DNA from: a virus
Taxonomy: Duplodnaviria > Caudoviricetes
Direction: 5' to 3' (one strand)
IMG/VR virus record: IMGVR_UViG_3300021365_000044
Span: 1 to 38,001 of that record
DNA: 38,001 nucleotides
Position numbers and translations under genes: made by a program
The notes under the pieces: model-generated
Told to the model about the DNA's origin: nothing
The model's database searches: none
Seen by the model: the letters and a program-made list of their open reading frames with translations, nothing else
In this document: positions 1-38,001 of the stretch, one piece after another
How positions within the stretch are numbered: the first letter of the stretch is position 1
Layout of the letters: every line of letters starts with the position of its first letter

Positions 1-134
1 TAGCACTTCTTTCTCAATCGTTATCACAGGCCAACCTGGTAGCCGCTCCCGTGGAGAGTGGAGACATTGGCAGTGCAAAGATGGTGAGCGAGTTTTTAAA
101 GTGGCGGATGAACTCAATGACGGAACTTCCACGG
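1..134 (+). repeat. Terminal overlap, copy 1
   Basis: Identical to 37868-38001 except position 8 (T here, C at 37875). Confidence 0.97.
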
Positions 135-1832
135 GAAGCCGCTATCGGAGCAAACTATTTATTACAGAACGGAATTACATTTTTCGGAACATATTGGAAA
201 AGGGAAACCACTCGAGTGTTTAAGGATATCAGCCTTGAAGAGATTGCCCAAATGAGTCCCGAACTGGCTATGGCGATCCAAGATCCCGAGATGAAGGAGG
301 GAGTCGAAGAGATGCTATTCCCCTTATTCCCTAATCTAAAAAAGCGAAGAGTTCGGAAGATGATTAATGAACTTCGCAGTAAAGGAGTATCGAAAGTTCC
401 GACTGAGAAAGCGGTAGTAAACAGACCGGCAATTAAGGCGTATGAATTAGGCAGAGAAATAATCATCGACTCCAATGTAATTGATTTGGAATCTGCCAGG
501 AGCATTCACTGCATCCATTATTACAGCCCCGAAGCATTAATGCAAAAGGTCAGTGAGGGATGGGATAAAAAGTGGATCGAAGAAGTCCTCGAAAACTCGA
601 AAGGCTTTTATGCGGATGAAAGTTATTCGACTGACTTAATGTCTTACGATTCCGGCAACTTTTACGGGACGCAGAATTACGAGGGCATGGTTCGGATAAT
701 TACAACTTATCGTAAGGAATTGGACGAAGACGATGTGCCGATTTGCACGATTACTTGCTGGGCGGACGAAGCAGAAGGGCATGGGTTTCATAGTCCGATG
801 GCATATGATGAGGGCAGATATCCATTCGTTTGTATCACAAGAGAAAGCCTTAACCACCGACTACTCGATTCCCGAGGTTATCCCGAACTTTTAAAGTCTT
901 ATCAGATTGCGGCCAAGACCGAAATGGACTCACGGCGCGACCGCTCCTCGATGAGCACAATGCCAGCCGCAGAATATGTCGTTGGTCGCAAGCCCGAACG
1001 GATCGGACCAGGTGCGCAGATTCCAGTCCGCCGCCGTGGGGAGTTTGGCTTCGTTGAAATCCCCCGCTATTCGCCGGCATCGATGGAAGTGGAGATGCAA
1101 ATCCGCCAACTTGCAAACAAGATAACCGGTCGGGCAACATCCCCCGAGGACGCAGTTGAAGCAAACAGCATTAGACAGCACCTCGTCAATCAGTGGCTCA
1201 ATGGATTCAAACAGATTTTAAATCGAGTATGGTGCTTAGATCGCACTTATGGCGGTCCACAGATATGGTTTCGGGTTACCAATAATGAGCAAGGCGCTCA
1301 ACTCATGCTTGATGAGACTGCGGAGGTTTATGATTTTAATATTACATGGAACAGCATGAACCAAGATGAGGAAAAGGTTCTTCAGAAGCTCGATACAGTT
1401 GGTAAATTAATGTCTCAGTACGACCGGCAAGGGGTTGGGCGATATGATGTATATCTCCGCAAGGTAATTGAAGCAATCGATCCAAATCTTGCCGGCCAAT
1501 TGATCGCCCCAGCGGAAGAGGCAACCGACAAAGAGATTCAAGAAACTTCCGCAGACATTGCCAAGATTGCATCGGGACAAGTAGTCAATGTACCGCAACA
1601 GGGGGTAAATTCTCAACTTCGTTTACAGAAACTCCAAGAGTTCCTTGAAGGTACTCCCGAAATACCGGCACAGGATGTTCAGCAAAGAATGCAAGAGGAC
1701 GAGAACTTCGCCAAGAGGCTTCAGACATATGCTGGACAGCTCGAAATGATGCAAGCCCAACAAAGGAACGCAATAATTGGCCAGCTGGGGACTGCCCCCG
1801 GCAATGTACCAGGTACATCGATGGCCGCTTAA
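1..1832 (+). CDS. Portal (head-tail connector) protein, C-terminal part
   Basis: Position after TerL and before scaffold/capsid; size about 690 aa; YPFV..RE and SRGYPELL motifs; Q-rich helical C-terminus typical of P22-like portals. Confidence 0.85.
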   Translation, partial: ALLSQSLSQANLVAAPVESGDIGSAKMVSEFLKWRMNSMTELPREAAIGANYLLQNGITFFGTYWKRETTRVFKDISLEEIAQMSPELAMAIQDPEMKEGVEEMLFPLFPNLKKRRVRKMINELRSKGVSKVPTEKAVVNRPAIKAYELGREIIIDSNVIDLESARSIHCIHYYSPEALMQKVSEGWDKKWIEEVLENSKGFYADESYSTDLMSYDSGNFYGTQNYEGMVRIITTYRKELDEDDVPICTITCWADEAEGHGFHSPMAYDEGRYPFVCITRESLNHRLLDSRGYPELLKSYQIAAKTEMDSRRDRSSMSTMPAAEYVVGRKPERIGPGAQIPVRRRGEFGFVEIPRYSPASMEVEMQIRQLANKITGRATSPEDAVEANSIRQHLVNQWLNGFKQILNRVWCLDRTYGGPQIWFRVTNNEQGAQLMLDETAEVYDFNITWNSMNQDEEKVLQKLDTVGKLMSQYDRQGVGRYDVYLRKVIEAIDPNLAGQLIAPAEEATDKEIQETSADIAKIASGQVVNVPQQGVNSQLRLQKLQEFLEGTPEIPAQDVQQRMQEDENFAKRLQTYAGQLEMMQAQQRNAIIGQLGTAPGNVPGTSMAA

Positions 1833-1843
1833 CTAAAATTACC

Positions 1844-1987
1844 ATGAGCTTATATAGAAATATCGCAAAGAAGAAGGCACGAATTGCCGCCGGATCGAAG
1901 GAACGAATGAGAAAGCCCGGAGCAAAAGGCGCACCATCTGCAAGTGCGTTTAAAAAGGCGGCAAAAACTGCAAAAAAACGCAAATGA
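1844..1987 (+). CDS. 47-aa very basic small protein (MSLYRNIAKKKARIAAGSKERMRKPGAKGAPSASAFKKAAKTAKKRK)
   Basis: Translated by hand, absent from the ORF track; stop overlaps the next ATG (ATGA); resembles a small K/R-rich family I recall from aquatic phages. Confidence 0.8.
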   Translation: MSLYRNIAKKKARIAAGSKERMRKPGAKGAPSASAFKKAAKTAKKRK

Positions 1988-2208
1988 CTTTAGCAGACGC
2001 AATCAATGGCCTCGGCGAACAGACCGAGTGGCTAACAGTAAAATCATTTATCCTCGAACAGAGGGATATGTGCTTAGTCGATTTTCAGGACTATACCCAT
2101 GTCGATAATCCGCAGAAACTTGCCCGTCTTAGTGGAGAGATTGCTGGACTTACACGAATAATTGAAAGCTTAGAAAATGCCGAAACTGACACCCCATCAG
2201 CAATTTAA
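1984..2208 (+). CDS. Hypothetical protein, head module
   Basis: 74-aa ORF translationally coupled to its neighbours. Confidence 0.7.
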   Translation: MTLADAINGLGEQTEWLTVKSFILEQRDMCLVDFQDYTHVDNPQKLARLSGEIAGLTRIIESLENAETDTPSAI

Positions 2209-2371
2209 AAACGAACATCGAGCCTTGCTAAATCGCTGGCTAGAAGAGAGTGATATCGATGACCATGAGATGGCACAAATCGCCCTGACCGATGTTGAAG
2301 AATGGATGGACGAGGAAGTTGTTGATTTTGAGTGCGACATGAGCCTCGATGACGAAGAACACGAAGCGTAA
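2177..2371 (+). CDS. Small acidic hypothetical protein
   Basis: 64-aa D/E-rich ORF overlapping both neighbours. Confidence 0.6.
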   Translation: MPKLTPHQQFKNEHRALLNRWLEESDIDDHEMAQIALTDVEEWMDEEVVDFECDMSLDDEEHEA

Positions 2372-2780
2372 AGGCTACATTTACGAGCAGACTTTCTTCA
2401 CTGAAGCGTTAAAGAATGGGTTGGAAGTTTTCATCCCACTGGGTGACCATTTACCAGTTGACTGTATCCTCGTAAATTCGGCGGGCAAAAATTTTAATGT
2501 CCAAATTAAGGGGTCTGAAAAGTCAAGCAAAGGGGAAAGAAAAAACGGGTGCAAACGGTATCGATTTTCCACGACTACTGGGCGGGTAGTAAAGCAACCA
2601 CTAGACTGCACAAAAGTTGATATAGTGGCAATATTTTGTGCGGACATAAACACCTGGTACTTAATCCCATGTATGGCTCTAGACGGAGCATTAACAGTTG
2701 CGGTTTACCCGGACAACCCCGAGTCCAAAGCAAAACACGAAAAATATCGGGAAGCGTGGGACTTATTCAAAACTCCCTGA
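2349..2780 (+). CDS. Free-standing PD-(D/E)XK endonuclease (I-Ssp6803I / PDDEXK_5-like)
   Basis: KG..YE...PVDCILV...VQIKG core followed by VDIVAIF..WYLIP. Confidence 0.8.
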   Translation: MTKNTKRKGYIYEQTFFTEALKNGLEVFIPLGDHLPVDCILVNSAGKNFNVQIKGSEKSSKGERKNGCKRYRFSTTTGRVVKQPLDCTKVDIVAIFCADINTWYLIPCMALDGALTVAVYPDNPESKAKHEKYREAWDLFKTP

Positions 2781-2872
2781 AAATTATTCCCGACCCCCTG
2801 TCATAATGGGATGTGGCGAACCATATCGGTCCGCAGAAAAACACAAAGAGTGCGAACTTTAAACGCAGAATT

Positions 2873-3889
2873 ATGGCAGATACAGTTACAACCGAGGCAC
2901 CGGGTTCAACAGGAGCAGAATCACAAACGCAAAGCATTACGACCCTTGAGGAGTTGACGGCATCGTTCGTTGACAAAGTTGAGGAGAGTGAAGCGAAAGA
3001 GGAATCTGAAGTGGAAGCTGGTCCCGAGACCACAACCGCAGACGCAGAGACCGACCAGGATACAGATGTTCTTTTACAGTCTACCGAATCTGAGGAATCA
3101 GAAGAGGAAACGGAAGAGATAGCAGAAGAGGAGGAGTCAGAATCGGAAGAAGCTGAACCGCCCAAAGCTGTTGGCAAGCTACTCCGCCAGATCAATAAAT
3201 TGACTGCGCGCGCAAAGGGAAGCGAAGAAACAGTCGAAGCATTACAAGCCCAAATCGAGTCACTAAAGACAAGCCCTCAGAAGCAATCGCAATCTAGTCA
3301 GCCAGCTTTGGAAGAAGTCCAAGACTTTCAGTCATTGGAAACCTTACGAAAGGAAGCAGTAGCCGCTAAGAAGTGGGCATTGCAAAATATTGGCCGTGAT
3401 TATGTAGAATCCGGTGGGAAAGAATACAGCGATGACGATATCCGCAATATTCTAACTCAAGCCGAGGACTACTTATCGGAGAAAATCCCCGAACGGGCGC
3501 AATATCTCCAATCATCGGCTCAGTGGCAACAGGATACGATTAATACTCACCCGTGGATTTCAGAAACAGTCGATACCGACCAAGCCGAAGAGCGGAGATC
3601 CGTTTTAGGTCAGATCAAAAGTCAGTATGCAGACATTCTAAAATCCCTACCTAATGGTGATTTTGTAGCGGCAACACTCGTTCGAGGAGTTGAAGCAATC
3701 AAAGCGGACCAGGCGGCCAAGTCGGCCAAACCGAAAGCCAAGAAAGTAGCCAAAGCACCTCCTTCATCGATGGGCGATTCAAGTCCACCGGTACAAACCT
3801 CGGCCACTCGAAAGACTGCAAATAAACAAAAGATTTTGGAGCGTAAAAATCTCTCGGAAAACGATCTTGCCGCACTCTTTGCGGAATAA
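2873..3889 (+). CDS. Capsid scaffolding protein
   Basis: Very acidic N-terminus, coiled coil and basic C-terminus, directly upstream of the capsid gene; start moved to MADTV (aattATG context). Confidence 0.8.
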   Translation: MADTVTTEAPGSTGAESQTQSITTLEELTASFVDKVEESEAKEESEVEAGPETTTADAETDQDTDVLLQSTESEESEEETEEIAEEEESESEEAEPPKAVGKLLRQINKLTARAKGSEETVEALQAQIESLKTSPQKQSQSSQPALEEVQDFQSLETLRKEAVAAKKWALQNIGRDYVESGGKEYSDDDIRNILTQAEDYLSEKIPERAQYLQSSAQWQQDTINTHPWISETVDTDQAEERRSVLGQIKSQYADILKSLPNGDFVAATLVRGVEAIKADQAAKSAKPKAKKVAKAPPSSMGDSSPPVQTSATRKTANKQKILERKNLSENDLAALFAE

Positions 3890-3924
3890 AATTTATAAAA
3901 ATCTTAAAATAAGGAATTAAAAAA

Positions 3925-5145
3925 ATGGCTTTAGCAACTAGTTACAATGTAACATCAACCCAAGGGGCGCGTGAAAATTTAGAAAATTTATTGCGCTCTG
4001 TTTCACCAAAAGAGTGCCCTTTATTCGCAACTCTTCCCCAATCAGCCGCTCCCAAAGCGACATTAAACGAATGGCTCGTAGACTCACTTTCCGATCCCTC
4101 CCTCGCCGGACAAATCGATGGCGTAGATTATGGATTGAGCGATATGAACGATCTCGTAGCTTCAAGGGCTAGACTTGGTAATAGGGTTCAGACATTACAG
4201 GACCGATTCTCCATCTCAAAACAAGCTGAAATGATTGATGTAGCTCCTGGCGGGTCTTTATATGCCCAGTCAAAAGCGAAATCTCTTTTACAACTTCGCC
4301 GCTCTATTGAAAGTGCAATCGCTGGTGGAAATGACCAGGTAGCTGGTTCTTCTACAGTCGGAAGTACCCTCGCGGGAATCGGTGTATGGAGTGATCCAGC
4401 TTTTACAGGCAACACATTCGATACAACTTTAAAGCAAAGCTTCCGTGCGGTAAGTGGTTCAAGAATTACCTTAAATGGTATGACTGAATCTTCATTCCGT
4501 GGAATGCTGCAGGCAGTTTACGAAGCAAGTGGAAGTAAGGGAAGTTTCAAACTTTTTGCATCGACAGGAGTTATGAATGCGGTCACAGATTTCACGAGAT
4601 CCACAACTGCAAATGGTAACTTCAACTTCGATCAAGATGTATCCGATGGAAGCGTCCGTTTGAGTGTGGTAGACTATATTTCAGATTATGGTCAAATTTC
4701 GATAATCCCGGATTTATTTTTAGGTAAACAGACCTCCAAAGCAATCACCGGTGCAACGAATGCGAATCCAATCGTAATCACATCGAATGGTCACGGACTT
4801 ACCAGTGGTGATTCTGTAGTGATCAGCGGAGTTCTTGGGAACACAGCGGCAAACGGTACAAAGACTGTTACTGTTGTAAACGCTAACACATTCTCAATTG
4901 GTACAGCCGGAAACGGTGCGTACACAAGCGGAGGTGTTTTCGTAGATGCTCCAAATACTGACGAAGGAACAGTAAACACAGATCGTGCCTACTTAATTCC
5001 ATCTGACGATACTCTCAGTCTTAAATTCTTGGAAGGTATAACTGTTCAGGATTTACCTGACAGCGGTGCTGGAAAAAGATCCATCACTGAGGCGATGTTG
5101 ACTTTGCGTTGCGCAAATCCACGAGCACTTGGTTCAATAGTTTAA
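3925..5145 (+). CDS. Major capsid protein (HK97 fold, DUF5309-like) with an inserted beta-rich domain
   Basis: GARENL..L...SP.E.P, EWLVDSL, R.GN..Q and YISDYG motifs; follows scaffold, precedes a strong terminator. Confidence 0.88.
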   Translation: MALATSYNVTSTQGARENLENLLRSVSPKECPLFATLPQSAAPKATLNEWLVDSLSDPSLAGQIDGVDYGLSDMNDLVASRARLGNRVQTLQDRFSISKQAEMIDVAPGGSLYAQSKAKSLLQLRRSIESAIAGGNDQVAGSSTVGSTLAGIGVWSDPAFTGNTFDTTLKQSFRAVSGSRITLNGMTESSFRGMLQAVYEASGSKGSFKLFASTGVMNAVTDFTRSTTANGNFNFDQDVSDGSVRLSVVDYISDYGQISIIPDLFLGKQTSKAITGATNANPIVITSNGHGLTSGDSVVISGVLGNTAANGTKTVTVVNANTFSIGTAGNGAYTSGGVFVDAPNTDEGTVNTDRAYLIPSDDTLSLKFLEGITVQDLPDSGAGKRSITEAMLTLRCANPRALGSIV

Positions 5146-5167
5146 GTTGGTTTAGTAGTGTTATTTT

Positions 5168-5204
5168 GGGAGGCCGGTTGGGTAGTGGCCGGCCTCCCTT
5201 TTTT
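5168..5204 (+). terminator. Rho-independent terminator after the capsid gene
   Basis: GGGAGGCCGG / CCGGCCTCCC perfect 10-bp stem followed by TTTTTT. Confidence 0.9.
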
Positions 5205-5213
5205 CTTTAAAAT

Positions 5214-5519
5214 ATGAGTCTCAATATAATAGTAAAAGGCGGTAAACGGAGTGGAATGTCAGGCGATGAAATGGCAAGATACTTATCGAAAAAGGTGGAA
5301 GTGGAAGCCAGGCGAGAAAAAGCTGGATATAAGCAAAGAGCATTAGCCGCTCGCAAATACGGAAAGTCTGTTGGCGGAGGGAAGAACTTCCGAGCAGTCC
5401 GATCCGTAGATGTCACTACTTATTTGCGACATGAGATTGAACGGCCCGGCTGTATGTCCGATCCCGAGTATTCGAGGGACTTCGCTAAGAAAAATCCTGA
5501 AACGGTAATCGGAAGCTAG
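5214..5519 (+). CDS. Hypothetical basic protein
   Basis: 101-aa ORF abutting the adaptor gene. Confidence 0.65.
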   Translation: MSLNIIVKGGKRSGMSGDEMARYLSKKVEVEARREKAGYKQRALAARKYGKSVGGGKNFRAVRSVDVTTYLRHEIERPGCMSDPEYSRDFAKKNPETVIGS

Positions 5520-6167
5520 ATGCGGACCGTAACTTACACCGAACTTAAAAATCGATTCACCTCGGCAATCGGGGTGGATACTTTATTATCGGTTGAGGAA
5601 ACAGCATTCAAAAACTCGCTAAACGACCGAGTAAAAGGAGCATGGACCCGCGCACAATGGCCCGAGCTGATGTCAGTAGTCGAAAAGACTGTTGCCGCCG
5701 TTACCTCGCCAATCGTTGCAGATAAGGCGGTTCAGATAGATAACGATGCAAATCTGATGGATGTGTTTTCGGTCTTCGATAAGAATCCATTATCTGAGAG
5801 AACCGCATTCAAGTTGGATTACAATTTAATCAATGGGTACTTAGTATTACCCGCCAATTCTTCACAGGATTCAGTCTTTGTGATGGGTAACCAGGTAACT
5901 CCTTCGAGTTATGGAGACGCATCAGTAGACGGATCGGAAACCACAACTCTGCCAAGATTCTTGGAACGGTACTTACTATTAGCGACAATCGCAGACTGGT
6001 ACAAATCAGACGGCCAGCTTGAAAAAGCGATCCAGCAAGAACAAATGGCGGAAGAAACCTTGGCACTCGAAATCGACCGAGTCGAACGCCTTGAAGGAAT
6101 GAATAAAATATCGGTCAACACATATCCGAGCTACAGCTTCGGAGTTAACATTTTAACAACAGTATAA
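5520..6167 (+). CDS. Probable head-tail adaptor (tail tubular protein A-like)
   Basis: 215 aa, position after capsid, helical termini, W..A.WP and LP.FL..YL patterns. Confidence 0.65.
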   Translation: MRTVTYTELKNRFTSAIGVDTLLSVEETAFKNSLNDRVKGAWTRAQWPELMSVVEKTVAAVTSPIVADKAVQIDNDANLMDVFSVFDKNPLSERTAFKLDYNLINGYLVLPANSSQDSVFVMGNQVTPSSYGDASVDGSETTTLPRFLERYLLLATIADWYKSDGQLEKAIQQEQMAEETLALEIDRVERLEGMNKISVNTYPSYSFGVNILTTV

Positions 6168-6171
6168 TATT

Positions 6172-6441
6172 ATGGGAATCAGCAGTATAAATGTTTTAAA
6201 CAGTATGGGAGCCAATGGTTCTGCATATGTAAATGACACAGCCGCCCACACAAACGGCACAGCGGGATGGACAGCGATCCAATTTACCGAGGACTCGGTC
6301 TTGGCCGCTTTAGTCGGCAAAATGGATGACTCAGCAGACTTAATCTCCGATGCAATCACCTTCGCCGCCGGGCAAGTTCTGTATGTACCGGCGAGTGAAG
6401 TCCGCTTGGCTTCGGGAGCTTGCATTCTCTATAAAGGATAA
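6172..6441 (+). CDS. Small virion protein
   Basis: 89-aa beta-rich ORF ending LASGACILYKG, in the tail cluster. Confidence 0.6.
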   Translation: MGISSINVLNSMGANGSAYVNDTAAHTNGTAGWTAIQFTEDSVLAALVGKMDDSADLISDAITFAAGQVLYVPASEVRLASGACILYKG

Positions 6442-6444
6442 TCG

Positions 6445-6588
6445 ATGCCAGATCTCGCACTAGGCTTAATGATCGGGGAGGGCGATGCAGATTCGCACAT
6501 CCCACCTATTGGAGTCGATGGTGCATTACAGGCAGAAAGCGGACCCTATTTAAACACTGAGGATGGAAACATTTTAGCATTCGATTAA
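6445..6588 (+). CDS. 47-aa tail-associated protein (MPDLALGLMIG...LQAESGPYLNTEDGNILAFD)
   Basis: Translated by hand; fills the gap exactly; L.xE.G repeats like those in fibre-attachment peptides. Confidence 0.65.
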   Translation: MPDLALGLMIGEGDADSHIPPIGVDGALQAESGPYLNTEDGNILAFD

Positions 6589-6601
6589 AGGAAAATAAAA
6601 A

Positions 6602-7396
6602 ATGGCAAATAAAAAATTAAGCTCATTAGATGCACTCGGGGCAACCCCAGCCGTTAGCGATATTTTGGCAATCACGGATGTCTCGGATACCACCGGCTCT
6701 GCACAGGGTACTACTAAAAAAGTAACAGTTGCCAACTTGGTAGCGGCCGCCCCACAAGGTGATTTACTAGCAAGCAATAATTTATCTGATGTTGCGAATG
6801 CCGGAACGAGTCGGACAAATCTTGGACTTGGTACTGCGGCAGTCGCAAACACAGGGACATCAAGTGGGAATGTAGTTGTACTTGATGGAGTTGGATTGCC
6901 AGCGATTAACGGATCGCAATTAACGAACTTACCAGCTGGAGCAGTAGACGGTACAGCAGTCACTTCAACAGGCGAGACAGGAGCTACTAAATTCCTTCGT
7001 GAAGATGGAGATGGTACTTGTTCGTTTCAAGATGTTGTAGTGGGAGATGCAGAACTAAGAGGAACAGCTAATCCACACATCGGAGCATTTCCTAATCAAT
7101 CCTTCTTGGTAGTAGATAATCCGAGTAACTCAGTAATGCTTGTTGCTGACGATGCTGGTAATTTAAAGCTACTCAACTCACTTGGTGTAAACAATATAGC
7201 AGTGGGTTTCTCCGTAGTCGAGGATGGCACAGAGCCTGATATTGAAGTGGTAAGTGGAAGTGAAACTTATTCCGTTATCACAGGAGACTCAGATACTTTA
7301 GGAGCTAACGGATTACCTATTAGACAAGGCTTTAACGCTCCCGATATAGGAGCAAACCCAGCACCACTTTTAATATCAGGTGGAACAATTTCTTAA
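6602..7396 (+). CDS. Tail fibre protein
   Basis: MANKKLSSL...TTKKVTVANL N-terminal anchor and NNLSDVANAGTSRTNLGLGTAA fibre repeat. Confidence 0.8.
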   Translation: MANKKLSSLDALGATPAVSDILAITDVSDTTGSAQGTTKKVTVANLVAAAPQGDLLASNNLSDVANAGTSRTNLGLGTAAVANTGTSSGNVVVLDGVGLPAINGSQLTNLPAGAVDGTAVTSTGETGATKFLREDGDGTCSFQDVVVGDAELRGTANPHIGAFPNQSFLVVDNPSNSVMLVADDAGNLKLLNSLGVNNIAVGFSVVEDGTEPDIEVVSGSETYSVITGDSDTLGANGLPIRQGFNAPDIGANPAPLLISGGTIS

Positions 7397-7415
7397 AACT
7401 TAACAAACAAAAATT

Positions 7416-8198
7416 ATGGCAACAGTATATATCGCACCAACCGCACAGGGTTCCGCAGACGGGACAAGTGCCGCAAACGCTTACGCTTACACATCACTCG
7501 ATACTGCCGAGTCTGACGCAGGAAATGGGGGTACAATTCTTTTTCTGGATGGAACCTACGAAATACCAAACACAACATGGGATCCACTTGTTACAAACTT
7601 TACCTACAAAAGTTTAAATAAGCACGGAGCCATAATTACAAGTACTGCATCACGCACTTTGAGACTTGGAGCAAACGATGGTTCTAAGACTGTAAATTTC
7701 CAAGATTTTAAGATTACTGGAGCAGTAGGCTTAATGTCTCAATCTAATGTGAATATGAGTGGGGTTGAGCAAATCGATAGCATATCTCATGCCCCTCAAT
7801 ATGCCTCTTTTTATAAATTTGATGGTCAATGGACTATTACTGATTCGGTAATTGTAAAAGATTTTTCGGGTAATGGCAGTATTGGATTCAATACTGGATC
7901 AACTCTGACTCGTTGTAGTTTTCTAATCAAATGTGCATCAGTTGGGTCTACAGGAATCCAAGGAGGTAGACCTATTTTGAATAATTCGATCATTATGTCT
8001 GATAATTCTTCAGCCATTAATGATAATGTCATAAACCCATCGACCTGTAGTCATTCTTGTTTTTTCCAAATGCACTCTAATGACAGTAGCGGAGGAACAA
8101 ACAATGTATTCGCAGACCCACTATTCGTAGACCTCGCTAACGGTGACTTCCGCCTTCGCCCATCCTCACCTTGCATCAACGCTGGAACAGCTTCCTAA
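7416..8198 (+). CDS. Right-handed beta-helix (pectin-lyase-like) protein, possible spike/depolymerase
   Basis: VYIAP...DGTS..NA, I.FLDGTY and C-terminal DPLFVD...DFRLRPSSPCINAG signature. Confidence 0.75.
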   Translation: MATVYIAPTAQGSADGTSAANAYAYTSLDTAESDAGNGGTILFLDGTYEIPNTTWDPLVTNFTYKSLNKHGAIITSTASRTLRLGANDGSKTVNFQDFKITGAVGLMSQSNVNMSGVEQIDSISHAPQYASFYKFDGQWTITDSVIVKDFSGNGSIGFNTGSTLTRCSFLIKCASVGSTGIQGGRPILNNSIIMSDNSSAINDNVINPSTCSHSCFFQMHSNDSSGGTNNVFADPLFVDLANGDFRLRPSSPCINAGTAS

Positions 8199-8201
8199 GT
8201 C

Positions 8202-8408
8202 ATGGCACAGCAAAAGTTAGGACGGAAGGATTACTCCATCGCTGTTAAGACAGGGACGGATGCGAATAAGTCGAAGTTTAAAAAGGAGGCTACGCAAGGT
8301 GAATACTACTTTGCTACCGACACTAAAAAACTTTACCTAGCTGAGACTACTGCTGGTGCTTCCGATTCTACTTTAGCTGAATTTACTCCATCTGCTACTG
8401 GTCAATGA
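8202..8408 (+). CDS. 68-aa fibre-anchor-like protein, paralog of the N-terminus of the next gene
   Basis: KTGT...GEYYFATDTKKLY motif; 42/57 aa identical to the start of 8405..9313. Confidence 0.75.
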   Translation: MAQQKLGRKDYSIAVKTGTDANKSKFKKEATQGEYYFATDTKKLYLAETTAGASDSTLAEFTPSATGQ

Positions 8409-9313
8409 AGTTAGGTCGTAAAGATTACACCATCTCTGTTAAAACAGGGACTGATGCGAACAAAGCAAAGTTCAAAAAGGAATGTGTCCAAGGTGAAATA
8501 TATCACGCCACAGACACAGGATTCTTTTACATTGCTGAAGTAACGGCTGGTGCGAGCGATGCTACTTTGAGTAAATTTGGAACACCTGCATTCAACCAAT
8601 ACAGCGTAAGCTTTGATGGTACGGATGATTATTTAACAGCCAACGAATCTAACCTAGCAACATCAGGAGACTGTACAATTTCCTTATGGTTTAACAGTGC
8701 TTCATTACCTGGTAGTAGTGCGTATGATTATATGTTTAGTCTCACGGATGCACGTGCAACAGGCAAGGATCGAGCTATAGGAATAAGAGGGACAGGAAGT
8801 GATGCACAAATAGTCGCAAACACCTACGCTTCGGGTTGGAATCTGCCGTTCACTAACACATCAATTTCTGCAAGCACATGGTATCATGTCGCTGTTGTTT
8901 TTACTTCGGGATCAGCTCAGGTATATTTTAATGGAGTAGATAAAGGTTCAAAGAGTGTAGCGACAAACACAATAGCCTACACCCAAACAGTTATTGGAAG
9001 TATGCTATATTCATCTGCAAACCAATTTAATGGTAAGATAGATGAAGTTAGTGTTTTTCACTCTGCATTATCCTCAACCAATATAACTTCAATTTACAAC
9101 AGTGGAGTACCAGCAGACATATCTTCATTAAGTCCTAAAGGTTGGTGGAGAAATGGCGATGGTACAGGTGATACTGACTCAGGTGGAGGTACTCCAGGTA
9201 ATACTGACACTATTGGCACAGTTGCAAATCAAGGGTCAGTTAATACAGGGTCAGGTGAAGGTAATATGACAGGAACTAACGGACCAACTTACTCAACAAC
9301 AGTACCATCTTAA
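8405..9313 (+). CDS. Concanavalin-A/LamG-like domain virion protein
   Basis: SFDGTDDY, TISLWF, WYHVAVV, VYFNG and FNGKIDEVSVF motifs. Confidence 0.85.
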   Translation: MKLGRKDYTISVKTGTDANKAKFKKECVQGEIYHATDTGFFYIAEVTAGASDATLSKFGTPAFNQYSVSFDGTDDYLTANESNLATSGDCTISLWFNSASLPGSSAYDYMFSLTDARATGKDRAIGIRGTGSDAQIVANTYASGWNLPFTNTSISASTWYHVAVVFTSGSAQVYFNGVDKGSKSVATNTIAYTQTVIGSMLYSSANQFNGKIDEVSVFHSALSSTNITSIYNSGVPADISSLSPKGWWRNGDGTGDTDSGGGTPGNTDTIGTVANQGSVNTGSGEGNMTGTNGPTYSTTVPS

Positions 9314-9317
9314 AATT

Positions 9318-9557
9318 ATGAGTAGAAAATATGTAATAATAAATGCGGACGAAGTAGACTCCGTTGATTTTAGCCAAGTGGATGAGACAAGTGCAGATAC
9401 AATCCGTTACTCAGTCGATGGCACGAAAACATTTGTTAAGTTTGACACTGACACAACACCTTCATTCTTGGATGGTAAAACACAATACTCCCATTCTGAA
9501 ATACTAACCGTATTAAGCGGAGACGAATGGACTCCTGACGAACCACCTGGCGAATGA
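9318..9557 (+). CDS. Small acidic protein accompanying the LamG gene
   Basis: 79-aa ORF (VDFSQVDETSADTIRYS.DGTKTFVK), coupled to the next gene. Confidence 0.7.
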   Translation: MSRKYVIINADEVDSVDFSQVDETSADTIRYSVDGTKTFVKFDTDTTPSFLDGKTQYSHSEILTVLSGDEWTPDEPPGE

Positions 9558-10003
9558 TTTACACCGCCATACTATTATTGGCGTTGTGCCTCACGGGCTG
9601 TTCCATGCGCTCACTCATCACCCCCGCCGCAACTGTGGGCGGTGCGGCTGTCGGAGGAGTATTCGGGCCAGGCGGTGCGGCTTTGGGTGCGGGAACTGCG
9701 TATGCGGGTTCTAGGATTTACGAATTATCAGACGAAAAAAAGGAACTCGTAGAATCCATAACGCATGGAGATGTGGACAAACTTTTGAGCGCCGGCCTTG
9801 CCGAGCATAAAACAGGCTTCGAGGCATTCACATCGTACATCAAAAAGATTCTTATCGGAGCGGCAGTATTACTTGGCGGCTACCTTGCCATTCCAATTTT
9901 CGTAGCAAAAAGAACTGCCCGTCAGTGTTCCCAAACCGAAGCAATCAAACATCAGACTCGCGCACCATTTCCCGTAAAACCTCCCTCCCGTGAAAAATCT
10001 TAA
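9554..10003 (+). CDS. Lipoprotein with glycine zipper and C-terminal transmembrane helix (unimolecular-spanin-like topology)
   Basis: Signal peptide with lipobox LTGC; GGAAVGGVFGPGGAALGAG zipper; TM segment ILIGAAVLLGGYLAIPIFVA; basic tail. Confidence 0.6.
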   Translation: MIYTAILLLALCLTGCSMRSLITPAATVGGAAVGGVFGPGGAALGAGTAYAGSRIYELSDEKKELVESITHGDVDKLLSAGLAEHKTGFEAFTSYIKKILIGAAVLLGGYLAIPIFVAKRTARQCSQTEAIKHQTRAPFPVKPPSREKS

Positions 10004-10106
10004 ATTACTCGCAGATCAATTCTCAACTCTTTCAAAGAAAGCAAAGATGTTTACTGTTTTAGCCGGCCTAGTGGTTGGCATTATAATCCTCGATTGGCTT
10101 TTCTAA
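9990..10106 (+). CDS. 38-aa single-pass membrane protein (MKNLKLLADQFSTLSKKAKMFTVLAGLVVGIIILDWLF)
   Basis: Translated by hand; GTG start; TAATG overlap with the next gene. Confidence 0.6.
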   Translation: MKNLKLLADQFSTLSKKAKMFTVLAGLVVGIIILDWLF

Positions 10107-10249
10107 TGGACCGAACCGCACTAGCTGGAGCCGGTGGATCGCTTGCTAGTTTGAGCGGTTCATACCATGAAATTATCGGAATCATTGCCGGTGGGATGAC
10201 TATCATTTATATGGCGGTAAAGATTTACCAGGAGGTAAAGAAGAAGTGA
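10106..10249 (+). CDS. 47-aa holin-like membrane protein (MDRTALAGAGG...IIGIIAGGMTIIYMAVKIYQEVKKK)
   Basis: Translated by hand; hydrophobic helix and basic C-terminus; coupled on both sides (TAATG, GTGA). Confidence 0.6.
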   Translation: MDRTALAGAGGSLASLSGSYHEIIGIIAGGMTIIYMAVKIYQEVKKK

Positions 10250-12687
10250 GCCGGTATCGCAGTTACGGCAAACTAGACGACCCATTCACATCGGAAGGGG
10301 ATACTTTCTTTTTGCGGATGAATGCTCGTCTGCGGCCTAACCAGTTGAAGGCTGGTGAGGTAGCATTGTCGAAGAATGGCCGAATGAATAAGGATGGAAC
10401 TTGGCAGACTCGGAAGGGGCTTTCTACTCTGTTTGGCTCAATCACTTCGGGAGTAAATGCGATCCGATTACCCTACATCATTTTATCAGCTCAACGGCAG
10501 AGCAATGTGGTAACTTTAATTCTAAGCACTACGCCCTCGCTTTCTTTTATACCTGGAGAAAATTTCCACATCGATGACTTAGATGCATCAGTCGATGGAA
10601 CTCGTACTTTAGCCTCGGTTAATTTTACGACTAAGACTCTGACTTTTGCAAACAGCGGAGCGGATACCACTTTTACCATTAAAGGCGAGAATGTTGGAAA
10701 TACTTCTGTGGTAAGTTCGGGGACGGCCATTGGTACAACTTTAAATTTTACCCTGAACGATAACGGGGTAAACGAAGTATTCGGATCGGCAGTCTTTTCG
10801 GATGCCACATCGAATAATGATGACTATATTTTTACCGCTACCGATACCACTTGCATAATCCTTCGGTTAAAAGATTCTGCACTTTTTAAGTGTCGGTATG
10901 AAGCGGGAGGGGAGTCAGTCGATGGACCGGTTCAATTGACTCAGGGACTCGGGAAGATGTATATCTTTCGTACTCGTCAGACAACTCTCGAGGCCAGTCC
11001 CGAGGTTCAGCGAGTGGATATCTCATCGGCATCGCAAAGTGGGCAGACGATAACTGTAAATGCCACGGCACATGGCCGAGTGGCTAATGATTATGTTACT
11101 TTAACCGGTTTAGGGAATTGGATTAATAATCCGAATGATTGTTACCAAGTGGCCACTGCATCGACAAATCAGTTCACAGTTACAATGGCAACGAGCCAAA
11201 ATACAACCTTTAATGTTTCAGGCGCACAGGTAGAATTTTTCTTAGACTTCACTAAAGTCGCAAATGGAACTTATACCGCACCGCTCTACCTGACCGATAC
11301 GACAACCGTGGCACAGGATGGAGTCGTAACGATGGATATAAATTCTCACGGCCTGTCCGCTGGGGATGATTTAACCATCCAGTCAGGTACAAGCCCATTT
11401 GATCTATTTGCCGATCAAAAAGTCAGAGTTACGGGAGCGCCAACAGTCAATCAATTTACATTTAATTTAGAAGTCGCAAATGTTTCAATTGGGCAGTCTA
11501 AAACTTTAACAGTTAATAAACCCCTAGCAGTCGGAAAAGGCTACATCCACCAACCCGCCGCACCTTGGGGAATCGTTCACGAACGAAGGCTTTGGATGCC
11601 TTACTGGTACACCTCGGCTACCACTCCAGCGGACCGAGGAATAAGGGATGAAATTGTAGCATCTGATATAATGGATTTCGATACAGTGGATGTAATCGGC
11701 AATCAGTTTAGACCCTCTGCCGGGCAAAGCGATTACTTGGTCCAGCTCACTCCATTTACAAAAGATTCTCTTGTAGTATTTAATCGAAAATCAATCCATC
11801 TGATGAGTGGGATAAGCGGATCTCTTGCCGATGTTTCCACCAATGTGGTAACCACAGAAATTGGATGTTCGGCAAGGAAGTCAGTGGTCCAAGTGGCAAA
11901 TCAAATAATGTTTCTATCCGACCAAGGTATTTATTCGGTCGAGTTCCTCGATGAATATAATTTACGGGGAACAGGCACTCCAATATCGGAAACCATCCAG
12001 CCCTTTATCGACCGAATTAATCAGGATTATGTTCATTTGTCTTGTGGAGTTTACTTCGATAATCGTTACTGGCTGGCGTTACCATTAGACATTGTTCCAG
12101 GGAGCGGAGATGCAACTAAGCTTAACACTATAATCGTGTACAGCTTTCTTAATGGAGGCTTTGAAAGCATCGACACAGTTAACTCAACCGAGTTTGCAAT
12201 TCGTGAATTAATAGTCGGCAAAGAAGGCTCGCAGAATGCCCTTTATCTGACCACAGAAGAAGGTGGCATCCACAAAGTTGATGGATCAGATGGCGGGGAT
12301 GTGGTAAGTATGTCCGCCGGTCAGGCGGTTCCCGAAACCATCGATGTAGTAAGCCAATGCACCACTCGCCAATACGATGCCGATACTGCCGATAGGAAAA
12401 TGTTTTCCCGTTCCGAGCTACATATAAAAAGCTCAGATCAAGGACTTTCCGATGGTGATATCAGTTTTATAACTGAAGATCCCGACTCCACAACATCGGC
12501 CACATCGATCTCCACTCTGCTAGGTTCAACTTTACCGGCAAACGAGGATTCCTCAATCCGACTAGGAGTAAGAAAAAGAGGATTCGGAATACAGACAGAC
12601 TTTAAGCCCACAGTGGGCAGACCATTTTTACGGGCAGTTAAGATCGATGCCCGAGTAACAGACAGAAGTACGACATCCATTTCATAG
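10246..12687 (+). CDS. Tail nozzle / tail tubular protein B-like
   Basis: 813 aa, beta-rich; IGCSARKSVVQV...FLSDQGIY...PISETI motif of podovirus nozzle/stabilisation proteins. Confidence 0.75.
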   Translation: MSRYRSYGKLDDPFTSEGDTFFLRMNARLRPNQLKAGEVALSKNGRMNKDGTWQTRKGLSTLFGSITSGVNAIRLPYIILSAQRQSNVVTLILSTTPSLSFIPGENFHIDDLDASVDGTRTLASVNFTTKTLTFANSGADTTFTIKGENVGNTSVVSSGTAIGTTLNFTLNDNGVNEVFGSAVFSDATSNNDDYIFTATDTTCIILRLKDSALFKCRYEAGGESVDGPVQLTQGLGKMYIFRTRQTTLEASPEVQRVDISSASQSGQTITVNATAHGRVANDYVTLTGLGNWINNPNDCYQVATASTNQFTVTMATSQNTTFNVSGAQVEFFLDFTKVANGTYTAPLYLTDTTTVAQDGVVTMDINSHGLSAGDDLTIQSGTSPFDLFADQKVRVTGAPTVNQFTFNLEVANVSIGQSKTLTVNKPLAVGKGYIHQPAAPWGIVHERRLWMPYWYTSATTPADRGIRDEIVASDIMDFDTVDVIGNQFRPSAGQSDYLVQLTPFTKDSLVVFNRKSIHLMSGISGSLADVSTNVVTTEIGCSARKSVVQVANQIMFLSDQGIYSVEFLDEYNLRGTGTPISETIQPFIDRINQDYVHLSCGVYFDNRYWLALPLDIVPGSGDATKLNTIIVYSFLNGGFESIDTVNSTEFAIRELIVGKEGSQNALYLTTEEGGIHKVDGSDGGDVVSMSAGQAVPETIDVVSQCTTRQYDADTADRKMFSRSELHIKSSDQGLSDGDISFITEDPDSTTSATSISTLLGSTLPANEDSSIRLGVRKRGFGIQTDFKPTVGRPFLRAVKIDARVTDRSTTSIS

Positions 12688-12697
12688 GAGAAACATT

Positions 12698-13447
12698 ATG
12701 GCAGTATTATCAACAGGACAGAGTTTTAGCAGTGGTGACCAGGTCACCGCACAGAAATTAAACGACATAATCGGACAAGCGACTTTTACCTCTGCCGCCT
12801 CGACTACTGACAATTCGACACTTACTTTAGGTTCGAGTAAATTAAAAGTTAAAGATGCCGGAATCACAGCGACCCAGTTGGCCACGGATTCTGTCATCAC
12901 CGCAAAGATTCAAGATGGAGCAGTAACAGCCGCCAAGCTTGATGCCGGAGCAGTAAGTGTTCTCATGCCAACGGCATCAATTATGCCTTACGCCGGTTCA
13001 TCTGCCCCAACAGGTTATTTATTGTGTGATGGTGCGGCAATTTCACGCTCCACTTATTCGAATCTTTTTGGACTGTTGGCAACCACCTACGGATCGGGAG
13101 ATGGTTCATCGACTTTCAATATCCCCGACCTTCGAGGCCGAGTAATTGCTGGGCATGGCGGGACTTTATTAAGTGGATCAGCGGATGCAATTGGCGCTAC
13201 AAATGCCCATAGCACAAAAACGCATACCCTAAGCACCGCAGAAATGCCCGCCCATACGCATAACACTGAAGCGGGTGGAGGAAACCCAAGTCCAGGGGAG
13301 GGATCGGGTGCAAGTGCTGATGTAAATTTAACAGTTTTTTCAGCGGCAGACCCAAGATCTTCATTCTTAGCCAAATCAACAGGCGGAGACGGAGCGCACA
13401 ATAATGTCCAGCCAACCTTCATTTTAAATTACATAATCAAGACTTAA
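12698..13447 (+). CDS. Short tail fibre with phage tail collar domain
   Basis: PTGYLLCDGAAISRSTYSNLF...TFNIPDLRGR and HNNVQP...NYIIKT. Confidence 0.9.
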   Translation: MAVLSTGQSFSSGDQVTAQKLNDIIGQATFTSAASTTDNSTLTLGSSKLKVKDAGITATQLATDSVITAKIQDGAVTAAKLDAGAVSVLMPTASIMPYAGSSAPTGYLLCDGAAISRSTYSNLFGLLATTYGSGDGSSTFNIPDLRGRVIAGHGGTLLSGSADAIGATNAHSTKTHTLSTAEMPAHTHNTEAGGGNPSPGEGSGASADVNLTVFSAADPRSSFLAKSTGGDGAHNNVQPTFILNYIIKT

Positions 13448-13448
13448 T

Positions 13449-14843
13449 ATGGACTTTATAAAAAAATTAATCGGCCCATCGGAAGAGGAAATTGCAGAAG
13501 AAGCCGAGCTTCGTTTGAGTGGGGTAAGAAATGCTCAGATTATGCCCCGCCAGGTAGTAGCATCGCAAGATCCATTAAGCCCTGAATATAAAAATACTCA
13601 TGTTCAAATGTTGCGGGCGAATAACGACACTGAATTTTTCGACACGAATCCCGATCATTTTAACGAGGACATTTCACAGAACCAGGTAATAAAATATTTA
13701 GCCGAACAATCGCCAAGCGGTGAATCATTGGCCTATATTAATCCAATAGAACGAGAACTTCTCATGCTCTCCGGTGCAAAGGGTAAAATGACAAAAGATG
13801 GAATAGTTTCCTTCGCCCCCGAAGATCCGCTCAAACAGGCGGCCATGCTTCTTAATACTGCCGCACCGGAAGGTGAAGGATTAGCGTACATTAATCAACA
13901 GGAGGCACAAATGCTCAAAGATGCCGGTGGAGCGGGTGAACCGGTTAACTCCTCGGGAGTACCTTCCTTCTTCTTACAGAAACTTTTCGGGGGAGGAAAA
14001 GCACCCCCTCCCTTACCCGAATTTAATGCCGGCAAATCTGCCCGAGATTATGTTGGAGCAATGGCCGACTCGGGTCTTCAGGATCAGATGCTAGAAGTCC
14101 GCCAGCGATACGACCCACAGTATCAGGATTTACAAATGAGGCTTGCCCAACGAGCCGCCGATCCGATGGCCAGCCTAGCAGAATCTAATGCCATGCGATC
14201 ACAGGATTTTGGTGCAAGGATGGCAGAAAGACAGGCGGGGTCAGATATTTCTATGCTTGGTCGATTTGGTGCAGATTTAAACCAAGCATACCGGGCATCC
14301 GATCCGCTCATGCAAGCCCGTACAAACCAAGCTAACCAGTTAGCCGATCAGGCGTTCAATGAAGCACAAATGACTGACCTATCGCCCGAAATGAGACGGC
14401 GAGCTACTCAGTCCGCTCGTGAAGGATTAGTCTCACGGGGTAGGGGGATGGATAATGCGGGCATTGCCGCTGAGGCGATGAGCCGAGAGGATTATTTACG
14501 AGATATTATCGGACAGAATCGCCAACAGGCACAAAGCCTTGGATCGTATGCATCTAATCTAAACAGGCAAACTTCAGTCGATCCAATGGCCATGCTCAGA
14601 GGTGGACAGAATTACACAGCTCAAGGATTCGGAGAAAGGTCCGCATTATTTGGTTTACCGCAAGAATCAGTAACCCGAATTAATCCCGATGCTGGAGTAA
14701 ATATTGGTATGCAAGGTTATGCTAATAAAGCGAACTACGACTCAGCAAATTACGCCGCCCGAGAAAATGCGGCGAGCGGAATGGCACAGGGTTTATTTGG
14801 TGCGATTGGATCATTAGGCGGTGGATATCTAAGCAGAGGATAA
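13449..14843 (+). CDS. Internal virion (ejection/pilot) protein
   Basis: A/Q/G-rich helical protein ending in a Gly-rich hydrophobic segment; tandem GE.LAYIN repeat. Confidence 0.65.
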   Translation: MDFIKKLIGPSEEEIAEEAELRLSGVRNAQIMPRQVVASQDPLSPEYKNTHVQMLRANNDTEFFDTNPDHFNEDISQNQVIKYLAEQSPSGESLAYINPIERELLMLSGAKGKMTKDGIVSFAPEDPLKQAAMLLNTAAPEGEGLAYINQQEAQMLKDAGGAGEPVNSSGVPSFFLQKLFGGGKAPPPLPEFNAGKSARDYVGAMADSGLQDQMLEVRQRYDPQYQDLQMRLAQRAADPMASLAESNAMRSQDFGARMAERQAGSDISMLGRFGADLNQAYRASDPLMQARTNQANQLADQAFNEAQMTDLSPEMRRRATQSAREGLVSRGRGMDNAGIAAEAMSREDYLRDIIGQNRQQAQSLGSYASNLNRQTSVDPMAMLRGGQNYTAQGFGERSALFGLPQESVTRINPDAGVNIGMQGYANKANYDSANYAARENAASGMAQGLFGAIGSLGGGYLSRG

Positions 14844-14847
14844 AATT

Positions 14848-16332
14848 ATGGCAATTGGAGATACAGTTCAGGCGGGCTTAATGAGAATCGACACCTCGGC
14901 CTACGAAAGGGCGGGACAGGCTAATGCGAATGCTAACCAGGCATTCGGCAATGCCCTTAACCAAGTAGCCAAAGGATTTATCGAAGGGCGAGAAAAGAAA
15001 GCACGGGCAGAAGAAATGACGGGCTATCTGATGAACCAGGGAGTCTCCGAAAAAGATGCCAAAGCAATCGCCAAGAATCCATTTCTGCAAAAAGAATATC
15101 AGCGTAAAAAAGGTGCTGAACAGCAGATGAAGATCGAAGAAGGCCGAATTGCCCAAATGGCGGCCAACCGGCGAAGTGCGCAAAAGATTGCTGGAGATAA
15201 AGCCGCACAGATACAATCGGAAAAAGATTTGATTCGGGCAGAGGCAGATGAGTTGAAGGCAAATCAGATGGGCATGGCAGAAGCCCTTTCAGCTGAAACA
15301 CCCGATCCAGCAGTCTTAGAAGATTTTAACGAAGCACAGCCTGGTCTTTATGCTCTAGGCGGGGACCAAGGTGCAAGAAATCGATTTTTAGAATCTCAAA
15401 GGGATAAAGCACCCACAGTATTAGGCGGCGAACTTGACTCCTCTAATTTCCTTCGTTATGCGAGGGAACAAAATCTTGATCCTGTGCTTGCTGTTAATCG
15501 ATTTATGAGTTTGCAAAAGGCGGAGGATGAAGCTGTGCAGAATGCTCCAACTATATCAAGGGTGGGGAATGAATTAAACCCAAAAACAGGCGAGTATGAA
15601 CAAATCGCAAGAGACAAATTTGGGAATCCCATTGCCAATTACGGTCCGCCTAAACCTTCGGGAATGTATCCTACTCCTGAAGATGCACGGAGACAAGAAA
15701 TTTTAGTCGGGAGAACTAAGGATGCGATGGCATTTAATAAAGAAGCTCGAAATAATTCTAATATTGCGATTTCACAAGCTGAACAAGCTCAACAGGCATT
15801 AAAATATTTGCCTGAAACGACTGGCGGTTTAACTAGCTTTGTAAACGAGATGAAAGTAATAGGTGAATCTTTGGGGATAGATTTACCTGAAGGATATCAA
15901 AAAGATATGGCCGATATTGGGGCATTTAGGCAATTAACGGGTCAGTTTTTGTTTGAAGCTATGAGTAACACTAAGGGAGCGATTACGGAAAGAGAAATGA
16001 AATTATTCCGTCAAATTTCTCCTGACATAGATAACTCTAGAGCGGCTAATAAATTAATGCTTGAAATTTATGTTAAGGCGGGAGATCGAGCAAAACAAAG
16101 GAGAGATTTAATTAGGGATTTACAGAAGGAAGATGGAGACCCAAGACAAATTCAAATCGCTATTGAGGATTATGATGACGCAAATTCATTAATGGATGAC
16201 ATAAGGAGTTTACCTCGTAAAACAAACCAAAACTCTCAAACTCAACCAAATCGTTCAGGAGTTCGTGGGGGTAATCCTCCACCCAACTCAAATGCTCAAA
16301 CTGTAAACGGATTTAAAATACTTAAAAGATAA
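14848..16332 (+). CDS. Internal virion (ejection) protein
   Basis: Helical, KGAITEREM motif, located between the pilot-like gene and the giant gene. Confidence 0.6.
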   Translation: MAIGDTVQAGLMRIDTSAYERAGQANANANQAFGNALNQVAKGFIEGREKKARAEEMTGYLMNQGVSEKDAKAIAKNPFLQKEYQRKKGAEQQMKIEEGRIAQMAANRRSAQKIAGDKAAQIQSEKDLIRAEADELKANQMGMAEALSAETPDPAVLEDFNEAQPGLYALGGDQGARNRFLESQRDKAPTVLGGELDSSNFLRYAREQNLDPVLAVNRFMSLQKAEDEAVQNAPTISRVGNELNPKTGEYEQIARDKFGNPIANYGPPKPSGMYPTPEDARRQEILVGRTKDAMAFNKEARNNSNIAISQAEQAQQALKYLPETTGGLTSFVNEMKVIGESLGIDLPEGYQKDMADIGAFRQLTGQFLFEAMSNTKGAITEREMKLFRQISPDIDNSRAANKLMLEIYVKAGDRAKQRRDLIRDLQKEDGDPRQIQIAIEDYDDANSLMDDIRSLPRKTNQNSQTQPNRSGVRGGNPPPNSNAQTVNGFKILKR

Positions 16333-16334
16333 AT

Positions 16335-19300
16335 ATGGCTGAGTACGAAATCTCTCACCCACGCATTCCACAAATTGGAAACACTGTCCTTGAAGGGCCG
16401 GATGATTCACCTCCGCCCACAGAGCAAGACTTTTGGAATGTGGTTCACCAACAGGTCCGCCCTATAGGACTATCCCAGTTGACAGACGAGGAAAAGGTTT
16501 CTGCCTATAAAAATGGTTATTTTAATGATCCTGAACCGGTAGAAGGTCAGCCCGAACAACCTGGCATGATTGACAGTCTGCTAGACTTGGGCGGTAAGGC
16601 CGCCCTTAGAGGTTCGCAGATGATGAATGCATTAACACTAGGGAAAATCGGACACTCCGGTCCATACGATAAACTTTTAAGGCTAAACGATGAAGCGATT
16701 CCCTACGAAAAGGTAGAGAATGTTGATCAATTTCGGGAGGCGGGAAAATATCTTTTTGGTTTCCTTGATAATACTGAGTCTGACGATTTTTACGGGTCTG
16801 GGAAATCAGAATTTGATCCAGTAGCTGAAGCACTTAAACGGGTTGGAATGCCATTCTTATCAAAGAATAAGAATGCTCGTGGCCGAGTGAAAACTGCCGC
16901 AATGGATTATGCACAGGATTCAATGGTTGCCGGGATGGGGGAGGGGTACATCCGAGCCGCCAGCGGTGGAGAGTTTTTGTATAAAGGCGGGAAGTTTTTA
17001 AAAGATAAGCTCTTTTTAGATGAAGCCGATGACACCGATATCTTGGACTATGTAAATTCTGCAATTGAGTTTGATGCGTTAAATCATCGGTATGAAAATT
17101 CAGCCGAATTGGCGGCCTTTGTTTTAGAGAATCCACAGGAGTCCGTAAAAGCAATGGGTGCGGGAGTAGTAGGAGGATTGACCCCCATTGTTGAAGCTGA
17201 AGATTTAAACGAAATTCTTATCGATGAGGAGGATATAAATTTAGATTCTGACCTTCAACAGGATATCCGTTCGGGATTCGTACAGCCCGATGTTGGAGTT
17301 TCTTTTCTTTCAGAAGTAATCGGAGATCCAATGAATTTAGCTGGCGCTACAACAGCCAAAGCGGTAACCGCTCCCCAGCGAGTTGCATTGTCCGGAAAAA
17401 TTACACAAACTTTAAACGAGGTTACCAAACTCAACCAGGGCAAGGGCATGGCAATCCGTGCATTAGAGAAATTCCCCGAGGACTCTTTAATCGCCCAGCG
17501 ACAAGCAAAGTTTTTAGAGGCCGCCAACCAATCACTTGCACAGAAGCAAAAAGTGCTAGATAAATATGCTCGTAATTCAATGTTCTTACGAATGGCGGCT
17601 CAATCATCACCCGATGAATTATTAAAAGTAGCCGCTCAGAATATTGACACCGCATCCGATGCCGGAAAGGCATCCATGAATATGGTATATAATGCCATGA
17701 AACCGAGCGGAAAAATGGGCATCGCTCGCAAAGGAATTGCAATGGGTGCAAAGCTAACTCCTGAAATTGCCGGGGCAACTATCGGAGCATCTTTGGCCGG
17801 TCCCGAGGGAGCGGCACTCGGAGCTATTACCCCATCCTTGATAAAGGCGGCAAAAATAGTTTCCACGATGCCGGAAAATGTAGCAATTTCTTATATTATG
17901 AGATCAGCCGCCGAAGCGGGGGAGGAGATAACTGAACAGGCGGCAAGGAAGCAATGGAGAGGGATTACAAAATACTTATATCCTACGGGAATTTTAGGGA
18001 TCGGAATTGGTTCAACTTCGGAGGGGAGAGAGGAGGGTGGAACTAATCCTTTGTTAAAGTTTGGGGCCGCAGCATTGGGTTTAAAAGCTTTACCAAAAAT
18101 TGCCAAATTTGCCGATGCCGCAATAAGGGATAGTCGAATAATTGGTCCTGAATTAATCTATGCAAGAGGTTCAGAGGATAGCCCATTTTTTAACAGGCTG
18201 GCATTGTTGCCATCGGGAGAGGAAGGATTAATCGGAGCAAATGCGGATCGCTTTCAGGCACTTACTCGGACATCTAGTGGCGAGACTATTTTAGAGAAAG
18301 CGATTGATAAGGTCAGACCAATAGGCCGCGGGATCGCCACATCGATTAAAGATGAAGTACCGCTTTCCGAGGGGGCAAGGAATTTAATAAATAAAATACC
18401 GGGTTTCGATAGCGTACAAGGTAAAACCGGCGCACCCTTTCGACCAGGGCTTAGTGACACCAATAAAATGCTCTCCAACCCGACAAGAAAAGTTGCCCAG
18501 TTCTTGGATCGCAATCCAGCACTTGGACGGAGTATCGAAACACTCGGACGATTTGGAACTGTTGTAACTGCGGGGTCAACTTTACCCGCCGCCTTTGGCT
18601 ATGTCGGCTCAGGCGGACAAGCAGAAGGTGCAATTGCCGGAGCATTAGTATCTGCTCCATTTACATCAATCGGTGCGGGTGCTGGGATGTTTCAAGCGTA
18701 CAAAAATAAGAGCGATTTATTCCAGCAAAAGATGGGCGATGTTTATTACTATCGGGAACATCTCAATAAAAGCGAACAGGCTGACTTTGATAAGTTGCCG
18801 ATGGAAGCACGAATGGGATTAGCCGGTTACAGCTTATCGCATCCCGATATTCTTTTTAAGCCATTACCGGCGGACAAAATGGAGGGGCAAGGGAACTGGT
18901 CATTTGATGAAAATACTGGGACTTCCATTGTACGGTTTGATAAGGATACAGGGGCTGGATTAGTAGAGGGAGTTTTGGCCCATGAAGTCGGACATCACAT
19001 CGAAATTCACGGGCTTACCCCCATGGTCAATAAAATATTTTTTGGAGACCAAGTGACCGGTGAGGCGGGAATATATGGGAAGTTTAATGAAGAAGGTGAA
19101 ATCGTACCTAATCAAGCGTTTGAGGATAAACGAACTTTATATCTCAACCGACTAACTAAAGACGCTTCTATCAAACCCGAAAATTTAGATCAGTACCAAG
19201 GCAAAGAGGGAAATAAAATAATCGCAAAGGAAATTTTTGCTGAAACTGTCCGAGATTATTTATTGTCGGGGAAGAAAAATAAAGGTAACACGGCAATCGA

Positions 19301-22300
19301 GAAAATGATTACATCAGCATCGAATGCAATGATGGGAACTTCATTTGTCCGAGACTTTTTGCTTAAGTTTAATTTGCCCATGAAAGCGGACGGAAAGTTT
19401 ATTGAGGGCGGTCCATTTGAAGGTACATTAAAACGAAATCCGGCACTTACTAAACTAATCGATCAGTATTATTCGGACACCCGTGCTTTGAGACAAAGAG
19501 AGATCCAAGGCGAAGAAATTACGACACCTGGTTCGGGGCGAGTTGATAAAAAATTATCAGCGGACGGGAGGAGGCCAATCGGAGGCGATGATTTTGAAAG
19601 TTCGTTCTCATTAAAAGATCAAAACGATCCGGCGATCAAAGCAAAATTAGACACCGGTGGAATCTTTAAATGGAGGCCGACCGAAGACGGAAAAGGATCA
19701 GAATTAGAGACTGGTGCAACTGGTACTCCTAAGCGATATACTGCTGGAGAATTAAAGAAAGAACAAAGACTACAAGGTGACCATGCGATCAAAGTTTTCG
19801 AGGACAATGGGATCGAAATTATTACCAATAAGGACGGGAAGAAATCGACAGGAGATATTACAAATTTAACCTCGAAAATGATTGACGAATTGGCGGCTGG
19901 TCCGTGGCATCCTCGGCAGATTCAATCACTCCGAGAAATCAGTCGATCATTACGAGAAGGCGATGGAGAAAGAGCGGGATTTTTAATCGGATATTTTGCT
20001 AAATCAAGTGGCAGAAAACCAAAGGCCGTACCATTCACTTTGAGGCAAGAAATGCCATACGGATTTAAGCTGACAAATGATGGAAATATCCTCGTGCTTT
20101 TACACGATGTTCCGCAACTCGAAAAAAATCTTAAATTCTTAAAAGGGGGCAAGAGATTGCCAGGTAAATACAGAGACGAATATAATCAACTTTTTGACAA
20201 CGATACAGAAGTTTGGAAAGCATTTCAGCAGTACAGAATTAACACCGCAAATGGCATGGATGGACAGCTTGGATTAGACGATGATCCAGCCCGAGCAATG
20301 CGCAAGAAAAATTTCTTAAATTCATTGCATGGGGCGATAGATAAAGAGCATATAAAACTAAACCCGGTTTTACTTGAAATAAGTAATATTAAGGGCATGG
20401 ATATGTTCAATCCAAAAAAGACAAGTCCGTTCGGTCCAGCAACTAAAACCTTTCGACTAGATGGCATTTTTGATGTCACTAGATCGGGCAATAGAAACTC
20501 AAATGTAAACCTTGATCGAGTAAGAACATTACTAATGCCTCGTCAGTCTAAAAACTATGATAAAAAAGTAGCACTTAGAACTAATGATAGTTTGATCGAA
20601 CTTGTAGATAAAATAGCGAACGAAGAAGGAGTCTCTCGGAACGATGTATTAAATCGGATTTTGCAGGAGAAATTTAGTCCCGAGGAAATTAAAACACCGG
20701 ACTCGGAAATTGTCCCACCATCACCAGGAAAAGAATCTCAAAATTTATCTGAACCAACATTAAAAAAATATTGGTCCGAGGACAGCGATCAAGATTTAAA
20801 CTGGTTGCAAAATGACCCGAGTAAAAAACTTTTTATGCCGGCTGAAAGTGTCGAACAAAGACGGGCAAATAAATATGGTCAAAAGCTTCAAGAAGCAACA
20901 TTGTCGGACAAACAAATTATTGCAGAATCAAGGCGGGATTGGATGGAGAACGGATTCAAGGCCGAGAACTTTCAGGCATGGATGTCTAGTGGAATTGAAC
21001 GGCCAATTTTAGCCAATGAAAAGGATGGTTTTTACGAGCCTGTAAAACTATATTATGGTGGACCTTTAGGCATGGCGAAACGCCCCGGCTTTAACGCCGC
21101 CGCCCCGTTAGAAATTTTACAGAAATCAGAATTTTCTGAAGGAGTAACAAAAAAGGCTACTGATCAGTATACATCGGATAAAACAATCGTATTAACTGAT
21201 AGTAAGAAACTCGCAAAAGCTGAACAGGATGCCACCGCAGAAGGGGGTAAACCATTAGAGTTTGCAACCAACGCAAGCTTTATATTTGACCCCGCTGTCC
21301 CGCAACATATTGAACTGCTTAAAAATTCAATCGAACGAGTAGAACCTGACTCTCCGGAAATTCAAAATATCGACAGGTTGAAAAATAATCCCGATGATAC
21401 TTTTGCCTACGAAGATCTTTTAAAAAAAGCCGGTTGGGATGGGTACAAAATTGACAATAAGAATGGTGCGGGATATGCCATTTTTGACGCTAAAAAAGTA
21501 AAGCTCATATCCGACCAGGCGGGTGAAGGAAAGTTCTTTACGAAAGACCGGCCTTATGGAAAAGTCTCCGGTCTTTTTGGCCGACCACTTCCATCGGATC
21601 GAATGAGTGCGATGGGGCAAAGTGAGCGGGGTAGGGATGTCCGTTTCATGCCCCAAATGGAACTTGATTTTGACGGTAAAAGTAAGACTACTAGGCCGAC
21701 TGAACAGCCCTCGCAAGGTATATCCTTTTGGAAGCTTTTTGGCATAGATAAAAATGATAAACAAGTATATAAAAAAGTAGCTGAAAAACTTATCAATACT
21801 GGTAGCCCGGATATGGACCCGCAGACCGCTTTAGACTATGGTCCGAGGCTTGGTATGGATGTTAAAAGATTGCGCCAAGAAATGGTAAAAGCCCAGCGTA
21901 GAGATTCATCATCCGGCAATAAATATTTTATGCCCAACGATGGGGACTATATGCACAAATCCGGGGGCATTATTTTACCTGATGGATCGTTCATAAAAAA
22001 AGAAGTTGAACACAACATCGATTTATTTGATTGGGTCGAAAATAATCCGAAAAATCCATTTGCTCAAAAGATGAAAAAGGCTGAAAAATTTCACGATGAA
22101 AGGTATGGTGAAGAAGAAGGTTTTTATGTCTTAGAAGCCGCCCTGAATGCTGGTGCAATTAGAGTCGCTAGAGATAGCCCAAATTCTAAAAATATTTACA
22201 TCCAATCCGGTCGTGAAATCCCTAGTAGACTTCGGAGAGAATTAATCGACCAAGCAATGATGACGGGCAACACTTTGATCCAAGATCGCGGGTCGCGAGA

Positions 22301-23804
22301 ACAGATAATTTTTCAGCCTGAAAATAAACTTTTTATGCCAGCGGCCTTCCACGGCACACCTCACACCCTAGCCCCTGAAGCGGGCGCACCCTTGGGCAGA
22401 TTCAGAACATCGAAGATTGGAACAGGCGAGGGCGCACAGGCTTATGGGCATGGGCTTTACTTTGCGGGGAAGAAAGAAGTAGCGGAGCATTATCGGAAGG
22501 CACTTTCAGAAGAAACTATTATGTATGATGGGGCCCCTTATGACGGGAATAATTTACGCCACTTCGCCGCTCAGGAACTTGAGATATTTTCATCGCCTAA
22601 TGTAGACACACGAAAAGCTGCGATAGATAATCTGCGTTCCATAGATTATCTGCCCCAATACGGAAATAAGAGAGAAGTGGCTGACCGTTATCGGAAGGCA
22701 CTTTCCGGAGAAACTATTATGTATGAGGGGGTTTTGGAGAAGTTCAGAGCGGCTAACAAAAAAGCATTAATAGAGATTTTAGATAAAAAACAAGAAGCAA
22801 AAACAACTCGTGAAACTAGAGGCTCGCTCTATGAAGTCGAACTTGCCCCGAAGGAGAACGAGTATCTGCTATATGATAAGACTTTAGGCGAACAGCCCAA
22901 AGGGGTACAGGATAAGCTCAAGAAGTTCCTACGGGAACAGGAGGGCGAGGATACTTGGCAATACCGACAAGAACAGGATTATCGGGACATCACTAATAAT
23001 GTACTCGATGATATGCCCGAGGCTGAAATCTCCAAGCGATTAAAAGAAGCCGGCATACCAGGCATCAAATATTTAGATGGAGCATCCCGATCCAAAGGCG
23101 AGGGCGATTACAATTATGTAATCTTCGATGAAGCCGATGTCACGGTGACAGAGAAACTCTTCATGCCAGCAAGCGAAGCGGGTGCGGGTAAGGGGAAGGT
23201 GGCCGAGGCCGCAAAGCTATGGAATGAGAAGGGGATTGATTCGCCATACTTTAAGAAGTGGTTCGGCAAGTCCAAGGTAGTCGATGATAACGGCGAGCCG
23301 TTGGTGGTTTATCATGGGAGTAAAGCAGATTTTACCGAGTTTAAAAGGTCAAAGGGGGGCGAATTTGGATCAGGAATGTATTTCTCTGATAACATTGATT
23401 CGGCAAAAATGTTTGGAAGTTTTCAAAAAGGGGACTCGGAAGTTGTCACAATGCCGGTCTATTTAACTTTAAAGAATCCATTGATTACCAACGATAGAAA
23501 TGTCCCAAGGGGTGCGGGGATCAAATCTCTAATTAAAAAAGGATATGACGGAGTAATTGGGACTACACCAAACGGGCAAAAGCAATACATCGCCTTCTCC
23601 CCCGAACAAATCAAATCGGCCACCGGCAACCGAGGGACTTTCGATGCGGGGGAGAGGAATATAAACTATATGCCCTCAGACCCCAAAGCCCCAAAGGCTC
23701 AACCCGCCAATCGCATCCAACAGCAAGCACCCGCTATGCCTGGTAATCGATTCATGGCTCCCGCCGCAAGTGCCGGTGCTAAATTATCCGAAAGATTTCG
23801 GTAA
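16335..23804 (+). CDS. 2489-aa polyvalent internal virion protein: ejection-like N-terminus, HExxH metallopeptidase, RHH and ADP-ribosyltransferase-like modules
   Basis: LAHEVGHHIE..KEIFAE zincin; VALRTNDSL...GVSRNDVL RHH; FHGT..GHGLYFA..GIPGIKY..YVIFD and YHGS..GMYFS..VYLTLKNP..GYDGV..YIAF ART-PolyVal patterns. Confidence 0.85.
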   Translation: MAEYEISHPRIPQIGNTVLEGPDDSPPPTEQDFWNVVHQQVRPIGLSQLTDEEKVSAYKNGYFNDPEPVEGQPEQPGMIDSLLDLGGKAALRGSQMMNALTLGKIGHSGPYDKLLRLNDEAIPYEKVENVDQFREAGKYLFGFLDNTESDDFYGSGKSEFDPVAEALKRVGMPFLSKNKNARGRVKTAAMDYAQDSMVAGMGEGYIRAASGGEFLYKGGKFLKDKLFLDEADDTDILDYVNSAIEFDALNHRYENSAELAAFVLENPQESVKAMGAGVVGGLTPIVEAEDLNEILIDEEDINLDSDLQQDIRSGFVQPDVGVSFLSEVIGDPMNLAGATTAKAVTAPQRVALSGKITQTLNEVTKLNQGKGMAIRALEKFPEDSLIAQRQAKFLEAANQSLAQKQKVLDKYARNSMFLRMAAQSSPDELLKVAAQNIDTASDAGKASMNMVYNAMKPSGKMGIARKGIAMGAKLTPEIAGATIGASLAGPEGAALGAITPSLIKAAKIVSTMPENVAISYIMRSAAEAGEEITEQAARKQWRGITKYLYPTGILGIGIGSTSEGREEGGTNPLLKFGAAALGLKALPKIAKFADAAIRDSRIIGPELIYARGSEDSPFFNRLALLPSGEEGLIGANADRFQALTRTSSGETILEKAIDKVRPIGRGIATSIKDEVPLSEGARNLINKIPGFDSVQGKTGAPFRPGLSDTNKMLSNPTRKVAQFLDRNPALGRSIETLGRFGTVVTAGSTLPAAFGYVGSGGQAEGAIAGALVSAPFTSIGAGAGMFQAYKNKSDLFQQKMGDVYYYREHLNKSEQADFDKLPMEARMGLAGYSLSHPDILFKPLPADKMEGQGNWSFDENTGTSIVRFDKDTGAGLVEGVLAHEVGHHIEIHGLTPMVNKIFFGDQVTGEAGIYGKFNEEGEIVPNQAFEDKRTLYLNRLTKDASIKPENLDQYQGKEGNKIIAKEIFAETVRDYLLSGKKNKGNTAIEKMITSASNAMMGTSFVRDFLLKFNLPMKADGKFIEGGPFEGTLKRNPALTKLIDQYYSDTRALRQREIQGEEITTPGSGRVDKKLSADGRRPIGGDDFESSFSLKDQNDPAIKAKLDTGGIFKWRPTEDGKGSELETGATGTPKRYTAGELKKEQRLQGDHAIKVFEDNGIEIITNKDGKKSTGDITNLTSKMIDELAAGPWHPRQIQSLREISRSLREGDGERAGFLIGYFAKSSGRKPKAVPFTLRQEMPYGFKLTNDGNILVLLHDVPQLEKNLKFLKGGKRLPGKYRDEYNQLFDNDTEVWKAFQQYRINTANGMDGQLGLDDDPARAMRKKNFLNSLHGAIDKEHIKLNPVLLEISNIKGMDMFNPKKTSPFGPATKTFRLDGIFDVTRSGNRNSNVNLDRVRTLLMPRQSKNYDKKVALRTNDSLIELVDKIANEEGVSRNDVLNRILQEKFSPEEIKTPDSEIVPPSPGKESQNLSEPTLKKYWSEDSDQDLNWLQNDPSKKLFMPAESVEQRRANKYGQKLQEATLSDKQIIAESRRDWMENGFKAENFQAWMSSGIERPILANEKDGFYEPVKLYYGGPLGMAKRPGFNAAAPLEILQKSEFSEGVTKKATDQYTSDKTIVLTDSKKLAKAEQDATAEGGKPLEFATNASFIFDPAVPQHIELLKNSIERVEPDSPEIQNIDRLKNNPDDTFAYEDLLKKAGWDGYKIDNKNGAGYAIFDAKKVKLISDQAGEGKFFTKDRPYGKVSGLFGRPLPSDRMSAMGQSERGRDVRFMPQMELDFDGKSKTTRPTEQPSQGISFWKLFGIDKNDKQVYKKVAEKLINTGSPDMDPQTALDYGPRLGMDVKRLRQEMVKAQRRDSSSGNKYFMPNDGDYMHKSGGIILPDGSFIKKEVEHNIDLFDWVENNPKNPFAQKMKKAEKFHDERYGEEEGFYVLEAALNAGAIRVARDSPNSKNIYIQSGREIPSRLRRELIDQAMMTGNTLIQDRGSREQIIFQPENKLFMPAAFHGTPHTLAPEAGAPLGRFRTSKIGTGEGAQAYGHGLYFAGKKEVAEHYRKALSEETIMYDGAPYDGNNLRHFAAQELEIFSSPNVDTRKAAIDNLRSIDYLPQYGNKREVADRYRKALSGETIMYEGVLEKFRAANKKALIEILDKKQEAKTTRETRGSLYEVELAPKENEYLLYDKTLGEQPKGVQDKLKKFLREQEGEDTWQYRQEQDYRDITNNVLDDMPEAEISKRLKEAGIPGIKYLDGASRSKGEGDYNYVIFDEADVTVTEKLFMPASEAGAGKGKVAEAAKLWNEKGIDSPYFKKWFGKSKVVDDNGEPLVVYHGSKADFTEFKRSKGGEFGSGMYFSDNIDSAKMFGSFQKGDSEVVTMPVYLTLKNPLITNDRNVPRGAGIKSLIKKGYDGVIGTTPNGQKQYIAFSPEQIKSATGNRGTFDAGERNINYMPSDPKAPKAQPANRIQQQAPAMPGNRFMAPAASAGAKLSERFR
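22470..22730 (+). repeat. In-frame 63-bp direct repeat (22470-22532 and 22668-22730)
   Basis: 55/63 nt identical; KKEVAEHYRKALSEETIMYDG versus KREVADRYRKALSGETIMYEG. Confidence 0.9.
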
Positions 23805-23805
23805 T

Positions 23806-24051
23806 CTATTCCCGCTCGATTTCCTCGATGTAGAAATCTCCGACCTCTCGCATCAACTTAGCTAGTAGGTCGGGGTCATTACCAGGAGGATCGATAAAAG
23901 TGGGGTCGAATGTTTCGCTCCCATCTTCCGCCACAATGATCTCGGCAATCAATTTAGGGCTGTGGAGGTGGACAACAAATGTCCGGTCCTCAGTATCGCC
24001 AATTATAAACTTTGGGAATTTTGCCTCAAAACTTTCTAAGTCATTAACCAT
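23806..24051 (-). CDS. Small acidic hypothetical protein co-oriented with xerC
   Basis: 81 aa, FPKFIIGD...FVVHLHSPKL; starts 4 bp after the xerC stop; aattATG context. Confidence 0.7.
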   Translation of the reverse strand: MVNDLESFEAKFPKFIIGDTEDRTFVVHLHSPKLIAEIIVAEDGSETFDPTFIDPPGNDPDLLAKLMREVGDFYIEEIERE

Positions 24052-24055
24052 AATA

Positions 24056-24970
24056 TTATCCTCTTGGGTGGGCTAGGCCGTGGACTTCTTTAAGGCGGGC
24101 GCTAGAAACATGGGTGTAAATTTGTGTACTCGATAAGCTTGAATGCCCGAGTAATTCCTGGATTGCACGAAGATCCGCACCATTATCAAGTAAGTGAGTA
24201 GCGAATGAATGTCGAAGCTTGTGCGGGGTGATATCATGCGGAAGCTCCGCGAAGTTTAAATACTTCTTAATCAGATATTGGACCGACCGAGTGGTAAACC
24301 TCTTACCGAAAGAATTTATAATGACTGGATCGGACTTTTTCGATTTCTTGGCAAACATATGCCTAAACTTTTGGACTGTGTCGCTGGCCTGTTTACCGAT
24401 AACTACCATTCGTTCTTTCTGACCTTTCCCGACTACCTTTATAGTTGAGCGAATAAAATCGATGTCCTCGTAATTAATGCTAACTAATTCGCTAACTCGT
24501 AAGCCCCCAGCATAAAGAAGCTCTAAAATCATCAAATCCCTCAATGAATTAAATTTTATTCCTACGCCCTTCGGCTCATTGGCTGGCGGTTGCTTCATCA
24601 GCTTAGTCATCTGATCTTCTGACAAAACTTTGGGCAGTGGCTTACTAAGCTTGGGGAGGGCGATATTTAAAAATGGATTTATTGTGGCAAGCTTACGAGT
24701 CCGGCAAAAAGTAAAAAAGGTACGGAGGCCCGAAATATGATGCCTAAGTGTTCGGCGGGATATTTGATTCTGTACCTCAATGCAGTAACTTCTAGCCTGT
24801 TGCCGGGTAACCTCAGAGGGTAGGGTGACCTTCTCCTCCTTCTTAGCCCAGGTAAAAAATAACTCAATGGCGTGTTTATAGTTACGGACCGTGTAAGGTG
24901 ATAATCGGCGGACTACTTTCATGTATTCAATAAACTCAGAAAGTTCAAAAAGTACAATTTTGTCGGCCAT
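24056..24970 (-). CDS. xerC: Tyrosine recombinase of chromosomal XerC type
   Basis: SAM-like N-domain (LSPYTVRNY), ELLYAGGLRVSEL, GKGQKER, TPHKLRHSFATHLLDNGADLRAIQELLGHSSLSSTQIYTHV; catalytic R-K-H-R-H-Y complete; start set at MADKIV. Confidence 0.88.
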   Translation of the reverse strand: MADKIVLFELSEFIEYMKVVRRLSPYTVRNYKHAIELFFTWAKKEEKVTLPSEVTRQQARSYCIEVQNQISRRTLRHHISGLRTFFTFCRTRKLATINPFLNIALPKLSKPLPKVLSEDQMTKLMKQPPANEPKGVGIKFNSLRDLMILELLYAGGLRVSELVSINYEDIDFIRSTIKVVGKGQKERMVVIGKQASDTVQKFRHMFAKKSKKSDPVIINSFGKRFTTRSVQYLIKKYLNFAELPHDITPHKLRHSFATHLLDNGADLRAIQELLGHSSLSSTQIYTHVSSARLKEVHGLAHPRG

Positions 24971-25119
24971 ATGTTTTGTTATTTTATTTATGCGGATTTG
25001 TAAAGCTGTTTGCCTTCGCAAACACTTGTAAGGCTGTTATTTTCTTTCGCTAACCCTTGCGTTAGAATTAGTCCACTTTATAGCAATTTAGTCCTTGCAT
25101 GGGTGTTTGCAGTCCAATA

Positions 25120-25130
25120 TTGTACGCAAC
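25120..25130 (-). promoter_or_regulatory. XerC-arm-like half site GTTGCGTACAA
   Basis: 10/11 match to the ColE1 cer XerC arm GGTGCGTACAA; no XerD arm alongside; lies between xerC and the divergent ORF. Confidence 0.4.
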
Positions 25131-25148
25131 CACTAGCGAAAGGAAAAT

Positions 25149-25550
25149 ATGAGAAAAAGTACTAAAAAATGGATAAATGACTTAAGTTGCACATTATACT
25201 ATAAAGGTGAGACTCGTAAGTGTTTTGCGCAAGATTTTCGTCACATGAGACTAAAGCTTCCCGAGGCAGTCCAGCGGAAGTGGAAATTATGGTGTAATAT
25301 GAATAGTGACACTTTAGCTCAAGTAAGTAATAATGAGTGGCATGGACATACAATTTGTGCAACTGGCGAACGAATTAACTACACCATCATTGATCGCAAG
25401 GACAAGGTTAAAGAGGCGGCTAGGCTTTTGGGTCAGGTTGGCGGCCAAGCTGGATATGGTAAGAAAAAAGTTCGGGGAGATTCAAATTATTACCGCTTAC
25501 TCCGAGCTAAAAGAACGATAAAAGAGTCACAAAAAAATAAGAAAAAATGA
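25149..25550 (+). CDS. Basic hypothetical protein divergent from xerC
   Basis: 133 aa, AAGGA RBS; C-terminal AARLLGQVGG..G.GKKKVRGDS.YY motif. Confidence 0.7.
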   Translation: MRKSTKKWINDLSCTLYYKGETRKCFAQDFRHMRLKLPEAVQRKWKLWCNMNSDTLAQVSNNEWHGHTICATGERINYTIIDRKDKVKEAARLLGQVGGQAGYGKKKVRGDSNYYRLLRAKRTIKESQKNKKK

Positions 25551-25599
25551 ATATTAATAAAGGAAATTTAAATTTTATTGCAGAAAAAGTTAAAACTTG

Positions 25600-25630
25600 T
25601 TGACATGATCCGATTTATTCCATTTAAAGG
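25600..25630 (+). promoter_or_regulatory. Probable sigma70-type promoter for the replication operon
   Basis: Perfect TTGACA at 25600-25605 with an AT-rich upstream tract; -10 only weak (TTTAAA or TAAAGG). Confidence 0.45.
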
Positions 25631-25703
25631 CAATATTCACCCATTGGATGGGCTGAGTTTGATCTTTAATATTATTAATAACCAACCGGTTGGCATACAT
25701 TTT

Positions 25704-25731
25704 GTTTCGCACAATATGGATTACGGTTCTA
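25704..25731 (+). other. Degenerate dif-like site GTTTCGCACAA-TATGGA-TTACGGTTCTA
   Basis: 11-6-11 layout; good XerC-like arm; inner TTA.GG of a XerD-like arm. Confidence 0.4.
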
Positions 25732-25799
25732 TTTCGACATAAATAGTTAGTAAATAGCACTTAGTTTTTTTCCAACCGGTTTTAACATTAACCGGCAAA

Positions 25800-25991
25800 A
25801 TGGAAAAACTACTAAATCAATATCACAATTTATTTCTCACGAAGCGTGAGGTCAAAGAAATTTTCAGATTAAATTCTGATAAGGCTTTGCAAACTTTCAA
25901 GCGAGAGTTTGGTATTCGGAAAAGAGGCCAGCATTATTTGGCTTCTGATGTTAAAAAAGTAATCGCCATCTTCTCCGAGGAGGCCGCATGA
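25800..25991 (+). CDS. Small winged-HTH protein, excisionase/AlpA-like
   Basis: FLTKREVKEIF...Y..SDV pattern, 63 aa, first gene of the operon. Confidence 0.6.
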   Translation: MEKLLNQYHNLFLTKREVKEIFRLNSDKALQTFKREFGIRKRGQHYLASDVKKVIAIFSEEAA

Positions 25992-26446
25992 AATTGACCA
26001 TCGGAATTGACCCTGGTAAAAGCGGCGGTTACGCAATCGCTTGGGGCGGGATGCACGATATTAAACTGCATTCTATCGGCGAGGACTTTGAATTTGTCGA
26101 ACACATTCAAGATCTTCAAGACCATCCAATTGTTACATCGATTGAAGCAGTGGTCGAATTGGTCCCGCCCTTTGCGGGTAAGATGATCCCTTCAAGTTCA
26201 TCATTTAAGTTAGGTAAGAACTGCGGATTCTTGGAAGGAGTTCTGCGTATGGCAGAAATACCTTTCACCTTAGTCCGCCCACAGGAATGGCAAAAAGGAC
26301 TAAGCGGTCTGACTAAGCTAACCTCGGGCAAACGCAAAAAAGTTTTAGCGAACCATGCCAAGCAATTCTTTCCGTCGACTAAGGGGCTAACTTTAAAAAC
26401 GGCGGATGCGATCCTCATTTTAAGACATTTTCTTATTAATCAATAA
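25988..26446 (+). CDS. RuvC-like Holliday junction resolvase
   Basis: IGIDPGKSGG, AVVE, F..G...G, VRPQEWQK and ADAILI motifs. Confidence 0.85.
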   Translation: MKLTIGIDPGKSGGYAIAWGGMHDIKLHSIGEDFEFVEHIQDLQDHPIVTSIEAVVELVPPFAGKMIPSSSSFKLGKNCGFLEGVLRMAEIPFTLVRPQEWQKGLSGLTKLTSGKRKKVLANHAKQFFPSTKGLTLKTADAILILRHFLINQ

Positions 26447-26490
26447 TGGGCCTCCACCCGTAAAAATGGAGATAGAAAACATAAAATATC

Positions 26491-27210
26491 ATGGCTATAT
26501 TACAGCAATCAAGTAACACAGGCGGACCGATCACAGGCTGGCCTCTCACTACACTCGCACCAGCGGGGCAGACATTTGCAGTCTGTCTTGCAGTTAAGGA
26601 CTCGATGCAAATTCAGCGTCCTTCTTATGACGACCCCTCAATTATAGAGACTAAGAATTTTACGAGGTTCTTATTCGGTCTTACTGATGGCACTCTCATC
26701 CAAACGGGTGAAATGACAATCAGCTTAAATGAAAAGAGTAAGCTCTTTAAGACTCTGACAAGCTGGAACGGAACGATGCCTTTTGGCGGATTCGATACTG
26801 AGTCGATGGTCGGAAAAGGGGCAACTCTTAACATCATCCACAAGACTTCAATGAAGGGTAGAGAGTATGCAGATATTTCGGCAATTATGCCGATCATGCA
26901 AGGCATGGAAGCACAAGTGCCGGACCGAGCTAGGTTCGTTATACCGACAGGCGATAATCAAAATGATATCAATTTGCAACCGACTCAAGTTCAGCAAGTT
27001 GCACAGCCGAGCATGATGACGCAATTCAACCCGCAACCGATCCAACAAGCCCCCGCTCAAGCGTTGCAAACTGCTACCACTGTGACAGTTGATCAGCCAC
27101 AGCCTGTCCCCGTACAGAATCCCGTACAACAGCCGATTCCCGTTCAGCCCCAACAGGCAACAATGGGAACTCAGTTCACAGGTCCAGCACCTGAAAATGT
27201 ACCCTTCTAG
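26491..27210 (+). CDS. Putative single-stranded DNA-binding protein
   Basis: OB-like N-domain (SLNEKSKL, YADIS.I), Q/P-rich linker and C-terminal ..ENVPF tip. Confidence 0.6.
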   Translation: MAILQQSSNTGGPITGWPLTTLAPAGQTFAVCLAVKDSMQIQRPSYDDPSIIETKNFTRFLFGLTDGTLIQTGEMTISLNEKSKLFKTLTSWNGTMPFGGFDTESMVGKGATLNIIHKTSMKGREYADISAIMPIMQGMEAQVPDRARFVIPTGDNQNDINLQPTQVQQVAQPSMMTQFNPQPIQQAPAQALQTATTVTVDQPQPVPVQNPVQQPIPVQPQQATMGTQFTGPAPENVPF

Positions 27211-27341
27211 ATATGAACCCGATAAACATATTATTAATGATGGGTTGGGTGGCCGTAGTCGCTGACATGGTGCTGTGAAATATCTGAAGCGAGCAATCCA
27301 CCTGGTACTCTTCTTATGGAAATATGGAAAGGAGGTAATCC

Positions 27342-28157
27342 GTGGCTATTTTACAGGAAAAACCGAAAAGAGGTAGTGGTGGGCATTGGTACACCCGAGA
27401 GGGTAAAGCAAAGCATACCATGCCTCGGGCAAAGGGTGACGGTGAACGGAATACTACTCTTCGGGATGCAAAGAAGTTGGGACTGTTCCCCTCGGTGACA
27501 ACCTTACTTGGCCTGTTTGCCAAGCCGGGGTTGGAGCGATGGAAACAAGACCAGCTACTTCGTATAGCATTCGATAATCCGGCGAAGCTTGACGAAAGTT
27601 ACGAAGGATATGCAGATAGATGCCTCGTTCAGCATGAAAAACCTGTCGAAGAGGCGGCAAGCTTTGGGACGAAAGTTCACGATGCAATTGAGGCTTACTT
27701 TACCGGTCAGCATATACCCGATGAACTATTAGAGTATATTCAGCCCGCCCTCGATTGGAAACAGGAGCATGGGCTTAACTTCATCGAGTTTGAAAAGATG
27801 CTGGTAAATACGAATCATGGATTTGCCGGCACAGTCGATATTGTCGGACAGGGATCGGAAGGTGCTAAGTTTATCTTAGACTGGAAAACCCGTAAGACTA
27901 AGCCGAAGGTTAAGGTCACTAGTTACGACTTCCAAATCCATCAGATAGCGGCCTATGCCGCAACCTATTGGGGCGAAGAGGCGGTGTTGGGGCATAGCGT
28001 CCACGGAGCTAATTGTTACATCAGTTCGACTGAGCCAGGTAGGTTCGAGGTAATTAAATATTCCCCTGAAGACCTCGCCAAAGCATGGGTCGATTTTACC
28101 GCCCTCTGTCAGTTATGGCGGTCCTTAAAAAACTACGATCCTCGAAATCATGGATGA
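27342..28157 (+). CDS. PD-(D/E)XK (Cas4-like / lambda-exo-like) exonuclease
   Basis: PSVTT, GTKVH, AGTVD, LDWKT and QIAAY motifs; GGAGG RBS before GTG. Confidence 0.85.
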   Translation: MAILQEKPKRGSGGHWYTREGKAKHTMPRAKGDGERNTTLRDAKKLGLFPSVTTLLGLFAKPGLERWKQDQLLRIAFDNPAKLDESYEGYADRCLVQHEKPVEEAASFGTKVHDAIEAYFTGQHIPDELLEYIQPALDWKQEHGLNFIEFEKMLVNTNHGFAGTVDIVGQGSEGAKFILDWKTRKTKPKVKVTSYDFQIHQIAAYAATYWGEEAVLGHSVHGANCYISSTEPGRFEVIKYSPEDLAKAWVDFTALCQLWRSLKNYDPRNHG

Positions 28158-28308
28158 GTCTAACTGGGTAAAAATAGGGACGGGCTATCGGCCTGACGAT
28201 TCACCATACCAGGTAAACAAAATTCATTGCACCGAATGCGATCATACATGGGACGATGACGGTGACGAAATGTGCGTTTGCAAGGAGGAGGAAAATGCCG
28301 AGGTTTAG
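28150..28308 (+). CDS. 52-aa Cys-containing protein (CTEC...CVC), possible zinc ribbon
   Basis: Translated by hand; overlaps both neighbours as an operon gene would. Confidence 0.5.
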   Translation: MDESNWVKIGTGYRPDDSPYQVNKIHCTECDHTWDDDGDEMCVCKEEENAEV

Positions 28309-28510
28309 GACACCAGGGTATATATTTGGCGAGGCGATAAATGAAGCGGCCATTAATATCCGGTGTCCCGAACGGATGAGGGATGGAATTAGGCAATTAG
28401 CCTATAGACAGGAATTATCAATGAGCCGGTATATTCTCGGGCTTATGATAACGGATCTCAAATCGAAGGACGAGCAGTTCAAGAAATATATGGATAGCAT
28501 CGATGGGTAA
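28295..28510 (+). CDS. Ribbon-helix-helix (Arc-like) DNA-binding protein
   Basis: INIRCPERMRDGIRQLAYRQELSMSRYI; AGGAGGAGG RBS supports the start at 28295. Confidence 0.7.
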   Translation: MPRFRTPGYIFGEAINEAAINIRCPERMRDGIRQLAYRQELSMSRYILGLMITDLKSKDEQFKKYMDSIDG

Positions 28511-28718
28511 AACTCACTTCACAGAATTAGATTTTGGAATCAATTTAGCGAAGGAAGTCGCTGAAGGTTATCAACGATTTTGGGACAAAAACAAACTGAC
28601 TGTAATTCACGAGGATGGGCGGGTTCGGATTGTGCGGACGGATGTGCCGCGAACCCGCCCATCGGCTGAATTTGATTACGGTCGGTATAAAAAAAGGAAG
28701 AGTGAAGATTACCGCTGA
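28503..28718 (+). CDS. Hypothetical protein
   Basis: 71-aa ORF overlapping neighbours. Confidence 0.6.
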   Translation: MGKTHFTELDFGINLAKEVAEGYQRFWDKNKLTVIHEDGRVRIVRTDVPRTRPSAEFDYGRYKKRKSEDYR

Positions 28719-28848
28719 ACAGGTGGCGGATGCATTAATGCGTCTAGACATTTTAACCGCACAGATCGGAAACGCTCGGATCCGCAAGATGCATAAAGAC
28801 CCGCTTAAACAATTTATTAAGGCGGTGGAAAAGGAAATAACGAAATGA
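28702..28848 (+). CDS. Small hypothetical protein (MKITAEQVADALMRL...)
   Basis: GTG after AAGGAAGA; ATGA overlap with the next gene. Confidence 0.5.
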   Translation: MKITAEQVADALMRLDILTAQIGNARIRKMHKDPLKQFIKAVEKEITK

Positions 28849-29057
28849 AAACACATTATAAGATGGGCAGAGGATTACCTCGAGGCGAGAAGGTAGTCGT
28901 TAAGGTGGGTAGCCGGCAAGCGGATGTAATCCTAGATACCGATAAAATGAACTGGCGGGTCAAGCTGGATACTCCCGACCTCCCCGAACTGGAATATCCG
29001 ACACTACAGAATGCGGTAATGTCAGCAGAAACCATTTTAAAGGAGGATCGGAATTGA
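28845..29057 (+). CDS. Hypothetical protein
   Basis: 70-aa ORF with AAGGA RBS, coupled to the polymerase gene. Confidence 0.6.
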   Translation: MKTHYKMGRGLPRGEKVVVKVGSRQADVILDTDKMNWRVKLDTPDLPELEYPTLQNAVMSAETILKEDRN

Positions 29058-30808
29058 TCGCCCTCGATGTAGAAACCATTTGGTCCAAGCAGTACAGCGT
29101 GGCCACGATGGGACTCGACCGCTATGTAAAACACCCTGACTTTCGGGTAACCATAGTTAGCCTGGTAGCCGATGATGGATTCGAGTGGGTTGGCGATCCC
29201 CGAGACTTACCGGTGGACCGACTAAACGGACAATCCATCTGCGCCCATAATGCCGAGTTCGATTCGGTATGCTGTCGAATGGCAATGGCGCGGGGGCAGA
29301 TGCCCCAGTTCACTCCGAAGGAATGGATTTGTACGGCGGATATGGCGAGCTGGCATCAGTTGCCGAGGTCATTGGCGGGATGCCATAAGGAATTATTTGG
29401 CGAAGAACTTAATAAGGATGCCCGCAATGAGATGAGCGGGTTAAGGCCCGAAGAGATTCTCGGAAATGAATCTTTTAAGCAGTATGCACTGGGAGATAGC
29501 CGAGCGTGTATTCGGATATATAATGAATTAAAAATATCCTTCCCCGAAAAGGAATTTTTACTGTCCGCATTTACTCGAAGGACTGCTTCCCGAGGCATGG
29601 CAATCGATCAGAAACTTTGCCAGCAGTACATCGATAAATCGAAATCAATCATGGCCGAGGTCGAAACCTTTCTCCCTTGGGTTGGACCAGGAGGAGGTGA
29701 ACCAACTTCCACAGTTGCAATGGCCGCCTATTTAAAAATGCAAAATGTCGAACCTCCGAAGTCTACACAGGAGGGTGATTCGGAATTACTTTTATGGAAG
29801 GCTAAGAATCCGCAGTATGCTCCGATCCTCGAAGCGATGACCCGATGGAGGAAAGCGAATAAAGCGAGGCAGACATATATCAGCATGATCCTTCGAGTCC
29901 GCCCCGACCATCGAGTTTCCACCCGTCTAAAGTATTGCGGTGCGCCACACACAGGCAGATGGAGTGGAGCGGGTGGATTAAACTTTCAAGGTATTCCTCG
30001 GGACGAGGTGGAAGGTACATCGGCTAAGAAATGTCTTACTCCTGGTAAGGGTAGGGTAATGGTCTCTGCGGATCTCTCACAAATCGAGCCGCGCGTTTTA
30101 GCGTACCTCTGTGGGGACTTCGATTTCCTTGGGCTAGTCAGAGGCGGGATTGATCTTTACGAGGCACATGGCCGTGCGACTGGACTCTATAACGAGGACG
30201 AACCGATGAAAGACTTAGCCCCCGAACTTCGACACTTATGTAAAGCCCGTGTGTTGGGTTTGGGCTACGGATGTGGTCCGAAGAAATTCGGCCAAGTAGC
30301 ACAGGCTTTAACCGGTGGGAAATTAAATATGACCGATGCTGAGAGCCGAAAACAGGTCAAAGATTTCCGTAATCAGAATCCTAAGATCGTTGAGCTTTGG
30401 AAGAAGTGCGAGGACCACATCCGAGAGGAGGCAAGGCAGACTCCCGAGTGTGCCACGATGATCTGTAAGTCAGGGAAGCCGATCCGTTATTTCGATGTAA
30501 AAGATGATGGCCGAGAACTGACTGGTCAGAAGGTACGAGGGCAAGGGCGGATGAAGCTGTATGGCGGATTACTTTTAGAGAACCTCGTACAGGCAACAGC
30601 AAGAGAACTGATGGCAGATTCTCTCCTCAAGATTGAGGCGGCTGGTCTGCCCGTTGTCCTTCATGTCCACGATTCCGTAACTGTTGAAGTTGCCGAATCG
30701 GAGGGACAGGCGGCTTTAGATTTAATGATTCAACTACTAACCGAAGAACCTCTCTATATGCCTGGGCTACCCTTGGCGGCAGAGGGGGAAATTAAAAACC
30801 ACTATTGA
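29054..30808 (+). CDS. Family A DNA polymerase with 3'-5' exonuclease
   Basis: Exo motifs LDVET, HNAEFD and YALGD; TGRWS; motif A DLSQIEPR; motif B KARVLGLGYG; motif C HVHDS. Confidence 0.95.
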   Translation: MIALDVETIWSKQYSVATMGLDRYVKHPDFRVTIVSLVADDGFEWVGDPRDLPVDRLNGQSICAHNAEFDSVCCRMAMARGQMPQFTPKEWICTADMASWHQLPRSLAGCHKELFGEELNKDARNEMSGLRPEEILGNESFKQYALGDSRACIRIYNELKISFPEKEFLLSAFTRRTASRGMAIDQKLCQQYIDKSKSIMAEVETFLPWVGPGGGEPTSTVAMAAYLKMQNVEPPKSTQEGDSELLLWKAKNPQYAPILEAMTRWRKANKARQTYISMILRVRPDHRVSTRLKYCGAPHTGRWSGAGGLNFQGIPRDEVEGTSAKKCLTPGKGRVMVSADLSQIEPRVLAYLCGDFDFLGLVRGGIDLYEAHGRATGLYNEDEPMKDLAPELRHLCKARVLGLGYGCGPKKFGQVAQALTGGKLNMTDAESRKQVKDFRNQNPKIVELWKKCEDHIREEARQTPECATMICKSGKPIRYFDVKDDGRELTGQKVRGQGRMKLYGGLLLENLVQATARELMADSLLKIEAAGLPVVLHVHDSVTVEVAESEGQAALDLMIQLLTEEPLYMPGLPLAAEGEIKNHY

Positions 30809-31061
30809 TGCTAACCACATTGGAGAGAGTTGAAATAGCTACTATTTGCCTTCTAGCCATGACTAAGGAGGAAAGAAAGATATTCATCGAAAGATATATT
30901 GATGAATTAACTCTCACGAAAATAGGTAAAAGCCGAGGGGTTACCCATATGACCATATCAAATCGGATAGAAAAAGCCCGCATCAAAGCATTTAACGCCT
31001 ACCAACTGATTGCCGTTTTAGATGGCATCGAAATCAAAGAAATTAAAACGCACTACTGATG
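30788..31061 (+). repeat. 23-bp imperfect direct repeat (30788-30810 and 31039-31061) flanking one gene
   Basis: GAAATTAAAAACCACTATTGATG versus GAAATTAAAACGCACTACTGATG, 20/23 identical. Confidence 0.85.
30808..31059 (+). CDS. Stand-alone sigma70 region-4-like HTH protein
   Basis: MTKEERKIFIERYIDELTLTKIGKSRGVTHMTISNRIEKARIK. Confidence 0.75.
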   Translation: MLTTLERVEIATICLLAMTKEERKIFIERYIDELTLTKIGKSRGVTHMTISNRIEKARIKAFNAYQLIAVLDGIEIKEIKTHY

Positions 31062-31178
31062 AAACTCCTCCGCTCCATCGGCTTAATCGGATTATTCATC
31101 ACTACAGTCCTCGTATTATTCTACATCGTGGCCGCCTTCATTTTAACAATAATAACATCACTATTCATCACTACATGA
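31059..31178 (+). CDS. 39-aa hydrophobic membrane peptide (MKLLRSIGLIGLFITTVLVLFYIVAAFILTIITSLFITT)
   Basis: Translated by hand; TGATG and ATGA overlaps at its two ends. Confidence 0.65.
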   Translation: MKLLRSIGLIGLFITTVLVLFYIVAAFILTIITSLFITT

Positions 31179-31687
31179 ACCACAAAATTATCGGACTGAC
31201 AGGTCCAAAAATGGTAGGCAAATCGACATATGCTAAATCTTATGTCGATGCGGTAACCTTATCCTTCGCCACCCCAATAAAAGAAATGCTTAAAGTCATT
31301 CTGCCTGGGGAAAAGTATCTGCATTTTAAAGAAGAACCCATACCTAATTTCCCCGATGGAATTAATGCCCGAAAGATGCTTCAGGAACTCGGGACTACTT
31401 GGGGAAGAGAAGGACCAGCGGGGTATGCTAATATATGGATCGACCTAGCCTATAAGGCGGCTCTGCCTTACATCGGCAAGAAAACCATAGTATTTGACGA
31501 TATAAGATTTCCGAACGAAGCATGGGCGATTAAACGGTGGGGCAATACCCACAATGTGCTTACGGAGATAGTTCACATTTCTCGTAAGGGATATGAGCCG
31601 GATGAAAACGATCACCATGTGTCCGAGGCGGGACTTCCTAAAGGTATGATCGATCAATGGGTGTCGGTGGATGGAGAAGGACGATAG
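31175..31687 (+). CDS. Deoxynucleoside monophosphate kinase
   Basis: IIGLTGPKMVGKST P-loop, SFATPIKEM, RKMLQELGT.WGR, DDIRFPNE and H.SE motifs. Confidence 0.9.
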   Translation: MNHKIIGLTGPKMVGKSTYAKSYVDAVTLSFATPIKEMLKVILPGEKYLHFKEEPIPNFPDGINARKMLQELGTTWGREGPAGYANIWIDLAYKAALPYIGKKTIVFDDIRFPNEAWAIKRWGNTHNVLTEIVHISRKGYEPDENDHHVSEAGLPKGMIDQWVSVDGEGR

Positions 31688-31892
31688 TCAAATCGCCAAG
31701 CAAATGGCAACCGATGCCAAGCTGAAGAATATGCTTCTCAATATTCCCGAGGACCATCGGGGATTTACCCAGTCCGAACTGGCCGAAAAGACAGGGATAC
31801 CAAGGCGTACTTTAAGGCGAATTGAGACCGAGGCGATAGGTAAGCTTACCGAATACATCCAGCAGTTTATAGAGAGCGAGGGTTCCGAGTAA
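31671..31892 (+). CDS. Small HTH protein (sigma region-4 / Cro-like)
   Basis: FTQSELAEKTGIPRRTLRRIETEAIGKL. Confidence 0.75.
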   Translation: MEKDDSQIAKQMATDAKLKNMLLNIPEDHRGFTQSELAEKTGIPRRTLRRIETEAIGKLTEYIQQFIESEGSE

Positions 31893-32747
31893 ATGGCTAT
31901 CCTATCAGCAGACATGGCGGGGTTCTTCGACCGACTCCCGCAAGGAGACTTTGGCCATCATACCTTTATTGCCCGCCTTACCCTCCGTGCCGCAATGCAC
32001 CAATCGGACTTTGAAAAGGCTCACGATTACTGCATCGAGGTGGCCAAGGAATTTACCCGCCGACCGCTCCAGCCAAACGAGATCCGAAACGCATTAACCG
32101 GTGCGTATCAAATCCTATCAGGTGAGAAGATTATCAGCCCGACCAAAAAAGTATCAATTGATACCGGAATCTCATCTAATGCAAAAGGTAAACCCGAGGA
32201 TCTCGAAATGCTTCAGCTCCGCTCCTCCGCCATTCCTTTGAATGCCGAGGAGGCAGTTTCCAAACTTTTCCAATCTGACCAATGGATTAATATCCAAGCG
32301 GATAAATTTAATACCATGATAAAGACGGCGGGCGATTGGGCGATCAGTCAAGGGGTAGGGCAGATGGAATTTATTTCTTACAATCCATTCAAGGATATCG
32401 GTCCTCGGGTAAAAGATAATGCCGGTGAGCGGATGTATCTAGTACATGAGATTGACGATCCGACTTGGACGAAGGCCGATCAGATTGGACCGGCACTAGC
32501 ACTCGAATCAATCTGCCCATTAAAAATGATAGTCGATAGTGGCGGTCAGAGTCTTCACTGCTGGTACGATTGGATACCTGGTAAGGCCGATCAGTTTAAA
32601 CATATGTCGATGAAGCTCGGAGCAGACCCATCGATCTATAACTCACCCCTCGGATTAGTCCGACTGCCTTGGGGGACGAGAAAGCCAAAGACTGAGAAGG
32701 GCGAGAAATATTCTGCCCAGCAGCCTATTCTTTTTTGGCGGGAATGA
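31893..32747 (+). CDS. Archaeo-eukaryotic-type (RepB'-like) primase
   Basis: YLVHEIDD, VDSGGQSLHCWY and GAD......LVRLPWG motifs. Confidence 0.75.
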   Translation: MAILSADMAGFFDRLPQGDFGHHTFIARLTLRAAMHQSDFEKAHDYCIEVAKEFTRRPLQPNEIRNALTGAYQILSGEKIISPTKKVSIDTGISSNAKGKPEDLEMLQLRSSAIPLNAEEAVSKLFQSDQWINIQADKFNTMIKTAGDWAISQGVGQMEFISYNPFKDIGPRVKDNAGERMYLVHEIDDPTWTKADQIGPALALESICPLKMIVDSGGQSLHCWYDWIPGKADQFKHMSMKLGADPSIYNSPLGLVRLPWGTRKPKTEKGEKYSAQQPILFWRE

Positions 32748-32938
32748 TCAATACACTCCTTAAAGCAACCATCGTCAGGCGGTTTATTAAGCTTGGGATT
32801 TCACCCGTTAAAGCGATGCATATGGCTGACCGTTTAGCCGAAGGGGATGCTATTGTGCTTGTCAGAAATCACATAAATTTAAAGCCCCAAATAATTTTAA
32901 CACTAATCAAAAATAACATAAAAGATAATGAGACCTGA
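32744..32938 (+). CDS. Small hypothetical protein
   Basis: ATGA overlap with the primase stop. Confidence 0.5.
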   Translation: MINTLLKATIVRRFIKLGISPVKAMHMADRLAEGDAIVLVRNHINLKPQIILTLIKNNIKDNET

Positions 32939-34085
32939 AACCGACCCCTATTACAAAGCACAACTTAAAGCGGTAGAGCTGGAATATATGCTAGACAGTC
33001 CGACTGTTACCAATATGCCCAACCGCTCAATCGAGGTAAGCAATGACGATCCAAAGCCACTTCCCGAAATCATGTCGTTTAACCAGTGCATGGATTTTGC
33101 CACTAATCCGAAGAATGAACTTGAAGAGATTATCGAGGGCGTACTGCACGAAGGTTGTAAGATGATTATATCGGGGTCCAGCAAGGCGGGTAAGACTTGG
33201 TCCTTAATTAACTTGGCCATCGCCGCTTCAAACGGACTGCCGTGGCTGGGGATGCCGGTTAAGCAGTCGAAGGTATTGTATTTAGACTTCGAGCTAAAAA
33301 AATACTTCGGTACTGACAGGATTAAGCGGGTAGCCAAGGCTATGTTTAAGGGAGAGATTAAGCCCAATTATCACCTAGACTATTGGCCACTCCGCGGTCA
33401 CCGGGCAGAACTCCTTGACCTCCTGACAAAGATCCGAGCGGAAAAGCGGGAATATGATCTCATTATCCTCGATCCATACTACAAGCTGGCAACTGGTATA
33501 GACGAAAATGATGCCAAGGCAGTAGGCGAAATCGTAAACCTAATCGAGGATTTCTCCGAGGAAACCGGTGCCGCCATAGTATTTGCCCACCACTTCTCCA
33601 AGGGAAACAAGTCAGAAACTGATCACATCGACAGAGCGTCCGGCTCAGGTGTCTTTGCCCGTGATCCCGATGCTATCCTCACCCTCACCTCACACGAGGA
33701 AGAGGAACACCTAGTCCTCGAGGCAACCAATAGAAACTGTCCATTCTCACCGCCCAAGGTCCTTGAGTTCTCCGCCGATACCTTTCCACTTTTTATCCAT
33801 CGACCCGACCTCGAGGCCAAATTCAGGAAGCCAGGGCAGATATCCACCATCCAAAAGAAGATAAATGAGGGCTTATGCGAGAAGTTTTTGACCCTGTTGG
33901 CCGATAAGCCGATTTGCGGAAGAAACGAGGCGATGGAATTACTTCAAGCTCAAACCAATAATAATATCGATGGCCATGTTTTTAAGAAAATATTATCGAT
34001 GACTAAGGATCAAATTGAGGTCGAAAAAGGTGGTCCAAATAACAAAACTATCTACAGTTTGAAGCTAAAACTGAAAGGAGAATAA
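32928..34085 (+). CDS. RepA-like (AAA_25) replicative helicase
   Basis: Walker A GSSKAGKT, VLYLDFE, Walker B LIILDP, HHFSKG and ASGSGV motifs. Confidence 0.88.
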   Translation: MRPETDPYYKAQLKAVELEYMLDSPTVTNMPNRSIEVSNDDPKPLPEIMSFNQCMDFATNPKNELEEIIEGVLHEGCKMIISGSSKAGKTWSLINLAIAASNGLPWLGMPVKQSKVLYLDFELKKYFGTDRIKRVAKAMFKGEIKPNYHLDYWPLRGHRAELLDLLTKIRAEKREYDLIILDPYYKLATGIDENDAKAVGEIVNLIEDFSEETGAAIVFAHHFSKGNKSETDHIDRASGSGVFARDPDAILTLTSHEEEEHLVLEATNRNCPFSPPKVLEFSADTFPLFIHRPDLEAKFRKPGQISTIQKKINEGLCEKFLTLLADKPICGRNEAMELLQAQTNNNIDGHVFKKILSMTKDQIEVEKGGPNNKTIYSLKLKLKGE

Positions 34086-34103
34086 GTTAACTTTATTATC
34101 GGA

Positions 34104-34289
34104 AGAGTGGTAGTGCGACCCCTTATAGTATATATGCACTACTACTCTCTAAATAAAAAACAGGCTGTTAAGTAGTTAACCTTCGCACTAATGCTTTGGC
34201 CCGTAGCCGGCCCAATAGCTAAAGCTAACGCACCAGTGCGCCAAACCACCTGAAGGCGGCCCGTACCAGGTTAACTACTCCGCCAGCCT
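34104..34289. other. Highly structured non-coding element (origin/ssi or ncRNA candidate)
   Basis: 13-bp stem 34104-34116/34136-34148; perfect 12-bp stem AGTAGTTAACCT 34171-34182/34268-34279 with nested and outer stems. Confidence 0.6.
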
Positions 34290-34703
34290 ACAAGCTCGAC
34301 CGAAGGGGAGAATAAAACCGAAAGAATGAATACACTCGTTAAACAGATTAACCGCTCAAACAGATCAATCCTGTCAAAGAGGTATAAACATATCACATCA
34401 GCCAATCACAGCAAGGAGGGCATTCGATATAAATCCAATGCCGTCAAAGAGGGCATTCAGGGGAATGGCGGGATTGGCGGTCTTATACCCTAGTGTGGTA
34501 GATTATATAGGTCAGGCGGTAAAAGACAGCCCTGTGTGCCTTGTAGGCGATTATTCGGGCTATGTTGAGATTATATGTCGGTGGTACTTTACCCTAATAT
34601 CTTAAATATTAGCTTCAGGGCGATAAAAAAGCATTCGACTATTAAATCCCGTTCGAGGAAAAAGAAGAACAAAGTCAGGAGAGCATACCACTCTCGCTGG
34701 TTA

Positions 34704-35213
34704 TTATGTATCGGTGACTTCTGCCTCGATGACTTTTTCATCCTTCAGGTTGGCAAGCTCGGCTCGGATCTCATCGAGGGATAGAGATTTCTTTACTTCA
34801 ATGACCTGGGTAGGTTCACCTTCATACTGCCTGTGCTTATCGATTAAGATGCCTGTGGCGATTGGTAGGACTCCTGATGGGATTTCATCGTCATTCAACT
34901 TCGTTATGAGCTTTTCTACCGCAAGATGGGTAGCAGTTCCAATTAAGGCTCGAAGGTGCTTCTTTGAGTCCTTTAAGGTTTCTCCTTCACGGGATCGGAC
35001 GATTGCAACTGTATGCGGTGAGACTTTACACGCTTTAATTATCGATGAGACTGTTGCCCCCTGGGCTAACATCTGAACTACTTTAGCGTAGTCCTTGGGT
35101 CGTTTATCGAATAGCTGTTGGCCAGTCCAAACTGATGGGCATACATCTTCGGTCTTCAGATTCGCTGGAAGGTTCTCAGCATATTCTACTTTTCTTGGTC
35201 GTTTAGTCGGCAT
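34704..35213 (-). CDS. Probable terminase small subunit (HTH plus helical oligomerisation region)
   Basis: HTH GATVSSIIKACKVSPHTV; IATGILIDK...GEPT..IEV and VIEAEV C-terminal patterns; adjacent to TerL; start set at MPTKRP. Confidence 0.55.
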   Translation of the reverse strand: MPTKRPRKVEYAENLPANLKTEDVCPSVWTGQQLFDKRPKDYAKVVQMLAQGATVSSIIKACKVSPHTVAIVRSREGETLKDSKKHLRALIGTATHLAVEKLITKLNDDEIPSGVLPIATGILIDKHRQYEGEPTQVIEVKKSLSLDEIRAELANLKDEKVIEAEVTDT

Positions 35214-35272
35214 GAAATTAATCGGTGCAGTACTATGATAATGAATTATCAATAATGGATTTGGCAAGAACA

Positions 35273-35300
35273 ATTAGACATAATCATTATTGTACGAGTA
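35273..35300 (-). other. dif-like Xer recombination site TACTCGTACAA-TAATGA-TTATGTCTAAT
   Basis: Exact 11-6-11 geometry; right arm 9/11 to the E. coli XerD arm TTATGTTAAAT; left arm ends CGTACAA as in cer; intergenic. Confidence 0.7.
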
Positions 35301-35358
35301 GGCTTTTACTGATAGTCAACGACTTATGAAAATCTATATGCGATTCCTGACTTTGATA

Positions 35359-35430
35359 GGGGGGGAGGGGGGTCGGATTTCGCGGCCCGCCGATCACCGC
35401 GACCGATTGTAGCCCATAAAAAAATTTTCA
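35359..35430 (+). other. Candidate packaging/terminus region
   Basis: G7-A-G6 tract, GC-rich hairpin (TCGCGG/CCGCGA) and AAAAAAATTTT, directly upstream of TerL. Confidence 0.45.
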
Positions 35431-35474
35431 CTAATTGCGGCCAATCGTGTTGATAATCTGTTATCATTAAGCCA

Positions 35475-37076
35475 ATGCCTCTCACCTGGACACCGCACCC
35501 CGCTCTCCCGCCTCTGACAAAATCGGAGATGCTGTCCATGTCCGCCGAGTCAATCCTCGCATACTGGGAGAAGAGAGAACAGGCCATTAAAGATGAAAAG
35601 GACGATCCTTATCGCCACGGCTTCGAGCTAGACATTTGGAAACGAGCAGATGAGCAGTTAAAGAATCACTCCGAATTATTAATTATGGGAGGCAACCGGA
35701 GTTCCAAGAGCCATCTTTGTGCTCGAAGAGTAGTCCAGTCCCTCGTTGAGAATCCAGGCACAATTATTTGGTGCTTAACCGAAACATCGGCCAACAGCAT
35801 ACAATTCCAGCAGAAGTTAATATTTAACGCATTACCTAAAGAACTTAAATCGCTAGGCCGTGGAAAAGTTGGATATGTGATGTACAGCTTACGAAATGGA
35901 TTTACGGCATCTAAGTTCACTTTGCCCAATCGTTCCGAATGTATCTTTCGTAATTGGAGTCAGGACATTTCGACAATCGAAGGAGGAGAAATAGGCTCAC
36001 CGCAAGATCCAGTCAACGGAACACATAACATTGGATTTTGGGCAGATGAACTCGTACCTATGTCGTGGGTAAACACACTTAGATTTCGGACCGTAACCCG
36101 CAATTCCAAGGGAATTATCAGCTTCACCGCCGTTGACGGATGGAACAGCGTAGTAAAATCGATGCTCACCGGTGCTCGCACCATAGAATCAACGAAGGCG
36201 GACCTATTAAACGGCGAGGAAGTACCTCTCGTTCAACAGCCCATCCGCAAAGCCAGTTCAGTGGTTTACTTTCACACAGCGGCGAACCCCTTTGGCGGAT
36301 GGGAGGCGATGAAGAATCAGCTCGAGGGAGAGAAGCGGGAAACAATTCTTTGCCGGGCTTATGGAGTGCCTGTTCGCCAATCGAGAGCCATTTTCCCTAA
36401 TCTGACAGACAAGAACTTCTGCACCCCCGACAAGCTCCCCAATTTCAAAGAAGCCAATTGGGTCATGTCGATCGACCCAGCGGGAGCAAAGCCGTGGACA
36501 ATGGTATTATTTGCAATCGATCCACATGGAGTCGCATGGGCGGTTAAGGAATTTCCTGACTTCGATACCTGGGGTGGATGGATTGATCTGACTAAGGACA
36601 AGCTGTCTGCCGGCGAGGCCGCCCAGCCGAACGGGTACGGCCTGAAGGATTATGCCGATGAGATTAGACGCATGGAGAAGATATGTGGCGATTCGGAGGT
36701 CATCCGCATAATCGACCCGCGTCTTGGGGCGGCGAGCTATCAGAAGTCGGAAGGCAGTTCCAACATTATAGACGATTTATCGGACGAAGATATCATCGTT
36801 CAACCGGCAGAAGCGTTAGACATCGAAACAGGACTCCAGGCGATTAATAATCTGCTCGCATGGGATCGGGAAAAACCGATGGATTTGGATAATAAGCCTA
36901 GATTGATGTTCTCGGATGAATGTCAAAATCTAATAAGTTGTCTGCAAGCATATGTACCTGGTGACTTGAAAGCCGCTCCAAAAGATTTTGTAGACTGTGC
37001 TAGATATTTTGCAGTGGGTAATTTCGAGTATTTCGGCAAGGAGGAATTAATTTCAACAGGCGGAGGGGGATATTAA
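35475..37076 (+). CDS. terL: Terminase large subunit
   Basis: Walker A-like MGGNRSSKS, Walker B FWADE, SFTA coupling motif, nuclease SIDPAG and KDFVDCARY. Confidence 0.9.
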   Translation: MPLTWTPHPALPPLTKSEMLSMSAESILAYWEKREQAIKDEKDDPYRHGFELDIWKRADEQLKNHSELLIMGGNRSSKSHLCARRVVQSLVENPGTIIWCLTETSANSIQFQQKLIFNALPKELKSLGRGKVGYVMYSLRNGFTASKFTLPNRSECIFRNWSQDISTIEGGEIGSPQDPVNGTHNIGFWADELVPMSWVNTLRFRTVTRNSKGIISFTAVDGWNSVVKSMLTGARTIESTKADLLNGEEVPLVQQPIRKASSVVYFHTAANPFGGWEAMKNQLEGEKRETILCRAYGVPVRQSRAIFPNLTDKNFCTPDKLPNFKEANWVMSIDPAGAKPWTMVLFAIDPHGVAWAVKEFPDFDTWGGWIDLTKDKLSAGEAAQPNGYGLKDYADEIRRMEKICGDSEVIRIIDPRLGAASYQKSEGSSNIIDDLSDEDIIVQPAEALDIETGLQAINNLLAWDREKPMDLDNKPRLMFSDECQNLISCLQAYVPGDLKAAPKDFVDCARYFAVGNFEYFGKEELISTGGGGY

Positions 37077-37078
37077 TT

Positions 37079-37420
37079 ATGGCAACAAATAGGAAGTGGA
37101 GTGAGGAACAGCGAGCGGGTGTTGTGGAATTGCGGACGGCGGGCATAAGCTGGGCAAAGATCAGCAAGCAGACGGGTATCCCTAAAGGTACTTGCATCGG
37201 TATATGGAAAGAAAGCCCACAGGAGGTGGATATTCCAATAACGCCAAAAACGATTATGGCACGAGTTCTCAAGCTCGTCCCCAACCCGAGGCTTATGCTT
37301 ATTTACTTCGATGATCGGGAAGGAGTGGCGAGGTGCGTAAAGCGGCCCGAGGCCAACCATCCGCCTAAGAGTCAGGTGCTGGTAAAAAAGGTGGATGATG
37401 ATCTCTACCGAATCGCATGA
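37079..37420 (+). CDS. HTH-containing protein
   Basis: WSEEQRAGVVELRTAGISWAKISKQTGIPKGT HTH plus a small beta domain. Confidence 0.7.
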   Translation: MATNRKWSEEQRAGVVELRTAGISWAKISKQTGIPKGTCIGIWKESPQEVDIPITPKTIMARVLKLVPNPRLMLIYFDDREGVARCVKRPEANHPPKSQVLVKKVDDDLYRIA

Positions 37421-37646
37421 TCAACAGGAAAAGAGGATCGATGCCATGCTCAGAGAGATGGTGGTCGAAGAGGGACTGGCGGCAATGGATTCGGGAAGAG
37501 ACCCAAAAACGCACACGCTTAAAGAAATTGGCGAGTTCATTGGAGTCCCGCTTATCACAGTCCACCGAGTTGAAAAAGAGGCTTTGAAAAAACTTAAATT
37601 AATAATGTTAGAATTGGGAGTTAAAAATGGAAATTCAGGAATTTAG
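37395..37646 (+). CDS. Stand-alone sigma70 region-4-like HTH protein
   Basis: HTLKEIGEFIGVPLITVHRVEKEALKKL closely follows the RpoD 4.2 pattern TLEEVG..F.VTRERIRQIE.KAL.KL. Confidence 0.75.
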   Translation: MMISTESHDQQEKRIDAMLREMVVEEGLAAMDSGRDPKTHTLKEIGEFIGVPLITVHRVEKEALKKLKLIMLELGVKNGNSGI

Positions 37647-38001
37647 CGAAAAAGGGCCGGATGTAGATGCCATCAAGAAGGAGTTTAACGATGCAAAGTC
37701 GAATCTCTCCTTTTGGATGGATAAAGCCGAGCAAGGTAGGGAATGTCGGTTTAACGAATGGGCGGGCAAGGATGAAAGCGGAAAGAAGAACGGCCCGGAA
37801 GCATTTCCTTGGAATGGAGCCAGTGATCTCGAAGCAAATCTGATTAATCCCTTAATCGATGGAGATGTAGCACTCCTTTCTCAATCGTTATCACAGGCCA
37901 ACCTGGTAGCCGCTCCCGTGGAGAGTGGAGACATTGGCAGTGCAAAGATGGTGAGCGAGTTTTTAAAGTGGCGGATGAACTCAATGACGGAACTTCCACG
38001 G
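37627..38001 (+). CDS. Portal protein, N-terminal part (MEIQEFSEKGPDVDAIKKEF...), continues at the window start
   Basis: ATG at 37627 opens a frame that runs into the VESGDIGSAK sequence starting the 51..1832 ORF; joined length about 690 aa. Confidence 0.88.
   Translation, partial: MEIQEFSEKGPDVDAIKKEFNDAKSNLSFWMDKAEQGRECRFNEWAGKDESGKKNGPEAFPWNGASDLEANLINPLIDGDVALLSQSLSQANLVAAPVESGDIGSAKMVSEFLKWRMNSMTELPR
37868..38001 (+). repeat. Terminal overlap, copy 2 (circularisation overlap)
   Basis: 134-bp direct repeat of 1-134 lying inside the portal reading frame. Confidence 0.97.

Follow-up and report, generated by a model that had tools for sequence, protein, structure and literature searches.

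The phage genome analysed here encodes a polyvalent protein of 2,489 aa whose C-terminal cassettes are separated by a short tag, F/Y-M-P, and the interpretation of this tag as a real protein-level junction code within a known protein family is well supported. In our best reading, which we hold to be probable, the tag is the recognition and cut site of the giant's own zincin-like metallopeptidase, and self-cleavage would occur between F/Y and M. An earlier note, made from the sequence alone, had proposed a polyprotein cut by its embedded peptidase. The junction tags, their conservation in homologues, the shuffling of cassettes, the intact zincin and a predicted enzyme-tag complex agree with this proposal, whereas its expectation that cassettes vary only at the tags did not hold.

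We picture the giant as a fixed core followed by a variable row of cassettes, which would be packed whole and pass through the tail into a host, probably a member of the Verrucomicrobia. There it would refold and likely cut itself into separate effectors, probably after injection, setting free ART, DNA-binding and other domains that start with Met-Pro. Recombination between phages would exchange cassettes at the tags, and also inside shared ART blocks.

Gene setting and domain organization

The window (the whole stretch of DNA analysed) is an entire virus record of 38,001 bases, in which we identified genes for an SU10-type capsid protein, tail proteins including a tail-collar protein, a family A DNA polymerase, a terminase large subunit and a XerC-like recombinase; several open reading frames matched no family. 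The giant is encoded among the virion genes, and its position suggests that it is the last of three probable ejection-protein genes following the tail-collar gene. A family search with the two upstream proteins returned no match. The features of this region, all on the + strand, are as follows.

13449..16332, +: two genes (464 and 494 aa) between the tail-collar gene and the giant, probable partner ejection proteins by position
16335..23804, +: giant polyvalent protein gene, 2,489 aa, downstream of capsid and tail genes
16335..18764, +: N-terminal conserved region, aa 1-810, lacking tags and family matches
18765..19520, +: zincin-like metallopeptidase, aa 811-1062, by ligand conservation, model and weak fold matches
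18981..18995, +: zincin residues H883-E884-x-x-H887, with Y936 at 19140 and E966 at 19230
19521..20534, +: second conserved core region up to the first tag, a fold without assignment
20532..20540, +: tag 1, RTL-LMP, border of core and cassettes, where many homologues have F or Y
20535..20834, +: cassette 1, RHH-like DNA-binding domain and linker, 100 aa; weak PF01402 match
20832..20840, +: tag 2, KKL-FMP, placed in the zincin cleft by modelling
20835..21647, +: cassette 2, degenerate ART-fold domain of 271 aa with Tyr instead of the strand-1 His
21645..21653, +: tag 3, DVR-FMP
21648..21929, +: cassette 3, small helical domain of no known family, 94 aa
21927..21935, +: tag 4, NKY-FMP
21930..22334, +: cassette 4, rare, 135 aa, GGIILPDG...H...GAIRV; no family
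22332..22340, +: tag 5, NKL-FMP
22335..23162, +: cassette 5, ART-like by motifs (FHGT, YGHGLYF), 276 aa
23160..23168, +: tag 6, EKL-FMP
23163..23669, +: cassette 6, ART-PolyVal (PF18760), 169 aa
23667..23675, +: tag 7, NIN-YMP
23670..23804, +: conserved tail of 44 aa that contains NRFMAPA (F-M-x-P at 23751-23762) and ends ...ERFR

The XerC-like recombinase gene (window 24056-25021, - strand) faces the giant gene, scores 312 bits against TIGR02224, slightly below the cut-off, and suggests a temperate phage. Among GTDB genomes the giant has a single relative, 77% identical, in an Opitutales MAG on a contig of 6 kb, which points to a host among the Verrucomicrobia, provided that the contig is not mis-binned. 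The 464-aa protein (window 13449-14843, true start codon uncertain) contains LAYINxxE twice and, near its N-terminus, AQIMPRQ, which resembles tag 1 (TLLMPRQ). The capsid protein (window 3925-5145) carries an E1_FCCH-like domain at aa 285-340 (E=3e-10).

A recurrent tag at the cassette borders

All eight junction motifs listed in the earlier note were located at their ATGs (20535, 20835, 21648, 21930, 22335, 23163, 23670 and 23754), and the tag was indeed confined to the tail: [FY]MP occurs six times and L-M-P once, all from aa 1400 on. Six copies compare with a mean of 0.26 in shuffled sequences, none of 20,000 shuffles reaching that number, and FMP is the only tripeptide of the giant to pass Bonferroni correction (p=0.004). 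The proposed consensus, K/R-x-F/Y-M-P, describes four of the eight motifs (KKLFMP, NKYFMP, NKLFMP and EKLFMP) but not the other four. Among 118 tag contexts in homologues, 70 have K/R at position -2 and 39 belong to a second class, [DN]-I/V-x-F/Y-M-P. NRFMAP, the eighth motif, is present but in another register, F-M-x-P, and we regard it as a tail signal in its own right; 50 of 58 proteins keep it within their last 30 aa. This tail is not universal, since alternative last cassettes, with endings such as ...VIRDQR, ...VPIIIP and ...KRLGY, replace NRFMAPA in nine loci (L012, L032, L033, L035, L037-L039, L055 and L092).

Cassette exchange among homologues

A search with aa 850-1400 returned 57 homologues, giving a set of 58 proteins with the query. 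HExxH is found in 57 of the 58, the exception being N-terminally short. Across the 57 homologues, the 76,778 aa of conserved core contain a single [FY]MP, whereas 168 copies are found in the 41,891 aa of variable tail; the tags are conserved at junctions. Splitting at the tags yielded 231 segments in 44 loose, single-linkage clusters, one of which (M1) lumps several ART-like families while a few are unsplit tails of distant proteins. The number and order of cassettes vary, in line with the idea of a shuffled array: cassette 3 has 21 copies among homologues, in differing orders, and a relative whose core is 98% identical to the query (P0001) has one other cassette in place of cassettes 4-5. GNAT, DUF7178 and many ART-PolyVal variants are found among the cassettes of relatives; most cassettes there have no family.

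Every cassette has M-P at its start and a half-site, [K/R/I/V]-x-F/Y, at its end, so any two joined cassettes rebuild a full tag. Indeed, 54 left and 46 right halves occur in 83 combinations, a single right half being preceded by 11 different left ones. In places, two tags enclose only an empty scar of 11-28 aa in lieu of a full cassette; examples of 11-14 aa are found at L033:10812-10844, L035:6802-6834, L055:6486-6527 and L063:851-892.

We compared the positions of the tags with homology breakpoints, which were counted per protein and are not independent events. With the tags masked, 156 of 527 protein breakpoints fell within 10 aa of a tag (46.8 expected), and 113 of 530 DNA breakpoints fell near one (28.6 expected). 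The claim that modules vary only at FMP junctions is contradicted by these counts: breakpoints are enriched 3-4-fold at tags, yet 371 of the 527 protein and 417 of the 530 DNA breakpoints, roughly 70-80%, lie elsewhere. The sequence comparison indicates that the tags are preferred swap points, but that most exchanges fall inside cassettes.

Tag dialects in distant relatives

For more distant relatives we tested for enriched tripeptides with only the first residue fixed as F/Y, in the 81 testable representatives out of 149 identifiers. A significant downstream tripeptide was found in 26 of the 81 ([FY]MP in 25), compared with none of the 81 upstream and 1.2 in shuffles. Many representatives without FMP repeat F/L-R-P or F-S-P instead (classes named after looking). 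Distant loci have repeats of F-E-P (seven in L046) or of F-S-P, some of which precede the same cassette start. On a zincin tree of 67 rows, built by a quick method, three dialect labels required 5 changes compared with 17.3 when shuffled (0 of 200 shuffles); such clustering is expected from kinship alone and hence speaks for clustering by kin rather than for co-evolution. No pocket residue was found to switch clearly with the M-P or R-P dialect; both dialects coexist in 8 of 131 proteins.

An intact zincin predicted to bind the tag

The HEVGH motif that had been noted at 18981 is present there, and the zincin is intact, as proposed. H883, E884, H887, Y936 and E966, comprising the ligands and the catalytic Glu, do not vary in any of the 30 aligned rows, whose mean identity is 29%, and HExxH is combined with a downstream Glu as third ligand, the residue pattern of the gluzincin type. 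It is the sole HExxH among 32 open reading frames scanned in the window. The zincin model contains three strands and the HExxH helix, and its secondary structure fits the expected sheet and helices. Metallopeptidases dominate its weak fold matches (top Z 4.8, rmsd 5.0, 147 aligned). No Pfam model matched the zincin region itself, a PDB sequence search found no solved relative (best E=0.055), and Foldseek gave no match at E<=0.001 for either the zincin or the tail model described below.

Zincins generally bind extended peptides. We modelled aa 811-1055 (30-row alignment) with zinc and a 32-residue peptide spanning tag 2 (aa 1486-1517). The complex scored 0.72, compared with 0.02 for the best of three controls, which were unrelated proteins and not scrambled tags. 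The mark for this score is reached by 116 of 157 solved complexes and by 2 of 215 mismatched pairs, counts that hold only roughly here, where our own alignment was used and the zinc rode along. The runs agree in at least 66% of contacts, with a partner pLDDT of at least 50. The confident interface comprises only peptide residues 12-19 (K1497-E1504, KKLFMPAE), located in the zinc cleft. The tag is predicted to lie on the zincin edge strand (aa 850-856), with H883 and E884 touching M1501 and H887 touching L1499, and invariant Y936 is within the predicted interface. Assuming a thermolysin-like geometry, F1500 would occupy P1 and M1501 P1', a register that we read as cleavage between F and M. The model thus supports binding of the tag in the zincin cleft.

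In 150 representative stretches we found the full residue set in 133, EExxH in five, Leu for Tyr in four, one dead zincin and seven incomplete stretches; all 143 complete stretches keep the catalytic Glu, and 139 of them the Tyr. The dead zincin (P0222) lacks both the second His and the third ligand and, in a sequence that may be incomplete, has no cassette row. The EExxH subclade consists of P0186, P0190, P0193, P0199 and P0227, and three of these five representatives keep 3-5 tags. If EExxH is inactive, an enzyme in cis would not be strictly needed, unless the Glu acts as a ligand. The EExxH subclade and P0222 provide controls of natural origin for cleavage.

Several observations weigh against self-cleavage at the tags. 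EExxH proteins retain tags, and an L-M-P remains at the core end of P0222. The 70-79% of breakpoints away from tags, the lack of a dialect-switching pocket residue and the coexistence of two dialects in some proteins do not favour it either, nor do the low fold support for the zincin and the unrelated nature of the controls, given that zincins take up extended peptides in general. Some tags lie inside domains or core: one YMP is found within an ART-PolyVal domain (L067), and FMP occurs inside the core in 9 of 96 loci, in the N-terminal core of seven and just past HExxH in two. The N4 vRNAP also has an HExxH domain, yet is packaged unprocessed, as stated in the available text of PMC5512222.

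Some of the same evidence would suit a tag that is bound without being cut, gripped by the zincin cleft or by some other surface of the core so that the protein's long tail is packed into the head or its threading through the phage tail is paced. The complex model predicts binding only, the EExxH subclade keeps its tags, and in N4, according to the available part of PMC5512222, the vRNAP is whole in the virion and the C-terminal HExxH region is needed for encapsidation. We regard this alternative as unlikely, because a pure grip needs no general base, whereas the catalytic Glu is kept throughout the complete stretches and the Tyr in nearly all.

It is rather more doubtful that another protease, from the host or an unrecognised one of the phage, cuts the tag while the zincin acts on peptidoglycan or on a host protein. 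Peptidoglycan digestion has been proposed for similar domains of phi24B (10.64898/2026.04.10.717836) and crAss phages (10.1101/2020.03.07.982082), in the parts of these papers available to us, and the window contains open reading frames without a family that could hide such an enzyme. Family and open reading frame searches of the 38-kb genome nevertheless found no protease other than the giant's zincin, the dialect tracks the zincin lineage, and the model docks the tag in this very zincin.

The tag is maintained as protein sequence

Over 183 distinct tag contexts, the four Pro codons are used 51, 50, 42 and 40 times (0.01 bit at the third position) and both Phe codons occur. The Met is encoded by ATG in 176 of the 183 contexts; the remaining seven have Leu, encoded by TTA or CTA in six, and five of the seven represent one junction type. 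SD-like words are no commoner at tags, being found ahead of 16 of 128 tag ATGs and 220 of 2,063 other ATGs. Because of this codon use, we consider the tag to be conserved at the protein level and not as a DNA site or start codon: free codon use led us to reject a DNA-level site, and codon use, with Leu variants mostly encoded by non-start codons, an internal start.

These data bear on the possibility that recombination itself left the tag, as a scar at a short DNA microhomology or site-specific crossover point maintained by the swapping of cassettes there. DNA breakpoints peak no further than about 10 nt from the tag ATG, three tags are covered by 17-20 nt direct repeats, and the phage encodes the XerC-like recombinase. 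We hold this to be improbable, as free synonymous change at the Pro and Phe codons largely refutes it; moreover, unrelated cassettes (GNAT, DUF7178, RHH-like and ART) all bear the tag, and the majority of swaps occur elsewhere. That the Met is an internal start codon from which cassettes are also made as separate proteins is highly improbable despite the prevalence of ATG, given the non-start Leu codons, the frequency of SD-like words, the Arg, Ser or Glu found at the Met position in other clades, and the preceding F/Y and following P, which it leaves unexplained.

Cassette identities and tail model

One chain combines a zincin, an ART-PolyVal domain, an ART fold and an RHH-like domain. For cassette 1, assignment as an RHH module found weak support (PF01402, E=0.0099, and weak fold matches over model residues 23-74). 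The degenerate ART-like module proposed for cassette 2 was borne out by its fold, which matches 6KYF (VIA Z 6.5, rmsd 3.7, 120 aligned); 11 of its top 13 fold matches are named PARP or toxin-antitoxin chains, and its strand-1 sequence, LYYGG, has Tyr in place of the His of ART-PolyVal (H-Y-D) domains. The second-best fold match of cassette 2 is 9K3A_B (residues 949-1602) from the cyanophage A4 pre-ejectosome, which suggests an ART-like domain in a solved ejection protein; the available main text of the corresponding paper (PMC12002296) does not mention ADP-ribosylation.

The modules given as 93 and 134 aa, cassettes 3 and 4, are both present and without a family, but count 94 and 135 aa from M to F. 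Two further ART-like modules had been proposed. Cassette 6 is an ART-PolyVal domain by profile (PF18760, E=1.8e-31 to 5e-30), and its VYHGS carries the strand-1 His. Cassette 5 is ART-like by motifs only: FHGT is present and phrog_873 matches at aa 2122-2277, but we found no significant Pfam match and none to PF18760, and BLAST to cassette 6 was weak (E=0.077). Cassette 5 contains a 64-nt internal duplication (88%; window 22470-22533 and 22668-22731). A PDB sequence search found no relatives of cassettes 5 and 6, and the ESM Atlas gave no usable match for cassette 4 or the second core region.

An AlphaFold model of the tail (aa 1381-2010, 25 rows, mean pLDDT 55.6) covers tags 1-5; cassettes 5-6 and tags 6-7 lie outside it, since the whole-tail alignment collapsed ART-like cassettes onto one another. 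All five modelled tags are located in stretches of pLDDT <50, outside long helices or strands, but with 308 of 630 residues below 50, low confidence at the tags is weak evidence, and the YMP inside the L067 domain runs counter to a strict rule.

Relation to known systems

Phage polyvalent proteins were defined by Iyer et al. 2017 (PMC5512222), where self-processing by the MPTase is, in the available text, proposed and not shown. The giant resembles these proteins in being a large multidomain protein encoded among virion genes that combines MPTase, ART and DNA-binding domains. It differs in its defined tag, half-site grammar, clade dialects and modelled enzyme-tag complex. The available text of PMC5512222 mentions no cleavage site, junction motif or linker, though its supplementary alignments might show a motif. 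Our literature search, which covered few subscription papers, found no report of such a junction tag, and none appears in the available parts of PMC9503650, 10.64898/2026.04.10.717836, PMC13434306, 10.1101/2020.03.07.982082, PMC9024508 or PMC12002296. Polyvalent self-processing has thus been a standing proposal since 2017, and the search found neither a named site nor a demonstration. What the present analysis adds is a candidate enzyme (aa 811-1062, E884), a candidate site (F/Y|M-P), together with a predicted register and putative counterparts of the site in cultured phages. If the reading is true, tags mark the mature borders of dozens of injected domains, candidate anti-defence or host-takeover effectors, and explain how phages shuffle cassettes without breaking delivery.

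RNA-virus polyproteins are chains that an embedded protease cuts at recurring sites. The giant shares with them the single chain, the one embedded protease and the repeated junction site, but has no ancestry or domains in common with them, and has a metalloprotease, probable delivery as protein, and exchangeable cassettes. The same analogy is drawn in the available text of PMC5512222. The N4 vRNAP gp50 (PMC13434306) and the crAss-like gp65/gp66 (10.1101/2020.03.07.982082) are giant ejection proteins with an HExxH zincin-like domain, but an RNA polymerase domain was not detected in our giant. Cleavage of fused crAss polyproteins has been suggested (10.1101/2020.03.07.982082), and the available portions of these two papers report neither a cut site nor demonstrated proteolysis.

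A broader generalization, to which we give somewhat less than an even chance, is that polyvalent phage proteins as a rule are self-cleaving polyproteins with a modular code: the zincin of each clade would read its own tag, an aromatic residue followed at the cut by x-P/R/Q, two half-sites per cassette would make any recombinant processable, and marine phages would share a library of injected-effector cassettes. If so, polyvalent proteins would contain a large protease family whose sequence-specific sites could be predicted, and mature effector boundaries could be read from sequence.

We compared the giants of the cultured phages F116 (gp60), USP_25, Y11, Dartukuta, BF1-TP2 (gp68), DC33 and ctEw122. 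At the homologous position, their ART-PolyVal domain terminates in a related motif (ILFSR, IRFSR, IRFRE, IRFSF, IFNQ), and in most a like motif also precedes the domain, the patterns having been chosen post hoc; the residues after the aromatic differ from those of our tag. A blind k-mer test on 12 GenBank phage giants gave nothing significant, and the JessA and MinM2 giants have no clear repeated motif. In BF1-TP2 gp68 (L131:7219-18120), ART-PolyVal, PBECR5 and an HExxxH zincin are flanked by four R-F-R motifs, and the peptidase there would thus itself be a tagged cassette.
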